64,000 bases of DNA, taken from positions 15,682 to 79,681 of the IMG/VR virus record IMGVR_UViG_3300017788_000014; one strand, 5' to 3'. Position 1 is the stretch's first letter, and each line of letters begins with the position of its first letter. This DNA is from a virus. The position numbers were made by a program, and so were the translations under genes. Shown here one piece after another: positions 1 through 64,000 of this stretch. Under the pieces are notes generated by a model. The model saw only the letters and a list, made by a program, of their open reading frames with translations, did not search any database and was not told the origin of the DNA.

Positions 1-483
1 ATGACAGAGTATATGCGCGAAATATGCGCGCGCGCGTTGTTTTACGCCGACACCATAGCGCAACAAACCGACCGGGGAGTTCTGATCTTGACAGAAATGC
101 TCATGATCAAAGCCACGTCGCCAGAAACGGCTGTTTTTGCTACAGAAATACCCCACTTTTCTAGCAAGGGGCATCCTTCAAACGCCGTGTCCGCCGCGAT
201 CGGACAAATTGAGCGCGCGATCGTGAGCGGCGACTTCGGATGGTATGCCAAAATCGGCCAGCCGCCTCTCGACGCTATGCTATTAATCGAGTCGGACTGC
301 AATCAAATGTTTGCGTGGCGAAATGTCGGCACCCGGCAGGCGCGACACTCAAATCGCCAATTCACTAAACCGACGCGCCGACACATCTATTTGACTCTTT
401 TTGGAAGAATAACGGCGCTAATTTTGCTCGCCAGAAGAACTGGACTTGCGCGGCAATCAGCACCCAAGAAAGAAAGGCATAAA

Positions 484-1272
484 ATGCCCACAGAAAAAGA
501 GGGCAGTTTGCTCAAGAACGCCAAGCGACAACCGGAAGCGATTACTATTCCGGTGCGCACAAAAGACGGTATCACCGTCAGGCTTCCCGTTAGCACAAGC
601 GACGGCCTATGCTCAGTCGATTTGACAGCAGCCGAGTTGCTCGAACGTTTCGGGGGTAACGCATCGCAGGTCGGGATCGAGTCGCTCGACCGCCGTGAGG
701 ACCACAAAAACTTGCGGCATCGCGTTGTCGACTTGGCGAAATCCTCGCGTCCAGAAGTTCGCAAACACCTTGCGCTGCGCGAGCACGAAAAGGTGATCGC
801 AGCGGTGGTGCCTGACGTTGTGACGGTTTTGTGCGAACGTATCGCTGCGCTGCAAAACGTGACGCTGGGTTCGCCGCCAGATGAGCAGACGGCAGAAGAG
901 GTCTGCAAGACGGCGCTGTACCACGCTTTGACGATTTTATCGCGGGTTGTTCGCGGATTACAGAACAATGTCCGCAAGGCCGCCATCGAGGACATGACCC
1001 GAGGGGCCGACGAAGAAGAACGACCGTTTACGGTCGATTTTCTGCCCGATTACGCTGCGCAGGTGTCGTTGGCTATCGAAACCCTCCTAAGCGGCGGAGA
1101 ACGCATCATGCCGATTGTGACGACAGAGGAGGAACTGGAGGCCGCAAAAACCGCCGCTGGATTGGAAGAAGCGCCAAGGTGGCGGTTGCACCACGAACGG
1201 AAGATCGAGGACGTGAACTGGTCACTCGTGGACGCCACAAAACCAGCCGCGGCGGGCGGCGCCGGGCGATAG
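484..1272 (+). CDS. hypothetical protein
   Basis: Within ORF 1..1272; likely start ATG 484 (MPTEKEG) after purine-rich AAGAAAGAAAGG; upstream part reads like non-coding sequence. Confidence 0.7.
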   Translation: MPTEKEGSLLKNAKRQPEAITIPVRTKDGITVRLPVSTSDGLCSVDLTAAELLERFGGNASQVGIESLDRREDHKNLRHRVVDLAKSSRPEVRKHLALREHEKVIAAVVPDVVTVLCERIAALQNVTLGSPPDEQTAEEVCKTALYHALTILSRVVRGLQNNVRKAAIEDMTRGADEEERPFTVDFLPDYAAQVSLAIETLLSGGERIMPIVTTEEELEAAKTAAGLEEAPRWRLHHERKIEDVNWSLVDATKPAAAGGAGR

Positions 1273-1299
1273 CGAGTACAATAAAACCTGTGCAGGTTT

Positions 1300-1372
1300 G
1301 CCGGTGTAACTCAGTTGGTAGAGTAGCAGTTTTGTAAACTGCCTGTCGTCGGTTCGACTCCGACCACCGGCT
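1300..1372 (+). tRNA. tRNA-Thr(UGU)
   Basis: Cloverleaf: acceptor GCCGGTG/CACCGGC, D-arm ACTC-AGTTGGTA-GAGT, anticodon stem GCAGT/ACTGC with loop TTTGTAA, T-arm GTCGG-TTCGACT-CCGAC; CCA not encoded. Confidence 0.95.
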
Positions 1373-1439
1373 TCGGGCGATCAAATTCGTGATCGCCCGT
1401 TTCACCCGTTCATCTCACAAGAGAAGAAAGACTACGTTC

Positions 1440-2189
1440 ATGACGATGTTGAAGAACAGCAAAAAGACCCGCGCGGCCAACGCGCATCTCGGACCAACCG
1501 ACGACAAGAGTGACGCCGCGATTGCCGGCAGGCTCAATGTCACTATTACAGCGCCCAACTTTAGGGAAATGTCGGTCGAAGTCGTCGGCGCAACACCGAT
1601 GGTGCAACTGGCGTTTGGCGAAAAGGCACGCAACGCCATGCGCGAAAAGCAGGCGGCGGGCTCGACCGCCAAAAGGGGTAAGCGAGAAGCCAAGGACTTC
1701 GAGGCTGCATTTGAGCAGGCCATCCACCGCAGCCGCGAAGGCTGGTGCGGTATTCCAGCCGGCGCTGTGCGAGCGGCAATGATTCGCGCCTGCTCGCTCG
1801 TCGGTTTTGAGATGGTCAAGGCCAAGATGTGTCTGTTTATCCGCGGCGATGGCTACGACGCGGTTGAGGGCACGCCGCTGATTAGGATGTTCCGCGTGGA
1901 CGAGGACGGTAACGAAATTGCAGCAGAGCCGCATCACGTTGAACACATGGTGCACAACGCCAACGGTGTTGCCGATATTCGTGTTCGGGCCATATACGAC
2001 GAGGGTTGGCGCGCCCGCATTCGCGTGCGTTACGACGCGGATATCTTTACCGCAGACGAAATCACTAATCTGCTGCACCGCGCCGGCTTGCAGGTCGGCG
2101 TCGGAGAGGGCCGCCCGTTTTCTCCGAAGAGTTGCGGCATGGGTTGGGGTCAGTTCGACCTTGTTCTCGATAACAATAACAACGGCTGA
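1440..2189 (+). CDS. Cas7/RAMP-like (RRM-fold) putative RNA-binding protein associated with the pentamer array
   Basis: Motif order matches RAMP/Cas7 proteins: first strand SVEVVGATPMV, GIPAGAVRAAM (cf. iPgsslKGalR), C-terminal glycine-rich loop AGLQVGVGEGRP...GMGWGQF; fold inferred by eye. Confidence 0.65.
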   Translation: MTMLKNSKKTRAANAHLGPTDDKSDAAIAGRLNVTITAPNFREMSVEVVGATPMVQLAFGEKARNAMREKQAAGSTAKRGKREAKDFEAAFEQAIHRSREGWCGIPAGAVRAAMIRACSLVGFEMVKAKMCLFIRGDGYDAVEGTPLIRMFRVDEDGNEIAAEPHHVEHMVHNANGVADIRVRAIYDEGWRARIRVRYDADIFTADEITNLLHRAGLQVGVGEGRPFSPKSCGMGWGQFDLVLDNNNNG

Positions 2190-2191
2190 GT

Positions 2192-2650
2192 ATGCCAAAC
2201 AAGCAAGCAATTCGCGTAGAACTCGCGCAACTGCAAAAAGAACACGGCCTATTGCGAGCCGAAGACGTTGTAAATTTTGCGAGAAATGAAGATACCGCGC
2301 TTCATGGTGAATTTGAATGGGACGACTCTGAAGCCGCCCATCAATATCGACTCGCTCAGGCGCGAAAAATTATTCGGGTCAACGTGCAGATTTTGCCAAC
2401 TGGGCATGATAACGTTGTTGTGCCCGTATACGTATCACTCGCACAAGATCGCGATCAACCCGGCGGTGGTTATCGCCGACTTGTAGATGTTATGAGCGAC
2501 GAAGAGTTGCGTGCGCAACTTTTACAACAAGCGCTGACCGATTTTGAGCGCGTTGGGCGTCGATACCGCACGCTGAAAGAACTAGCCCCGATTTTTGAGG
2601 CGCTAGAACAAATTTCGCAAGTTATTCGTGCAGAATTAACTCGTGTGTAA
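2192..2650 (+). CDS. conserved phage hypothetical protein, partner of the RAMP-like gene
   Basis: 152 aa ORF starting 2 nt after the previous stop; motif LHGEFEWDDSEAAHQYRLAQARKII; ends 14 nt before the array. Confidence 0.8.
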   Translation: MPNKQAIRVELAQLQKEHGLLRAEDVVNFARNEDTALHGEFEWDDSEAAHQYRLAQARKIIRVNVQILPTGHDNVVVPVYVSLAQDRDQPGGGYRRLVDVMSDEELRAQLLQQALTDFERVGRRYRTLKELAPIFEALEQISQVIRAELTRV

Positions 2651-2664
2651 CTGCTTTTAAACAC

Positions 2665-3327
2665 GGCAGGCACGGCAGGGTGCGGAGAGGCAAGGGAGGC
2701 GCGCCGCGGGGCGGCAGGCAAGGCTGGGCGAGGCGCGGCAGGTGTGGTCAGGCTGGTCAAGGCATGTTGAGGTTTGCTCCGGTCTGCTCTGGCAGGCATG
2801 GCAGGGCCGGGCGAGGACAGGAATGGCGCGGTTGGGTATGGCGCGGTCGGGCTGGGTACGGCAGGCAAGGACAGGAACGTCACGGCGGGGCAGGGACTGC
2901 ACGGGCACGGCAGGCGAGGCGCGATATGGCGTGGTCAGGTCGGGACAGGCGAGGCAGGCATGGCGTGACAAGGTAGGGCTGGGTAGGGTCTGTCATGGCA
3001 GGGCAGGCACGGCACGGCGTGTCCCGGTAAGATCGGGCACGGCAGGCTTGGACGGGCAAGGCTCGGACGGTAAGGTAACGCTCGCAAGGGCATGGCATGG
3101 CAGGCTTGGTAGGGCACGGCCACGCTCGCCGCGGCACGACACGGCAGGCACGGCTAGTCATGGTCGGGTTTGTCCCGGAGAGGTCGGGCTGGGTACGGCA
3201 GGTTCGGCAAGGACGGCTGGTCACGGTGAGGCTCGTCGCGGCAGGCAGGGTACGGCGCGGTTTGGCGCGGCACGGTTTGGCTCGGCACGGCAGGAATGGC
3301 GCGGCGCGGCTCGGCAGGGACTGGCAA
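2665..3327 (+). repeat. array of GG(C/T)NN pentamers in 14 units delimited by GGCA; putative guide-like ncRNA array
   Basis: 5-nt periodicity (e.g. GGCAT GGCAG GGCCG GGCGA GGACA GGAAT GGCGC GGTTG GGTAT); GGCA delimiters at 2665, 2713, 2737, 2791, 2860, 2909, 2953, 3002, 3041, 3099, 3143, 3197, 3240, 3289. Confidence 0.9.
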
Positions 3328-3343
3328 AGCGCCGCTATTAAAA

Positions 3344-3376
3344 CAAACACACGTTGTGCAGCGTGTGTTTGCCTTT
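3344..3376 (+). terminator. stem-loop closing the array
   Basis: CAAACACACG (3344-3353) pairs with CGTGTGTTTG (3362-3371), followed by CCTTT. Confidence 0.6.
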
Positions 3377-3403
3377 AAACTGCCGATTTGTTGTACTGGT
3401 GTT

Positions 3404-3661
3404 ATGAAACGATACCACGACGAAAAACACATCATCGAAAATCGGGCCAAAAAATACCGGCATATTAATGGCGGGTGGTTAGGCTATTCCGTGCCCAATA
3501 CCGGCGAACGACAACCTCACGCGCCAGAACCGGGACGCTACAGAAAAACATTACGTTGCGGCGGTTGTACCCGTGCGCGATGTCAGGTCTGTCATTCAAA
3601 CAAATATCCGAAACGTATTCCCACAAGGCGAGAACGCCAACAATGGCTCGAAAACGAGTAA
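3404..3661 (+). CDS. small Cys-rich hypothetical protein
   Basis: MKRYHDEKH...CGGCTRARCQVCH; ATG 3404. Confidence 0.6.
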   Translation: MKRYHDEKHIIENRAKKYRHINGGWLGYSVPNTGERQPHAPEPGRYRKTLRCGGCTRARCQVCHSNKYPKRIPTRRERQQWLENE

Positions 3662-4059
3662 ACGATTTTGGCGGAAGAAACGCCGCCGGCAACGGTAAGT
3701 GCCGCGCGCTTCTGGTCGGGCACAATCTAATCAGCATGCGCTGCATCTCGTGCAACAAACTCAACTACGTTGGGTTTCTTGAAACGCAACGCGCGGCAAA
3801 ACCGCGCTGTAATGCGTGCGGCGGCGGACTCTCTGAAATAGAAGAAAGTCACAAACGTCGAACTGGCTGCTCGTACAAAAGAATGGAGCGAGTAACCGCA
3901 GCCAATCTCGGCAAAAAACCATTTACGTGCGCAACCTGTAAAAAACATTTTAGATCGGCTGTCGCGCTTGGTTTGCACGTCAAAGAACAACATCCAGAAG
4001 CGCCGCCAATCGACGCGCACCAAATGGAACTTCGCGAGCGGTGGCGACGCACTCTTTAA
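3643..4059 (+). CDS. zinc-finger protein (CxxC ribbon plus C2H2 finger)
   Basis: CISC...CNAC and FTCATCKKHFRSAVALGLHVKEQH. Confidence 0.7.
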   Translation: MARKRVNDFGGRNAAGNGKCRALLVGHNLISMRCISCNKLNYVGFLETQRAAKPRCNACGGGLSEIEESHKRRTGCSYKRMERVTAANLGKKPFTCATCKKHFRSAVALGLHVKEQHPEAPPIDAHQMELRERWRRTL

Positions 4060-4088
4060 CCTTCAAGCAAAGAAAGATTTACACAACA

Positions 4089-4403
4089 ATGTCGAAGTAC
4101 GAAAAGCAAATTGAAACAGCAACCGCAAATCTTGCAGAAGCGGTATTTCACGAAACGCGCCTCGAAGACGGGCGTATCATGGAAAAGTTGGCCGCAATTG
4201 AACGCATCATGGCAGCCGGCGACAATCCACTAACTGGAAAAGCACATTCGTTTTCATCCGCTGAGGCGGTGGTCAATACCGATCCCGCATATCAGGATTA
4301 TCTCGCCGAGCAGCGCGAAGCAGTTCGCGCGCGTATTCTTGCGCGAGGGGCTTACGAGGCGGCGTTAGTTACCGCGCATCTTGCAGCGAAGGAGATGGCG
4401 TGA
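4089..4403 (+). CDS. hypothetical protein
   Basis: ORF MSKYEKQ..., overlaps next start. Confidence 0.7.
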   Translation: MSKYEKQIETATANLAEAVFHETRLEDGRIMEKLAAIERIMAAGDNPLTGKAHSFSSAEAVVNTDPAYQDYLAEQREAVRARILARGAYEAALVTAHLAAKEMA

Positions 4404-4834
4404 ACTTTTTCGAAGAAAACGACCAGCCGCAACAGCGCGTCGGCACTATTGAGCGGTTGCGCGATTTTGCACTGATTTGTTTCGATAAATTCCTCGCCGA
4501 GCGAGACGGCCGGCCGCAAATTTCAGATGTGGAAAAAATTTGCAGCGAATACTTGTCTGTCGGCGAAGTCGAAACAATTCTCAAAGAAAACTGCCAGTGC
4601 AATACTGACGGATTTTATGGTGTCGGCGGCGGCACAGTTGAAGAAGCCAACAAAAACATGGAAACGTTAATGACGGCGCTCATGCAGCGCATACTTTCAA
4701 ATGTCATTAGTGGCGGTGTGCGCGACGGCTGGTTAGACTGCGCGTTCGACTCCGAAAAAAATGATTTCTGTTTCAAGATTACCGACAAGGGTAAAGAAAT
4801 TGTCGAGCGAAGCGAATACAACGCAGACTCTTGA
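4400..4834 (+). CDS. hypothetical protein
   Basis: 144 aa ORF, GTGA overlap, upstream AAGGAG. Confidence 0.7.
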   Translation: MNFFEENDQPQQRVGTIERLRDFALICFDKFLAERDGRPQISDVEKICSEYLSVGEVETILKENCQCNTDGFYGVGGGTVEEANKNMETLMTALMQRILSNVISGGVRDGWLDCAFDSEKNDFCFKITDKGKEIVERSEYNADS

Positions 4835-5168
4835 CCATAATATTTACGCCGTACAGCAGATTTTCGAAGCCATCAAGGAATTCGAAAAAACGCAACGAGA
4901 ATTACGCGCATATGGCGCAAACGACACCGAACCCGACGGCGTTTTTCAGAATTTACTTTGGCGCGCTGTTTGTGGTGAGCAGCCCGAAATTCCGCGCAGC
5001 GAATTAGCGTGGGATTTGTATACGAACAGCATGGATTGCGAACAGGCGGCAAATAAATTGTACGACGCCGCCAAAGTTGTAGTAGACTTAATCGAAGCGT
5101 GCCCGGTTCGGCACCTGAAAGCGCTGCAGTATCGTTTAAAGTATTACTGCTGGAGGCTGAACATGTGA
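4761..5168 (+). CDS. hypothetical protein
   Basis: ORF in tightly packed operon; start uncertain. Confidence 0.6.
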   Translation: MISVSRLPTRVKKLSSEANTTQTLDHNIYAVQQIFEAIKEFEKTQRELRAYGANDTEPDGVFQNLLWRAVCGEQPEIPRSELAWDLYTNSMDCEQAANKLYDAAKVVVDLIEACPVRHLKALQYRLKYYCWRLNM

Positions 5169-5383
5169 ACCGGTTTTCTGGTCTATTAGGCGCAACCGTG
5201 CAACTGTTATTCGTCCAAGAAAAATTTTCTGCGGCGTTCGGTACCGTTCACGAAATTAGCCGACGACCGTGGGGGCAAGACGTCAGGACTTTTCTAAAAG
5301 TACAATTGCCCGACGGGCAATTCTGCGACTGCGTTTGTCCGCCCGATTATGTCGTTGTAGTAGACGAGAATAAACAGACGTAA
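5165..5383 (+). CDS. hypothetical protein
   Basis: GTG start overlapping previous stop, GGAGG upstream. Confidence 0.5.
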   Translation: MNRFSGLLGATVQLLFVQEKFSAAFGTVHEISRRPWGQDVRTFLKVQLPDGQFCDCVCPPDYVVVVDENKQT

Positions 5384-5392
5384 AGCAGCGCG

Positions 5393-7315
5393 TCAGTACG
5401 AAAAATACTGCCCGCTCATTTCGTCGTCACTCCAGTCTTCAATCGGCGTTTCAGCCGCTGCGAAGCGTTCTGAAACCCGACCCAAACCGGCTAGCGCAGC
5501 AAAATTCGGCCACGCGTCGTTTACGTGCCACAACGCGGCGGCGCCAATGTTCACCGCCTGCGCAAAATCGTCTGTCAGTAGCGTGTTGCGCGTAATTGTG
5601 TAAATGTCGCCGCCAAGCCGTGATTCTGTTTTGTTTTCAACCAAAGCGAGAAAATCCGACACCAGCCCCGGCGAATCCTGCGACGTCCAGTCGTATTGAA
5701 AAAATTGCATTTGCCGCAGTTTAATCGCCTGACAGGTGTAAAGCAGTGATCGCGTTTTGTCGAGGCTGTAGTGCGCACGATGATTCAGCGCTGTGGGTGG
5801 TTTGTACACCAACAAGTCCTGAGTGGCTGACCGTACGAGCCGCATGGCCAACACGCGCTCCAAATTAAATCCCGCCTGAACCATGACTGTTTCGCGAACC
5901 GTGCCGGCGCCGGTATAGTCGTGCGCAACAAAATCGCAATTGAACATTCGCGACCATTTCATGCACTCGACGGCCTCGGATAAATGATCGCCAGCCATCA
6001 ACAATCGTTTCGCCCAAAGAACGTCAATAAGGCCGTCGCTGCGAAAACCCATAACTGCCAGCACAGTAAAACTGATGCCTTCTTCTCCGCCGCCGCCCCA
6101 GTCAATCGCCAGCACACGATGCTTGTACTGGTCAAGATTTTCAAAACACTGCGGTTCGGGTTCTTTTTTGTTTTCCCACGGCAATGTACAGGCTGCCTTT
6201 AAATCCGTCTCGCTGATGAGTTTCTGCCCGGTGTCCATACTCTCGCCCATCACCTCGTTGTAAAACTGGGCTTGCGTCATGTTGCCAAAACCTTCGCGTT
6301 TTAACAACAGCGTCGACCACTTTTCGGGATCGGCGAAATGAAGCGGCAGAATGATCTGCGGTACGTGATAGCCGGCAAACTGCCAGCGCCGATCGGGATA
6401 GCGATGCACCCAGCGACCAAAACGCGGATTGATCGGTTTTTGACACTGCGCACAAACAGTGCCCGGCTGTTTCTCGCTGATATGCGGACTAAACGGCCCA
6501 ATCATTTTATCGAGATGGTATTCCACTGATGGAATGTTTTCAAAATTACACGACGTGCAGCGCACAAACCACTCCGCCTGCGACGAACGTTTAAACAATC
6601 CGTGAATCACGTTTTCGTGGGATTTTGGCGTCCCGGTAAAATATTGCACCGCGAACCGCGAATAACTCATCGTCTCTTGAATAATCGGAATATGATCCGG
6701 GTCCATATCCTGCACTTCGTCAATGCAGACACGATCTGCCGACACGCCGCGGATACGGTCGGCGTCCAATAGCGCAAACGAGAATAACATCATGGAGTTA
6801 TTCTTAAACGACCGCTGCAGCACAGAGTTTTCTGTCGTCGTGCCAGACCACAAAGACTTGACCGGCGACTGGTCAATAAAAGGTCGCACATAATTGTTGG
6901 AAAATCGGCGAATCTGCTCGTACAGAGGCGTAATAAACAGTGTTTTGAAAAACGGAATCGAGTTCGCTACAACCACGCCATGCGCCGCGAGTGACGTCGA
7001 TTTTGAAACCTGCCGGCCGGTGCACCAGACTTGATTTTTCGGCATCAGGCAGCGAAACAGGGGCGAAAACGGGTAGTGATTTTGCAATGTGTACGGCTTG
7101 CCGTTCAGATTCAACACAAGTGGTAAAATGGGTTCCAGCGACGGAAACGCCATTTTCTCCGCCAACAATTTCAAAATCACAGCCCGTTCTTGCACCGCTC
7201 GAAAATCATTAACGTCGACGGACGTTAGTTCGTTAAGCAAAGCATGCACTCCGGCTGTCGGAATGTCCTGCTTTGCCGATAGATGCGAGGTTTCTCGCAA
7301 AGTATGAGGTGCCAT
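5393..7315 (-). CDS. terL: phage terminase large subunit (GpA-like)
   Basis: Walker A-like GRQVSKST, Walker B VCIDEVQD, coupling motif GTPKS, CxxC pairs, RNase H-like VLAIDWGG and DDFAQA; start uncertain (ORF open to 7411). Confidence 0.85.
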   Translation of the reverse strand: MAPHTLRETSHLSAKQDIPTAGVHALLNELTSVDVNDFRAVQERAVILKLLAEKMAFPSLEPILPLVLNLNGKPYTLQNHYPFSPLFRCLMPKNQVWCTGRQVSKSTSLAAHGVVVANSIPFFKTLFITPLYEQIRRFSNNYVRPFIDQSPVKSLWSGTTTENSVLQRSFKNNSMMLFSFALLDADRIRGVSADRVCIDEVQDMDPDHIPIIQETMSYSRFAVQYFTGTPKSHENVIHGLFKRSSQAEWFVRCTSCNFENIPSVEYHLDKMIGPFSPHISEKQPGTVCAQCQKPINPRFGRWVHRYPDRRWQFAGYHVPQIILPLHFADPEKWSTLLLKREGFGNMTQAQFYNEVMGESMDTGQKLISETDLKAACTLPWENKKEPEPQCFENLDQYKHRVLAIDWGGGGEEGISFTVLAVMGFRSDGLIDVLWAKRLLMAGDHLSEAVECMKWSRMFNCDFVAHDYTGAGTVRETVMVQAGFNLERVLAMRLVRSATQDLLVYKPPTALNHRAHYSLDKTRSLLYTCQAIKLRQMQFFQYDWTSQDSPGLVSDFLALVENKTESRLGGDIYTITRNTLLTDDFAQAVNIGAAALWHVNDAWPNFAALAGLGRVSERFAAAETPIEDWSDDEMSGQYFSY

Positions 7316-7606
7316 ATGTGCAACAATATCATTATTGTTCAATGCGGCTGTGGAAGTCACAAACCACGGCGGAGTCGAAAGCCGCGTAAACGGCAAAAAC
7401 CGCAGTTGCACAGCAAACGAGAACCGGAATTACAGTGGGCAGAAGACGCCATGAATGACACGCTGAAAATAGCGGAAAAATCAATGGCCAATCTGTGCAT
7501 GACGGTAAAAGCCTTGTTTGTTCAGCGTCGGCTCGAATCTGTAACGCAGTGAACTGGCGGCGTATACTACGCAGTATTCGCCTCAACCATTACAGGAGTA
7601 AACAGC

Positions 7607-7840
7607 ATGCCTCATAATATCGGAAAAAGCGCAAAATTGTACCAAGAGCGGCGGCAGCCTGAATTTCAAGATACCCTACGCGGCCCGGGACCACAACTTT
7701 ATTTGCACGATAATGCCGTCAATTACCTGCCGCTAGAACCGCCCTACAAACCGGCAACCGTACATCCGGACGTCGCGCGCAACAACGTCGACACCGGGAA
7801 AACTGAAACGTGGCCATTTGGCGACAAATACCCCTACTAA
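7607..7840 (+). CDS. hypothetical protein
   Basis: 77 aa ORF with AGGAG RBS. Confidence 0.65.
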   Translation: MPHNIGKSAKLYQERRQPEFQDTLRGPGPQLYLHDNAVNYLPLEPPYKPATVHPDVARNNVDTGKTETWPFGDKYPY

Positions 7841-7843
7841 TCC

Positions 7844-8083
7844 ATGTTTGATATTTATGCGCACATCAACGTCATCTGTCTGAGAATCATAGCGGTTATC
7901 GTCGTGCTTTTTTTCTTAATGCCGTCGTGGTACTTTTTTTTCCTCGGCGCAATATCGATTTATTTTTTGTTGGTCGCAACAAATGCCTTTCGCCGCACCG
8001 AGATCGAGCAGGAGGAAGCCGCGCGGCAACAACGTTTACAGTACGAAAACCAGAGATTTAAACGCAGGAGGCATACGCCATGA
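7844..8083 (+). CDS. small membrane protein
   Basis: Long hydrophobic N-terminus, basic tail. Confidence 0.6.
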   Translation: MFDIYAHINVICLRIIAVIVVLFFLMPSWYFFFLGAISIYFLLVATNAFRRTEIEQEEAARQQRLQYENQRFKRRRHTP

Positions 8084-8451
8084 TGGCACCAATTTACTGG
8101 CTCGATTTTTTTGCGGTGATTTTTGCTTCGGGCGCGCTGATTGAAGTCTGGAACAAAGGCAGCATATTCGCGAACCTGCGCGCGCGCGTCGGCGCGCTGC
8201 GCGACGTCACGCCGCCAGAAACAGCCAAGGGCCTTGTGCTCGAACTGCTCGACTGCCCTTTTTGCCAGAGTTATCACGTTCCCGTGTATTTTTTGCTGGT
8301 CCTCTTGGCAGCGGACCAAATCGGCGGTATTCTGCCTGCTCTTGTTCGCGTGTTCGTCTACGGCTGGGCGGCAACACGACTGGGAAACTTGTTGAACGAT
8401 TTTTTACCCAATCGAATGCGATACAAGCCTGACTTCTTTCACGGGGAATAA
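8080..8451 (+). CDS. membrane protein, DUF1360-like
   Basis: Hydrophobic helices and LELLDCPFCQSYH motif. Confidence 0.55.
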   Translation: MMAPIYWLDFFAVIFASGALIEVWNKGSIFANLRARVGALRDVTPPETAKGLVLELLDCPFCQSYHVPVYFLLVLLAADQIGGILPALVRVFVYGWAATRLGNLLNDFLPNRMRYKPDFFHGE

Positions 8452-8454
8452 CAC

Positions 8455-8883
8455 ATGGACGGACAAAATGCGGTCGAAGAAATCGCCCCACCGGTCAATG
8501 TAGCCGCGGCGAACGAGGGGCGGCAGCCGTATAACGTCGAATTTATGCAAAACACGGACGAATTTTGCGAGGCTATTTTACGCAAAGTTCCGGAACTGGA
8601 GGCCGTTGCGGTTGTGCCTGTCTGGGCAAATCAGCCGGAAAATGTGCCGCCCGGACTTTTACGGCTAAGCAACCCCACCATGCCGTACGCCGGCACCCTT
8701 ATTCAATTGTTGAACAGAATGGCTGTGTTTAATATGGCCGTGCACAGCGATCTGGTTAAACAAATCAAGATACTCAACGGATATGTTGTCGAACTTTCCG
8801 ACAATATCCGAGAAAAACTAGAGGAATTGAATGCGCTAAATGAAAACACCAACAACGATGACCACACCAACGCAGCAGAATAA
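8455..8883 (+). CDS. hypothetical protein
   Basis: 142 aa ORF, C-terminal coiled coil. Confidence 0.7.
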   Translation: MDGQNAVEEIAPPVNVAAANEGRQPYNVEFMQNTDEFCEAILRKVPELEAVAVVPVWANQPENVPPGLLRLSNPTMPYAGTLIQLLNRMAVFNMAVHSDLVKQIKILNGYVVELSDNIREKLEELNALNENTNNDDHTNAAE

Positions 8884-9166
8884 CATTCGAGACGTCTCGC
8901 TAAGCACAGACGTTGCGACGCTCGTCAAAACGCTAGAAGCGCAGTACGCGCACATGTCGCAGGACGAGGCGCGTCAAATTCTCGAAAAAGCGCACGACAC
9001 CGTGTGGGATAGCGAAGAACTTTTGTCGGTGTTCGAAGTTTCGCACTTCGAGCCGCCGTTGGTTCACGTTATTCGCAAAACAGACGGACAACGAGGAACT
9101 GTTGCGTTTATTGATTCCCCGCGTTTTTACTTCTCTTTCCAAGAAACAGCGCGTTCATGTACATAA
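8858..9166 (+). CDS. hypothetical protein
   Basis: ORF ending RKTDGQRGTVAFIDSPRFYF. Confidence 0.7.
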   Translation: MTTPTQQNNIRDVSLSTDVATLVKTLEAQYAHMSQDEARQILEKAHDTVWDSEELLSVFEVSHFEPPLVHVIRKTDGQRGTVAFIDSPRFYFSFQETARSCT

Positions 9167-9531
9167 GTGACGAAGCGCCAAAAAAAGAATACACCACCGG
9201 CGCCGTCCGCAGTTCCGACTGTGAAGACGCCCGTTACGACATGATTAGCCCGATTGGTCTGCGGGCGCTCGCACGAACGTACGCAGAAGGCGCAAAAAAG
9301 TTTGGCGCATTCAATTGGGAAAACGGCATGCCAGCGGCCGACATGCTCAATCACGCGCTAACGCATATCTATAACTTTCTGTCGGGAGATCGTGCAGAAG
9401 ATCATCTCGGACATGCGGCGTGGAACGTGCTCGGAGCCATTCATTCGTTAGAAAAGTGGCCGCATTTGAACGAGCAAATGCTGCGCGGGCCGAATTGTGA
9501 GCCCCCGCCAGTTGCGCGCAAAGACGGCTAA
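9157..9531 (+). CDS. dATP/dGTP diphosphohydrolase domain protein (DUF5664-like)
   Basis: RYDMISP...YAEGAKKFGAFNWENG...HALTH...EDHLGHAAWN signature. Confidence 0.8.
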   Translation: MYISDEAPKKEYTTGAVRSSDCEDARYDMISPIGLRALARTYAEGAKKFGAFNWENGMPAADMLNHALTHIYNFLSGDRAEDHLGHAAWNVLGAIHSLEKWPHLNEQMLRGPNCEPPPVARKDG

Positions 9532-9663
9532 AACAGCCGAATTCTGCAAAATTACGCCGCGCGAAAAAAAAATTTGCGCAGGCCCTTGATTTTCTTTTTG
9601 CCCAGTATATGGTGCACATAACAGGCCGCAAACAATTGCGGCACATCCACAGCGGAGATTTTA

Positions 9664-10698
9664 ATGAGTGCTGACAGAAGTAGCGGCAGAGGTGTTGATC
9701 CTGCAAATTTGTGGGGAAAACCTATTCCGCATGCAAGAACGAGTGCGAAGCCAGCCGTGCGCGAGCCGGCGCAGTACGAGTACGAGGAAACAGTCATGGA
9801 TGACGAAGATCAAGTCGACGTCGATGCAGAACTGGAAGACGCAGCGGAGCCTGACGAGTCTGAACTGCAAGAAGTCGAAGGTGAGTACGTATCTGTGGAC
9901 AACCTTTACTACGACGGTGATACAGTAAAGAAATCACGCGAAGCGCCGGAAACTGACGAAACCGAAGAACATTTGGTCGCGGAAGCAACCGACGACGAGC
10001 CTGATTACGACGCAGAAGACGGCGACGACGAAGAAAACGAATCGGAAGAAACTGACGACGATGTCGAAGATTCTTACGATGGTGATGATGACGATGCGGT
10101 AGATACTCAACCTGCTACGCCGAAAACGCAGCAGAAAACTTCACTTTTGAGAGGTAATGCAATGCCAGAAGGCAAAAAGGTTACGTTGTCGGATCACGTT
10201 CGGCGCGAAATCAACAAGCGCAAGGAATCCGGCGCGTCAGTCCGTGGTTGTGATATCGTTGCGGCGCTGGACAAGCGCGGTATTACGGTCAGTCAGGCGC
10301 AGGTCAGCCAGTTGCTCAAAAAGGCCGGCCTGACTGTCGGTCGTCCGGGTCGTCCGAGTGCCGCGCCGAGCGCCGGTCCGGGTCGTCCGGGTCGTCCGGG
10401 TCGTCCGAGTCGACAGCCGGAACCGGAGGCAATGGCGGAAAGCGACGGCCCGACTCGCGCGGCCTCCGCAACGCGGAAGCCAAACGCGGGTGGCCTCGCG
10501 CAGGCGAAGCCACAACAGCGCGCGTCTTTGACGACAAAGGCGACGCCGAAGGTGGCCGGAAGCGTGCGCGGTTTCCAGATTCCGATGGCCCAGTTGAAGG
10601 CCGCGGAGGCGTTCGTTACCGCCTGTGACGGATCGTTCGAAAAAGCGACGCAGATTTTGACCGTCGCGGAGCAACTGTCGCAGACGTTCGCTGGCTGA
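9664..10698 (+). CDS. acidic N-terminus plus basic nucleoid/DNA-binding-like protein
   Basis: D/E-rich first half; IVAALDKRGITVSQAQVSQLLKK helix region; GRP repeats. Confidence 0.7.
   Translation: MSADRSSGRGVDPANLWGKPIPHARTSAKPAVREPAQYEYEETVMDDEDQVDVDAELEDAAEPDESELQEVEGEYVSVDNLYYDGDTVKKSREAPETDETEEHLVAEATDDEPDYDAEDGDDEENESEETDDDVEDSYDGDDDDAVDTQPATPKTQQKTSLLRGNAMPEGKKVTLSDHVRREINKRKESGASVRGCDIVAALDKRGITVSQAQVSQLLKKAGLTVGRPGRPSAAPSAGPGRPGRPGRPSRQPEPEAMAESDGPTRAASATRKPNAGGLAQAKPQQRASLTTKATPKVAGSVRGFQIPMAQLKAAEAFVTACDGSFEKATQILTVAEQLSQTFAG
10381..10407 (+). repeat. 9-bp tandem repeat GGTCGTCCG x3 encoding GRP
   Basis: Seen directly; two more copies at 10339-10356. Confidence 0.9.
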
Positions 10699-10718
10699 TT
10701 GACGTCGTAGAACTGCGC

Positions 10719-10780
10719 AACGATACTGAGCCGTCCGCGTCGTGGGCTACACAGCCACGACGTGCGACGGCTCAATCGTT
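10719..10780 (+). terminator. long intergenic stem-loop
   Basis: AACGAT..TGAGCCGTC..CGTCGTGG pairs with CCACGACG..GACGGCTCA ATCGTT. Confidence 0.55.
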
Positions 10781-10800
10781 TAAACGAGAAAGGATGTGCC

Positions 10801-11040
10801 GTGACGTTTACTGCCGGTACCATCAAACGCATTCACATAAATCAGCATCAAATTCGCAAAAACAACAACACGGGTTGTCGCGCGAATGTTATTACGGTGC
10901 AGTGGAAAAACAAATCGTATCCCGTCAAAACAATCGCCATCAGGGGCGAATCTGCCGTGGTGTATTCTCCTGACAAACCATTAAAATGCGGTGCCCGCGT
11001 CTGGTTGGAAACAACTGCGGAAGTGCTCGCCACGTTGTGA
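10801..11040 (+). CDS. conserved phage hypothetical protein
   Basis: IKRIHINQHQIRKN...YSPDKPLKCGARVWLET. Confidence 0.7.
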   Translation: MTFTAGTIKRIHINQHQIRKNNNTGCRANVITVQWKNKSYPVKTIAIRGESAVVYSPDKPLKCGARVWLETTAEVLATL

Positions 11041-11336
11041 TGAAATACGCCGACGACGACTATTTAAAAAACAAAGAACGCATACTGACCGCACTCGATG
11101 AAATCAATCGCGTGCAGGCGCGGTATCACGACGTCGTCGCTATTTTAGACGTAGTCACGCTACACGATATCGCCGACTATCGCGTCGAAACAGACATCGG
11201 CATTAAAACTGTCGGCGCCGTGTGTGCGCAACAGGACATCAAGCATATTTTACAAGTCTTTGCCGACACCACATGCCTGACAAAAGAAAAGTTTGAGAGC
11301 ATTGTCGTGTCGCATTTACCAGAGGAAAACACTTAA
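11040..11336 (+). CDS. hypothetical protein
   Basis: TGATG overlap with previous stop. Confidence 0.65.
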   Translation: MKYADDDYLKNKERILTALDEINRVQARYHDVVAILDVVTLHDIADYRVETDIGIKTVGAVCAQQDIKHILQVFADTTCLTKEKFESIVVSHLPEENT

Positions 11337-11702
11337 ATGTCTCACATCGTTCAGATTAAAACAGAAGTCCGCGACATGCAGGCTATTTTTGCTGCGTGTC
11401 AGCGTCTCGGCCTCGAACAGCCGGTTTCCGGTCATCACAAGTTATTCGCCGGGCAGACCGCTGACGGTTGGGCGGTCAAGTTGCCGGGATGGCAGTTTCC
11501 CGCCGTATTTAATGTCGAAACCGGTGCAGCCGCGTACGACAACTACAACGGCAGTTGGGGTCGGCAAGAAGAGTTGGACAAGTTTCTGCAGGCGTACGCC
11601 GTCGAAAAGGCGCGTTATGAAGCCCAGAAGGGCGGCTATTCTGTGTGGGAAGAGACGATGCCGGACGGTTCGATCAAACTCAACATCACGGTGGAGGGCT
11701 GA
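11337..11702 (+). CDS. DUF1257 (Ycf35-like) protein
   Basis: MSHIVQIKTEVRD...QAYAVEKA...GY...DGSIKL pattern; context next to AAA ATPase. Confidence 0.7.
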   Translation: MSHIVQIKTEVRDMQAIFAACQRLGLEQPVSGHHKLFAGQTADGWAVKLPGWQFPAVFNVETGAAAYDNYNGSWGRQEELDKFLQAYAVEKARYEAQKGGYSVWEETMPDGSIKLNITVEG

Positions 11703-11707
11703 TATAC

Positions 11708-11899
11708 ATGTCAAAGACCATTCAGATTACAGTTTCCCCGAAGGGCGAAACCAAGATTGAAACGTCCGGATTTTCCGGCAGTTCGTGTCAGGACGCGACC
11801 CGCGAACTGGAAAAGGCGCTGGGCGTCGTTGCCGACGAGCAATTGACCGGCGAGTTTTATGCGGAAACTCAGGAACAACACAACGAGGTTCAGAACTGA
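11708..11899 (+). CDS. DUF2997 protein
   Basis: ITVSPKGETKIETSGFSGSSCQDATRELEKALG. Confidence 0.75.
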   Translation: MSKTIQITVSPKGETKIETSGFSGSSCQDATRELEKALGVVADEQLTGEFYAETQEQHNEVQN

Positions 11900-11901
11900 C
11901 C

Positions 11902-13407
11902 ATGGATTTATTTACCCGAATTCACGAACTGGTGCGTGCCGGTTTTTCTGGCATTTGGCTCGAAACCGTCGAATGTGACGACGCCATTCGCGAAATTCAA
12001 CGCGGCGCTTCTACGCAGACGCCGGCGTGGGGTTTCGACGTCTGGGATATCGACAAGCAACTGTATTCGCGCGTGACGCAGGCGCCCGGCCCGCTGCAGG
12101 CCATTCGCGCGCTGGATTTGCCGAAAGCCCACGAAACGCAGTTACTGGTGCTGAAAAACTTTCATCGGTTTCTCGGCAATCCCGAAGTTCTGCAGTCGTT
12201 GGCCAATCACGTGGCTGAGGGCAAGAGCAACGGACAGTTTATTATTATTGTTGCGCCGACCGTGGCGTTGCAGCCCGAAATCGAAAAACTGTTCACCGTC
12301 GTGCACCACGACCTGCCGAACGAAACGCAACTGCGGACGATGTGCGTTGAGTTGTGCGAGAGTAACAGCGACTTCACGCCACCCACCGAAGAACAGTTGA
12401 CCAACGCGGTTGACGCCGGCCGGGGACTTACGCGACAGGAAGCCGAGAACGCTTTTGCACTGTCGCTGGCGCGGAGCGGCACGCTTGTGCCAGATACGAT
12501 CTGGGATATCAAGGCTCAGACGCTCGAAAAGAGCGGAAACATGGCGCTGTATCGCGGCGATGCGAGTTTTGAAAATCTGGGCGGTTTGGACAATCTCAAG
12601 CAATTCTGTTTGCGTGCGATGCGCAAGCAGGGCGAAAAGCACATCGACAAGCGGCCCAAGGGCGTGCTGCTGCTCTCCCCTCCCGGCTGCGGCAAGTCCC
12701 AATTTGCAAAGGCACTGGGTAACGAAGTTGGGCGTCCGACCGTGATGCTTGACTTCGGCAGTCTGTTGGGTAAGTTCGTCGGTGAGTCCGAGGGCAATAT
12801 GCGCCGTGCACTCAAGCAGGTCGACGCAATGGCTCCGTGCGTGCTGTTCGTCGACGAGATCGAAAAGGCACTCGCCGGCGTGGGTAACTCCGGCCAGACC
12901 GACAGCGGTGTCTCTGCGCGCCTGTTCGGCACGCTCCTGACGTGGCTCAATGACCACGAAAGTGACGTATTTTTCATCGGTACCTGCAACGACGCCACGC
13001 AGTTGCCAGCGCCGTTCACCCGTGCCGAGCGTTTCGACGGCATCTTTTTCGTCGATCTGCCCGGTGACGAACAGCGGCGGCACATCTGGGACATCTACAT
13101 GCGGCATTTCGGCCTGAGCGCCGATCAGCCCAAACCAGACGACACCAACTGGACCGGTGCCGAGATCAAGTCGTGCTGCCGACTGGCGGCGCTGCTGGAA
13201 ACGTCGCTGCTGGAGGCGGCGTTAAACGTCGTACCGGTGTCGGTAACATCGGCCGAGCAGATCGAGAACCTGCGCCAGTGGGCCGAAGGCCGTTGTCTGT
13301 CGGCCGATAGCGCCGGTATCTACACCCGCGTCGGGCGGGGGGCTGTGCCGGTGAATGTCGGGGCGCGTCGAGGAAATCGAAAAGTTGCTGCGGGGGCGCC
13401 TAATTGA
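11902..13407 (+). CDS. AAA+ ATPase, Ycf46-like
   Basis: LGGLDNLK, Walker A SPPGCGKS, KFVGESE pore loop, Walker B LFVDEIEK, RAERFD arginine finger, WTGAEI. Confidence 0.9.
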   Translation: MDLFTRIHELVRAGFSGIWLETVECDDAIREIQRGASTQTPAWGFDVWDIDKQLYSRVTQAPGPLQAIRALDLPKAHETQLLVLKNFHRFLGNPEVLQSLANHVAEGKSNGQFIIIVAPTVALQPEIEKLFTVVHHDLPNETQLRTMCVELCESNSDFTPPTEEQLTNAVDAGRGLTRQEAENAFALSLARSGTLVPDTIWDIKAQTLEKSGNMALYRGDASFENLGGLDNLKQFCLRAMRKQGEKHIDKRPKGVLLLSPPGCGKSQFAKALGNEVGRPTVMLDFGSLLGKFVGESEGNMRRALKQVDAMAPCVLFVDEIEKALAGVGNSGQTDSGVSARLFGTLLTWLNDHESDVFFIGTCNDATQLPAPFTRAERFDGIFFVDLPGDEQRRHIWDIYMRHFGLSADQPKPDDTNWTGAEIKSCCRLAALLETSLLEAALNVVPVSVTSAEQIENLRQWAEGRCLSADSAGIYTRVGRGAVPVNVGARRGNRKVAAGAPN

Positions 13408-13682
13408 GCAACAAAATCCAACAGGCGCTCGAAGACGGTTTCGCGGTGCTCATGTACACGAATGAACTCGGAACCACCACTGTCGCGCTAATCGACGGCG
13501 AAGATTGGGGTGCGGTTCAGACTGAAATCAACGAGTTGCCTGACGATCAAATCGTTGACGTAGTAAAACCGTGTGATGACGAAAGTCTCGGGGAAGGCGT
13601 AGCGCGGGCCCGGCGTAAATTGAACCGGGAAGGCGAGTACGCAAACTGGGACGAACGTATGCGAGAACTGGGACTAGACTGA
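13404..13682 (+). CDS. hypothetical protein
   Basis: 92 aa ORF overlapping AAA stop. Confidence 0.6.
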   Translation: MSNKIQQALEDGFAVLMYTNELGTTTVALIDGEDWGAVQTEINELPDDQIVDVVKPCDDESLGEGVARARRKLNREGEYANWDERMRELGLD

Positions 13683-13740
13683 GAAAAAAACAATTTCAAC
13701 TGTGCAGTTGAATACTAACAAACCCTACTAGGAGTCAAAA

Positions 13741-14685
13741 ATGAGCGCTGAAACTACAGATGCGCCAGAAACGCCCGCCGTTGTTCAAGAAACTGCGAAT
13801 GACCTGCGGCAAACCATGGGCGCCGTAAAACTGTCGTTTTCATGGTTGGGCACGCAGCGCAAACTGAGCGATGCGCAGACGGCGGTTGCTGCCAGCACGT
13901 TTGAAGCCTCGACAGATTTGCTGACAGCGTCCAAACGGCTGATCGACACCAAGACGCCGGCATATCGCGAATTGACGGCAATTAAGAGTCAGGCGTCGGC
14001 GTACTGGCGCTCCATGACGTTGCCGTATCCGCAGGAAGGCGTGCGGCTTATTCGACAGTCCGACGTCGCGGCGTTCGAGGATAAGATGCGCGAATTCAAA
14101 GAGCGCCTGACGGCTGCAGCGGCGAATTTGCAATTGGAATACGAAACGCTCAAAAACTCTGCGCGTGAAAAACTTGGCTCACTCTACAATCCGGACGATT
14201 ATCCCGCGTCGCTTGAAGGCGTGTTCAGTATTTCGTGGGAATATCCGGCTGTTGAGCCGCCAAATTATCTGATGTCGTTCAATCCCGAACTGTACGCACA
14301 GGAACAGTCGCGCGTTCAGCGACGATTTGAAGCGGCGGTTGTTATGGCCGAAGATGCTTTTGCTGCCAAACTCGAAGACCTCATCAGCCACTTGTTGGAA
14401 CGGCTGACGGACGAACCGGACGGCACGAAAAAGACGTTCAAGGCGTCCGCCATCGAAAATTTCCGCGAGTTTTACGACGAATTTCAACGGATGAATATTC
14501 GTTCTAACGCGCAACTGGAACGGCTCGTCGAACGTGCGACGAACATTGTCGGCGGTGTTGATGCCGCCGAGTTACGCAAGAACAACGACGTACGTTCGAC
14601 AATCGCGAATCAGATGAACGAAGTTAAAACGGCGCTTAACAGTCTGGTGACCAACGCCCCGCGCCGGCGAATTCTCATGCACTGA
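13741..14685 (+). CDS. DUF3150-like coiled-coil protein
   Basis: ASKRLID, TLPYPQEGVRLI, LYNPDDYP motifs; AGGAG RBS; family call from memory. Confidence 0.55.
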   Translation: MSAETTDAPETPAVVQETANDLRQTMGAVKLSFSWLGTQRKLSDAQTAVAASTFEASTDLLTASKRLIDTKTPAYRELTAIKSQASAYWRSMTLPYPQEGVRLIRQSDVAAFEDKMREFKERLTAAAANLQLEYETLKNSAREKLGSLYNPDDYPASLEGVFSISWEYPAVEPPNYLMSFNPELYAQEQSRVQRRFEAAVVMAEDAFAAKLEDLISHLLERLTDEPDGTKKTFKASAIENFREFYDEFQRMNIRSNAQLERLVERATNIVGGVDAAELRKNNDVRSTIANQMNEVKTALNSLVTNAPRRRILMH

Positions 14686-14687
14686 CG

Positions 14688-15785
14688 ATGATGACTACAG
14701 CAACTCTCGACATTCCGACTCAACTCGTTTCCAATACTCCGACAGAATTTCCGACTACGCAGTCGGCTGTTGTTGAAAATACACCAATTCCGCCAAAACC
14801 GATCCGCAAAAAGCCCGCGCCAAAACATGATTTTCGAGACGGGCAGGGCCGCGTATTTGCGCACAAACACGCCCGCGGCGGCGGCTGGGTATCTGACCGA
14901 GCAAAAGTAGCCGAAAGCGTCTACATCGGCCCGAGATGCGGCGTCGGCGGAGAAGCGGTCGTCGAAGGTGATGTGCGCCTCGAAGGCCGCGCAAAAATTA
15001 GCGGCCGCGCCTGTGTGCGCGATTTTGTCGTACTCCGTAAAAACGCACAAATCTATGACCGCGCTGTTGTCGTGGGTAGCAGCATAGTAACCGACGACGC
15101 GGCTGTGTATGGCGAAGCCCGCATTGGCGGCAGATCAGAAATCAGTGGTGGCGCGCACGTACTCGGCAGCGCATTCGTTTGTGAATCGAATATCGGCGGA
15201 CAGACCGCTGTTTGGGGCGAAACCCTAATTATCAAAAGCACGCTAAGCGGTCACGGCACGCCGTTATCAAATAGTACCGCCGCCACACGTTTAAGAATTT
15301 CGGCCAGAAACAATCCGTGTTTATGCTTATTTAACTTTGGCCACGTGCAAGACTCACAAATATTCGGCTCGGGTTTTATTTACAATCGAGCCAAAATCAT
15401 AAACAGCCGAGTCAATTCCCCCAGCGGAGAATGGTTTGAAATTTTTGACAATGCGACTATTCTCCACGATTCGAGTATTACCACCAATTTCAGAATTGGC
15501 GGCAACACCGTGGCTATGCACGTATTTTTTTACAGTCCAAGTATGACCGTGTCGCCAATGACGGCGCCGATTACGTTAAATCGGTCACAGGTTTTTATTC
15601 GGCTCAGCGTCACAAACAACGACGAGTGTGCGCGGCTCACAGAAACGCCGACGACGGCAACGCAAAATCGCCCGCAGCAAGCAGCCGCGGTGCCGCCAAT
15701 TGCGCAAATTGCACCCACACCGAACAGTGCCGGGCCGGTGCAAATTCCCGGTTTTGGCGCTCGTCGCATCATTCGGGCAGACTGA
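14688..15785 (+). CDS. left-handed beta-helix (hexapeptide repeat) protein
   Basis: GGGWVSDRAKVAESVYIG followed by AxVxGx-type hexapeptide repeats. Confidence 0.75.
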   Translation: MMTTATLDIPTQLVSNTPTEFPTTQSAVVENTPIPPKPIRKKPAPKHDFRDGQGRVFAHKHARGGGWVSDRAKVAESVYIGPRCGVGGEAVVEGDVRLEGRAKISGRACVRDFVVLRKNAQIYDRAVVVGSSIVTDDAAVYGEARIGGRSEISGGAHVLGSAFVCESNIGGQTAVWGETLIIKSTLSGHGTPLSNSTAATRLRISARNNPCLCLFNFGHVQDSQIFGSGFIYNRAKIINSRVNSPSGEWFEIFDNATILHDSSITTNFRIGGNTVAMHVFFYSPSMTVSPMTAPITLNRSQVFIRLSVTNNDECARLTETPTTATQNRPQQAAAVPPIAQIAPTPNSAGPVQIPGFGARRIIRAD

Positions 15786-15792
15786 GGATTTC

Positions 15793-16062
15793 ATGCAAAT
15801 ATTCATTCGACCAAACGGCGCTGCGCAGTGCGTTTATGCGGATCAACTCCAACCAATTCTGACAACAATTGGCGCCACATCTGTACGCCGCGCCAGCCAC
15901 GTGGAACCCGACCCTCACGACAATGAAAAATGGTTCGTCAATCTCACTCCGGTCGGCGGACCTGTCGAACGCGGATTTGAAACACGCGCGGCGGCATTAG
16001 ATTTTGAGGTGCAGTGGTTGCACCAAGCAATGAGCGCCCGGCACGTCCAACACCTATACTGA
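15793..16062 (+). CDS. conserved hypothetical protein
   Basis: MQIFIRPNG...RRASHVEPD...RAAALDFEVQWL; GAGG RBS. Confidence 0.7.
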   Translation: MQIFIRPNGAAQCVYADQLQPILTTIGATSVRRASHVEPDPHDNEKWFVNLTPVGGPVERGFETRAAALDFEVQWLHQAMSARHVQHLY

Positions 16063-16069
16063 GAAAATT

Positions 16070-16594
16070 ATGGGAATTGACATTTACATTCTCGACAAAG
16101 AAAACGACGAACACGATTGGCGCGTGCACGATTGTCGCGCGTATTTGCGGGAGGCGTATCACGGCGGGCCGTACGCCACGAAGATTTTATGCCGCGAAGC
16201 GTTTGACGCAGACGACTGCGCCGCAGAAATTCCCGCGGCTATACTGCGCGAAAGACTGACACATGTGACGGAACCGGCCAACTGCTCGTTCGACCACATG
16301 GGTGCGTTGATCGCTACGATTACAAAAATTATGACGTCGAAAAATCCGCCAGAAGGCAGTTTTGGATTCTCGCTCGACGAAGAGACAATTGCAGAACACA
16401 AAGGCAAAATGGCAGACGGCACGCATCCAATGTCCGTCGAAGAAGCCGTGCGAACGCGATATGAAACCATATATCCAGACTGCACAGAAAACGACATCCA
16501 AGAGGCGATTAACAATTTTCGCGAATTCGTCGCATTTGCAGAAGCGCGTGAGCGCGAAATCGGTAAACCCTGCAAAATTTACGCCAGTTATTGA
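16070..16594 (+). CDS. hypothetical protein
   Basis: MGIDIY...YLREAYHGGPYAT. Confidence 0.7.
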   Translation: MGIDIYILDKENDEHDWRVHDCRAYLREAYHGGPYATKILCREAFDADDCAAEIPAAILRERLTHVTEPANCSFDHMGALIATITKIMTSKNPPEGSFGFSLDEETIAEHKGKMADGTHPMSVEEAVRTRYETIYPDCTENDIQEAINNFREFVAFAEAREREIGKPCKIYASY

Positions 16595-16606
16595 AAGGCA
16601 AGTTTT

Positions 16607-16972
16607 ATGTCAGAGCAAACGTTAAAGTGGACCGATGTGCCGGCGCATATTGTGTTGGCCGCGGCTGATATCTGCGACGGCCACACCATATTTGCCCCCG
16701 AGGCGTTTCTTGAAGTTGGGGTGCCGGCAGAAATGGTGGCTCGCTACACAGTCAAACACGAAAGCGATCTGAGCAACCATAAAGAAACGATCTATGACTG
16801 CAATAGCGGCGCGCCGATGGATGAAACGCACGGAGTGTATGGACTCGCGCTACTCATCGATATGGTGCGCGATTTCGATCTCGGCAATACATACTCTATG
16901 GGTCGCGGATTTTTAGCCCGCGAATGTCAGAAAAAGTTGCACGACAGTCTCGGCGCTAGTTGCGAGAAATGA
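16607..16972 (+). CDS. hypothetical protein
   Basis: 121 aa ORF in operon. Confidence 0.65.
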   Translation: MSEQTLKWTDVPAHIVLAAADICDGHTIFAPEAFLEVGVPAEMVARYTVKHESDLSNHKETIYDCNSGAPMDETHGVYGLALLIDMVRDFDLGNTYSMGRGFLARECQKKLHDSLGASCEK

Positions 16973-17376
16973 CAACCGGATTGACATGGCGTAGCGCAAA
17001 AAAACTGAAATTGTGGCGCCAATCACCGTGCAAAAATCCGATGTACACGGGGCATCTTGAACCCGGTGTTAATTTTTTTGTGCTCGCGTTAGAGCAGTAC
17101 GGCGCAACGACCCACTATAGTTGCGAAGGTCATCCGGCCGGATTTTACGTGCTATTTGAGGCCGATTACGCGCTCGCTATGCGAATTCAAACCGCAGGCT
17201 ATTTCAGTGTCGAAATTGAAGGCGAAAACCTGTGGAGTATACGCACAAACGCTGCGGACAAAAAGCGAAAAAATTATGTTTTGACTCACGCTGCCGAAGC
17301 GTGGGCAAAACATCTCGGCCCCGTACGTCGGCCCCGTACGTTGACCAAAAAACAAACACAAGGTCACACGCAATGA
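16969..17376 (+). CDS. hypothetical protein
   Basis: GATTHYSCEGH motif; ATGA overlap. Confidence 0.65.
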   Translation: MTTGLTWRSAKKLKLWRQSPCKNPMYTGHLEPGVNFFVLALEQYGATTHYSCEGHPAGFYVLFEADYALAMRIQTAGYFSVEIEGENLWSIRTNAADKKRKNYVLTHAAEAWAKHLGPVRRPRTLTKKQTQGHTQ

Positions 17377-18068
17377 CAACATGTCGAACATATCAAGAAG
17401 TAGGGACGGCACTTCGTAACCAACAAAGTTTTCGGTACGGACCGTCACAAATAGCCATTCGTTTCAACGTCGGGCAAACGATAAAAAATCCAATATTTCA
17501 CGAGCCTGAAGCGCCCACGCTGTCAACAGACTTGCCGCCGTTGCACTATCGATTAAAACTCGTCACAACTGCGCGAACGCAGATTTTGTATTCGCACTCG
17601 TACGATTGGCCGCTGTTTATTGCAGTGTATCAGGGCAGTCTGCTTATGCCGATGCGCCGCCATTTCGCAAACGACGATTTTGGATTTAACGGCTATAACC
17701 GACTGTCGCAGCGCTGTTTGTTGTCGCACGTTATTGTCAACGAAGACAGCCATCCAATTACCAGTCTCAAAGCGATTGTGCGGCGGCAATTAAACTTTGC
17801 GTTGCATCATTATCTTGTGCTGCGACATGACACGTTTGAGGTCATAAAAACAACGCACAAACTCGCACACGGATTGGCGGCATACATTCGTGATGTCGCG
17901 CGTCTGCGTTCGGAAACACAATCATTAAACGCCGGCGTCGCCATGTTTTGCGTGCAAAACGAACTGCGCAAAACAAACGCCGCAATTGAACGGCAAAAAA
18001 CCAAAACTCGCCGGCAATTTCGTAAAGTGCGCTGCAGCACTATTCACCGCATGGGAGCCATGGTCTAA
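17373..18068 (+). CDS. hypothetical protein
   Basis: ATGA overlap with previous gene. Confidence 0.6.
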   Translation: MTTCRTYQEVGTALRNQQSFRYGPSQIAIRFNVGQTIKNPIFHEPEAPTLSTDLPPLHYRLKLVTTARTQILYSHSYDWPLFIAVYQGSLLMPMRRHFANDDFGFNGYNRLSQRCLLSHVIVNEDSHPITSLKAIVRRQLNFALHHYLVLRHDTFEVIKTTHKLAHGLAAYIRDVARLRSETQSLNAGVAMFCVQNELRKTNAAIERQKTKTRRQFRKVRCSTIHRMGAMV

Positions 18069-18070
18069 CA

Positions 18071-18547
18071 ATGCGAGACATCCAAACTGACAAATTGACG
18101 TACATGATGGGCCTGCTCGACGAAACGCGGCAGGAAGTCACCATCTCCGACATCGACGAATTCATTTTCAAAATTATCGAAGCCGCGCAGAATTGCGAAT
18201 ACGGCTACGAAGCCAATTTAATTGCCGCGTTAGTTGACGCCAGAAACACACTGGCTGAACACGAATCCGAGGATGACGAAATCGAATCCGGAGTGTCGCG
18301 TTTAGCAGCCGAAAATCGTTACGTCGAAAAACAAATCGAGACGTATCTAGAAGCCGGCTACGCTGATGATTATGCGCAAGAATCAGCGTCGTGGCCGGAC
18401 GTACTGCCGTTGGACGCTAACTGGCCAGTCGACCTGCTAGACGAATTGGCGCGACAAGATGTCGTACGGCAGACAGTCGTACACGATCAAATCCTCCGAG
18501 AAATGCAAAAAAGCCAAGAACTGAAACAGGCGCAAAATGACAATTGA
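18071..18547 (+). CDS. hypothetical acidic protein
   Basis: 158 aa ORF. Confidence 0.65.
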   Translation: MRDIQTDKLTYMMGLLDETRQEVTISDIDEFIFKIIEAAQNCEYGYEANLIAALVDARNTLAEHESEDDEIESGVSRLAAENRYVEKQIETYLEAGYADDYAQESASWPDVLPLDANWPVDLLDELARQDVVRQTVVHDQILREMQKSQELKQAQNDN

Positions 18548-18743
18548 CGACGCAATTGACAACCTACAACGCGCCAAGGCCCGCGGCGTAAAAAGCATTA
18601 TTTTGGCGTACTGGACGGCTGAAACGTTTGACCGATCAGACGACGAAAACTGGCAAACAGACGCCGAAATTGTCGAAGACAAATTCGATTGGTCGGCTAC
18701 GCACTCAGACTTGATGTCATGTCGTGATTTGTACGGAGCATAA
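18537..18743 (+). CDS. hypothetical protein
   Basis: 68 aa ORF in operon. Confidence 0.6.
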   Translation: MTIDDAIDNLQRAKARGVKSIILAYWTAETFDRSDDENWQTDAEIVEDKFDWSATHSDLMSCRDLYGA

Positions 18744-18744
18744 A

Positions 18745-19083
18745 ATGGACGAACAAAAAAACGACGACAACGATAATCTAATCTATATTGGCACGATGAA
18801 CAGCCCAAACGGCGGTACGCGTCCTTGGTTTGTGACAAAAGACATCAAGGCAAAGATGGATGCGCACCCATTTGAATCAAAAACCGATTTTGAGCGTTGC
18901 GTGTCAGCGCTACTCATAACGTTTATAGAAGAAATGCTCGAAGGTTTAACGCCAAACACACCAGAGTACGAAAAGCGGCGCAAACAAGTAATAGCGTGGG
19001 TGAAGGCAAAGTTAGACGAAGAAGAACAGCAAGAAAAATCAGCGCAGCAAGATAACGAGACAAATAAACGACAGCCAGATTAA
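18745..19083 (+). CDS. hypothetical protein
   Basis: GGAG RBS, ATG 18745. Confidence 0.6.
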   Translation: MDEQKNDDNDNLIYIGTMNSPNGGTRPWFVTKDIKAKMDAHPFESKTDFERCVSALLITFIEEMLEGLTPNTPEYEKRRKQVIAWVKAKLDEEEQQEKSAQQDNETNKRQPD

Positions 19084-19096
19084 GGAACCAAACAAA

Positions 19097-19687
19097 ATGA
19101 GTCTTGAAATGACGTTAAAGCGCGTTGCAGTTATGCAGCATAAACATCGCGCAGTAAAAATCAATCGACGAGCAAAACGGCAGGAATCAACAGGGCTAGA
19201 AAAAGCCGCGTTCGAGCAATCGAAAATACCAGAAATGTGGGAAACCGTAGCGCATATTGAAATACCGAATCCGGCGCCAGAAGAGATTGCAGGCACAATG
19301 GTGCAGTTGAAAGATTTGAAAATACCTTGGTCACAAGTAAATCACACGGGCGCCGGATTGGAATTGTATGACAGAAATGACGCAATAGCGCTCTGGTCCG
19401 TCGGCGTGGAATCACACAAAACCAAAACCGGCGGCGCGCTGCTCACGTACCGCGCTAGCGGATATAAGTTCGGTTTTTGCGAGCAATACAACACCGCAGA
19501 AAACGGACCAAATAACGCCGAAATTCAATTTGTCGAAACATTCTTGAAGTGGCTGGCGCGAAGAATTCCGCAGACCACACTGATTGATTTAGGTATTGAT
19601 TTTGACGAAATTGAGACGATTGAAAAAGAACTCGACGACGCATTGACGGCAGCACAGAAACCGAAAAGAAAAATTTCACGAGTGTAA
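19097..19687 (+). CDS. hypothetical protein
   Basis: 196 aa ORF, AAGGA RBS. Confidence 0.65.
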   Translation: MSLEMTLKRVAVMQHKHRAVKINRRAKRQESTGLEKAAFEQSKIPEMWETVAHIEIPNPAPEEIAGTMVQLKDLKIPWSQVNHTGAGLELYDRNDAIALWSVGVESHKTKTGGALLTYRASGYKFGFCEQYNTAENGPNNAEIQFVETFLKWLARRIPQTTLIDLGIDFDEIETIEKELDDALTAAQKPKRKISRV

Positions 19688-19688
19688 C

Positions 19689-19949
19689 ATGTACGTAGCC
19701 CACCCAAATGAAGTACCGCCAAAACACGTATTGCAATGGTGTCAAAACTTAGTCGACCCAAGCCGACAAAACGGCATTTGGGGTATTCCAAGATCGCAAA
19801 TTTTTTTCCGCATCGACAAAGACAACAAAACGTTGGTGCTGATAATTGGCGAAAAAACAGAGCCCGATTTTATTGCTACAAAACGGGTTTTTCAACATAT
19901 CGGCTGGCGGGTTGTAACAGAACAAGAATTCGTAGCCGAAAATAACTAA
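19689..19949 (+). CDS. hypothetical protein
   Basis: 86 aa ORF. Confidence 0.6.
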   Translation: MYVAHPNEVPPKHVLQWCQNLVDPSRQNGIWGIPRSQIFFRIDKDNKTLVLIIGEKTEPDFIATKRVFQHIGWRVVTEQEFVAENN

Positions 19950-19959
19950 AGGTCACACA

Positions 19960-20352
19960 ATGTCAACAACAAGTTGTAACAAACGAATGCGCATAGCCAA
20001 TAAACAGGTTTTACAAATACTAACCACACAAGCACATCGGCGGCAGTACAATCGGCGCTTTTCAACAGAGTTCGTCGAATCGTTGCCAGAAAATGTGAAC
20101 TTTATTATCGAGCCCATTCTGGTTCACGAACATTGCGGCGGTAAAAGTTGTGAACCCCACATGCGCTGTTTCGTGTATTTGCCGAATAAACTCGACGGTA
20201 CTGTCGATGAAATGGCTGATAGTGGTTTTCAAATTCGAATCATCGATGTCGACATGAACATGTTTTCGTGCCTGCCAAATGCCGTAGATTTCTCAGACAG
20301 CGCCGACGAATCTGTCGGCGAGTCTGATGCTTCGACAACCGCTGAACTTTGA
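19960..20352 (+). CDS. hypothetical protein
   Basis: 130 aa ORF. Confidence 0.6.
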   Translation: MSTTSCNKRMRIANKQVLQILTTQAHRRQYNRRFSTEFVESLPENVNFIIEPILVHEHCGGKSCEPHMRCFVYLPNKLDGTVDEMADSGFQIRIIDVDMNMFSCLPNAVDFSDSADESVGESDASTTAEL

Positions 20353-20371
20353 TAGTCCTACGCCAGTTGTC

Positions 20372-20417
20372 TTCTTTCTCTAGAGAAAGAAAATCTTTTC
20401 ATCTACGAAGTAGATGA
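20372..20417. repeat. 20-bp perfect palindrome plus adjacent 8-bp hairpin
   Basis: TTCTTTCTCTAGAGAAAGAA (20372-20391); TCATCTAC-GAA-GTAGATGA (20399-20417). Confidence 0.85.
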
Positions 20418-20561
20418 GCATAGTACGGGCAAATGTCGCACTTAGGGGTCTGTTTTGCATGTTTCGTCGAGGCAAAACACCCCGTTGGTAAGATACGCAA
20501 TTTGAGAGCGCAGCCTGAAAAAATTTTGGCGCGGCCGCGATATTCCCCAAGAAAACCGCTA

Positions 20562-20589
20562 TTGACGCGTGTTTTTTCGCGGCTATACT
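20562..20589 (+). promoter_or_regulatory. sigma70-like promoter
   Basis: TTGACG-N16-TATACT in an intergenic gap upstream of 20627. Confidence 0.55.
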
Positions 20590-20626
20590 GCTTCACTTTG
20601 CCGCAGCACACCGACAGGGAAATGTC

Positions 20627-20968
20627 GTGTTAGCCCAAATCGCCAGCATTTCTCGTTTCGAGGCCGCGACGCCGAATCAGCCGTCCTCGTTTGAACTTGC
20701 GGCGGGTCCGCACAAAGTCATTTTTCGTGACGCTGTCAGCAGTTCGACGGTCGTGCAGTGCGAGGGCATTTTCTTTTTCGGCGACACGATTGAAATTCTT
20801 GGGCCGGCCACAATAGTCTATGCTGAACTTCCGCAGGTGTATGCGCGACCGACCGAACGCACTCGCGGCATGCAAACTTCGACTTGCGCCGCCATAATTT
20901 TACGTGACGATCCAAAAGTACGTTCCGTCGACGCGAGCAAGGACGCTACGCATGCTCAAAAGAATTAA
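20627..20968 (+). CDS. hypothetical protein
   Basis: 113 aa ORF after promoter. Confidence 0.55.
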   Translation: MLAQIASISRFEAATPNQPSSFELAAGPHKVIFRDAVSSSTVVQCEGIFFFGDTIEILGPATIVYAELPQVYARPTERTRGMQTSTCAAIILRDDPKVRSVDASKDATHAQKN

Positions 20969-21464
20969 GAACCCAAAACGTAATGATCGGTGTCCTTGCG
21001 GGAGCGGTAGAAAATACAAGTTTTGCTGCATCAATCACGCCCAATCGCTTTCGACGCCTGTGCTACCGCCAAAAATGCAGGCCCGCCAATTGGATTACAT
21101 CGATACCGGCGAAGACCCCGTGCGCTATGTTATTGCCGATCGCATTGGCACCAGTTTTTTCTCGACAAAAGACAACAAAGTCATCGTATTTAAAAACCGC
21201 GCCGACGCGTTTGTTATTGCCACGTTGCCCGATTTTGAAGACCAAGAAGTCGGTGAAATCAACGTAGCGGGAGTCGGCGAAACCAAGTGGCGTAAATTAC
21301 AGGAAAAACTTCCGTACGTCGAAGTCGAAGATGCCGAGACGGCCGTAGCACTTGTGCGCGAAAGAATTGAGTATGCCAAAGAGCAGATGGATTCGATGGA
21401 GTTGCCCGGAGAATCGGCGCACGACGCTTCTGCCGACGAGGATGAAAATTTAACCGCGGAGTAA
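20952..21464 (+). CDS. SEC-C motif protein
   Basis: RNDRCPCGSGRKYKFCC at the N-terminus. Confidence 0.85.
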   Translation: MLKRIKNPKRNDRCPCGSGRKYKFCCINHAQSLSTPVLPPKMQARQLDYIDTGEDPVRYVIADRIGTSFFSTKDNKVIVFKNRADAFVIATLPDFEDQEVGEINVAGVGETKWRKLQEKLPYVEVEDAETAVALVRERIEYAKEQMDSMELPGESAHDASADEDENLTAE

Positions 21465-21467
21465 ATT

Positions 21468-22514
21468 GTGGCTCACTTTGTTCGCGACCTAAACGCGATC
21501 GCCGCCCGTTGTCTTCGGCGGCGTTTTTCTTTTATGCGCGTGATGACCCGAGCCAGTCATTGCGTCGCCCGGCTCTGTGTTTACGGCGAGCGGGCGTCAA
21601 GTAACAAGTACGTCGCCCGTGAAATTCGGCGCGTACATAGATTATGGGTGCAACGCGTGCACACACTGTGCGCGCACAATCTTTGGCTTCCGCTGCGGGA
21701 CGCCGTGGTGGGCGAATTGGCCATCGAACCGGCGAGCATTATTTTTGCTTTTCGGCGCATGGTGTATTGCCGCCCGGCGTTTGCGCTCATGCGGGCGAAA
21801 CGCAACAAACAGGGCGAACTGATTCGCTACAAGCCCTGTAAAAAATTCAACTTTTGCCCGCATTGTTTTGCGGCTGTTGTGTCTTCGCAATATCGTGTTT
21901 TCAAAGGCGCGATTAATTCGTGGTGCAGAAAGAACTCTGAGCCCTTGTACGTCACGGCCCATATTGTCGAGCAGTATGTGCCAGCGACGGATTTTGAGTT
22001 GATCAAGTTCAACCCGCCAGAGCGCCTGCAGGGTTTTATCGAAGAATTATCGGGGTTGCTGGATGAATATCGCCGGCATCTTTCACGGCAGCGGCGATCG
22101 CGGCGTTGGCGCTGCGTCGGTTCGATGTGGCGGCTGGCCGTTCTGCCCGAGGTGTCCGGCTGGCGCGTGCAGTTGCGGCAGTTGGTGCTGGCGACCGAAA
22201 ACCGCCCGCCGCGATTCAAGTACCCCCGCAATGCCCGCGTGGTGTATCACACGCGGATTGCCGTAGACGGCAGCCTGCCGTGGGCGGAACGCCGTGGCAC
22301 GGACATCGAGACAGACGTCGCCGATATGTTCATGCGTGCGGCGATGTATCCGTACAATTTGCTGACGGCCGATCCAGAATTGGTCGCCGTGCAATTACAT
22401 GCGACGATGGACCGGCGCATGATGGACGGCACCGGCGTATTGCGCAAATCCGGCGATCGGAGAATTCGCGAGTTCGCCGCGGTGTCAAAAACAAAGAAAG
22501 AAAACAACGCCTGA
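21468..22514 (+). CDS. basic hypothetical protein
   Basis: 348 aa, Arg-rich, CKKFNFCPHC. Confidence 0.65.
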   Translation: MAHFVRDLNAIAARCLRRRFSFMRVMTRASHCVARLCVYGERASSNKYVAREIRRVHRLWVQRVHTLCAHNLWLPLRDAVVGELAIEPASIIFAFRRMVYCRPAFALMRAKRNKQGELIRYKPCKKFNFCPHCFAAVVSSQYRVFKGAINSWCRKNSEPLYVTAHIVEQYVPATDFELIKFNPPERLQGFIEELSGLLDEYRRHLSRQRRSRRWRCVGSMWRLAVLPEVSGWRVQLRQLVLATENRPPRFKYPRNARVVYHTRIAVDGSLPWAERRGTDIETDVADMFMRAAMYPYNLLTADPELVAVQLHATMDRRMMDGTGVLRKSGDRRIREFAAVSKTKKENNA

Positions 22515-22595
22515 TTCGGCGTGCCCTTGTCGAGGATTATGGCCGCGCATTGCCGCGCCTGTTCGACACCTACAAAAACTACGTTGGACAATCAC

Positions 22596-23639
22596 ATGAG
22601 TGCTTTTATTGACAAATTAGAGAAGGGGCTGGCGGCGTTGTTTGCGCTTTCCAGTCCGACGGAACTTGTCGAACTGCGGCAGCGGTTTATTGACGCCGGC
22701 TTGGCACCGGAAACTGCCGACAAGACTGTTTGGGCTATTGTGGTGTCGTTTCTGGAGGCGTGGGCCGACGGCGACGAAGCGACACCGGCCTTGTTTGACA
22801 ACATTGTAGAGGCGACGATCTCCAGCCAATTTCCCGAGCCGCCAGCGCCAGAACCAGAAGCCGTCGCCCCGCCTGTGTCTGCTGCGCATGCGCCTGAACT
22901 TTTGCATCCGGCACATGTGCGCCGAGTGTTTCAGCCGGCGCCATTTTCAATCGAGGTAGCGACGCAGTTCGACATTGCGGTCGTTAAGTTTGTCGGGCAA
23001 TTATCGGGTTTTCGCTATAGTCACGAAATGCCGGGTTTTTGTTTCGACAATGGTCTCGACACGCTCACCGTGTTGCTCGAAACGGGCGAACTGGTGTTTG
23101 TGCCCAAAACTGATTTTATTTCGACGGCGATTTCGTTGGACCCGGAAGATTACGAAGACGTGTCGCCGCTGCTGATGTTGAATTTGCGCGTGTTGTGCCA
23201 GAGTTTGCTGCGCGCCGGACTGATCAGCAAAGAGCAGTCCGATTTCATTTGCTCGGAAAGATTCGGCAAGTTTAAAGCACCCGTTTCGGCGCTGATTGTC
23301 TCGGGTACTCGCGTCGCCGATATTGAGCGAGTTTTTAAAGACAGCGTGACCACGGGAGTTTCCAATTCTGCGGCGTCTGCTGCAGCGGGGCTGCGGTGCA
23401 AGGTTACCACGGCAGATTCGAAAAATTACTATGTTGCATTGCAAATTTATTCTGGTACAAAAGAGCCGTACCTGACTAGCCGCATAACGCAAATAGACGC
23501 CGACGGACGAGAAATAGTTGTGATGCGCGCCGATGCCCCGCGATTATTCACGGTATTTGGCGCGTATGTGTTTCCGCTTGAAAATTCGTTGGTTTCGTTG
23601 TCGATTTTGCCTGCGGCCGAACAACGGAGGGACTCGTGA
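22596..23639 (+). CDS. hypothetical protein
   Basis: Likely start MSAFIDK. Confidence 0.7.
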   Translation: MSAFIDKLEKGLAALFALSSPTELVELRQRFIDAGLAPETADKTVWAIVVSFLEAWADGDEATPALFDNIVEATISSQFPEPPAPEPEAVAPPVSAAHAPELLHPAHVRRVFQPAPFSIEVATQFDIAVVKFVGQLSGFRYSHEMPGFCFDNGLDTLTVLLETGELVFVPKTDFISTAISLDPEDYEDVSPLLMLNLRVLCQSLLRAGLISKEQSDFICSERFGKFKAPVSALIVSGTRVADIERVFKDSVTTGVSNSAASAAAGLRCKVTTADSKNYYVALQIYSGTKEPYLTSRITQIDADGREIVVMRADAPRLFTVFGAYVFPLENSLVSLSILPAAEQRRDS

Positions 23640-24004
23640 GTACTTTTGATTTCAACGAAGACATCGACGACGAGAACAGGCCCGGCCACGAATCTGCGGA
23701 GCAACTGTATTCGTTCGAAGATTACCTCACCGTGCGGGCGTTGCTGGGTATGCATTTTGGCGAGCGCGTTGGTGACGACATTTACAACTTGATGCAGCGC
23801 GTCAGTAAAAAAATTGCCGCAGAAATGGGCGGAATGCCCGGTATTATTTTCAACGACGACGGCGGCGAATTCGTCAGTTTTGACGAGTCGTTTTTTGCTG
23901 ACGAGTCGGAAGACGACGAGGACGAATCAGACATCGGTTTGTCCGATGACGACGATGATCCGAGTTTTGGCGAATACGATTCCGGAGAAGATTGGAAATC
24001 CTGA
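23636..24004 (+). CDS. acidic hypothetical protein
   Basis: GGAGG RBS, GTGA overlap. Confidence 0.7.
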   Translation: MSTFDFNEDIDDENRPGHESAEQLYSFEDYLTVRALLGMHFGERVGDDIYNLMQRVSKKIAAEMGGMPGIIFNDDGGEFVSFDESFFADESEDDEDESDIGLSDDDDDPSFGEYDSGEDWKS

Positions 24005-24600
24005 TGTACTTATTCATGGATACGGAAACCGGCGGGCTGTCGCCAAAATACAGCCTGCTGACGGCGTCGTTTATCCTTGTTGACGAAAAATTCGAGGTCA
24101 TAGCCAAACCGCTGTACCTCGAATTAAAACACGAAGAATACGTGGTGACTTCCGGCGCATTAAACGTCAATCACATCAATCTTGCTGAACACCACAAAAC
24201 GGCAACCGCGCTAGACGAAGCGCGGGCCGTTTTCGTCGACTTTGTTCGGACGGCAATTAATGTCGCACAAAAGAAACGGCTTGTTCCCGCCGGGCACAAC
24301 GTAGGTTTCGACGTGCAATTTGTGCGCGCGTACCTGTGCCCGGCGGAACTATGGGATGATTTTTTTACGTATCCCATGTTTGACACCGCTGTTATTGCAC
24401 GATTCATGCATGCGGCCGGTTTTATTGCGAACACATACTCGTTGCCAACGTTGCGGCAGAAATATCTGCCCGACATTTCCGGCGACGCCCATAACGCAGA
24501 AATTGACAACGTGACGACGATTGAGTTGGCACGAAAGTTTCTGAGCATGACGGATTGTGCATCGCATACAGTGGGCGCGCCGACGCCCCGGGGTTTGTAA
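24004..24600 (+). CDS. DEDDh 3'-5' exonuclease (DnaQ/RNase T-like)
   Basis: MDTETGG, GHNVGFDVQF, AHNAEID motifs. Confidence 0.9.
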   Translation: MYLFMDTETGGLSPKYSLLTASFILVDEKFEVIAKPLYLELKHEEYVVTSGALNVNHINLAEHHKTATALDEARAVFVDFVRTAINVAQKKRLVPAGHNVGFDVQFVRAYLCPAELWDDFFTYPMFDTAVIARFMHAAGFIANTYSLPTLRQKYLPDISGDAHNAEIDNVTTIELARKFLSMTDCASHTVGAPTPRGL

Positions 24601-24732
24601 GCCGGTTTTGTTCCAGCCGGTTCGGCGCCCTAGTCGTGAGTGGGCCATAACCGCGAAGCCGACAGCACAACGCCAAGACGTCTCCTTTCAGTGGATGTCG
24701 GAAGTCGTAAACGCAAGGACGCACGCGCGGAT

Positions 24733-24803
24733 TGCCCGATGGTGTAACGGTAGCACAAGAGATTTTGGTTCTCTTTGTCTAGGTTCGAATCCTAGTCGGG
24801 CAT
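24733..24803 (+). tRNA. tRNA-Gln(UUG)
   Basis: Acceptor TGCCCGA/TCGGGCA (U1-A72), anticodon stem AGAGA/TCTCT with loop TTTTGGT, T-arm CTAGG-TTCGAAT-CCTAG; CCA not encoded. Confidence 0.93.
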
Positions 24804-24835
24804 TCGGAGGCTGACGATTGAGTTACGGAGAGACT

Positions 24836-25435
24836 ATGGTTCAACAAATGACATTGCCGCCAAAACCGCAAATGGTGCTGCCGGTTTCGGTGATTCTGCA
24901 TCCATGGCAAGTTGAGTGGGCAGCATATGCCGGCAGCCAGAGGACAGAACGCAATACGGGTAAAGTTAAAAATCGGCCGGATTACGACGCCAAACCAGAA
25001 GCGTTGCAAACCGACATTGAAGCGAATATAGCGTCGTGCTTGTGCGAGTTGGCGACGAGTCTGTACACAAATCAAAAATGGAACGGCGCGTATTGGAGCC
25101 CGAAACATCACGCCGCGGCCACAAGTTTGCCGGATGTGGGCAAAAACATCGAAGTACGCCGCACGCGACATTTGAATTTTGGTGTTCCTGTTTTCGAGCA
25201 AGAAGCCGACGACAAAATTCAACTTGTGCAAGCCTATATTACCCCAATTGATTTAAAGGATGTATTGAACTGGGCGAACAAAACGCCAGATGATTTTGAA
25301 TATGTCACTGTGCTGTTAACCGGCACTGTAGCGGCAGATGTTGCGTGGGAAAACAGTTGGCGGCCAAAAAAATGGAAAGAAAAACGCGTGTGCCCGCAAG
25401 CGTTTTTTCAGTCTGTGAAAACATTACGGCGGTAA
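24836..25435 (+). CDS. hypothetical protein
   Basis: GGAGA RBS; ELA...PDVG..IEVR pattern may be PD-(D/E)XK-like. Confidence 0.65.
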   Translation: MVQQMTLPPKPQMVLPVSVILHPWQVEWAAYAGSQRTERNTGKVKNRPDYDAKPEALQTDIEANIASCLCELATSLYTNQKWNGAYWSPKHHAAATSLPDVGKNIEVRRTRHLNFGVPVFEQEADDKIQLVQAYITPIDLKDVLNWANKTPDDFEYVTVLLTGTVAADVAWENSWRPKKWKEKRVCPQAFFQSVKTLRR

Positions 25436-25633
25436 CTGAGCAAGGATGCAAGCATGCGCGTCTCAGTTGTGTTTTCTGCCGTGTTAAAAGTTATTGCGCG
25501 GATATTTGCACTGCCTGCGCTACTGTTAGTTTTTATCGCCGAACAAATTGAAGACGTAGCCGACTCGTTGTCGAAATAGTTGCGCTAGACGTTGCTTTTC
25601 GTGCGGGCTGGCAAACTTAAAAAAGAACAAACT

Positions 25634-25855
25634 ATGCAACCTTACTCGCGGTGGCAGTTTTATCACCCGTTTGTATTTGTGGGAATTAAGCGGCCGGAAA
25701 CTGACACCGAGTTTGATCCGTCCGACGATTTACACTGCTACGGATTTGAATTTGATTTGACGACGGAATGCTATTTTTACACGTATGACTGGGGTTACGG
25801 TTTTAATCTGCGGTTACTTGGTTTTGGCTTTGAAGTATCGCGTCTTAGTATGTAG
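25634..25855 (+). CDS. hypothetical protein
   Basis: 73 aa aromatic-rich ORF. Confidence 0.55.
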   Translation: MQPYSRWQFYHPFVFVGIKRPETDTEFDPSDDLHCYGFEFDLTTECYFYTYDWGYGFNLRLLGFGFEVSRLSM

Positions 25856-25927
25856 GGGTGTATTTTGTCCGCAATTTTAATTTACGTATTTGCTTGCGAA
25901 ACGTTGATTCGCGGAACAGAGTGGCTG

Positions 25928-26306
25928 ATTAGTCAAAACGATACAGCAAAAGAAAGATAAAGTGGTGGGACATGGTTAAAAAATTCAAGCACTATTTGTT
26001 TGAGGTGACAGGCGGGTTCTACATCGACGCGGCTTTGGAGCCGCTGTTTAGCGCGTCCGGCGAAATTTACGGATTCAAACTGCCCGATGGCCGTGAAGTT
26101 GACATTGCTATTTGTCTGCGGGTTGAGGGGCCGCCGCGGGCTCTGCGCGGCCGATCGGAGTTGTGGTACACGGACGAGACGTTGATGGAGCAAATTGGTT
26201 TTGAAAGCCTCGGTTATGACAAGGCAAATTTCATAGAGGGTGACGGCGGTGATGACGATGATGCGTGACTGTAAGTCATTAATTAGCCAAAACGACATAG
26301 CAAAAG
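25928..26306 (+). repeat. 25-bp imperfect direct repeats flanking CDS 25972-26268
   Basis: ATTAGTCAAAACGATACAGCAAAAG (25928-25952) vs ATTAGCCAAAACGACATAGCAAAAG (26282-26306), 22/25 identical. Confidence 0.8.
25972..26268 (+). CDS. hypothetical protein
   Basis: 98 aa ORF. Confidence 0.6.
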   Translation: MVKKFKHYLFEVTGGFYIDAALEPLFSASGEIYGFKLPDGREVDIAICLRVEGPPRALRGRSELWYTDETLMEQIGFESLGYDKANFIEGDGGDDDDA

Positions 26307-26316
26307 GTAGTAACGC

Positions 26317-26739
26317 ATGTCGGACATAACAACAAAACTACGCGAGTGGGCGGATCATTTTGACCACTCACACGCGACGACCAACAAACGTACCGCAATG
26401 TCGAGCACAATGATTGAAGCCGCAGACGAAATCGAGCGACTGCGGCAAAAAGAGGCTGACATGCTAACGGCAGGAGCGACTGAAATGCGCGGCAAGCCTA
26501 TCGCATGGATCGGTGTCTTCGACGGCGAGCCCGACCCGGAGTTCATCTGGTGGGACGAAGCAAAAGCCCGACGCTGGATAAACACGCGGCCGGGTGTGAA
26601 ACTGGCTCCGCTGTTTCTCGCCCCCCCGCTCACCGACGCGGAGCGGGAGGCGGTGGAGACTGCCGCAATGGAGGCGGAAGCGCATCAGCACGCCGAGCGC
26701 GCCGCTACGTTGCGTAATTTGCTACTTCGACAAACATAA
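26317..26739 (+). CDS. hypothetical protein
   Basis: EAADEIERLR; C-terminal LTDAEREAVE...LRNLL. Confidence 0.7.
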   Translation: MSDITTKLREWADHFDHSHATTNKRTAMSSTMIEAADEIERLRQKEADMLTAGATEMRGKPIAWIGVFDGEPDPEFIWWDEAKARRWINTRPGVKLAPLFLAPPLTDAEREAVETAAMEAEAHQHAERAATLRNLLLRQT

Positions 26740-26767
26740 CAAACATCTAACATTTGACGAGGCTAAG

Positions 26768-27022
26768 ATGCTGTGTTCAATCTGTTTTACTGAAATCAAG
26801 CCGGTCGGAAATTGGACCGATGGTAACAACGCTGAACCCATAAACACGGGAAGGTGTTGCAACGAGTGCGATAACAAAGTCGTAATTCCAGCGAGATTAA
26901 CGATGATGATGACAAACGTGTCATCCGACGTGTATCGAGATATGCTGCAACAACAGTTGGAAAATTTACAGCAGCAGTTGGCACGATTTGAAAACGTGGT
27001 GGCGCGAGCGGATGTTTCTTAA
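26768..27022 (+). CDS. small zinc-binding protein
   Basis: CSIC...GNNAEPINTGRCCNECDNKVVIPAR. Confidence 0.7.
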   Translation: MLCSICFTEIKPVGNWTDGNNAEPINTGRCCNECDNKVVIPARLTMMMTNVSSDVYRDMLQQQLENLQQQLARFENVVARADVS

Positions 27023-27039
27023 TTCTAGCGAGGTCTTTA

Positions 27040-27615
27040 ATGCAATCTAGTGTTGCGCTTATAAAGCGGCTGACGTTACTTGGCGCAAAAGAACCAAAAA
27101 CAGCGCTGGGGCAAGCAGCCCTCGACGCGGCCGAGCATATTCAAAATTCGTGCGTTGGCGATCGCATGTATATTGTGTTGGCGTTTCGTTATGGCACGTT
27201 TGACAACGTGTTTCCGATTGGTGTTTTTACGACACGGCAGCAGGCTGTTACGGCCGCGCTGGAACATCGGCAAAGTCGCGGCGGCAAATACGATCACCGT
27301 ATCTATGTGTTTCCCGAGCCGAACTACTTGGATGCGGAAGTTGGCCGTCGCGTAAATGACGCGCGCTGTATAGAGTGGGTGCCCGGTTCCGAGCCGCATG
27401 TGAAGTCTGCCAACGATTCCCACGATCTGCTAAAGACATTAATCGCGCGCCAATCAGATGAAATTTTGCGGCTTCGGTTGTCGCAGGCCGAGCGCGACGC
27501 GATTGAGTATGTGTGTGAGCGCGGACTTGCCGCAGGTCCTGAAGACATCAAATGTTTGCGAAATCTCTTGGATCGTTTACAGTCTGGAGAAAACAATGTC
27601 GAACACAAAAAATAG
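27040..27615 (+). CDS. hypothetical protein
   Basis: C-terminal LSQAERDAIE...LRNLLDRL. Confidence 0.65.
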   Translation: MQSSVALIKRLTLLGAKEPKTALGQAALDAAEHIQNSCVGDRMYIVLAFRYGTFDNVFPIGVFTTRQQAVTAALEHRQSRGGKYDHRIYVFPEPNYLDAEVGRRVNDARCIEWVPGSEPHVKSANDSHDLLKTLIARQSDEILRLRLSQAERDAIEYVCERGLAAGPEDIKCLRNLLDRLQSGENNVEHKK

Positions 27616-27874
27616 CAATGACTCGAACAACGCTACTAATGCATTGTGGCTTGTTGGCGGCGTCGTATTTATTTTAGTCGTCGCAATCGGCTCGTGTTCA
27701 GATGATGCGCAGCCGGTGTCGCGCGTTCCGGCACCCGTGAGTGATTATCAGGACATGCGCAATCGTGGCCACAGCGAAGAGGACGCGGTTATTTTCGGCA
27801 TTCTAAAACAGCAAGGCTACAGCGACTATGACGCCGTTCGTGCAATGCAGTCGTCAAAAGAAAAGGCGCGCTGA
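27596..27874 (+). CDS. membrane-anchored or lipoprotein-like protein
   Basis: LWLVGGVVFILVVAIGSC hydrophobic segment ending in Cys. Confidence 0.6.
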   Translation: MSNTKNSNDSNNATNALWLVGGVVFILVVAIGSCSDDAQPVSRVPAPVSDYQDMRNRGHSEEDAVIFGILKQQGYSDYDAVRAMQSSKEKAR

Positions 27875-28149
27875 TGTACTGTGTCATTACAAGAGAAATT
27901 GACGCGGACAAAAAGAATTTGGGCGTTATAATCCCTTACGGACCATTTGTGTCCGAGTTGCTGGCCACGACATTCGCGCAACGCATATTAAAAGTTTCAG
28001 AGCGGCCTGAAATTGAGTGGCGGGTTGCGCCACTTTTCGCCGACGCACAAATACGGCGCAATTTTGCCGAGATTGAATTTGAAGTTTGCGGTACAACGCC
28101 GTTTTCGATGCCCGGCCGGTTCGTTAAAGTGTCTTTTCCTGAGAAATAG
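27874..28149 (+). CDS. hypothetical protein
   Basis: TGATG overlap. Confidence 0.55.
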   Translation: MYCVITREIDADKKNLGVIIPYGPFVSELLATTFAQRILKVSERPEIEWRVAPLFADAQIRRNFAEIEFEVCGTTPFSMPGRFVKVSFPEK

Positions 28150-28202
28150 ACTAAAATGACAGATTGTGGCATGGTTCTGCACATACAGCGGCGGAGGTTT
28201 CC

Positions 28203-28862
28203 ATGTTCAATCTGTCAGACATGTCGGAAATCGAACTGGGGTTTGTCCGTGTTTACGTGCGCGCATTGCGCCGCGATTGCGATCAATTAGCCACGGTATT
28301 TGCCGTTTCTCATCCTGACAGTCTGGCAATTCAAGACATTGTGCGTGCGACAAAAGTCGCGCGCGGCGTGCACGAATTACAGCAAAATTTTGAGCGCCGT
28401 TTAGCGGAACTTCCGTTTGCAAAAAATAAACTGCGACGATCGGCGCCCACTGATCCGTTTTGGATCGCGCTTGCAAAGTTTTTTTCGCTGTCGTTCTTCA
28501 AATTGCTGAAGTTGCAAAAAGAAAACGATGTCACGAAAAACACGTCGGATTACGGTTGGTACAGTGGGCAGCCGGAGGATTGGCAGGCATCTATCGCTGT
28601 ATTGAAAACGTTGTTAGACGAACAGCCGGCTGCGGCGGCGATATTAAACGCAAAACCGACGCAGAATAGTTCTTTAACGAAGTTGTTCGCAACGCTACAG
28701 CAGTTTTTTAGCGGCGTTAATTTCACCGCACACGTCGTAAACGGCGACGCTCCAAATGCTCCGCAAAAAGTTTGGCCAGTCGCCGAAGCCGCGACTGACT
28801 GGGACGACTACGACGAGGACGACGAAGATGTTGACGACATGTTTGGAAATTGGTTTCTTTAA
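28203..28862 (+). CDS. hypothetical protein
   Basis: GGAGGT RBS; acidic C-terminus. Confidence 0.65.
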   Translation: MFNLSDMSEIELGFVRVYVRALRRDCDQLATVFAVSHPDSLAIQDIVRATKVARGVHELQQNFERRLAELPFAKNKLRRSAPTDPFWIALAKFFSLSFFKLLKLQKENDVTKNTSDYGWYSGQPEDWQASIAVLKTLLDEQPAAAAILNAKPTQNSSLTKLFATLQQFFSGVNFTAHVVNGDAPNAPQKVWPVAEAATDWDDYDEDDEDVDDMFGNWFL

Positions 28863-28877
28863 TCTGGGTGTGAATAC

Positions 28878-30062
28878 ATGACACCGCTGTTTGTGTTCTG
28901 CGCCGATCTTCATCTCGAAGACGGCGCGTGGTCTTCTCGGCCGGCAATTTACGGTGACGCATATTACAGTTTCGATCAAATTGTCGCGTACTGCATCGAA
29001 CATAAATTGCCGCTTATTATGGGCGGCGACATTCTGGAAAAAAAACAGAACCTCGCACGCCCGATCGCTAAATTGTGCGAGGGGCTGACGCGGTTACAGG
29101 CTGCCTGCGTGCCCGTTTACTACATTCAGGGCAATCACGAGTATGACCGAAATGCGCCGTGGCTAACTGTGCATCCGTGGCCGGTGCATCTACACGAATA
29201 CGGTTTGCCTTTTGGTGACGTCGCCGGCCCGCGAGTGTACGGACTTGACTGGCTACCGCGCGGCGACATTCAAGAAGCGTTCAAATCCGTGCCGGCCGAC
29301 ACGGATATTCTGGTGACGCATCAAGTCTGGAAAGATTTCATGGGCACTGTCGGGCGCACCGAGTGCGAACTAACCGACGTGCATCATGTGCGCACCGTGC
29401 TCGCCGGTGATTTTCACATCACCAAAACGGTCGAGGGTGTAAACGCACAAGGTCAGTCGATTCGGATGCTGTCGCCGGGGTCTACGGCGATGCAGGACAT
29501 CGGCGAAACACCCGAAAAGTTTTTCTTCGTTGTCGCCAGAGATGCCGACAACAAATTTGTATTTCAGCCGCAACAATTGAAAACTCGGCCGTTTTTAAAG
29601 TACACGGTCGAGACGCAAGAAGAACTCGACGAGTTGTGCTCCGGCAATCTTGTCCGCGCGATTACGGACGCCACTGCAGTCGCGACGTCTGCCGGTATTC
29701 CGGCGCATATTCAAAAACCGCTGGTGCGGATCAAGTTCAGTAAACAACTGCCCGACGCGTGGTTGCGGTTGACGACGGCCGTCGCTGATGCCGCACATGT
29801 ATTCTGCGACCCAATTGCCGGCAATTCATCAGTTAAGACGGCGCGAGCCGTGGATACGACTAAAAACGACGTGCTTTCTGCGTTAGAGACATTGCTGGGC
29901 GCCAATTCAGCCGCGTATAAAGTAGCCGCGGCTGTGTACAACGCGGAAGAGCCGGCAAAAGAGATTGACGTATTGTTTCAGCGGTATATGGAGGAATCCG
30001 AACATGCAACTGTTGCGGCTGGAAGTTCAGAACTGGGTGCACCATCGGCATCAGATTTGTGA
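28878..30062 (+). CDS. sbcD: metallophosphoesterase nuclease, SbcD/Mre11-like
   Basis: ADLHL, GGD, GNHE, THQ, GDFH motifs; adjacent to SMC ATPase. Confidence 0.85.
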   Translation: MTPLFVFCADLHLEDGAWSSRPAIYGDAYYSFDQIVAYCIEHKLPLIMGGDILEKKQNLARPIAKLCEGLTRLQAACVPVYYIQGNHEYDRNAPWLTVHPWPVHLHEYGLPFGDVAGPRVYGLDWLPRGDIQEAFKSVPADTDILVTHQVWKDFMGTVGRTECELTDVHHVRTVLAGDFHITKTVEGVNAQGQSIRMLSPGSTAMQDIGETPEKFFFVVARDADNKFVFQPQQLKTRPFLKYTVETQEELDELCSGNLVRAITDATAVATSAGIPAHIQKPLVRIKFSKQLPDAWLRLTTAVADAAHVFCDPIAGNSSVKTARAVDTTKNDVLSALETLLGANSAAYKVAAAVYNAEEPAKEIDVLFQRYMEESEHATVAAGSSELGAPSASDL

Positions 30063-32160
30063 ATTTACTCGCGGCCTTGTTGCGATTCTCGGTGAAAACG
30101 GCTCCGGTAAGAGCAGTTTATTCGGCGCTATTAAATGGCTGCTGACCGGCGAGAATCCGAATTACGGCGTCAAAGCCGACAATATTTCGCAATACGCCAA
30201 AGAAGGCGAGCCGTCTTTTGCCCGACTGGAGTTCGAGCATAACGGCCACATCGCGGTTGTTACACGGCATTTATTGCCGGACAAAGAACCGTCGACGCTG
30301 ACACTCGACGATAAAGAAGTCGCCCGCGGCGATAAGGCTGTTACAGCCGGCATCGAAAAAATTCTGTGCGTGGATGCCAAGTTTATCTCGCGGTTTATTA
30401 TCGTCGGTCAGATGGATATTTTTTCGTTTATTGACGACAACCAGACCGACACCGATAAGTTTTTTCAACGCCTGTTCAATACGGTAAAAGCCGATAAGTG
30501 TCAGGATGCGATTGGAAAATTTACGACAAAATTGGTAGTCCCCGAAATTGTCGAGACGGCCGATCAGATTGAAACGCAGCGCTTGGGCGTGCTGCAACAA
30601 ATTGAAATACTGCGCGAGCAGATTGCAGAGTTGCCCAGTTTTGAAACGTTTTTGACGGCGCAGAAAACGCAGCAAAAAACGCTTGCCGATTGGGAGGCTC
30701 GGTCAGAGGCCGCGAACGCACTCGCCGCGTTAGATCGCAAAGAAATTGAGCATAACCGCCAACTCGCTACCGTAGAAGAGACGGTTAAACGATATGCGGC
30801 AGATTTAGACGCACTGGATGGCGCCGTCAATGGACAGGATTCAGCGTATGCTGATGCGCGCAGCGCTTTGGCGCATTGGGACAGTTACAAAAAGGTGGCG
30901 GCGGCACGCGCGGCCTTGCAAAAAGACTCGGCTGAAATCTCGTCGCAACGCGAGACCGATATTGAACCGCGCGCAGTCGTGGAAACTGAACTTGAAGATG
31001 CCGCGGCGCTTGTGCTAGGTTTACGCGCCGACGTCGAGCGGGCGGAAAATCTGCTGGCCGTGTTCGATAAGGCCGGCGTGGTCGCCTGTCCGACGTGTCA
31101 TACGCCGACACAGAATCTACACGAGCATCTTGCGGAGACGCGAAATCAATTACCCAAATTGCGCGCTGATTTGGCCGCTGCAAAAACAGTCCAGCAACAG
31201 ATACTGTCGACGCAACAGGCACATACGGCGTGGGTGCGGCGGGAACAGGCTCGGCAAACAAAATTGCAGCAGATTGAAGCCTCAGTTGTAAATCTGACGA
31301 CGATTGCGCCGCCAAAAGATGCCGAAGAAACGTTACAACAGGCGGTCAATGAGTATGAGGATTTCAAGAAATTACGGCAGGAATTAACGCCGCTGGCGCA
31401 GGAAGCACGGGAAGAGCGCGCGTCGTTGGCCGGGCAAATCGAAGCAATTCGGGCGCAGCGTGAAACGTTAGCCGACACCATTGCGCAAATTACGGTCACA
31501 CAGGCGGACGAATTTCTTGCGCGGACAATGCTTGAAAAGTTAAAGTCCGAATTCGCTACGCGGCAAGAAACCGAGCGGCAAATTACAGAATTGGAGTTCA
31601 CCGCACGACAACTGGCCGACAAACAAGCACAGGCGCGCACCGACGAACAGCGCGCCGTTAAACTTCGTGAGTGGATAGAAATTGCGAACCAGTCCCGCGA
31701 GGCGTTGAAAAACGCACCGCGGCTGGTCGCGCAAAGAAATCTTCAGCGTTTGGAATCCGCGGTAAACGACATCCTGCAAATCTTCGCTGTGAATTTTTCG
31801 GTGCGTGTCGCTACGGATGGCAGTTTGACCTTTTTGGCGGAGTTTTTCGATGGCAGAAAACAAGTTGCCCAGCGATTGTCAGTCGGACAAAAAACAGTCT
31901 TGGCTCTTGCGTTTCGAGTCGCCTGCAACGCAATGTTCGCAGAAGAAATCGGACTGCTCGCGCTGGACGAACCGACTGCGTCACTTGATGCGCCGCGTAT
32001 TCGCGCACTCGCTCCGGTTTTGGAAAAACTGAGAGACCTTTCGACCGCAAAGGGTTTACAGTGTTTGTTGGTGACTCATGCGACAGGACTATCGCACTTA
32101 TTCGAGTCATCGATTACACTGGAACCTCCGGAGGTACGAAATGTCAGCACGCGCAGATGA
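30004..32160 (+). CDS. sbcC: SMC-family ATPase, SbcC/Rad50-like
   Basis: Walker A GENGSGKS, coiled coil with CPTC zinc hook, LSVGQ signature, LDEP Walker B, VTH. Confidence 0.9.
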   Translation: MQLLRLEVQNWVHHRHQICEFTRGLVAILGENGSGKSSLFGAIKWLLTGENPNYGVKADNISQYAKEGEPSFARLEFEHNGHIAVVTRHLLPDKEPSTLTLDDKEVARGDKAVTAGIEKILCVDAKFISRFIIVGQMDIFSFIDDNQTDTDKFFQRLFNTVKADKCQDAIGKFTTKLVVPEIVETADQIETQRLGVLQQIEILREQIAELPSFETFLTAQKTQQKTLADWEARSEAANALAALDRKEIEHNRQLATVEETVKRYAADLDALDGAVNGQDSAYADARSALAHWDSYKKVAAARAALQKDSAEISSQRETDIEPRAVVETELEDAAALVLGLRADVERAENLLAVFDKAGVVACPTCHTPTQNLHEHLAETRNQLPKLRADLAAAKTVQQQILSTQQAHTAWVRREQARQTKLQQIEASVVNLTTIAPPKDAEETLQQAVNEYEDFKKLRQELTPLAQEAREERASLAGQIEAIRAQRETLADTIAQITVTQADEFLARTMLEKLKSEFATRQETERQITELEFTARQLADKQAQARTDEQRAVKLREWIEIANQSREALKNAPRLVAQRNLQRLESAVNDILQIFAVNFSVRVATDGSLTFLAEFFDGRKQVAQRLSVGQKTVLALAFRVACNAMFAEEIGLLALDEPTASLDAPRIRALAPVLEKLRDLSTAKGLQCLLVTHATGLSHLFESSITLEPPEVRNVSTRR

Positions 32161-33091
32161 ACGTGTAATTAAACTCTACACGGCAAAAAACGGACACGTC
32201 TGGTATTCTGTCGGCATTGGCCAGCCGACGGACTCCGGGCGCATTGTCGACAGTTTTTTGCTGTCATCTGTCGTGTCCGGCATGGGTTTATGTTTTCGAA
32301 TACTTGGTTTGCCGCAAAATGCTGAGTTGATTTGCGCCCTGTATTTTCGCAAAAGCAAAGGCGAGGTGCGCTATATCGATATTGCCGGGCCGAACATTTT
32401 AAACAACATCGACGAATTGAACGATCCCGCGCTAGTGTTGCAGCGCATGCGCAGTTCAAATTTGTCGTCGGCTAGTGGCGGCTGGCATCCGCTGTCGATG
32501 CAGGATTATCCTGTGTACGCCGCACTGGCGAAGAATTTACGGGCCGGATTCGTTTTTGACGAGTCTGCGCGCACTTATTTGCGATTGCACCCCGCCTATC
32601 GCGCGCTGAGTTTTATTCCCACCGTTTGCGAAAAAATGGCGGCGCAATTGATTACGACAATTGTCGATCCGCGCTGGTACGTCAATCGTTATCGACCGGA
32701 CTCGCCTCGAAAGTTGGAATTGTTTCTTGGACTCACGCCAAGTTCGCAGCAGCGGGTGTCCGATCCGAAAAAAATTATCACCAAAACGCGCGATTTACGG
32801 TGCGGCGCTGTTTTGTCGACATGGAAAACGGCGCGCCCCGACACCGTAAATATGTCGCTGCCGGCTAACTTTTTATATCGTATCTGGCGTAACTTCGGTG
32901 GCGGATGGCGGGGTGATCTGCGGGCTTCACAAGCGTTTGTTCGTTACTTTTGCGATAACTGGCTCGCGGCGTTAGATTCGCGCGTCGGCACGCATGACGG
33001 CTTGTTTTTACCCGGCGTATACTTTAAAACACCGGCCGAGCGCGAATCGTTTGTTGACCATATGCAACGCGACAATAAAAAGAGTTCCTGA
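32141..33091 (+). CDS. hypothetical protein with IS110/IS116 transposase C-terminal (Transposase_20)-like segment
   Basis: LSFIPTVCEKMAAQLITTIVDPRWY...SPRKLELFLGLTP resembles L.sipGvG...Aa.l.aei.d..rF...kla.y.GL.P. Confidence 0.5.
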   Translation: MSARADERVIKLYTAKNGHVWYSVGIGQPTDSGRIVDSFLLSSVVSGMGLCFRILGLPQNAELICALYFRKSKGEVRYIDIAGPNILNNIDELNDPALVLQRMRSSNLSSASGGWHPLSMQDYPVYAALAKNLRAGFVFDESARTYLRLHPAYRALSFIPTVCEKMAAQLITTIVDPRWYVNRYRPDSPRKLELFLGLTPSSQQRVSDPKKIITKTRDLRCGAVLSTWKTARPDTVNMSLPANFLYRIWRNFGGGWRGDLRASQAFVRYFCDNWLAALDSRVGTHDGLFLPGVYFKTPAERESFVDHMQRDNKKSS

Positions 33092-33585
33092 TGCTTGAAG
33101 TTGCGCTTACACTGCGTTTCAATCGTGTGTGTTTGGGTGCCGCCAAAAAACGACGGCACGGGCAGACTATATTTTGCTTTGATCGCGATCCGGGCCATCG
33201 CGTCATGTTTATGCCGGCCGCGTGGTTGGCCTGCATGCGGTACGCGGCAAAACTCGCCAATCGCCATCATACCGAAGTAAAAAAAATCGATTGGTGTCCG
33301 GTGATTGTCGGCGAGCCGCGCCCCGATTGGCGGCGCGGAATTGTAAGCGCGCCAACCGGTGGCGTACCCAAGAGTCATTACGCACTGCACGAGGCGTTTC
33401 GCCCCGGAGATACGATTATTGTGTACGTCGTGATACCGGAAACGATACCATTGCCGGATTTCACGCGGCTGGTCGAAATTATAGGAAAATACAAAGGTTT
33501 TTCGCCCTTCAACAATTCGCAAGAAAAATATGGCACCTTCGAGATCATCTCAATCGAACCGGTCAACGACTCCGGACGGGAATGA
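33091..33585 (+). CDS. small RAMP/RRM-like hypothetical protein
   Basis: LTLRFNRVCLG...HEAFRPGDTIIV...IGKYKGFSPF...KYGTFEI layout. Confidence 0.45.
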   Translation: MLEVALTLRFNRVCLGAAKKRRHGQTIFCFDRDPGHRVMFMPAAWLACMRYAAKLANRHHTEVKKIDWCPVIVGEPRPDWRRGIVSAPTGGVPKSHYALHEAFRPGDTIIVYVVIPETIPLPDFTRLVEIIGKYKGFSPFNNSQEKYGTFEIISIEPVNDSGRE

Positions 33586-35116
33586 CCCGCGATTTCAAAA
33601 TTATCCGGTGCTCATTCAAAAAGTCGGCAATGTCATCAAATTGACGGGAGAGGGCGATACGGCGTTAAATCCGGAGTTGATTCGCGCGTTGACTCACGAT
33701 TTAAAGTATTCCCATGTCGAGCAATTGCACGGACAGTCTCGCCGTAATCCTGTAACCGGGCAGCGCGTATTTTTCAACACGACCGAGTACAAGTTATTTC
33801 GTGTTGAAAACGGGCATATTATGTTGCTCGGTGGTTACTTAGCCCGCATGAGTCGCCGGCTGAAGAAACTCGGGTGCCGCGCGGCGATTGTCGATCAAAC
33901 TCCGCCGCGTAAGCGACCCAATTGTTACGTGCCGCAATGGTCGCGCATTCCCGACTCATTTCAATTTCGGCCCCGGCAGCGCGAGTGTCTTGAAATTATT
34001 GCTCGTGTGCCATGCGGCGTCATTAAAGCCGTCGCGGGCTTCGGAAAAACTACGCTGATCGGTGCCGCGGCGCAGATATTTCCAGACGCCCGTATCGATG
34101 TAGTGACAAAGTCGGTCGACGTCGCCGAGCGGATTGTGCGCAGTTTACGTCGGTTCGTTCCGAAAGTTGGCATGATTGGCGACGGCTATCGCCAACGCGA
34201 GCGCGTCACTGTGATCACAGCCGGCAGTTTGGCGCACGCAGATGGTGAGGCAGATTTTCTGTTTGCGGACGAAGTGCACCAGTTAGCGACGATCAATTTT
34301 TCGACGGCGCTGGCTGCGCGGTATAGGAACTCTCGGAACTTTGGTCTGAGCGCCACACCGTACGCGCGTATGGACAACGCGCACGCTGTTCTGGAGCCCT
34401 TGTTCGGCCCGATGGTGTTTGACCTGCCGTATCCGCAAGCGGTCGAACTGGGGCTCGTGGTGCCCGTACGCGTGCGGTGGCTGCCGATGCGGTTGGTGCA
34501 CAATCCCGCTGAGCGGTACAAACACCGAGTCGCGAAAAAGCGGTACGGCATCTGGACAAACCGTGAGCGAAATGGCATGATCGCCGCAGCCGTGCGGGAC
34601 TACGCGCCAGACCAGCAGATTTTAATTCTGGTAGAGACGATTGAGCATGCCGTGCATCTCGGTTCGCTGCTGCCGGATTTCACGCTGGTGTACGCCAATA
34701 TGGCGCCGTACGACTGCGCGGCATACAAAAAGATGAAGTTGTTGCCCGAAGATTACGCGCCCTTGACCGGCATCCAGCGTCACGATCTGCGCGACGCTTT
34801 CGAGTCTGGTGAATTAAAACGCGTAATTGCTACCGATGTGTGGTCAACCGGCGTCGATTTCGAGCAATTAAATGTGTTGGTCCGCGCAGATGATCGCGAC
34901 AGCGACATTGTCGACGTTCAGGGCCCCGGCCGTGTGAGCCGTATTTATACGGCACCAGACGGTACGGTAAAAGAATTCGGCGAAGTCGTGGATTGCATGG
35001 ATACGTTCGATCCGACGTTCTACCGCAAAAGCATCGGCCGCCGCGACAGTTATCGTTTACTTGGATGGGAGCAAAACTGGAATGAGGCTCAAAGAAGTTG
35101 GCGCACTGGCGGGTGA
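33530..35116 (+). CDS. superfamily 2 DNA helicase (UvsW/SSL2-like)
   Basis: RPRQ Q-motif, AGFGKT, DEVH, SAT, TGVD, QGPGRVSR; start uncertain. Confidence 0.9.
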   Translation: MAPSRSSQSNRSTTPDGNDPRFQNYPVLIQKVGNVIKLTGEGDTALNPELIRALTHDLKYSHVEQLHGQSRRNPVTGQRVFFNTTEYKLFRVENGHIMLLGGYLARMSRRLKKLGCRAAIVDQTPPRKRPNCYVPQWSRIPDSFQFRPRQRECLEIIARVPCGVIKAVAGFGKTTLIGAAAQIFPDARIDVVTKSVDVAERIVRSLRRFVPKVGMIGDGYRQRERVTVITAGSLAHADGEADFLFADEVHQLATINFSTALAARYRNSRNFGLSATPYARMDNAHAVLEPLFGPMVFDLPYPQAVELGLVVPVRVRWLPMRLVHNPAERYKHRVAKKRYGIWTNRERNGMIAAAVRDYAPDQQILILVETIEHAVHLGSLLPDFTLVYANMAPYDCAAYKKMKLLPEDYAPLTGIQRHDLRDAFESGELKRVIATDVWSTGVDFEQLNVLVRADDRDSDIVDVQGPGRVSRIYTAPDGTVKEFGEVVDCMDTFDPTFYRKSIGRRDSYRLLGWEQNWNEAQRSWRTGG

Positions 35117-35837
35117 AGAATTACTTTCGCACGACTGGTATCGCCGCCTTGATCGTGATCAGTTATTGGCCTACGTGCGTTATCAGTTTTTGTCGACGTA
35201 TTTTCGTCAATACGATTTTGACGCCCGCGCGCACGTCACACGCTACAAACGCTGGGACGGCGGCCGGAGTGCCGATGGCGTACGACATAAGTCTATTTGG
35301 TCTGACATTGTCGACGAAATTCTAAAACATGACGTTGTACCCGGATTGTGGGTGCACGCACATTTCTCGCCGTCGTTTTCATCGCTGCTGTGTGAATCCC
35401 GTAAGGGTTTCACTAGCGTACAGCCGGCAATGCTGCGCGGTCCGTCGTCGCACGCGGCATACCGCGATTATTTATCCGCGTGCCCGCTCAGTATTCGGCA
35501 GGCGTATCATGTCGCGCACAATTCGATTATGGCGCGTTATTCGGCTACGACGGTTTATCAGTTGCCGCCGGACGATCATTACTTTTACGTGTTGTGCGAT
35601 ACGGCATACGTGAACGCAAGTCCGTTTTTTCGGCACGCTTTCGGCGCGCTAGCAAATTGTCATCGCGTTGAGTCCCGCTACATCTTCGAAGCCGCGATCG
35701 AATACGAGGCCAAGCAATCTATGTACGACCGCGTAATCGACGACGGTATAGTTGAAAACGTCGCGTGGTGGCGTACAAACGATTTATTGCAGGAAGTCAT
35801 CAATATTCGACAAAAATGGAGTGCGTATTGTGGCTAA
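35082..35837 (+). CDS. hypothetical protein upstream of replicative helicase
   Basis: 251 aa ORF overlapping both neighbours. Confidence 0.7.
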   Translation: MRLKEVGALAGEELLSHDWYRRLDRDQLLAYVRYQFLSTYFRQYDFDARAHVTRYKRWDGGRSADGVRHKSIWSDIVDEILKHDVVPGLWVHAHFSPSFSSLLCESRKGFTSVQPAMLRGPSSHAAYRDYLSACPLSIRQAYHVAHNSIMARYSATTVYQLPPDDHYFYVLCDTAYVNASPFFRHAFGALANCHRVESRYIFEAAIEYEAKQSMYDRVIDDGIVENVAWWRTNDLLQEVINIRQKWSAYCG

Positions 35838-37509
35838 TTTTGAGGGGCAAACGCAGCCGGAAACAGAAGTTCCAGTTTCGTTTGTCGAGATTTGTGAACT
35901 CGCACGCGGCTTGATTCGACACCGCAGTTTATTGCAGTCGGCGTTGCGCGTCGGTTTGACGGCGTCGCATTTCAATGGTGAACGAGAGTTTCCGCTGCAT
36001 GTATTATTGAACGTCTATACGCGACTAATAGAGCGCTACGATGTTGTGACACAAAATATGGTCATGACAGAATTGTCGTCGTGGGACGAAATCGGCGCGC
36101 AGCCGCTGAGTCCGGCGCATAAAGAATTTCTGTTTGGCAGCAATGATGACGGATTCATTTCTGCCGTTTTTGAGATTAACAACAACGAAACGGCGGAACA
36201 AAACGCCGCCGAACGGCAGTTTGTCGAGGGCATTTTACGGCGATTTTTAAACGCGCGATTGGTGCGGAGCCAACTGCATCAAATCATCGCGGTCTCGACG
36301 AACGATGCCGCGCCTGCAAATTTTAAAGATATGCTGGCGCGGTTTAAGTTGCAGGCCGAAGCCGTGCAGCAGGTCGGTATTGACACAACGAATGCGGCAG
36401 AAATGCCCGCGTTCGGCGGCCATGTTGTTTTGCCACCGTTGCCTGAGCCGACAACCGTGCCGTGGGTCGACAATTTTATTGGCGGTTTTCGCCGCGGCGA
36501 CATTCTCGGTTTGATAGGGCCGTACAGCGGCGGTAAGACGACAATGTTGTCTGTATTAGCGGTACGAATGGCGCAGCAATATGCTGCGACCGACCGCCGC
36601 CGTCTTTCTGTCTACATCTGTTACGAAGACGGCGCGGCCAAGATGAATCATCTGTTTTGGTCAGCCGCGGCACACATTTCTCGAAGTGTTTTCAACGCAG
36701 CAGACCCAGAAACGTTTTGGGCCAATTTTTCCACACGTGACAACCTTAAAGATTACGACCGTTTGTTGCCCGAGAACAGAAACGGCGAGATCATCATGGG
36801 CGAACGCGAGCGGTGGTTGGCCGTGCAGTCGTGGTTTAATTCTCACTTTGTCTTTTTCGATTTTTCGTCAAATTCAAACACGGGCAACCGCGGCAGCGGC
36901 GGTGTGCATGAAATTGTGGCGTCACTGACCGAATTGTCTGAACGCCGGCAAATGGACATTGGTTTTGTCGGAGTGGACTATTCAATGCCGCTGTTAAACC
37001 GGTTTCTCGCGCGTGACGCCCGTACGCGTAACATGGAACAGGTTTGGCGGCCGTTACAGATGCTGCCGGACGAACTCAAAACAATGGTCGCAATACCGTT
37101 TAGTTCGACAGTTATGTTGGCGCATCAGTTGGCCGGTTCGGATATCAAGCATATTCCGTCGTGGCGGTATGTCGGACATCTGGACGCGATGGGTTCTAAA
37201 GCATTTGCCGAAAATCTGCACGCGTGCGCCTGTATAAATACGCCCGATCCGGAAACCAAAGTGTCGACGCTAAATTGGTCCAAAATTCGCGCCGGCCGTC
37301 CGGATACTCGTACTGGTTTGATTCGCATTGACGACAATATTGTCGACGTGCCGTTGGTTGACGATCAGTACATGATCAACGAGTTCGCCAAACGAATTCA
37401 ACGGCGCAATGAAATTGAGCCGGTGCAGCACAGCACATTGATGCAACCGGCGCAGCGGCGCGTGCGACCGCCGCTGCCTGTTCGAGATACGTTCAGCGAC
37501 GATATGTGA
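35830..37509 (+). CDS. DnaB-like (SF4) replicative helicase
   Basis: GPYSGGKTT, YICYE, VGVDY, LAHQL motifs; followed by primase. Confidence 0.8.
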   Translation: MANFEGQTQPETEVPVSFVEICELARGLIRHRSLLQSALRVGLTASHFNGEREFPLHVLLNVYTRLIERYDVVTQNMVMTELSSWDEIGAQPLSPAHKEFLFGSNDDGFISAVFEINNNETAEQNAAERQFVEGILRRFLNARLVRSQLHQIIAVSTNDAAPANFKDMLARFKLQAEAVQQVGIDTTNAAEMPAFGGHVVLPPLPEPTTVPWVDNFIGGFRRGDILGLIGPYSGGKTTMLSVLAVRMAQQYAATDRRRLSVYICYEDGAAKMNHLFWSAAAHISRSVFNAADPETFWANFSTRDNLKDYDRLLPENRNGEIIMGERERWLAVQSWFNSHFVFFDFSSNSNTGNRGSGGVHEIVASLTELSERRQMDIGFVGVDYSMPLLNRFLARDARTRNMEQVWRPLQMLPDELKTMVAIPFSSTVMLAHQLAGSDIKHIPSWRYVGHLDAMGSKAFAENLHACACINTPDPETKVSTLNWSKIRAGRPDTRTGLIRIDDNIVDVPLVDDQYMINEFAKRIQRRNEIEPVQHSTLMQPAQRRVRPPLPVRDTFSDDM

Positions 37510-37516
37510 GGAGATT

Positions 37517-38596
37517 ATGGCGCTTATGTCGCCAGTCGATGAGAAACCACTGAGTCCCGCGCTGTTCGAGCGTTTAAAGCACAAATTTCGGGAAGTTCGG
37601 ATTGCCAATCCGGGTGTTTCTGCCATTGTGCACACGTTTCCCAATCCCGCCCGTCCCGGCACGCGCTTACGTCATGCGCAGTGCTGGGGCGAGTACTATC
37701 GAGTATGCTGCCCCTTTTGTAACGATATCGATTTTAAACTCTGGATCAATCATCTGTATGGCGCCGAATATGATACTGCGTTTGGTCGTCGGTCCGGCAC
37801 GTATCTGGCGTGCTGTTACAAAAATAACTGCCTTGCGGTTGCTGGAAGATCGCAGCAGTTAGAAAATTTGATTTTTGGACCCGGCCGCCCGCTCGCGACC
37901 AAGTTACCGATTCGCGAGGGCTTTGTGGATGCCGCGCGCACAACGGTCAGCGTCCCCGGCAAAATTTGTCAATTAACTGAATTGCCGGAGGAGCATGCGG
38001 CTGTGCAATATCTGCAGTCGCGAAATTTCGATCCGCGAGAATTGGAAACGTTTTTTGACGTCGGCTTTTGTGTAGAGCCTTCGCGCGAGCACCCGAGCAT
38101 GCGCGAGCGTATTTATATGCCGGTCTATCACGACCGAGAGTTGGTGATGTTTCAAGGGCGGCGCCCAACGGCGGGCAATCAGCCTATGAAATACTACACC
38201 GCCGGCAAAAAAAGTATGGCGCTCTATAACTACGACCGCGCTGCGACGCAATTATTTGTCGTCATTGTCGAAGGCGTACCGTCGGCGTGGCGGCTGAATC
38301 CGTTCGGTGTGGCAATCTTTGGCAAAACGTTGTCGTCGTGGCAGCAGACTATGTTGGTGCAAACGTGGGCTGGAAAACCCGTGTTCGTGATGCTCGATTC
38401 CGACGCTGCTGACGAAACAGAAAAAATTCTCTTGCAACTTGCCGGTTCTGGACTACAACTGGTGCCAGTCCATTTGCCAGATGCCCGCGATCCGGCCGAT
38501 TATTCTCGGGACGAATTGCGGTATTTATTGACTGCCGCGGCTGAGACGGCGCGCGTTGTTGTGGACTTATCACGTTTCGGGTCTGACGTATTATGA
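37517..38596 (+). CDS. DNA primase (zinc finger plus TOPRIM)
   Basis: CPFC...CYKNNC, YLQSR, RIYMP, FQGR, IVEG, MLDSDA, DPAD. Confidence 0.88.
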   Translation: MALMSPVDEKPLSPALFERLKHKFREVRIANPGVSAIVHTFPNPARPGTRLRHAQCWGEYYRVCCPFCNDIDFKLWINHLYGAEYDTAFGRRSGTYLACCYKNNCLAVAGRSQQLENLIFGPGRPLATKLPIREGFVDAARTTVSVPGKICQLTELPEEHAAVQYLQSRNFDPRELETFFDVGFCVEPSREHPSMRERIYMPVYHDRELVMFQGRRPTAGNQPMKYYTAGKKSMALYNYDRAATQLFVVIVEGVPSAWRLNPFGVAIFGKTLSSWQQTMLVQTWAGKPVFVMLDSDAADETEKILLQLAGSGLQLVPVHLPDARDPADYSRDELRYLLTAAAETARVVVDLSRFGSDVL

Positions 38597-41500
38597 GCCG
38601 TACAACGTTTTTGTCGCACCGGCACGTGCGCGCATTGCGTGATCCGGACAGCGCAAAGTTGACCGCGGAATTATTTCCAATGATTCCGCTGGACGCGCCC
38701 GGTATGCCGGCTCCGGGCCCCGACTTTTTAATTCACGCGGAATTGCTCGGAGATGCGGCGCAGGGTTCTTCGCGCAAGAAAAATCCGCCACCGCCGGGCG
38801 AGAATTTACAGGCGTTGTATCGCAACGCGTTGTATTCGCCGGATTTTATTCTGCCTGTGCTGTCCAAAAACGGCACGGCGTCTGTGCACTTTTTGCCGGG
38901 GCACTTGATCGGGAACTATCTGCTGCCGCCCGATGCGCAAGTGTTTGGGCCTTCGCCCGCCCGCGTCATGGTCGTCAGCAAAATTCCCGGGCCGATTGAA
39001 CTGAGCGCCCGTAGCGCCATATCTGAATCCAACATCATGCAGCCATTTCTGGCGGCGCTTCACGAATGCGGTTTTCAGGAAGACGCGTACGCGCAGTGGT
39101 ACATTACGTTCGCGTGCAAATTTCTCACGCCGACGCCCGATACCGCCGTTGTGCCGGCCGCGTGGATTAAAAATTGCGCTATTTTGCTGGAGCAGGAAAT
39201 TCGTTTCGTGCAGCCGGATTACATTTTGTGCCTCGGGCAGGAGGCGGCGAAGGCGGTTTTGCGGACATCCGGCAGCGTATCTGATCTGGTGGGGCGTGTT
39301 GTCCCGCTCAAAACGTACGACGCGCACGGCCAGCCACGCACGGTGTCGGTAATGCCTGTGATGCATCCCGGTTACATCGTCAAAAAGCCAGAAGCATTTG
39401 AAGATTTTTGCGGGCAGATGCAGCGGTTTAAGTCGCTCCTTGACGACGACATGCCGACTGTAGAATCTGTCGACCACGCCGATATTTACACGCTCAAAGC
39501 GTTGCGCGAAATGGTCGACGAAATGATCGCCGATCCCGATCCGAACGCCAATATTATCGCCATTGACTGCGAATGGCACGGCGATCATCCGACAGAACCC
39601 GACGCGTATTTGCGAACAATTCAGGTTTCTAACAAAAACAAATGGGCGCGGACGATTGTTTTGCGGTATCAGGGCGGCGCGGTTGCTTTTAAGCCGGGCC
39701 TCGATGCGGCACGAAAAGAATTGCGCCGTCTTTTGAAGAGTACGGAGACGCGGCATGTACGCGTTGGCGGGCACTTTCTGCGTGCCGACCTTCCGTGGCT
39801 CATAGATTTCGGTCTTGATTTACGCCCAGAGTACGCGCCCGATCCAAATCCGCAGGTGCGCCATCGCGGAGGCTGGGACACCAGTCTGATGTATCACGCC
39901 GTCAACGAAACTGCCAAATATGGTTTGGACGCGTGCTCTATGCGTTTTACGTCGGCGCCAGTTTATTGGGAAAAACTGGATCGCTGGCGTAAAAAGTACT
40001 GCGCGCAGCACAAACTCAAAACGAGCAATCTTGGCGGCTACGGCAACTGTCCGGCGCACATACTGCATCCGTACGCCGCGTATGACGCCGATGTGACGCG
40101 GCGGATTATGCTGCATTTTTACGGCACAAATGGCGCTGACGGCTTTTTGGCGTGCGACACCCACGGCAACGATTGCTGGTTGCCATACTGGACAGCGCAC
40201 GGCGCGTCGCTAGCATTTTTGGAAATGGAGTTGACCGGCTTGCTGGTCGACCGCGATCGTGCCGACGAACTAACGAATTTATTTATGACCACGCAGGAAA
40301 ACCTGCTGGCAGAAATTCGTGAAGAACTCAATTGGCCGACATTTAATCCCAAGTCGCAGCCGCAATTGGCTGTGGCGTTGTTCGGGCGGTCGTTTTTGGG
40401 CCGCTATAAAAACGCGCCAGAAATTCCCGAGGACGCGCGCCTGCTTGGTTTACGACCAGTCAAAACAACAGGCAAGCGTCCGGTGCTGTGGGCGGATATG
40501 AGTTGGCGCGGCGTTAATGCGGATACCGCCGTGCCGAGTACAGACAAAGAGAGTCTGGGAATTTTAGGTCATCGAAATAACACGGCAGCCAAAATTCGCG
40601 ACTACAAGTTTATTAGTCAGGCGTTGCAATCGGTATTGCGAAAACCCAGTCTCACGGAGGACGGCGATGTCGAAAAAGACGAAAACGGCAACTACGAATA
40701 CGACAAGGGAATCGTTGGCTGCGTCCATGCCGACGGCAAGGTTCGCACGCATTTTTTCCAGACCAAGGAAACCGGCCGCGCCTCGTCGTCCCGCCCCCCG
40801 CTCCAAAACCTGAGCAAAAAGCGCGAAGACGATTACGAGCGCATCATCGGTCGCGATCAGTATCGTCATCCGGTGCGTTCTATTTTGCGTGTGCCGGACG
40901 GTTATGTCGGAATCGAAACTGACTTAACGGGCGCTGAACTGGCGGTGTTGGCGTGGCTCAGTCAGGATCAGTCCATGATCGAACATGTGCGCCGCAACAA
41001 TCTGCCGTCAAGCCATCCGGATCATTACGATATCCACAGTCAACAGGCGGTGAAAACGTTTAACATCACCGGTATTCCGCCGACGAAAAAAGGTCTGGAA
41101 AGTATCGATAAAGCCGGTTTGCGCGTCGCCGCAAAAAACGTGAATTTCGGTATTCCATATGGTCGCGGCGCCGAAGCGATTGCTCGGCAGTGTAAAGAAG
41201 AGGGCGTAACAGTGACGTCAGACGAGTGCGCGCAAATGATTGACGCGTACTTTTCGACCTATCCACGCACGAAAGAATTTCTTGCCGAATGTCGCGCGCG
41301 GTCGCAAAATCCCGGCTGGATCGTCGGACCGTATGGCCGCTATCGACGTTTTGTTGCCAGCGATGATCGCGCCGTTCGCGGCGAGCAGGAACGGCAGGCG
41401 CAGAATTTTCCTATTCAGGGCGGTGTCGCCGACGCTGTTTCTTTGGCGCTTAAAAACTTCTACTGCTACCGCGAAGCGCACGCAGATATCGATTACAAAA

Positions 41501-41754
41501 TTGTGTTGCAGATTCATGACGCCATTGTGTTGATGGTGCCGATCGAGCACGCTCAGCGCGTATATGAGGAGGTCATTCCAAAATGCATGATTGACGATGT
41601 GCCGTTCTGGCCGAGAAAACTTGACGGTACGCCGATCAAGGTGTCTGAGCCCTACCACTTTGGCGCATCTCGCGAAGTCTTCGTCCACTGGGGCGAAGAC
41701 CTCTCGCCGGAGGCGGCAAAAAATCTCGGATTAGGCTGGTTTTCCGGGGAATAG
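38593..41754 (+). CDS. polA: family A DNA polymerase with N-terminal UDG-like and 3'-5' exonuclease domains
   Basis: ExoI AIDCEW, ExoIII YAAYDA, TGRASS..PPLQN, motif A DLTGAEL, motif B RVAAKNVNFGIPYG, motif C IHDA; N-terminal EIRFVQPDYILCLG and MHP. Confidence 0.93.
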   Translation: MSRTTFLSHRHVRALRDPDSAKLTAELFPMIPLDAPGMPAPGPDFLIHAELLGDAAQGSSRKKNPPPPGENLQALYRNALYSPDFILPVLSKNGTASVHFLPGHLIGNYLLPPDAQVFGPSPARVMVVSKIPGPIELSARSAISESNIMQPFLAALHECGFQEDAYAQWYITFACKFLTPTPDTAVVPAAWIKNCAILLEQEIRFVQPDYILCLGQEAAKAVLRTSGSVSDLVGRVVPLKTYDAHGQPRTVSVMPVMHPGYIVKKPEAFEDFCGQMQRFKSLLDDDMPTVESVDHADIYTLKALREMVDEMIADPDPNANIIAIDCEWHGDHPTEPDAYLRTIQVSNKNKWARTIVLRYQGGAVAFKPGLDAARKELRRLLKSTETRHVRVGGHFLRADLPWLIDFGLDLRPEYAPDPNPQVRHRGGWDTSLMYHAVNETAKYGLDACSMRFTSAPVYWEKLDRWRKKYCAQHKLKTSNLGGYGNCPAHILHPYAAYDADVTRRIMLHFYGTNGADGFLACDTHGNDCWLPYWTAHGASLAFLEMELTGLLVDRDRADELTNLFMTTQENLLAEIREELNWPTFNPKSQPQLAVALFGRSFLGRYKNAPEIPEDARLLGLRPVKTTGKRPVLWADMSWRGVNADTAVPSTDKESLGILGHRNNTAAKIRDYKFISQALQSVLRKPSLTEDGDVEKDENGNYEYDKGIVGCVHADGKVRTHFFQTKETGRASSSRPPLQNLSKKREDDYERIIGRDQYRHPVRSILRVPDGYVGIETDLTGAELAVLAWLSQDQSMIEHVRRNNLPSSHPDHYDIHSQQAVKTFNITGIPPTKKGLESIDKAGLRVAAKNVNFGIPYGRGAEAIARQCKEEGVTVTSDECAQMIDAYFSTYPRTKEFLAECRARSQNPGWIVGPYGRYRRFVASDDRAVRGEQERQAQNFPIQGGVADAVSLALKNFYCYREAHADIDYKIVLQIHDAIVLMVPIEHAQRVYEEVIPKCMIDDVPFWPRKLDGTPIKVSEPYHFGASREVFVHWGEDLSPEAAKNLGLGWFSGE

Positions 41755-41842
41755 TGGGGCTGGACTTTTGGTTTTCGTGTGTTAGACTCGGGCTATCCGT
41801 GTCGAACACTGGAGTTCGACTGCTACTTTAAACAGGTGATTT

Positions 41843-43216
41843 ATGCCACGTTATAATTCTCAAAATCTGGCCGCTTTAAGTCCTGAATTTCGCAAAGCGC
41901 ACAACATCTCAGCCGGCGGAACGACGAAAGCCAGTCGTTACGCGTACGGCAAGCGCAACAATGTCTTGGTCGCCGCGGGCGAGGCGATCAAAAACGGTCT
42001 GTGTCTTCGGCTGATGCCGCTCTACGACACCGACGACCGTGATTCGCGCCAACTGGTCGACACGTTCCGCGAAGGCTCGGAAACGTACGGCGACTGGTGC
42101 CGACTGGTGACTTGCGCCCACTGGGTGGGAAATCCCGGTGTGTGCTTTATTGTGCACGACGGCAATCCCAATCTGAATTTGTACGATAGCCCGCTGCATG
42201 TTCTGCGCAAAGTAGCGTGGAACAATCGCGAGACTCCGGGCATCGGCCGTCTGTTTTCCGAACTGCTGTCGAACACGTTTACGCGTGATTCGCACATCGG
42301 CTCGCTGAAGAAGCCGGAAGAGACGTTGTTTATTTCGGCAAGTTCGGTGTTCGTTAACGACGGCAATGAAATTACGCTGGGCGCCTTTACCGACGACCGC
42401 GACCGGAATGCTCGTATCATTGGCCTCAAAAAGACGGCGGCGCAATCGTTCTTGTCGGCGCTGAGCGTCAAGAATGAAGACGGCGGTTTTGCCGTTGCCG
42501 ACATGCTCGCCAACAACGGCGCGCCGATCGTGACGTTCCTGCCGCTGAGTTACATGAGTGGCGGACAGAATCTCGTTGGGCACAGCGTCTCCGGCCCTGC
42601 GACGTTCCAGTGTCCGAAGTTTGTCCGCGGCGAGCGTAGCGCGCAGTATGTCGTGGGTTATCCGCAGTCGCGTACGGATAATTCGCACTTTGCGATTATT
42701 CATGACACGTTTATGGGTCAGGAAGTTTCGCTTGATCCGTATGCGCGTGAAATTGCAAACGAGTCGCTGTCGTGGGACGAGTATCTCAACGTACCCGCGT
42801 ACGAAGAGCAGGCCGAGATGTTGGCGAAAGTTTTTCCGCGTGAGGCGCTGGAGTATGCGTGGCAGGAATTTCCTGAGTATGCGCGCACCATTCCTCGCGG
42901 TACGGTAACGGCGTCAATGCTGCCGGACGACGATTTCGACGAGCCTGCTTCGCCGCCGGCATCGTCGCGGCCGGTTGCGTCGGCTGGTGCGGTTCGTTCG
43001 ACCGGCGTCTCTGAGGCGTTTAACACCGCAGGCGACATTTCGAGCGAGGCTGCCAGTAGCGTCGCCGACATGTTTAACGCGGCTGAAATTCCGGCTGCGA
43101 TGACGTCAACGCCGGCCGCGCAGTCGCCTGCGCCTGTACGGGCAGCACGCGGCGATGCGGTGCCAAACCGTGCGGATATTCTCGCCGCTGCCCGCGCCAA
43201 AACTCGGCGCGGTTGA
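41843..43216 (+). CDS. putative single-stranded DNA-binding protein
   Basis: Position between polymerase and recombinase, LRLMP motif, low-complexity tail; function inferred. Confidence 0.4.
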   Translation: MPRYNSQNLAALSPEFRKAHNISAGGTTKASRYAYGKRNNVLVAAGEAIKNGLCLRLMPLYDTDDRDSRQLVDTFREGSETYGDWCRLVTCAHWVGNPGVCFIVHDGNPNLNLYDSPLHVLRKVAWNNRETPGIGRLFSELLSNTFTRDSHIGSLKKPEETLFISASSVFVNDGNEITLGAFTDDRDRNARIIGLKKTAAQSFLSALSVKNEDGGFAVADMLANNGAPIVTFLPLSYMSGGQNLVGHSVSGPATFQCPKFVRGERSAQYVVGYPQSRTDNSHFAIIHDTFMGQEVSLDPYAREIANESLSWDEYLNVPAYEEQAEMLAKVFPREALEYAWQEFPEYARTIPRGTVTASMLPDDDFDEPASPPASSRPVASAGAVRSTGVSEAFNTAGDISSEAASSVADMFNAAEIPAAMTSTPAAQSPAPVRAARGDAVPNRADILAAARAKTRRG

Positions 43217-43250
43217 TCGTTTGTGAGGGAACAATTTATGTTCCCGTTTT

Positions 43251-43300
43251 GCCGCCTTGAGGCCGTGGGCTCGCGCGAAACGCCCCGGCCTTGAGGCGGT
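43251..43300 (+). terminator. GC-rich stem-loop
   Basis: GCCGCCTTGAGGCCG...CGGCCTTGAGGCGGT. Confidence 0.55.
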
Positions 43301-43318
43301 TAACCAAGGACATCATCC

Positions 43319-44689
43319 ATGGGTCGAAAAAAGAAAATGTCGGGCGTCGAGGCCGTTCGGTCGCTCGGCGTAAACGGCGAGCATCCAGTAATTACTGAGG
43401 TTTTAAAGGCCAACGCTGCCGATCACGATCCACTGATCGGCTTGCCGTTGCCAACATTGGCGGCGCGGTATTTGCTGCAGGCGAATATTTTTCCGCTGTC
43501 ACGTTTTACGCAATTACGGGGAGAATTCAGCGCCGGCAAATCCGCGTTATTGTTGGAAATTATGCGGTGGTTTCATGTCTACGGCGGCGGCGCTATTTTA
43601 ATCGACACGGAGAACAAAGGCTCCGAGACGATGTTGCGCGGTATGTTCGGTCACAATCCGCAGTATGTCGGCCGCACGCGCGTCGAGACGGCCGCCAGTG
43701 TGGAAGAGTGGCAGGGCAAATATATGGGATTTTGCAAAGCCATTCACGCGCAAATCGACGCCGCCAACGCGCCGGAACGTGTCATTCCAGTATGCATCGG
43801 CATCGACTCGATCTCTGCTGTTGAGGTTGACCGGCGTGTCGAAAAAGTGGCCGACGAGGGACACGCAGCCGCAGGCCATCCGTATCTGGCCCGTAATTTG
43901 TCGGACTTCATGCGGACTGCGTTAGTGCCCACGCTGCGGCACTATCCGATCGCTTTGATTGCTACAAATCATCTCAAAGAAGAGATTAACAGCATGGGTT
44001 TCGGCCCGCCGAAAAAGTATGCTCCCGGCGGCGCTTCGCTTGACTACTATCCGACGCTAATTATTGACATGCAAAAAGCGTCGAGTAAAAATATTGCCGC
44101 CGGTCGCGCAGAGGGTCAACCGGTACGCCTCATTGCCACCAAAAACAATCTCGGCGCTCCCGGTCGCCGTCTTGTCGTTAATTTGATGTGGTACAACGAC
44201 ATTGTGGCGGTGACCGACTCTGACGGCAATGAAACCTATCGTAATCAACAGTATCATTACTGGGATTGGCATACGGCGACCACGCGGTTGTTAATAGAGT
44301 TGCAGTCGTCAGACAAAAAACTGGCGCCCGGCGTTGATCCTAAACTTCCGGGCCTTGTCAAACAGGTCTGCGATCTGGAATACAAGCACGGCACGAAAAA
44401 TGCCGACACGCCGTTGGTTTATTCGTCCGCGCTCGGTATTTCAAAACAGGAGGCGGTGTCTGAGGTCGAACTGTCCATCGCGTTGGAAGAGAACAAGCGC
44501 GTACTAGGCGTGTTACACGGCTTGCTCGGCGTCAACGAGTACACGATTTGCGATCCAGCCAAGAGATATCGTCAGCAGGTCATGGATCAATTGCGCGAGC
44601 AGCAAATGACTGATGTGCCAGAACTTATGGCCGCCGCTGGCGCGGCAGTAATTCCCGAGGATTTTGATCCGCTCGGACAGGTGGATTGA
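43319..44689 (+). CDS. RecA/UvsX-like recombinase
   Basis: Walker A GEFSAGKS, IDTE, IDSIS, TNHL, PGGASL, KNN. Confidence 0.85.
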   Translation: MGRKKKMSGVEAVRSLGVNGEHPVITEVLKANAADHDPLIGLPLPTLAARYLLQANIFPLSRFTQLRGEFSAGKSALLLEIMRWFHVYGGGAILIDTENKGSETMLRGMFGHNPQYVGRTRVETAASVEEWQGKYMGFCKAIHAQIDAANAPERVIPVCIGIDSISAVEVDRRVEKVADEGHAAAGHPYLARNLSDFMRTALVPTLRHYPIALIATNHLKEEINSMGFGPPKKYAPGGASLDYYPTLIIDMQKASSKNIAAGRAEGQPVRLIATKNNLGAPGRRLVVNLMWYNDIVAVTDSDGNETYRNQQYHYWDWHTATTRLLIELQSSDKKLAPGVDPKLPGLVKQVCDLEYKHGTKNADTPLVYSSALGISKQEAVSEVELSIALEENKRVLGVLHGLLGVNEYTICDPAKRYRQQVMDQLREQQMTDVPELMAAAGAAVIPEDFDPLGQVD

Positions 44690-45279
44690 TGGACCCGCGC
44701 GACGAGTTTTTTCAGAACGTTTTCGACCAAAATGGCCGCGGCGCTGCTGAAACCAAGTTTCAGCGCCAATTGTCATTTGAAGATCGCTGTGTGCGGCGCA
44801 TTTTTCGTGAGTGCGGCATCGCCGCGCCGCTCGGACAATTCGTACGGTTATGTCGGGATCAAACCGGTTATCCTGAGTTGAGTTTTAACTGGTTTCAGCG
44901 GCAGTTTGATTTTCCAGCGCATCTCGGCGGTAAACGCATCACGTATGTCGGCAAACGCAACAATGAGTCGCTTTATTTGTATCAATTGTCAATAGTCGAC
45001 TTGTTCAACACGCGCGCCGCCACGTCGAATTTGCTGGTCCGCGCCATATCGAAAGCCATGTGGGCGAGCGACATGGACAGTGAGCGGCCGTTTATTTTTA
45101 TGTTTCCGATTGTGCGTAAAATGTTTTGCGCGCACAATCTTGACTTGGTGAAACCAGATGCCGCACATAGCGACAAGCCTTGTATGCGCGCACAATTTAC
45201 GCTTGAAAAATTTCGGATGACGATCGAGCCATCTGAAAGTCTTTTTGCGGGTTGGAACAACTGGTATCCGTTTTGTTGA
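44686..45279 (+). CDS. hypothetical protein
   Basis: 197 aa ORF overlapping recombinase stop. Confidence 0.65.
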   Translation: MMDPRDEFFQNVFDQNGRGAAETKFQRQLSFEDRCVRRIFRECGIAAPLGQFVRLCRDQTGYPELSFNWFQRQFDFPAHLGGKRITYVGKRNNESLYLYQLSIVDLFNTRAATSNLLVRAISKAMWASDMDSERPFIFMFPIVRKMFCAHNLDLVKPDAAHSDKPCMRAQFTLEKFRMTIEPSESLFAGWNNWYPFC

Positions 45280-46433
45280 GAGCCGTCATGGGCCGACCGA
45301 CATTACAACGCACTATGAGCAGTGTGTTTGCACCTGTCGCCGTAGTCTCGTTCTCCAGTGCGCAGGTCGACGCGTGCGAACAGTTTTTGTCGGCGCGGGT
45401 GGCCGATACGGAATGTATTCCCATCGTGGATGAGCGGCAGTTGCTCATGGGCGCCGACGGCCGCGTGCTAGAAAATGGCTATCGATTCAACGCTATTGGT
45501 TTTTCGGCCGTGTGCGGCGCGTTAATCGGCGGATTGAGCAGCGTTTTTAACGAACTCTGCGGCGAGTCGCGAAATCGGTACGCCGAGAGCATCACGAATG
45601 GCGATCTGGCGGCGGCCGTTGCGATTTACAACACGGCACTGCGGGCACGTTTTGAGTTATTGCAGGAGCGCACGCTGTTGGTTAATCACGCTGATAAAAC
45701 CATCGATGGTTTTCTCGGTATTGAACATCGCATGCTTGACAATTTTGTCTTTTTTAATCTCATCACCGACGAATTGCGCACGCAACAGCCGGACAGCGCT
45801 TTTTATCGCGCGGAAATAAGTGGTCGCGAATTGCGCTTGTACTTCGTGCACAATGGCACCAAACGCAACGATTTGTACTTTGACGCGAAACATACGTTTG
45901 CGGCGGGTTGGTTTTTTTCAAATCGTGAAGACGCTGGTCTGGCCATTCGGGCCGCGCAAGCGGTATTGACGAAATTTGGCGCCGCCGTGCCCACACGTAA
46001 AAAAAGCAGTACATTACGGCACGTCGGCGCCGATCTGTTGGGCCGTACGGTGGAGTTGATTCAAAAAGCCGCCCGCGATACCGTGTCGTCTGAGCAATTG
46101 GCGCGCGGCGTGTCGCGGCTGCAGTCGATGTCGTTGAATTTTGCGGAATCCAAAAATGCATTCGACGCGGCTTTCGAACACTGGCTCGCGTATTTGACAC
46201 GATTCAAAATTCCGCTCGACGTGGCAAAAAACGTATGTCGAACAGCGGCATTTTCTGGCGCGGACTTGCAGTCGCAATCCGCAGTTGATATCTATTCGAA
46301 ACAATCGGCGTCGGCGCGCACTATGTACGATTTGTTTTGCGCGTTGTTGAAAATTTCTCGCACGCAGTATGCGAGCGTTAAAGATGTTATGCAGAACGCT
46401 GCTTTTGAGATGTTGTTTTTAGACGAGAAATAG
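45252..46433 (+). CDS. hypothetical protein, possibly DUF932-like
   Basis: HRMLDN and GWFFSNRED motifs loosely resemble DUF932. Confidence 0.5.
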   Translation: MEQLVSVLLRAVMGRPTLQRTMSSVFAPVAVVSFSSAQVDACEQFLSARVADTECIPIVDERQLLMGADGRVLENGYRFNAIGFSAVCGALIGGLSSVFNELCGESRNRYAESITNGDLAAAVAIYNTALRARFELLQERTLLVNHADKTIDGFLGIEHRMLDNFVFFNLITDELRTQQPDSAFYRAEISGRELRLYFVHNGTKRNDLYFDAKHTFAAGWFFSNREDAGLAIRAAQAVLTKFGAAVPTRKKSSTLRHVGADLLGRTVELIQKAARDTVSSEQLARGVSRLQSMSLNFAESKNAFDAAFEHWLAYLTRFKIPLDVAKNVCRTAAFSGADLQSQSAVDIYSKQSASARTMYDLFCALLKISRTQYASVKDVMQNAAFEMLFLDEK

Positions 46434-46447
46434 AAAGCGAGGTTTTT

Positions 46448-47353
46448 GTGGCACGGAAAAAAGCCGAGTCAACAGCAATAAGCCAAGATACAGTTTTGGA
46501 GTCGAATCTGATTCCAAATGATCAGATTGAGAATTTTACGCCACGCCTGCGCGACGTCATCGATGAAATTGACCAGATATTTGGCGACGTACAAGTTGCC
46601 GGTTTGACGTCGTTTTGGCGCATCGGCAAAATTATTTACGACGTACGTGTGAATCCAGAAGAGTACTTAACAGAGGAACAGCAGGCCGGCCAGATCGACG
46701 GCGCCAGTTTGATCGTAGCGATTTTCGCGCCGATCTATTCCGCCGATCAGTTGCGTAATGCTGTCAATTTTTACGAAAAGTATCCCAGCATGGCTGATGT
46801 CAATGAACTTTTGTCGTTGCGTTGTCCCGATCGTCCACGTTGGCGTATGACCATCTCGCACGCCCAGATGTTGGCGCAGGTGCCCGATGACGACCAGCGC
46901 GCTATTCTGGCTGAGAAATGCGCCGAAGAGGCGTACACGGCCCGAAATCTGGCGTCTGAGTTGCAGGAAATTCGCGGCAATTTGCGCCCCGGAGCCGGCC
47001 GGCACCACAGCGCACCGAAGGGCCTGAAACAGCAGATGCAGGATTTGTTGCAAAATCAGCGGCGTTTTATTACGCGTTCGGAAAAATTGTGGTTGGCGGA
47101 AGATTCTGAAAACTTTTACGACGTTGTGGCCAATACGCCGCCGGAAAAAATTGATCTGAATATGCGTAATTTGCTGGCAGAAATCGCCGAAAATTTTACG
47201 CGTATGTCTGATCTTGTAGCGGATCACAATGTCATGTGCACACGTGTGCGCGAACAATTGTCGGCACAGGAGAACGCCGCAGAAGATGCAGCGGATTCCG
47301 AAGCGGACGAAAACACACAGCCGACAAGGCGGTCACGTAACTTTACACGATAG
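46448..47353 (+). CDS. hypothetical DNA-binding protein
   Basis: FWRIGKII and ISHAQML resemble the DUF1016 N-terminal domain; weak call. Confidence 0.55.
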   Translation: MARKKAESTAISQDTVLESNLIPNDQIENFTPRLRDVIDEIDQIFGDVQVAGLTSFWRIGKIIYDVRVNPEEYLTEEQQAGQIDGASLIVAIFAPIYSADQLRNAVNFYEKYPSMADVNELLSLRCPDRPRWRMTISHAQMLAQVPDDDQRAILAEKCAEEAYTARNLASELQEIRGNLRPGAGRHHSAPKGLKQQMQDLLQNQRRFITRSEKLWLAEDSENFYDVVANTPPEKIDLNMRNLLAEIAENFTRMSDLVADHNVMCTRVREQLSAQENAAEDAADSEADENTQPTRRSRNFTR

Positions 47354-47360
47354 GCGGCAC

Positions 47361-47897
47361 ATGATCTCGATTAAAAACATCCCCATTGTCATCGAGCCCG
47401 GAGTTAATGTTCTAGAGGCTGAGTTTTTCGTTCGGCGCAATAATCGGCCGTGCACGTTTCCTGTGCAGTTGTTCCGTATTTCGGCAGACAAAAAGACTTA
47501 CAAAAATCTGCCGTTCGTTCCGTCGGTAAAAGTACCGCACGTGTTCGGGTTATCCGACAAGCCAAGCGAAGCGCTGATTCTGGTTGTTTACGACAATTTG
47601 GGTCGCATTCATTCGTTGTATACGCGGCAGCATTTGAAAGACGCGTGGGAAAAAGAACACGTAGCGGACGAATATGCCGGCCGCGCTATTACCAAATTCT
47701 CTGTGCGCTACATATTTAACTCGCACAAAAATCGAGCGGAATTTATGTCCTTGATCGATCGTCTGGTGACACAAATCAATAACGATCAAATGGTTGATCC
47801 GCGAGATGTCGTGGCGGCGTTTACGTTGCTGTCGCGCTCTCGCGCAGAGCCTGTGCCCGCGGCTGTCGCGACGTTGAGAGAAACGTCACCCGGTTGA
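47361..47897 (+). CDS. hypothetical protein
   Basis: ORF MISIKNIP... Confidence 0.65.
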   Translation: MISIKNIPIVIEPGVNVLEAEFFVRRNNRPCTFPVQLFRISADKKTYKNLPFVPSVKVPHVFGLSDKPSEALILVVYDNLGRIHSLYTRQHLKDAWEKEHVADEYAGRAITKFSVRYIFNSHKNRAEFMSLIDRLVTQINNDQMVDPRDVVAAFTLLSRSRAEPVPAAVATLRETSPG

Positions 47898-47918
47898 AGG
47901 TAGATTTATGGAGACTGT

Positions 47919-48650
47919 ATGGCGGATGGAGCCGCTGCCTGTGTGTGCGTTTTGTTTTACGGCGCTGACGACTATTGTTATCGGCTTGCGCGCCGTGTGT
48001 TAAACGATGAAATGTGTCAGTTTGCACAAACGCATCCCGACATTGACTTTCGTTTTGGTTTAAACGCATCTAGTGACGCCATCCGTTATTTTGTACGGCA
48101 TCGAAGTCTCCAGTATTTTCCTGACGCCGTCATCGTCGATTGTCAGGAAAACATTTACAAGTATCCGATGATGCGTCGATTATTTCAGTCGCGTAAAATT
48201 TCAGCCGATATTGTGATGTGGTTCGATGACGACTCGTGTATTGAACCCGGCACCGATGTCAAAACATGGTTTGCGCGTCTTCAACGGCAAATCTCCGGTT
48301 GTGACGTCATCGGTTCGCGATACACAGCGCGTTTTCCTAAAGAACACGCCGATTGGATTGCCGCGCAAACGTGGTATGCGCAGAAGCCGTTCAGTTCGTA
48401 TGTGGCATACGCAACTGGCGGCTGGTGGGTTGCAAAAACAGACATACTGCAGCAGTTTGGCTGGCCGCCACCTGATTTACAGCAAAAACAAGGCGATGTT
48501 TTATTCGGCGAATTATGTCGACAACAGAGTTTGTCGTTACAACATTTTCGTGACAATGTCTGGATCAACGCAAACGAAGAAGGCGTTGAATCTTCAGTTA
48601 CAAGGAAAAAATCCTACAATGACAAAGTTAGAACAGTCCATGGTCGGTAA
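47919..48650 (+). CDS. GT-A fold glycosyltransferase-like protein
   Basis: VMWFDDDS DxD-type motif, ATGGWW, GDVLFGE. Confidence 0.6.
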   Translation: MADGAAACVCVLFYGADDYCYRLARRVLNDEMCQFAQTHPDIDFRFGLNASSDAIRYFVRHRSLQYFPDAVIVDCQENIYKYPMMRRLFQSRKISADIVMWFDDDSCIEPGTDVKTWFARLQRQISGCDVIGSRYTARFPKEHADWIAAQTWYAQKPFSSYVAYATGGWWVAKTDILQQFGWPPPDLQQKQGDVLFGELCRQQSLSLQHFRDNVWINANEEGVESSVTRKKSYNDKVRTVHGR

Positions 48651-48852
48651 GCGTGTTCGGCTCGTATCTCCGATGGTGAATCCCGATTCGCAGTGGAAAC
48701 CGGTCGAAGACGAAATGCCGGCCGGGCTAGAGGGTACGATTTACGCCGTCAACAGTTCCGGGCCAGTTGAGTATCACCAATTAAGCGTACGGTGGGATAA
48801 CGGCCGTACGCTCGCCCTTTTACCCCACGACACGTTTCAAATTTTGAATTAA
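48619..48852 (+). CDS. DUF4314-like small protein
   Basis: GKRVRLV...PAGLEGTI...VRWDNGRTLALLP.D. Confidence 0.75.
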   Translation: MTKLEQSMVGKRVRLVSPMVNPDSQWKPVEDEMPAGLEGTIYAVNSSGPVEYHQLSVRWDNGRTLALLPHDTFQILN

Positions 48853-48870
48853 ACCGCGACATAACTCGAT

Positions 48871-49281
48871 ATGCGCACAAAAATTCTGCGACTGGACCTC
48901 GATCGAACGGCGGCAAACTGGCCGCCAGACGAGCCGTTTTCTCCGGCTGTCGTGTTGCCCAAACGCGGCGATCCGACGCGGTTTTTTGTGCTCGACGCGC
49001 CGTTAGTTATAGACGTGCCGCCGGTGTGGGCCGACAATTTGCGGGACCGCTATTTGCGCATTCCGTTGTTCAAATATCGGTTGCCGTTCGAAGTTGACGC
49101 CGCTTTCGCGCGAGTTTTTGAAATGGCTGTAGCCTGTGTCGGAACGCTGCATTCTTCGGTTGAAAACCTCTATTTAGTCACGGGTTTTCCTGTTGACTTA
49201 GTCGACGCCGGCGATGACAATATTGGCGCGCATTATCTAGACTACTGGTTTGGTCTGGCGCTTTCGTTAAAGGATAGATAA
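48871..49281 (+). CDS. hypothetical protein
   Basis: 136 aa ORF. Confidence 0.65.
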   Translation: MRTKILRLDLDRTAANWPPDEPFSPAVVLPKRGDPTRFFVLDAPLVIDVPPVWADNLRDRYLRIPLFKYRLPFEVDAAFARVFEMAVACVGTLHSSVENLYLVTGFPVDLVDAGDDNIGAHYLDYWFGLALSLKDR

Positions 49282-49284
49282 GCC

Positions 49285-49890
49285 ATGACAAAGACAACGA
49301 TTATTGACGCGCCTTCGGTACCGGTTTCGAACAGCGGCTCCGCAAGCGTGCCGGTTAAACTCGATACATCAGCATTGTCGAAAGCCATTCAATCGGTGAT
49401 CGAAGCAAATACGCCACCCGTGTCTGAGCAGCGCATTAATCCGGCGCAGTTCATTTTTGACGCCGGCCGCGCGATGACGGAAATCTACGCGGTTTACGAC
49501 AAACTGCGCATGATCGGCAAACACTTGAACGGCAAACTGGTGTCCGACAAGTTGCCGCCCGAATTGCAAATCGACGATATCACGATTAATTTTCGCACGG
49601 TGGAAAACGGCAAGACATCGGAACCGATATCTGTCGCGCTCAAGCATGTCAAAACAGTCGGCGATATTGCCGGACTGTTGTCCACGGAACTTGGCGCCGT
49701 AATTGCCACACTTCAAAGTGAGGTGGATCGCGTACTGGACATCGGCGCGCGAACCAAAGAACTCTGCGAAAAGTCGCGCAAGGCTTGGGAAGAGGCAAAT
49801 AAAGACAAGCGGATCGAAGAAACCACGCCGTCGTTGCAGGCAGAACCCGGCAGCGAACTCGCGGTCAGTCAAACAACAGCAGAATCATGA
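49285..49890 (+). CDS. hypothetical protein
   Basis: 201 aa ORF. Confidence 0.7.
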   Translation: MTKTTIIDAPSVPVSNSGSASVPVKLDTSALSKAIQSVIEANTPPVSEQRINPAQFIFDAGRAMTEIYAVYDKLRMIGKHLNGKLVSDKLPPELQIDDITINFRTVENGKTSEPISVALKHVKTVGDIAGLLSTELGAVIATLQSEVDRVLDIGARTKELCEKSRKAWEEANKDKRIEETTPSLQAEPGSELAVSQTTAES

Positions 49891-50720
49891 TTGTCAAAGG
49901 TTTTAATTACACACAACTAAAAACACGCCGAGACAAACTCACCACCGCACTGCACGACAATTATCTGGACGCCGTTGTCAGCGGGCCAACGCTGCACAGT
50001 ATCGCCGATACGGTCATGGAAACCCTGCCGGTTTCGTGCTCGTCATCGGCGATATTTGATTCTGTACGGCTACTGGCCGGTACGCAATTGACGTATCGGG
50101 TAATTAAAGAGTTTTCTTGGCGTATGGCCGGTAATGTGGACCGACTAAATGTCGGCATAACTGTGTTGCCGTGGACGCAACAAACCGAAGATGAAATCGT
50201 GCCGGTGCTCATCGAAAACATTCAACACGCACGCCGCCGGCAGGATTTTGGTTTTACGTTGTCGTGTCGTGTGTTGGCCGGCACTCCCTGTCCGATGCTG
50301 TTTACGCAGTTTTTCTCTGCCAACAGTTGTCGCGCGATTGCGCGCGTTATTGGGTTTTCTAACAATTCGTCTGGCCCGCATCAATATTCGGGACTGGGGC
50401 TACACTTTCACAATTTGATGTTTTTTGCGCACATTGATGCGGCTGAAAGTCGCTCACAGCCGGTGTTTCATAAAGTCAGTGTCAGTTCCGGCATGTTGCG
50501 GCAGAACAAATTGCTCTTGGACGTACGTTGCCGCAATAAACCGTGTCCGCAAAATTTCAGCCATCCTTGTGCAAATTGTCATGTCGGCTACACTGATTGC
50601 CGATACGGCGTGCACCGCACAACGTACGTGGCGCGCTACTGTCGAAATTGCGACTCCGAATCCTACTTCGATCCTGAGCATCCAAATATAGTGTGCATGA
50701 AGTGCGCTAAAAGTATTTAA
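49887..50720 (+). CDS. hypothetical protein with Cys-rich zinc-binding C-terminus
   Basis: CP...CANC...C...CRNC...CMKC. Confidence 0.7.
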   Translation: MIVKGFNYTQLKTRRDKLTTALHDNYLDAVVSGPTLHSIADTVMETLPVSCSSSAIFDSVRLLAGTQLTYRVIKEFSWRMAGNVDRLNVGITVLPWTQQTEDEIVPVLIENIQHARRRQDFGFTLSCRVLAGTPCPMLFTQFFSANSCRAIARVIGFSNNSSGPHQYSGLGLHFHNLMFFAHIDAAESRSQPVFHKVSVSSGMLRQNKLLLDVRCRNKPCPQNFSHPCANCHVGYTDCRYGVHRTTYVARYCRNCDSESYFDPEHPNIVCMKCAKSI

Positions 50721-50732
50721 GCAGGAGGCTTT

Positions 50733-51395
50733 ATGAGCGGTATAGGTTTTCGCCCCAAAGGCGTCGCGGCGCCGATGTATAATCCTGAGCGGGATTACGC
50801 GTATATCACGCCCACACTCATGCGGGCCGCGATCGAAAATCTTGATTCTGACGACGATGAAATTCGTGCGTGGCGTTCCGATCATGGTATTTCGGACGCC
50901 GCCATTGCCGCCGCTGCGACGTCGCTGGCGGAGGCTCAGCGTGATTTCGTCAACGCCGTTGATCCAGTAGCCAGTTTCGAGCAGGCGCTGGCTCGACGCA
51001 ATTTTGCTTCATTGCCTTTTGTTGTGCGGCAATTTTTATTCGCCAGCGTGGGCTATGTCTTTTGCGCAGCGTGGTTTCAGGCCGTGCGCGAAGTCTCGAT
51101 TGTCGGCGAAGAATCGCCCGCCGCCGGCGACATGGCGCGATTTGCGGCGGTCGTCGCCGCGTTTGCGCAGAAATCTGTCGGCCCGCCAATTCCCTGTGCG
51201 GAAACGGTTGAGACCTTGAAGTTCAAAAATGACGTGTTAGCATCGCGCGTGTCTGTTTTGTTGACACAACTCGAAGCCTACCGAGACGCGCAACAACTAG
51301 CCGATTTACGCGAACAATTGCGACAAGATGAAAAATCAAAATCGTTTTATGCGCGAATTTTTTCGGCGTGTCAGAACTTTTTCAGGAGTAAGTGA
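50733..51395 (+). CDS. hypothetical protein
   Basis: AGGAGG RBS, 220 aa. Confidence 0.7.
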   Translation: MSGIGFRPKGVAAPMYNPERDYAYITPTLMRAAIENLDSDDDEIRAWRSDHGISDAAIAAAATSLAEAQRDFVNAVDPVASFEQALARRNFASLPFVVRQFLFASVGYVFCAAWFQAVREVSIVGEESPAAGDMARFAAVVAAFAQKSVGPPIPCAETVETLKFKNDVLASRVSVLLTQLEAYRDAQQLADLREQLRQDEKSKSFYARIFSACQNFFRSK

Positions 51396-52043
51396 ATGCC
51401 GAAATATCGCATGTATAAAGACCCCGAGGCTTTTGCCCCCAAACTTAAGGCGAAAGATAAACGGGTCATTCGGTTCTTAGGACTCGATTTGGGCAGCAAT
51501 TGCGGCGTGGCGATTTATGACTACGTGCCCAATCAGGGTTTGCTGAAAGAAAAACTGCAGTTGTTTCAGTGGGATTTGTCGCCACAGGGTTTAGAATCCG
51601 GCGCGGCACGATTTGTGCGCCTGCGCAGTTTTTTAAACGTCGTCAATCCCGACGTCATTGGCTACGAAGACGTCAAATATTCGCCGCCAAAAGAGTTTTT
51701 CGTCAATAAGAAATTCGGCATTCCCGCTGTGCTTTCGCGCGTCGCCACGGCTTCAGAAGTGCTCGGCGGCATGAAAGTGACTGTCGCTACGTGGGCCGAA
51801 GAGGGCGGTTTAATCTCGAACGGATTCGGCATCGCGACCATTAAAAAATACGCGACCGGTAGCGGAAAAGCCAGCAAAGACGATATGATTGCAGCGGCGA
51901 ATCGCGTGCTGGGCTCGTCATTCGACCAGTCCAAGTATAAACTCACAGGCATTGATAACGTCGTGGACGCGGCGTTTATTCTTTTGTTGTTGTTGCATCG
52001 AACGCAGGCGGGTATTGGCCATGTCCGACAACCCCCAGCCTAA
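51396..52043 (+). CDS. RuvC-like Holliday junction resolvase
   Basis: LGLDLGS, GYEDV, IKKYATGSGKASKDDM, DNVVDA. Confidence 0.85.
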   Translation: MPKYRMYKDPEAFAPKLKAKDKRVIRFLGLDLGSNCGVAIYDYVPNQGLLKEKLQLFQWDLSPQGLESGAARFVRLRSFLNVVNPDVIGYEDVKYSPPKEFFVNKKFGIPAVLSRVATASEVLGGMKVTVATWAEEGGLISNGFGIATIKKYATGSGKASKDDMIAAANRVLGSSFDQSKYKLTGIDNVVDAAFILLLLLHRTQAGIGHVRQPPA

Positions 52044-52689
52044 ACGCATCTTGTCGGATGTTTTCCAGACCGCGGAAAACATTCACAATGCTGACCCAAC
52101 GCCGCGGCTGTCATGCGCCGATGTGCTCCGCAATCGGCAACCAGAAGTGGCATTATTCACGCCGGCGCTGTTGGTCACGCACGGAAACTTTGATCGTGAC
52201 CCCGTCGTCGAATTTGCAGCGCGGTTTCCGGCGTCTAAACAATTGCAGCCATTCTGTATTGAACTGACACAACCCGAAGAATTTTTTTTTGAGGGTTTAG
52301 GCGTAAAAGCCGTCGGTCAAAAAACGACGCCGGTGCGCTGGGATCGTCGGCTGTACGCAATTGACATCGCGCGCAAAGACGAGTGTTTCGCGTTTTTAAA
52401 TGGCATCGCTTTTTCTGATCCCAAAAACGGATTTTTTGCAAGTACATTTTCTTACGACATGATGATTCCGGACCCGACGTCGAAACGCCAAGAAATGTTG
52501 CCTGTCACCGTGTTTGGTGTTCTAGCCAATAAATTTGTTGCGCTGTTTCGTTCACGGCCGTTTCGCTGTCCGATTGCCGTAAACATACCTATGAATTCGC
52601 AAATTTCTGCCGCACAATTTTTGGGCAAACAATATGGCATTTTTGTGCCCGGCAAGTTTTATGACCCCATTGAGCAGCGTGACTTATGA
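52021..52689 (+). CDS. hypothetical protein
   Basis: ORF MSDNPQP... Confidence 0.65.
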   Translation: MSDNPQPKRILSDVFQTAENIHNADPTPRLSCADVLRNRQPEVALFTPALLVTHGNFDRDPVVEFAARFPASKQLQPFCIELTQPEEFFFEGLGVKAVGQKTTPVRWDRRLYAIDIARKDECFAFLNGIAFSDPKNGFFASTFSYDMMIPDPTSKRQEMLPVTVFGVLANKFVALFRSRPFRCPIAVNIPMNSQISAAQFLGKQYGIFVPGKFYDPIEQRDL

Positions 52690-53114
52690 GCACCGAAAAC
52701 CTTCCGCCGACACTGCCTGACATCAAATACTACGCCGCCGTGTTGACATCAACCGGAGCATTAGAGACGCGGAGTTTTGACACACCTGAAGCCCTCGCCG
52801 ATTATCTGCGCGAACTCGTTGACCATGACGTATCGGTGGCGTGTTTTGCCGGTACAAAATTGGGAATATCGAAGCCGCCGTTTCGGCACTTAATTACGCC
52901 GTGGGGTTCACAGCCGTTGTTCGCGCAGCAACCAGTCGATCTTGAAGAGGACACGAGCGGTTATCTCGGTCTCGATCCGGTACACCTAGAAGCGCCGCCG
53001 ACAATTAATGTTCAACCGTCGCAGGCCGCCGTCGCCGAGGATGAGTTTTTCTCTGACGACAATGACGACACTTTGGACATTTTTAGCAGCGCACTTCCCG
53101 ATCCGGAAGACTAA
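52686..53114 (+). CDS. hypothetical protein
   Basis: ATGA overlap, acidic tail. Confidence 0.7.
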   Translation: MSTENLPPTLPDIKYYAAVLTSTGALETRSFDTPEALADYLRELVDHDVSVACFAGTKLGISKPPFRHLITPWGSQPLFAQQPVDLEEDTSGYLGLDPVHLEAPPTINVQPSQAAVAEDEFFSDDNDDTLDIFSSALPDPED

Positions 53115-53385
53115 ATTTTTGGCAATAGCCCGGCATATTACTGTGTCACGCTTTTTGTATTGCGTGACGTTCAACGTAGGAGAAAAGGCATGCGAGTGGT
53201 CATGTTTCGGGGATACGCGGTGAAACGACAACGGAAAATTGCGCCCGATAAAATCGAGTTGCGCTTTTTTACGCGCGGCCCGCTTGTGGTTACTCCGCAA
53301 GAATGGGACGCCGAGAAAGAGAATAGGTATTACGACAATAATGTAAGTCGTAAGAATGTTGTACGCGCACTCTGAGAGAGTTTCG

Positions 53386-54450
53386 ATGCAAATCCCTACA
53401 ACACAAAACAACAATACGAATACGCGGAGGCCGCGTATGTCCAGCCGCGCAGCGGCAGTTATTCGGCAGCAGCGAAAATTGCTGTCGCGGTTTAATTCCG
53501 TGGCGCAATATCTTGACGGCGTTGGTGCCGCCATGTGGTTGCCGGGCGTCGGACAGACGTTCGAGCGGCCGATTCGCGCCACGCAGGGTCTCGCCGCCCG
53601 AGGCGTGCGCCCCGTCTTGCTGACACTTGAGTGTCGCGACGACGTGCTGGCGCTAACCGGCGCCGTCAGCCGTTTGCGCAACGGCAATATGCATTACGAG
53701 AGAATTTTCGATTACGATTTTAATCTCGTCATGCGCCCCCGAGGCGGCAAGCGGGTGTTGCCGGCGAATAATGCCGTGCTGGCGCGGCGCGCGAACGACC
53801 TGCTGGCGGCGCTCGTAAACTGCGGGCGCGACATCGCCCGCGGTTTAACGCCGGAAATTGATCGGCTGCAATTTCCGGCTTTGCGCCGCACCGCCGAATC
53901 CGGCGGGGATATTGTCGCCGAAGACTACACCGCGTTGCTCGGTATGGAGATTGTAAATCCATTGACTGAAACAGCGGGTGTGGAAATGACAGCCGACAAT
54001 CCGGCGGAAAAAGTCTTCGCGCGCGCAGGATTGTCTTGCGCGGATTTTGAGCGCGTCGATCAGGGAACTGTCGACGCTCTCGTCGCCGAGTTTCGCGGAC
54101 TGCTCGGCGAGCAAATCGCGCCGCACGTCGCCGACGAAGACGCGTACGCGGCATTTGTGTCGCCGCATCTGCCGCTGCGCGTGCGTATGCGCGTAGACGA
54201 CGCATTAAACGTCGACGAAAACGCTGTCGCGACGTTGATGCGGACGATGCTGCCGTTCAGGTGGCGGACGGTTGCGACGCGGAATGAGTTGCTGGCCGCA
54301 GCGCGCAACATGACGTCGCATGTGCGGCTGATGCGGTTGTCGCGCGTGCAACTCTTTGACGCTTATTTGTCGTCAGAGTTGCCCGAGGGATTTTCCGGCA
54401 TGCCGCTGCGGACAGCGAGCACGCCGCAAGTCTCGGCGCTGCCGGCCTAA
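53386..54450 (+). CDS. hypothetical protein
   Basis: About 354 aa ORF. Confidence 0.7.
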   Translation: MQIPTTQNNNTNTRRPRMSSRAAAVIRQQRKLLSRFNSVAQYLDGVGAAMWLPGVGQTFERPIRATQGLAARGVRPVLLTLECRDDVLALTGAVSRLRNGNMHYERIFDYDFNLVMRPRGGKRVLPANNAVLARRANDLLAALVNCGRDIARGLTPEIDRLQFPALRRTAESGGDIVAEDYTALLGMEIVNPLTETAGVEMTADNPAEKVFARAGLSCADFERVDQGTVDALVAEFRGLLGEQIAPHVADEDAYAAFVSPHLPLRVRMRVDDALNVDENAVATLMRTMLPFRWRTVATRNELLAAARNMTSHVRLMRLSRVQLFDAYLSSELPEGFSGMPLRTASTPQVSALPA

Positions 54451-54465
54451 TTTTGTCGGACTGAC

Positions 54466-54732
54466 ATGCGCTACCTACTAAAGCCAGATGAGCCGGTGCT
54501 GGAGTGGTTGTTAAATTTTGACGACCAACCCAGCGTTCTACCGACTTTTCCGGCGGACGCAGATCATGCGTTGGTGGTAGCGCAGTTGCTGTCCGGCAAC
54601 GTGTTCGCAGAGGTAATCCCCGCTGCCGATGATGTCGCAAGCATCGTCGGCGGCGGGGTGCCTCTGGGACGCCTGTATTTCCAAATTCCCAAAAAAGCGG
54701 TATACAGTGTCTGTCCAAATGCTGACATTTAG
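54466..54732 (+). CDS. hypothetical protein
   Basis: 88 aa ORF. Confidence 0.65.
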   Translation: MRYLLKPDEPVLEWLLNFDDQPSVLPTFPADADHALVVAQLLSGNVFAEVIPAADDVASIVGGGVPLGRLYFQIPKKAVYSVCPNADI

Positions 54733-54769
54733 TACCGCGCCGTGTTTTTTTTAGATATCAGGTGTATTC

Positions 54770-55654
54770 ATGTATCTCGATCCAGCCGCTGAAAAATTGT
54801 CCAACGGGCGCAGCATGTCGGAGTTAATGCGTCCAAGCGGTCATGGACTGCGCGGTGTCATTATCGGTAAAGCCGGTCCGGGAGGCGCACCGCTGAACTT
54901 CAATCCTCACGACCTTTCGAAAGTAGAGATCAACATTGAGCCCGACAATCCAAATGGTTTGAAATGCAATATGGGCCAGATTACAAAAGAGCACGTCACG
55001 GCCGCAATTACCGCTGCGCGGCAGAAAGTTGCCGGTAACGATATTCATGCTATTCGCGAGCGGGCGGCAGTGACGTTTGAAGAATTGGCGAAAATGGGAA
55101 ACTCTGGTGTCCGCCGCGCGAAAGTTGCGTCCGCGCCGGCGATTCCGCCACCCGTGCCGTCGCAAAAAGAGATCGAGTCGCGAGGATTTTCGCAGGAAAA
55201 CTCACGCCGTCCGCCGTTAGAAAAAATTGATCGGGGTTATAGTCCGCTGAGCGCTTTTGGCATGAAAAAGAAACCAACATCGTCGCAACCCGCTCCACTG
55301 CCGCCGATTGACGACAAGGTCGCGGCGCCGCAAAAACTCGTTTACTTTGAAAAAGAAGGCATCGGTACGGTGCCGGCGTTTTTTCACGACATTATTGTTA
55401 TCACAAACGCCGAAAACGAAGATGACCTCGAAGAAACCGGGTTCATGGTTTTAATTTACGATTTGCGTTTTGAGCAGAATGCCGCCCGTTGGTTTCCGCC
55501 CGCCAACGACCCTTATGGACGACCGTGGGCTGTGCAAATTCATGACGATTCTCGGCTGTATCTTGTACAAACAACGGGTTTTCAGTATGTTTATGACGAT
55601 CGTGAATACTGTATACTGGCAGTAGAGCGGGCTGTTTTTGCAAGTGGAGCGTGA
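54770..55654 (+). CDS. hypothetical protein
   Basis: 294 aa ORF upstream of probable portal. Confidence 0.7.
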   Translation: MYLDPAAEKLSNGRSMSELMRPSGHGLRGVIIGKAGPGGAPLNFNPHDLSKVEINIEPDNPNGLKCNMGQITKEHVTAAITAARQKVAGNDIHAIRERAAVTFEELAKMGNSGVRRAKVASAPAIPPPVPSQKEIESRGFSQENSRRPPLEKIDRGYSPLSAFGMKKKPTSSQPAPLPPIDDKVAAPQKLVYFEKEGIGTVPAFFHDIIVITNAENEDDLEETGFMVLIYDLRFEQNAARWFPPANDPYGRPWAVQIHDDSRLYLVQTTGFQYVYDDREYCILAVERAVFASGA

Positions 55655-55655
55655 C

Positions 55656-55811
55656 ATGGAAAAACGCGGCATTATCACACCGGAACACACGCCGCCGGAA
55701 TCTGACGCCAAATTGCCGACAAAAAATCCGCAAATTACCATTCAAGAATTGGATGCTGATTTTCGCAAACAGGCAGCGGCCGTAGTTGAAAAAAACGTAA
55801 AGAATACGTGA
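55656..55811 (+). CDS. small hypothetical protein
   Basis: 51 aa MEKRGIIT..., GGAG RBS, fills the gap. Confidence 0.55.
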   Translation: MEKRGIITPEHTPPESDAKLPTKNPQITIQELDADFRKQAAAVVEKNVKNT

Positions 55812-55818
55812 GGCCGTC

Positions 55819-57762
55819 GTGTCATTAACACCTACCGCATCTACGGGCTATAACTCGCTCGGCCGCGGCGTCCAATCTGACGAGCGTTTTCCAGACCCAT
55901 TCTGCGACATCGCCAGTCTGTCGATGCCGGAAAGTATTCAAACTGCCCTGCGGTGGTGTGAATACATTATGAACGCCAACGGGCCCTACCGGCAGGCGAT
56001 TGACCGCGTTGTGTCGTACTTTATTACCGATATCGAAGTTTACGACATTGACGACAAACGAACAGGCACAGAAGAAAAAGAAAAATTTCGTTCGTTTCTG
56101 GAAGACACGCTCGGCATCAAAAATGTGCTGCACACCATCGCCATGGATTACATGACGTACGGTAACTCGTTTACGAGTTTGTTGGTACCGTTCCGGCGCT
56201 ATCTTTCGTGCAAAAAATGTCATTTGGAAATGCCGCTGGACAAAGTGCACAACTCGGACCAATGCGCGTTCGCGTGGCAAAATTTTGAATTTCACGCCAC
56301 TTGCCCTAAGTGTAAAAATCGCGGACCGTGGCGGCATATCGATCGGCGCTCCGGTGATGCCGACAATGTGCACGTCAAACGCTGGAGTCCCCATGAAATT
56401 GATATTTTGTGGGACCCGTATACCGGCGAGTGTTCTTATGTGTGGAAAATACCCGCTGACTATCGTGCGTTGATCAAAGCCGGCCATTTGCATCATTTAG
56501 AGCGCGCCAGTTGGGAGGTAATACAGGCGATCAAAAACGAACAGAATTTAATGTTTGATAAGGGTGTCGTGTACCACCTAAAAGAAGACCCGTTGGCCGG
56601 CATGCGCAATCGCGGCTGGGGCATTTCTCGCGTTTTGACGAATTTTCGACAGGCGTGGTACGTGCAGATTTTGCATCGCTACAACGAGGCGATCGCGCTC
56701 GACTACATTATTCCATTTCGCGTGATCACGCCGGCCCCCCGCGGCGGCGATCAACAATCGTCTGATCCGGTGCACACGATCAATCTCTCTAGTTTTTCAT
56801 CGCGCGTGCAGTCGATGTTGCGCGCTCGACGTACTGATCCCGCGCGTTGGAATGTGCTGCCATTTCCAGTAAATTACCAATCCCTCGGCGGCGACGCGAC
56901 TACGTTGGCTCCGAGAGATTTGATGGACCAAGCGCTCGACACGTTGCTGAAATGTATCGGCATGCCCGTCGAGTTATTTAACGGTACGTTGTCGTTTCAA
57001 TCTGCGCCCGCCGCGCTGCGTTTATTCGAAGCAAATTGGGGGCACTTACCGCACAATCTGAATTCATTTTTGGGAAATCTTGTTGACGGCGTGTCCAACA
57101 TGATGTCGTGGGAGCCGATGGGTGTCCGTCTGACGCGCGTCACCCATGCTGACGACTTGAATCGGCAGATGGCGAAACTGCAACTCATGCAGGGGCAGCA
57201 AATCAGCAAGACGACAGGACTCAAGAGCGTCGGCATCGACTATCAAGAAGAAGTGCAGCAAATGCTGCAAGAGGAAAAAGTGTACGCAGAAGAACAGCAG
57301 CGTATGCAAGAAGAGATGGCGCAGGCGCAGCAAATGCAGGACCTCGCACAGTCGGCCGAAATGATGCAAGGGGCCGGCAATCCCGGCGCCGGCGCTACGG
57401 GCATGCCGCCGCCAGCCGGCGGTGCTCCGCCGCAACCAGCCCCGGGCGGCGCACCCGGTGGCGCACCACCGATGCCCGGACAGGCGCCCAGTGCCGTAGA
57501 TCAGTTTTTAATGCAGCGGCAGAATTCGCCAAATGTGCCGCGCACGCCTGAAGAACTGCAAATGCAGGCGCAACTGATCGCCAATCAATTGTTGTCAATG
57601 CCGGATGCGCTCAAAGACGCAGAATTGCTCAAACTGAAGCGCGCTGACGCAACAATGCACGCACTGGTAACAAGCATTATTGACGATATTCGCCAGCAGG
57701 CGCGGTCGCAGGGCGGCGCGATGGTTATGGCCCAGCAGTACGGTCAACCGGCACCGATGTAA
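55819..57762 (+). CDS. probable portal protein
   Basis: 647 aa; DYMTYGNSF, RGWGIS, CIGMPVELF portal-like segments; Q/P/G-rich C-terminal tail. Confidence 0.6.
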   Translation: MSLTPTASTGYNSLGRGVQSDERFPDPFCDIASLSMPESIQTALRWCEYIMNANGPYRQAIDRVVSYFITDIEVYDIDDKRTGTEEKEKFRSFLEDTLGIKNVLHTIAMDYMTYGNSFTSLLVPFRRYLSCKKCHLEMPLDKVHNSDQCAFAWQNFEFHATCPKCKNRGPWRHIDRRSGDADNVHVKRWSPHEIDILWDPYTGECSYVWKIPADYRALIKAGHLHHLERASWEVIQAIKNEQNLMFDKGVVYHLKEDPLAGMRNRGWGISRVLTNFRQAWYVQILHRYNEAIALDYIIPFRVITPAPRGGDQQSSDPVHTINLSSFSSRVQSMLRARRTDPARWNVLPFPVNYQSLGGDATTLAPRDLMDQALDTLLKCIGMPVELFNGTLSFQSAPAALRLFEANWGHLPHNLNSFLGNLVDGVSNMMSWEPMGVRLTRVTHADDLNRQMAKLQLMQGQQISKTTGLKSVGIDYQEEVQQMLQEEKVYAEEQQRMQEEMAQAQQMQDLAQSAEMMQGAGNPGAGATGMPPPAGGAPPQPAPGGAPGGAPPMPGQAPSAVDQFLMQRQNSPNVPRTPEELQMQAQLIANQLLSMPDALKDAELLKLKRADATMHALVTSIIDDIRQQARSQGGAMVMAQQYGQPAPM

Positions 57763-57765
57763 ATT

Positions 57766-58809
57766 ATGAATGTCGGCATTTACACGCATTACGCCCGCTG
57801 CGATCAGGCGTATCTTGCGCTACGATTGGCGGATTATGTCGGCGAGCAAGGCGCCGATTTTTCTATCTATTCGGACCAAGCGCCGGCCAAATTGCGCGTT
57901 GCGTACGATAACGTTGTGCGGCACAAGAAAAAAATTCGCTACACCGACTGGGCGAAAAAACACTCAGCGATTGTTTGGACGCACATTCCAAAAATTGAGC
58001 AGATTAACTACGCCAAACGTTGCGGTATTGTCACGGTGCTGGCGCCCATGTGGCAGGACATCGTGCCGCCGTTTAAAAAAACCATTCGGCAAGCGGATCA
58101 TTTAATTGCTTTGTCGGCCGAATGCCGTGACTTGTTTCAGACGATATACAAGTTCAAACACACAACGTTTATTCCATATGACGCCGGACTTCCTGCGGTA
58201 AAAAAAGACACGGAAGCCAATGCACAAAAAATTAAACTGCTGCTGCCGTGGTTTGATCGCAATGCGCGCTGCACGCAGCCAGATTTGCTGACGCATTTGC
58301 AGCGTATTTTGACGCGTATGCCGGAAGCGCATCTAACTGTTGTCATTAATTCGAGCCAGTTCGCCCCCTCGATCGCGAAATTTTTTCAGACGTTGTCGCG
58401 CAAAACGAACGGCCGCGTTGTGCTGCGCCGAAATATTGACGTCAACGCCCGGCCGGCGCTGTTCACCGCGCATGATTTGACCGTTTTCCCCGCCGAATGC
58501 GACAACTACGGCTATACGAACGCCCTGTCTATCAACTGCGGTACTCCCGTTTTAACACTCGGTGTGGCGCCGCAAACCGACGTTGTCAGTCCAAAAATGA
58601 ATGGCGTACTTGTCAGGACTAAGGTAGATTATGACGAAAATGGCGTACCCCACGCCGCTCCCAATTACGAACATTACACGGACGCATTACAAACGTTGAT
58701 CGCAGAACCGAAATACATTAACGCTATGAGCAAAAACATTACGCACAACTTCGCGGCGCGAAGGCGCGCATTTGAATTCGGTTGGCAGACGATCCTGCGA
58801 CTTGTGTGA
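57766..58809 (+). CDS. GT-B (GT4-like) glycosyltransferase
   Basis: HDLTVFPAECDNYGYTNALSINCGTPVL...NGVLV matches the GT4 nucleotide-binding region. Confidence 0.75.
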   Translation: MNVGIYTHYARCDQAYLALRLADYVGEQGADFSIYSDQAPAKLRVAYDNVVRHKKKIRYTDWAKKHSAIVWTHIPKIEQINYAKRCGIVTVLAPMWQDIVPPFKKTIRQADHLIALSAECRDLFQTIYKFKHTTFIPYDAGLPAVKKDTEANAQKIKLLLPWFDRNARCTQPDLLTHLQRILTRMPEAHLTVVINSSQFAPSIAKFFQTLSRKTNGRVVLRRNIDVNARPALFTAHDLTVFPAECDNYGYTNALSINCGTPVLTLGVAPQTDVVSPKMNGVLVRTKVDYDENGVPHAAPNYEHYTDALQTLIAEPKYINAMSKNITHNFAARRRAFEFGWQTILRLV

Positions 58810-58834
58810 GCGTTGGCATGTGCACGGAGGCACT

Positions 58835-59581
58835 ATGCGAAAAATAAACGAGTTGCAGGTTGTTGAAACGGCTGCGTTTGCAAAACGATTTTATGCCGAC
58901 AAAACCACCGAGTTTGACGAGCGGTTTATCGACCATGGCATGAGCGTGGCTGCTCAGACAGAAAAAATTGCCACGAAATTGTACGCCGACCTACGCGCTG
59001 ATTACTTTCTCGAAAGTGATCGTGACAATATCGGAGCCGCGGTGCATTGCGCAATTCTGCATGATGTGCTCAATGTTAGCGCGTGCAATTTTGAGCAAAT
59101 TGCCGAAGCCACCAACGTGCAAATTGCGGCCATGATCGCCGAGATCAGCCGCGATTTCCGGCTTATTGAAACCAAACGTGACGCAGAATTTCGCGGTCGC
59201 GTGAGCCAAAGTCCGCTGAGTGCGCAAATTGTCGTGGTGGCGGACGCCATATGCAATCTGAAAACCATGCGCGCCTATTTCGATCGCGTAGGGCTGTCAG
59301 CGGTTGCGCGGCTCAAAAAAAGCATTAGTCAAATCGATGGTGATCTGCTCGCCGTTCAGGCGGCAAACCGCTATTACGTGTTGCGGATGTACTGTCATGC
59401 TGCTAAAAATATGCTGACCGAATTGAGTCAGCAGATAAAAGAGCGGCGCAAAGCAGCCAAAATCGACAAATTTGTCGAGAAAAACACGGCGACGCTCCGC
59501 GCCAAAGTTGCCGCTGAGTCTGGCGGAAAGTCAAAAAAAACGAATCCCGGCAAAAAGGAAAAGCGCAATGGACGCAAATAA
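58835..59581 (+). CDS. HD-domain protein, RelA/SpoT hydrolase (Mesh1)-like, degenerate
   Basis: AAFAK...FIDHGMSVA...AILHDVL...VADAICN. Confidence 0.65.
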   Translation: MRKINELQVVETAAFAKRFYADKTTEFDERFIDHGMSVAAQTEKIATKLYADLRADYFLESDRDNIGAAVHCAILHDVLNVSACNFEQIAEATNVQIAAMIAEISRDFRLIETKRDAEFRGRVSQSPLSAQIVVVADAICNLKTMRAYFDRVGLSAVARLKKSISQIDGDLLAVQAANRYYVLRMYCHAAKNMLTELSQQIKERRKAAKIDKFVEKNTATLRAKVAAESGGKSKKTNPGKKEKRNGRK

Positions 59582-59900
59582 CACGCTCATCGAAAAAATA
59601 CTCGCCGACTATCTCGCTGAACAAAATCCGGTTCCTGCCGCGGAAGCACTCTTGCAAGAATTTGCACAATACGCTACGAAATGGCTCACAGATATCGGAA
59701 TTGTCGGTATCGGGCACAATCCACTCGGGCTGTCGTTGCGCGTAAAAAACGGCGATGAATTTTTGTTTTTTAAACCGCTCGACGCGTTTGTCGAAATGCG
59801 CGGAGCCGCAGTCGGTATTACCGGCGGCAGCACGACCGGCGTAAAAAACAATTACGTATTGGACACAAAATCGTTGCCGATTTCAGGTCATCGCAAATAG
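59568..59900 (+). CDS. hypothetical protein
   Basis: ORF MDANNTL... Confidence 0.6.
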   Translation: MDANNTLIEKILADYLAEQNPVPAAEALLQEFAQYATKWLTDIGIVGIGHNPLGLSLRVKNGDEFLFFKPLDAFVEMRGAAVGITGGSTTGVKNNYVLDTKSLPISGHRK

Positions 59901-59919
59901 GCGCGCAAAGGAGTGGCTC

Positions 59920-60561
59920 GTGTTTATTTGTTTGGACGGAGTCGATGGCGCCGGTAAAACGACGCAGGCGCGCATGCTGTTTCAGCGCTTTCAAAAACAG
60001 AATCAGCCAGCCGAATTAGTCGCCGACCCCGGAACGACACAGATCGGCAAGGCTATCCGCCACATTCTGCTCGACACCGATGCGCCAATTACGGCTGCGG
60101 CGCAAATGCTGTTGTTTTCCGCCGCGCGTGCCGAACTGGCCGATTACATACGGCAAAGGCTGGCGGAAAACATCACGATTATTTGCGATCGTTGGCTTCT
60201 GTCGACGCTGGTATATCAGGCCGATGTCAATGGTGTCGACGAGCAGTTAATTTTCGACATCTTCCGCGCCACGGCGTGTCAGGTTCCGGACATTTACGTA
60301 GTGCTCGACGTCGAGCCTGAAACAGCCTACTCGCGCGTCACGGCACGCCCGCACCAAGATCGTTACGAGCGCCGGTGTCTTGAGCACTTTAAAACGTTGC
60401 GGCAGCACTACACCGAACGCGCAGTTAATCTCGGCGCTTTGTTACCCGATGTCCAGTTATTTGATATGTATTTTTTGCGCGCAGAAAAATCGGCGGAAAG
60501 TTTGCACGAAGATATTTACACGTTGTGCCAACAACATGTTTTTTCACGGAGGTCACAGTGA
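59920..60561 (+). CDS. tmk: thymidylate kinase
   Basis: DGVDGAGKTTQ P-loop, LLFSAARAE, CDRWLLSTLVYQ, PDIYVVLDV, DRYE. Confidence 0.92.
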   Translation: MFICLDGVDGAGKTTQARMLFQRFQKQNQPAELVADPGTTQIGKAIRHILLDTDAPITAAAQMLLFSAARAELADYIRQRLAENITIICDRWLLSTLVYQADVNGVDEQLIFDIFRATACQVPDIYVVLDVEPETAYSRVTARPHQDRYERRCLEHFKTLRQHYTERAVNLGALLPDVQLFDMYFLRAEKSAESLHEDIYTLCQQHVFSRRSQ

Positions 60562-61085
60562 GTAGTGCCAGTGCTATTGAAACTGAGATGTCGACGGATC
60601 GACAACGCAGTATTTTTACGACGCAGCAAGAAGCCAGAAATTTAGAACGGCGGCTGATTGTCTGCCCTTCGCAAAAAACAGCAAATGCCGCTCTGCGCCG
60701 CGCGTGTTTTTTACTGCACACACTCGCGCAAAAACACGTGCCCAACACGCCGGCAAACTTTGACGACTACAGTACGTTACTTGCGGCGACCAACATATTG
60801 CTCGAATTGGGATTAAAACCGCCAATTGACACAAAATTACGGCAGGGCATCAATCGGCTCGGCGACGACATTGTGATCAATTCATTTCAGTACCGGCACT
60901 TGAAAAACAAAACAATTGCGAGCCTATCTGTAATTGCCGATCTGGCCGAAAAAGCCGCATCTAACGGCTCAGCAGATTTTCGCCGTGGAATGCGCGAGGC
61001 GTTTCAGCGGGCAAGCGATCTGGCCGTGGCGTTCTTGGAGGAAATTTCCACAGACTTTGAGGCTGCCGTTGATCACGATGAATAG
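60558..61085 (+). CDS. hypothetical protein
   Basis: GTGA overlap, GGAGG RBS. Confidence 0.65.
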   Translation: MSSASAIETEMSTDRQRSIFTTQQEARNLERRLIVCPSQKTANAALRRACFLLHTLAQKHVPNTPANFDDYSTLLAATNILLELGLKPPIDTKLRQGINRLGDDIVINSFQYRHLKNKTIASLSVIADLAEKAASNGSADFRRGMREAFQRASDLAVAFLEEISTDFEAAVDHDE

Positions 61086-61365
61086 TCAAACCATCAAAAA
61101 CGCGCTGAGCGACCTAAATCCAGACGCCGTGTTTTTTGAAAACATGGACGCGGCGTTGATCGGTTTCGGTACCGTTGCGCACCATGATCCGGTTGCTGTG
61201 TACAGTAAACAGCGGATATTCAGCACGTTGTTTTTAGACGGATTTTCTCGGGAAGAAGCGACGGCTTATTACCTTGAAGGTTTTGTGAGTTTTTCCGCCG
61301 GCATTAATACGCCGGTCATTATTGACGACATGTTCGAAATGTTTGAGGACGATATTCGTGGCTAA
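61078..61365 (+). CDS. conserved phage hypothetical protein
   Basis: DAALIG...VAVYS...EEA..Y...G..TPV pattern. Confidence 0.7.
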   Translation: MNSQTIKNALSDLNPDAVFFENMDAALIGFGTVAHHDPVAVYSKQRIFSTLFLDGFSREEATAYYLEGFVSFSAGINTPVIIDDMFEMFEDDIRG

Positions 61366-61669
61366 TATTGTTGTAAATTCGTCAGATGTACTGCAATTCG
61401 TCGAAGGGTCCGCGCGGCCAACCGATGAAACTCCCACGGTCATCTTTCAGGCGGGCGAATGGGAATTAGATTCCGGCATCGGTGCGGGAATCGTCGTCGA
61501 TGTGCAAGGGGCGCAGGCGCCGCTGTTAAGCGCTGAAAATGCGCGAAAACTGTCGAAGTGGTTGCTGAAAGCCGCCGACTTGTTGGACGGAACCAAAGAT
61601 AATTCGCGTAAAAAACACCGCGCAAATTATGACGACGACGCCGATGACGAGTTTATTCGTCATCGTTGA
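61358..61669 (+). CDS. hypothetical protein
   Basis: GTG start overlapping previous gene. Confidence 0.6.
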   Translation: MANIVVNSSDVLQFVEGSARPTDETPTVIFQAGEWELDSGIGAGIVVDVQGAQAPLLSAENARKLSKWLLKAADLLDGTKDNSRKKHRANYDDDADDEFIRHR

Positions 61670-61720
61670 GTCTGTAAAATTTAATGCGCGTAACCGCCGT
61701 ACTTTTTTGCCGAGGCTTAT

Positions 61721-62248
61721 ATGCGCAAAAAAATCTCCGAATTAGAAGCCAAAGAGCAGTTAGCGCCGACAGATATTGTACCAATTGTCGATTCTGAACT
61801 GCAGCGGAGTAAATCTAAAAAAACCACAATCGCCGACATTATTGAAATTGTCGATGCCGTGCCCAATACGGAACGCGGCGTGCCGGGCGGCGTGGCGACG
61901 TTGGATGGCGCCACGGGCAAATTACCGATCGAACAAATTCCCGACTCGGCTTTTACCGAAGTTTTTAGCGTAGTCTCAGAGGCGGCAATGTTGGCGCTGC
62001 CCGCCCAAACTGGCGACCTCGCTATTCGAACCGATTTAAACAAGACATTTGTGTTAGCCGGCCCGGTGCCGAACATTTTGAATTACTGGCAGGAAATTGT
62101 GACTGGAATTCCGGAGATGACGCTTGACGACGTCATCGGCGTCGATACTGGGTCGCCATCCGTGCTCGCCGCTTTAATTTTTGATCCAGAAACACAGTTG
62201 TGGCGAAGCGCTGGACTTGATAAAATAACTGACGGCGGAGAATTTTGA
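61721..62248 (+). CDS. virion structural or fibre-associated protein
   Basis: KKISEL, GVATLDGATGKLPIEQIP, GDLAIRTD, ends DGGEF. Confidence 0.65.
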   Translation: MRKKISELEAKEQLAPTDIVPIVDSELQRSKSKKTTIADIIEIVDAVPNTERGVPGGVATLDGATGKLPIEQIPDSAFTEVFSVVSEAAMLALPAQTGDLAIRTDLNKTFVLAGPVPNILNYWQEIVTGIPEMTLDDVIGVDTGSPSVLAALIFDPETQLWRSAGLDKITDGGEF

Positions 62249-62275
62249 CGCTAGAGCGGAAAATGAGGTATTTCT

Positions 62276-63241
62276 ATGGCAAATGTAATTCGTATCAAGC
62301 GTCGTTTAGCGGGTGGAGGCGCCGTTGGCGGCGCCCCGTCGTCGCTGAAAAACGCGGAGTTGGCTTTTAATGAAGTCAACAAAGTTCTGTACTACGGTGT
62401 TGGCGAAGATCAGTCGGGTAACGCCACCAGCATTCTCGCCATTGGCGGCGAGGGCTGGGACGCTGCTCCCGACCTGTCTGGTTATGCACAACTTACCGGC
62501 GCGACGTTTACGGGTAACGTAAATATCGGCACGTCGGAAGACCCGGACGATCTTGTCGTTCACGGTAATCTTACTGTGAACGGTACAACGTTGACCGTTA
62601 ATGCCGAGACTGTCGAAGTTGAAGACAAGAACATCGTGCTGGGCAAAGTCGCAACTCCGACCGACGTGACGGCTGATGGCGGCGGTATCACGCTCAAGGG
62701 CGCTACCGACAAAGAGTTCAAGTGGGTTGACGCCGATGACGCGTGGACCTCGTCTGAGCACGTTAAGTTGGCGGCCGGCAAAGACCTGATCATGGCTGGT
62801 GCCACGTCGGGTGCTGTGACGGTTGTGGTTCCGGATGTGGCTGGTTCGAACACGGTCACGCTTCCGGCGGCAACAGGCACAGTAGCGTTAACCGCTGATA
62901 AACTCAGCGCGTTCGCCGCTACAACGTCGGCTGAACTTGCCGGAGTGATTTCGGACGAGACAGGTTTGGGTTCGTTGGTGTTCGCCACCAGCCCGACGCT
63001 TGTTACGCCGGTTCTCGGCGCGGCTTCTGCCACCAGCGTAAATAAAGTTGCGATCACAGAGCCGGCTACCGGCGCGACGTTGACAATCGCTGAAGGAAAG
63101 ACGCTGACGGCCAGCAACACGCTGACCTTTACGGGTACCGACTCGTCGAGCGTAGCGTTCGGCACTGGCGGCACGGTTGTGTACGAAAGCACCGTGTGCA
63201 CGGCGATCGCGAACTGCGCCCTCGACGGAGGTTCTTTCTGA
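62276..63241 (+). CDS. tail fibre-like structural protein
   Basis: IRIKRR...ELAFNE N-terminal adaptor, GNLTVNGTT, T/G/A-rich beta repeats, ends DGGSF. Confidence 0.7.
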   Translation: MANVIRIKRRLAGGGAVGGAPSSLKNAELAFNEVNKVLYYGVGEDQSGNATSILAIGGEGWDAAPDLSGYAQLTGATFTGNVNIGTSEDPDDLVVHGNLTVNGTTLTVNAETVEVEDKNIVLGKVATPTDVTADGGGITLKGATDKEFKWVDADDAWTSSEHVKLAAGKDLIMAGATSGAVTVVVPDVAGSNTVTLPAATGTVALTADKLSAFAATTSAELAGVISDETGLGSLVFATSPTLVTPVLGAASATSVNKVAITEPATGATLTIAEGKTLTASNTLTFTGTDSSSVAFGTGGTVVYESTVCTAIANCALDGGSF

Positions 63242-63292
63242 CGATAATTTTGACTTGTTTTGCTCTAGACAAGTTTTCGGTTTTCGATTACG

Positions 63293-63338
63293 ATTCCCGG
63301 CAGTAGGTTTAATAGCCTCTGCCGGGAATTTTTTTTTT
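63293..63338 (+). terminator. Rho-independent terminator
   Basis: ATTCCCGGCAG...CTGCCGGGAAT stem followed by a long T run. Confidence 0.8.
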
Positions 63339-63341
63339 GCC

Positions 63342-64000
63342 ATGGCAAACCTGATCCGAATTAAAAAATCAGACATTCCGGGAAGAACGCCAGAAACGCT
63401 CGATCACGGCGAACTGGCAATCAATTATGCTGACGGTAAGTTGTTTTACAAAAACAACGCAAACACCATCCAGCAATTAAATCTTCCCGGAGAACAAGGT
63501 CCGACCGGTGCGACTGGCCCCGCTGGCGCTACCGGTCCGCAAGGCCCAACCGGCGATCCGGGCGGTGCGACTGGCGCTACAGGTCCGGCAAGTACGGCGT
63601 TAAAGTTAAACGCGTTGACGTTTAACGGTTCCACGACGACGTTTGCATTGGCGAGCGGCGCAACTACGGTGTCTCCCGGTACTGCTGCCACATTAATTAT
63701 TTCACTCAACGGCGTCGTACAAGAACCCGACGTAGACTACAGCGTATCCGGCAGCAACATTACTTTTGCACAGGCGCCGACGGAAGGAACAGATTTTTTC
63801 GGCATTAGCCTGAACGGTATTGTGGCCCCAATTCCCGGCGCCACTGGCCCGCAAGGCAATGTGGGAGTTACTGGTGCCACTGGTGCCACCGGTCAAGGTT
63901 TCAGCGACGGCGACAAGGGCGACATCACCGTAGGCTCCAGCGGCACCACGTTGACGATCGACAACGGTGCCGTGACGTACGCCAAACTGCAAAACGTCTC
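63342..64000 (+). CDS. collagen-repeat tail fibre protein (partial, runs off window)
   Basis: MANLIRIKKS...GELAINYADGKLFYK, G-X-Y repeats GPTGATGPAGATGPQG, NGVVQEP. Confidence 0.75.
   Translation, partial: MANLIRIKKSDIPGRTPETLDHGELAINYADGKLFYKNNANTIQQLNLPGEQGPTGATGPAGATGPQGPTGDPGGATGATGPASTALKLNALTFNGSTTTFALASGATTVSPGTAATLIISLNGVVQEPDVDYSVSGSNITFAQAPTEGTDFFGISLNGIVAPIPGATGPQGNVGVTGATGATGQGFSDGDKGDITVGSSGTTLTIDNGAVTYAKLQNV

Follow-up and report, generated by a model that had tools for sequence, protein, structure and literature searches.

VIPR and related RNA-guided systems

VIPR (Viral Interference Programmable Repeat), described for the first time in 2026 (bioRxiv 10.64898/2026.04.26.720920 and 10.64898/2026.04.26.720927), is an RNA-guided system that binds DNA and resembles CRISPR; the literature includes three preprints of that year and of a language-model survey with 99 VIPR-like clusters. 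In the published mechanism, a RAMP protein polymerizes on an RNA made of pentamer repeats, where GGY represents the handle for the protein and NN carries the information (10.64898/2026.04.26.720920, 10.64898/2026.04.26.720927). VIPR types I-VII and the accessory genes vap1-6 are distinguished; the system of the Escherichia phage SUSP1 (vipr AVU07_agp039, vap1 agp038, NC_028808.2) belongs to type II and contains vap1. A further layout is named in the legend of fig. S18 of one preprint, "staggered vrRNA arrays, 1-nt overlapping", and neighboring guides in such arrays overlap by one G according to its available text; sRNA-seq confirmed ribozyme and single-guide architectures, among which that text does not name the staggered arrays (10.64898/2026.04.26.720920).

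The locus described here very probably represents a VIPR system of an uncultured freshwater phage, with a vipr gene and a vap-type gene followed by about 14 vrRNAs in a staggered array. As a further member of the published class, it does not constitute a separate one, and the preliminary description had arrived at the same conclusion on condition that the architecture was that of VIPR; since the class is already published, the locus adds an example and not a concept. Staggered-array VIPR, as far as it is presented in the available preprint text, has the same components, namely a stand-alone Vipr RAMP protein, a single small accessory gene and pentamer guides of the GGY/NN type, and it is likewise phage-encoded and devoid of cas adaptation genes. 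In those arrays each guide is offset against the next, which begins where the first ends, 1 nt being common to both, and here guides join at GGCA|GG with a shift of -1, a correspondence in layout that is suggested by the wording of the figure legend.

Organization of the locus

The locus was identified in the IMG/VR virus record IMGVR_UViG_3300017788_000014, which is 79.7 kb long and about 39% complete, and whose genes for a terminase, a helicase and an SbcC-like protein identify it as a phage. The window analyzed is a stretch of 64,000 nucleotides of this record (positions 15,682 to 79,681), and the coordinates in Table 1 refer to it.

Table 1. Position of the elements of the VIPR locus in the window
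Feature	Position	Strand	Description
vipr	1440-2189	+	249-aa stand-alone RAMP (Cas7-like) protein
vap-like accessory gene	2192-2650	+	152 aa; begins 2 nt past the vipr stop
Staggered vrRNA array	2665-3337	+	138 GGYNN units, about 14 guides delimited by GGCA|GG
21-nt block GGTCGGGCTGGGTACGGCAGG	2845-2865	+	Recurs at 3182-3202; 3' ends of guides 4 and 11
Guide 13	3244-3293	+	Nine clean GGYNN units and a terminal GGCA(G); predicted to target RusA
Hairpin 3' of the array	3344-3371	+	12-bp stem by folding

The preliminary description, made from the sequence without database searches, had reported two closely spaced genes, a G-rich array with a periodicity of 5 nt and a terminal hairpin, without a repeat-spacer layout and without cas1 or cas2; all these elements are found as described. 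The first GGCA of the array follows the stop codon of the vap-like gene after 14 nt, and the two genes and the array probably belong to one transcript; no sigma-70-like promoter was found in the region 1000-3700. The locus contains both a vipr gene and a vap-type accessory gene, as expected of a minimal VIPR locus, and it is located in a virus, in agreement with the viral or proviral location of VIPR; searches of the record detected neither Cas1 nor Cas2, nor any CRISPR-like repeats. A tRNA was the only match in Rfam.

VIPR arrays are recognized by adjacent same-strand GGY/NN (YNNGG) repeats of at least 4 units, and the tract here, about 670 nt long with a G content of 46%, contains 138 of them in tandem; scanning of both strands of the 79.7-kb record revealed no second array of this kind. 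The lag-5 autocorrelation of G is 0.52, far above the values obtained from 1000 shuffles (mean 0.00, sd 0.04, max 0.13). The first position of the unit is G in 134 of the 138 cases (97%), the second is G in 119 (86%) and the third is C or T in 121 (88%), while all 16 dinucleotides are used at positions 4 and 5. A 4-nt unit, GGCA, moves the pentamer register by -1 at a spacing of 3-14 units, typically about 10, which generates the approximately 14 guides. Degenerate units are also present (GTCAA, GCTCC, GATAT, CGCTC), and three boundaries read GGGA or GGAC, not GGCA. TRF detected only fragments of the array, with period 15, 24 or 25.

The hairpin downstream of the array has a loop of 4 nt, and the 66-nt region around it (3325-3390) has a folding energy of -18.6 kcal/mol, with a z of -2.3. 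A terminator scan called it on the - strand only, since its U-tract is weak on the + strand, with 3 U; for the same reason, the hairpin is no more than a putative terminator of the array.

The boundary grammar is conserved across the clade. The preliminary description had proposed that homologs be inspected for neighboring periodic arrays, and a pentamer array is indeed present on the same strand within 1.5 kb in 70 of 80 homologous loci, such arrays being almost absent from the rest of the approximately 600 kb of flanking sequence. In these 70 loci, 2994 array steps measure 5 nt, 298 measure 4 nt and 7 have other lengths; GGCA accounts for 250 of the 298 4-nt units, and runs have a median length of 10 units. 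The closest relatives show 76-94% identity. In a relative of about 85% identity, represented by a contig from one sequencing run, the genes and the downstream flank are kept and there is no alignment across the array; this gives a faint hint of array turnover, which is not used here as evidence.

The Vipr protein

The start codon of vipr is taken as the ATG at 1440; this was preferred to a rival GTG upstream, at 1389, because the N-termini of the homologs back it. The preliminary description had recognized motifs of RAMP/Cas7 proteins in this sequence and had named VIPR as a similar architecture, and both statements hold: the motifs are present, with most of their glycines invariant in 32 homologs, and the protein has a predicted RAMP fold and belongs, together with SUSP1 Vipr, to the family phrog_4652. 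The match to this family has an E of 9e-15 and covers profile positions 4-188 of 194, and SUSP1 Vipr (agp039), which has been characterized by experiment, matches the same profile with an E of 1.4e-96. Alignment by hhalign of the family with SUSP1 Vipr (prob 79%, E 1.5e-5, 109 columns) pairs GVGEGRP, in the glycine-rich loop, with GVGDWRP of SUSP1, both conforming to GVG[DE]xRP, and R183 with the thumb arginine R138; D177 and R179 of SUSP1 correspond to E223 and R225. Together with H17 and W178, these three residues of SUSP1 Vipr are the ones that contact RNA. R183, E223 and R225 are invariant across the 32 homologs.

A search of Pfam with Vipr returned no match, and a search of PDB sequences none either. 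The AF2 model of Vipr (pLDDT 80.8) has 80 Foldseek matches at E<=0.001, and all those listed are Csm3/Cmr/Cas7 chains, the best with an E of 6.5e-6; in a wide search with VIA-align, the first 43 rows are all CRISPR RAMPs, with a best Z of 10.3 and an rmsd of 3.9 over 151 residues. Csm3, Cmr4 and Csf2 match best in structure, at a sequence identity of 8-17%. According to the model, therefore, Vipr has a Cas7-type RAMP fold.

The similarity to type II extends to the organization of the locus, since SUSP1 also has a two-gene operon with flanking pentamer guides, and its guides find exact matches in coding sequences when 1 nt is skipped, with the skips at wobble positions. However, each SUSP1 guide is an RNA of its own, about 100 nt long, with a conserved 3' tail/pseudoknot, whereas the guides here abut at GGCA|GG and have no tail; the Vipr protein is longer, 249 aa versus 195 aa, and its glycine-rich loop contains an extra SCGMGWG segment. 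W178 of SUSP1, which stacks on G2, pairs with Gly224, and H17 lies outside the region aligned by hhalign, so that the details of RNA recognition may differ from those of SUSP1. An assignment to type II, SUSP1-like, is ruled against by the absence of a structured 3' tail and by the family of the vap protein, phrog_15946.

The Cas7 backbones of CRISPR-Cas systems (Csm3, Cmr4, Csf2, Cas7) resemble Vipr in the RRM/RAMP fold, in the glycine-rich loop and thumb and in placing one subunit per fixed RNA period. They differ in the length of this period, 6 nt versus 5 nt here, and in target pairing, which would be non-contiguous here; moreover, unlike CRISPR-Cas, the locus has no repeat-spacer array, Cas5, Cas6, Cas10, Cas3 or adaptation module. 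Membership in CRISPR-Cas class 1 fails on the lack, in the record, of a repeat-spacer array and of a cas gene set.

The accessory gene

The vap-like protein belongs to phrog_15946 (E 2.4e-20), a family to which gp50 of Mycobacterium phage Donkeykong and g33 of Cyanophage Cy-LDV1 also belong, and its homolog adjoins the vipr homolog in 72 of the 80 related loci. SUSP1 vap1 is instead a member of phrog_5926, and BLASTP detected no similarity between the two proteins, so that, judged by sequence, the gene is of a family other than vap1. The AF2 model (pLDDT 92) predicts an N-terminal domain of three helices and a beta-hairpin, followed by a C-terminal helical hairpin. Foldseek found no PDB structure at E<=0.001, the weak rows being mostly winged-helix repressors, and in the wide VIA search only the generic C-terminal helical hairpin was matched (Z<=7). 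Searches of BFVD and of the ESM Atlas retrieved, respectively, only uncharacterized phage proteins and only viral clusters annotated as "hypothetical protein", and in Pfam there was only sub-threshold noise.

Guide 13 and its predicted target

Guide 13 is the cleanest guide of the array, as 9 of its 9 units carry GG, and its NN string reads AG AC GC TT GC AC TT TC AC. When it is read by the 1-nt-skip rule (3244-3288, pattern AGNACNGCNTTNGCNACNTTNTCNAC), it has 68 exact matches in IMG/VR, and about 60 of these fall within RusA genes (PF05866, E 1e-20 to 1e-28), on the antisense strand of the motif DVDNVAKAVL. In the RusA matches all 8 skip bases are at codon third positions, and 38 different skip strings occur among the 68 matches. 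Targets readable by the 1-nt-skip rule are a feature of VIPR, and guide 13 has them. Comparison patterns of the same length, 18 bases, gave 0 matches in IMG/VR for the reversed order, 1 for guide 5 and 0 for guide 7; the empirical baseline for an 18-base pattern is about 1.75, as scaled from the 28 scattered matches of guide 6, which has 16 bases. Skip lengths of 0, 2 and 3 yielded nothing on the 68 loci, a comparison that is biased because these loci had been picked by the 1-nt-skip pattern. Thus, guide 13 is predicted from sequence to bind the region encoding the DVDNVAKAVL active-site motif in the RusA Holliday-junction-resolvase genes of other phages.

In a scan of genome contigs, guide 13 matched RusA of Maricaulaceae and relatives together with unrelated families that share the motif, which precludes a host assignment from this guide. 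Indeed, the 18-base pattern also matches unrelated bacterial genes encoding V[DE][NK]VA[KN]AVL, which from this motif are probably short-chain dehydrogenases and proteases, and what guide 13 matches is therefore not a single gene but a peptide-like motif. GC content is 61% in the target contigs and 53% in this phage, so that a host common to the phage and its targets is unproven. A search of the phage's own 79.7-kb record did not detect RusA; as the record is about 39% complete, the phage may have its own RusA gene outside it. Among cultured phages, no close RusA homolog was found.

A clear target family emerged for one of the six guides run against IMG/VR. Guides 4, 11 and 7 had 0 exact matches there, the single match of guide 5 and the scattered matches of guide 6 are consistent with chance, and two metagenome scans gave 0 matches for guides 4 and 11. 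Self-targets in the 79.7-kb record scored at best no better than shuffled guides. The remaining guides of the array produced nothing above shuffles on the 68 RusA-pattern loci, the guides of the 80 related arrays had no further exact matches on them, and none of the related arrays has a similar RusA guide.

Alternative explanations

The locus might be VIPR by ancestry only, with an array that has ceased to work as a set of guides, being in decay or serving as decoy or sponge, and with a RusA match that is a relic or a coincidence. The many degenerate units, the three boundaries that depart from GGCA and the five of six guides without a clear target in IMG/VR agree with such a state; nonetheless, we hold it to be improbable, since both genes are intact and keep their conserved residues, the guide that finds RusA is also the cleanest and gives 68 matches versus 0-1 for the comparison patterns, and internal degeneracy of vrRNAs is frequent according to the methods of the preprint (10.64898/2026.04.26.720920). 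The tract could also be thought to encode a Gly/Arg-rich product, or to be a low-complexity or G-quadruplex-forming spacer and no guide array at all. Several ORFs of 64-199 aa do overlap it, as expected of stop-poor G-rich DNA; however, translation of the array into a conserved protein, which the preliminary description had named as a finding against its own proposal, is not borne out, as no single reading frame spans the tract. Moreover, the units repeat every 5 nt instead of every 3 and shift by -1 at intervals of about 10 units, the combination of constant GGY and variable NN fits no codon pattern, and the same grammar recurs beside Vipr homologs in 70 of 80 loci despite differing sequences, all of which makes this explanation exceedingly unlikely.

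A degenerate or orphan CRISPR-Cas module, with a type III or IV Cas7 using crRNAs encoded elsewhere, would account for Csm3, Cmr4 and Csf2 being the best structural matches. The chance of this is minimal, given that identity to those structures is 8-17%, that the record has no Cas1, Cas2 or repeat-spacer arrays, and that the protein, judged by sequence, falls with SUSP1 Vipr and has a pentamer array next to it in most homologous loci.

Proposed mechanism

In the preferred reading, that of a VIPR system with a functional guide array, the array would be transcribed and processed, and Vipr protomers would, by analogy with SUSP1, polymerize on each vrRNA, every GGYNN unit taking up one protomer, to form an RNP. 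The GGY bases would be buried by Vipr and the NN dinucleotides presented, and the NN string would pair with double-stranded DNA, every third base being skipped; transcription of the bound gene would then be silenced. The preliminary description had likewise proposed that each pentamer binds one subunit, with GGY as handle and NN as information, and this coincides with the published VIPR mechanism. The target in this clade is expected to be DNA rather than RNA, and the 4-nt GGCA unit would delimit guides by its -1 break in the 5-nt register. A biological effect on RusA-bearing phages may follow, and a RusA target would agree with the involvement in phage-phage conflict that has been published for VIPR.

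A more specific hypothesis, which is possible though rather doubtful, combines two proposals: that guides are set purely by the register break, where GGCA stops one Vipr filament and starts the next and an uninterrupted transcript gives about 14 guides without a tail, a ribozyme or a dedicated nuclease; and that one of these guides silences RusA of rival phages, whose DNA maturation would be crippled. In the main text of the preprints cited here, there is no mention of such processing or of RusA as a class of target. The locus is of interest as a compact, clean case of a tail-less staggered array, the processing of which is a prediction, and as one for which a concrete target is predicted, the active-site motif of RusA, which extends the idea of guides that lock onto codon-conserved motifs in essential genes of rival elements.

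Related loci in cultured phages

The same system is present, so far unannotated, in cultured and tractable phages, namely Mycobacterium phages of the genus Cheoctovirus, such as Donkeykong, and Cyanophage Cy-LDV1. Donkeykong gp49/gp50 and Cy-LDV1 g34/g33 show 33% and 46% protein identity, respectively, and both have the same vap family and GGCA-delimited pentamer arrays. In Donkeykong, differently from the locus described here, the array is upstream and overlaps the annotated gp48, whereas in Cy-LDV1 arrays flank vap on both sides; the arrays of both phages are shorter than the present one. Both Donkeykong and Cy-LDV1 are temperate.

Organization of the locus and grammar of the array

A VIPR (Viral Interference Programmable Repeat) locus combines a stand-alone RAMP protein, Vipr, with guide RNAs (vrRNAs) built of pentamers in which GGY and NN alternate; in most cases there is also one accessory gene, vap (bioRxiv 10.64898/2026.04.26.720920). 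The preliminary description had named VIPR correctly, and the locus is a further member of this already described class. One Vipr protomer is found per repeat, with GGY sequestered and NN presented, according to a structural preprint, and the reading of target DNA skips every third base (10.64898/2026.04.26.720927). VIPR has been described in action between phage SUSP1 and a satellite (10.64898/2026.10.15.759431), and 99 VIPR-like clusters have been recovered from sequence alone (10.64898/2026.10.21.760802). The two genes, their spacings, the G-rich array and the hairpin originally described are all present in the sequence.

Features of the VIPR locus and other elements discussed in the text
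Feature	Window position	Strand	Remarks
tRNA-Thr (TGT)	1300-1372	+	67 nt 5' of vipr
ORF (vipr)	1440-2189	+	ATG start, 249 aa
Second ORF (vap-like)	2192-2650	+	152 aa; start 2 nt past first stop
G-rich tract (array)	2665 to ~3337	+	begins 14 nt past second stop
3' end of guide 4	2845-2865	+	21 nt, identical to that of guide 11
3' end of guide 11	3182-3202	+	21 nt, identical to that of guide 4
Guide 13	3244-3288	+
Hairpin	3344-3371	+	stem 12 bp, loop 4 nt
tRNA (Gln)	24733-24803		second tRNA in the window
ORF, 164 aa	33091-33585		rejected RAMP-like candidate

The 5-nt periodicity of the array is far above chance, the G autocorrelation at lag 5 being 0.52 against 0.00 +/- 0.04 (maximum 0.13) in 1000 shuffles. 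A register-tracking parse resolves 138 units, with G at position 1 in 134 and at position 2 in 119, and a pyrimidine at position 3 in 121; all 16 dinucleotides occur at positions 4-5. Scanning of the whole 79.7-kb record revealed no second pentamer tract. A feature absent from the preliminary description is a -1 shift of register, introduced by a 4-nt unit every 3-14 units; in 14 of 17 cases this unit is GGCA followed by GG, and, divided at these GGCA/GG boundaries, the array falls into about 14 segments, each 24-69 nt long. Published array variants include "staggered arrays with overlapping vrRNAs", which the legend of fig. S18 describes as vrRNAs from positions overlapping by 1 nt, where the end of one is the start of the next (10.64898/2026.04.26.720920). 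Since GGCA directly followed by GG amounts to two pentamers with one common G, the layout fits the staggered description, as worded in that legend. From the anatomy of the array, each -1 break would be the end of one filament and the start of the next.

The two genes and the array are predicted to lie on one transcript, because they are separated by only 2 and 14 nt, and nothing in these gaps resembles a promoter or a terminator; the upstream tRNA-Thr may be co-transcribed with this operon. Guides 4 and 11 have a common 3' end (GGTCG GGCTG GGTAC GGCAG G), which suggests guide-to-guide duplication or recombination.

The Vipr protein

The 249-aa protein has no match in Pfam and PDB sequence searches; it matches phrog_4652 over nearly the full profile (E 9e-15), a family also matched by gp49 of Mycobacterium phage Donkeykong (E 1.7e-58) and by agp039 (E 1.4e-96), the Vipr of Escherichia phage SUSP1, whose type II system is experimentally characterized. 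In the SUSP1 genome (NC_028808.2) the system was located at agp039/agp038, with pentamer arrays on both flanks. A profile of 32 homologues aligns with SUSP1 Vipr (hhalign E 1.5e-5, probability 79%); GVGEGRP comes to lie opposite GVGDWRP, and R183, which is invariant, opposite R138 of the thumb. Among the published SUSP1 RNA-contact residues, R138, D177 and R179 correspond to conserved R183, E223 and R225, while W178 pairs with a glycine and H17 falls outside the alignment.

The RAMP/Cas7 fold proposed from sequence motifs was borne out by the AlphaFold2 model (pLDDT 80.8), whose structural matches are CRISPR RAMPs only. Among the Foldseek matches listed (best E 6.5e-6) all are Csm3, Cmr or Cas7 proteins, and an independent all-against-all aligner placed a RAMP at every rank from 1 to 43, with Csm3 9g9a_D at the top (Z 10.3; 151 residues at rmsd 3.9 A). 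The 164-aa ORF was considered as a second minimal RAMP-like protein and rejected, with an hhalign probability of 1% against the Vipr family profile; PHROG gave no match for it, and no pentamer array lies nearby.

The accessory gene and comparison with type II systems

The 152-aa protein belongs to phrog_15946, together with Donkeykong gp50 and g33 of Cyanophage Cy-LDV1, and is unrelated by BLASTP to SUSP1 vap1 (phrog_5926). In its confident model (pLDDT 92) a domain of three helices and a beta-hairpin at the N terminus is followed by a helical hairpin at the C terminus; neither Foldseek nor a wide aligner gave a significant match to a solved structure. Winged-helix repressors make up most of the weak Foldseek hits, and in the wide aligner the helical hairpin alone is paired; a DNA-binding role, as proposed for other vaps, is plausible. 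Differently from the type II system of SUSP1, the array is tail-less and staggered, the vap is from another family and the G-loop is not the same; these differences are within the diversity described in 10.64898/2026.04.26.720920.

By analogy with the SUSP1 work, one Vipr protomer would bind each pentamer, with GGY as handle and NN as code, and binding to dsDNA would lead to transcriptional silencing.

Conservation and genome context

The source is an IMG/VR virus record of 79,681 bp from freshwater metagenomes, estimated to be ~39% complete; among its genes are those for a large terminase, for a helicase and for an SbcC-like protein. The preliminary description had seen neither cas1/cas2 nor a repeat-spacer layout; likewise, Cas1, Cas2 and CRISPR-like repeats were not found in the record.

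One search recovered 732 Vipr family proteins at E<=1e-3. Homologues had been expected to lie beside periodic arrays, and among 80 IMG/VR loci retrieved by the family profile 70 have a pentamer array on the same strand within 1.5 kb of the vipr homologue, with almost none elsewhere; a homologue of the 152-aa neighbour is found at 72. The gene-gene-array module is conserved. Array steps over the homologous loci are of 5 nt (2994) or 4 nt (298), any other length occurring only 7 times; GGCA accounts for 250 of the 298 4-nt units, and the median run between register shifts is 10 units. The same grammar is present in the cultured phages Cy-LDV1 and Donkeykong, and the finding of cultured mycobacteriophages and a cyanophage bearing the same staggered architecture is a useful yield of the analysis.

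In Donkeykong (NC_051648.1) the gp48/array region, gp49 and gp50 lie at 2495-2839, 2833-3579 and 3594-4049: gp48, annotated as "hypothetical protein", overlaps a GGCA-delimited array of ~70 units, while the Vipr homologue is gp49 and the vap homologue gp50. On this evidence, an unannotated VIPR system adjoining the immunity region appears to be present in Cheoctovirus mycobacteriophages. In Cy-LDV1 (BK059895.1) a Vipr homologue (4037-4663), an array (4677-4871), a vap homologue (4888-5469) and another array (5474-5629) follow one another, and therefore the order of parts differs within the clade; this block sits between a cI-like repressor region and an excisionase.

Candidate targets of the guides

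Guides were read by the published rule NN?NN?NN. In the phage's own record no guide gave self-targets above shuffled guides, and a lack of self-targeting is likewise reported in 10.64898/2026.04.26.720920. Exact-pattern scanning of IMG/VR gave zero matches for guides 4 (26 bases), 11 (20 bases) and 7 (18 bases), one for guide 5 (18 bases) and 28, scattered and unrelated, for guide 6 (16 bases), from which an empirical chance level of ~1.75 at 18 bases was scaled. Guide 13, the cleanest of the array (NN = AG AC GC TT GC AC TT TC AC), has 68 exact gapped matches, and zero when its dinucleotides are reversed in order. Of these 68, about 60 lie at homologous positions in ~132-aa genes assigned to Pfam RusA (PF05866, E 1e-20 to 1e-28), where the motif DVDNVAKAVL is read by the guide on its antisense strand and the skip bases fall at codon third positions in 8/8 cases; the 68 matches comprise 38 distinct skip strings and 53 distinct local sequences. 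The flanking GGCA(G) constant units do not match the target, which fits the inferred boundaries of the guide.

At the protein level the guide 13 pattern amounts to the peptide V[DE][NK]VA[KN]AVL, and in bacterial genomes it also matches unrelated gene families. In bacterial genome contigs (L156-L275) it falls on a conserved 'EPTM[DN]VENVA[KN]AVLYMASLPLDAN' motif of diverse bacteria, in what is probably a short-chain dehydrogenase gene, and on 'VEKVANAVLP' in protease-like genes, which shows that codon-like guides cross-match peptide motifs. Moreover, the GC content of the target contigs is 61%, against 53% for this phage, and, the record being incomplete, the phage may have its own rusA. Because of the peptide-like pattern, the GC gap and the incomplete record, RusA is graded as a candidate target only, albeit a well-supported one, and its prediction is a useful result of the analysis.

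Some contigs matched by guide 13 have pentamer arrays of their own: L108 (4324-5648), L151 (7651-8005) and L135 (3-62), with matches in the RusA family, and L120 (6449-6508), where the match has unrelated flanks. These arrays would fit VIPR-bearing phages that target one another.
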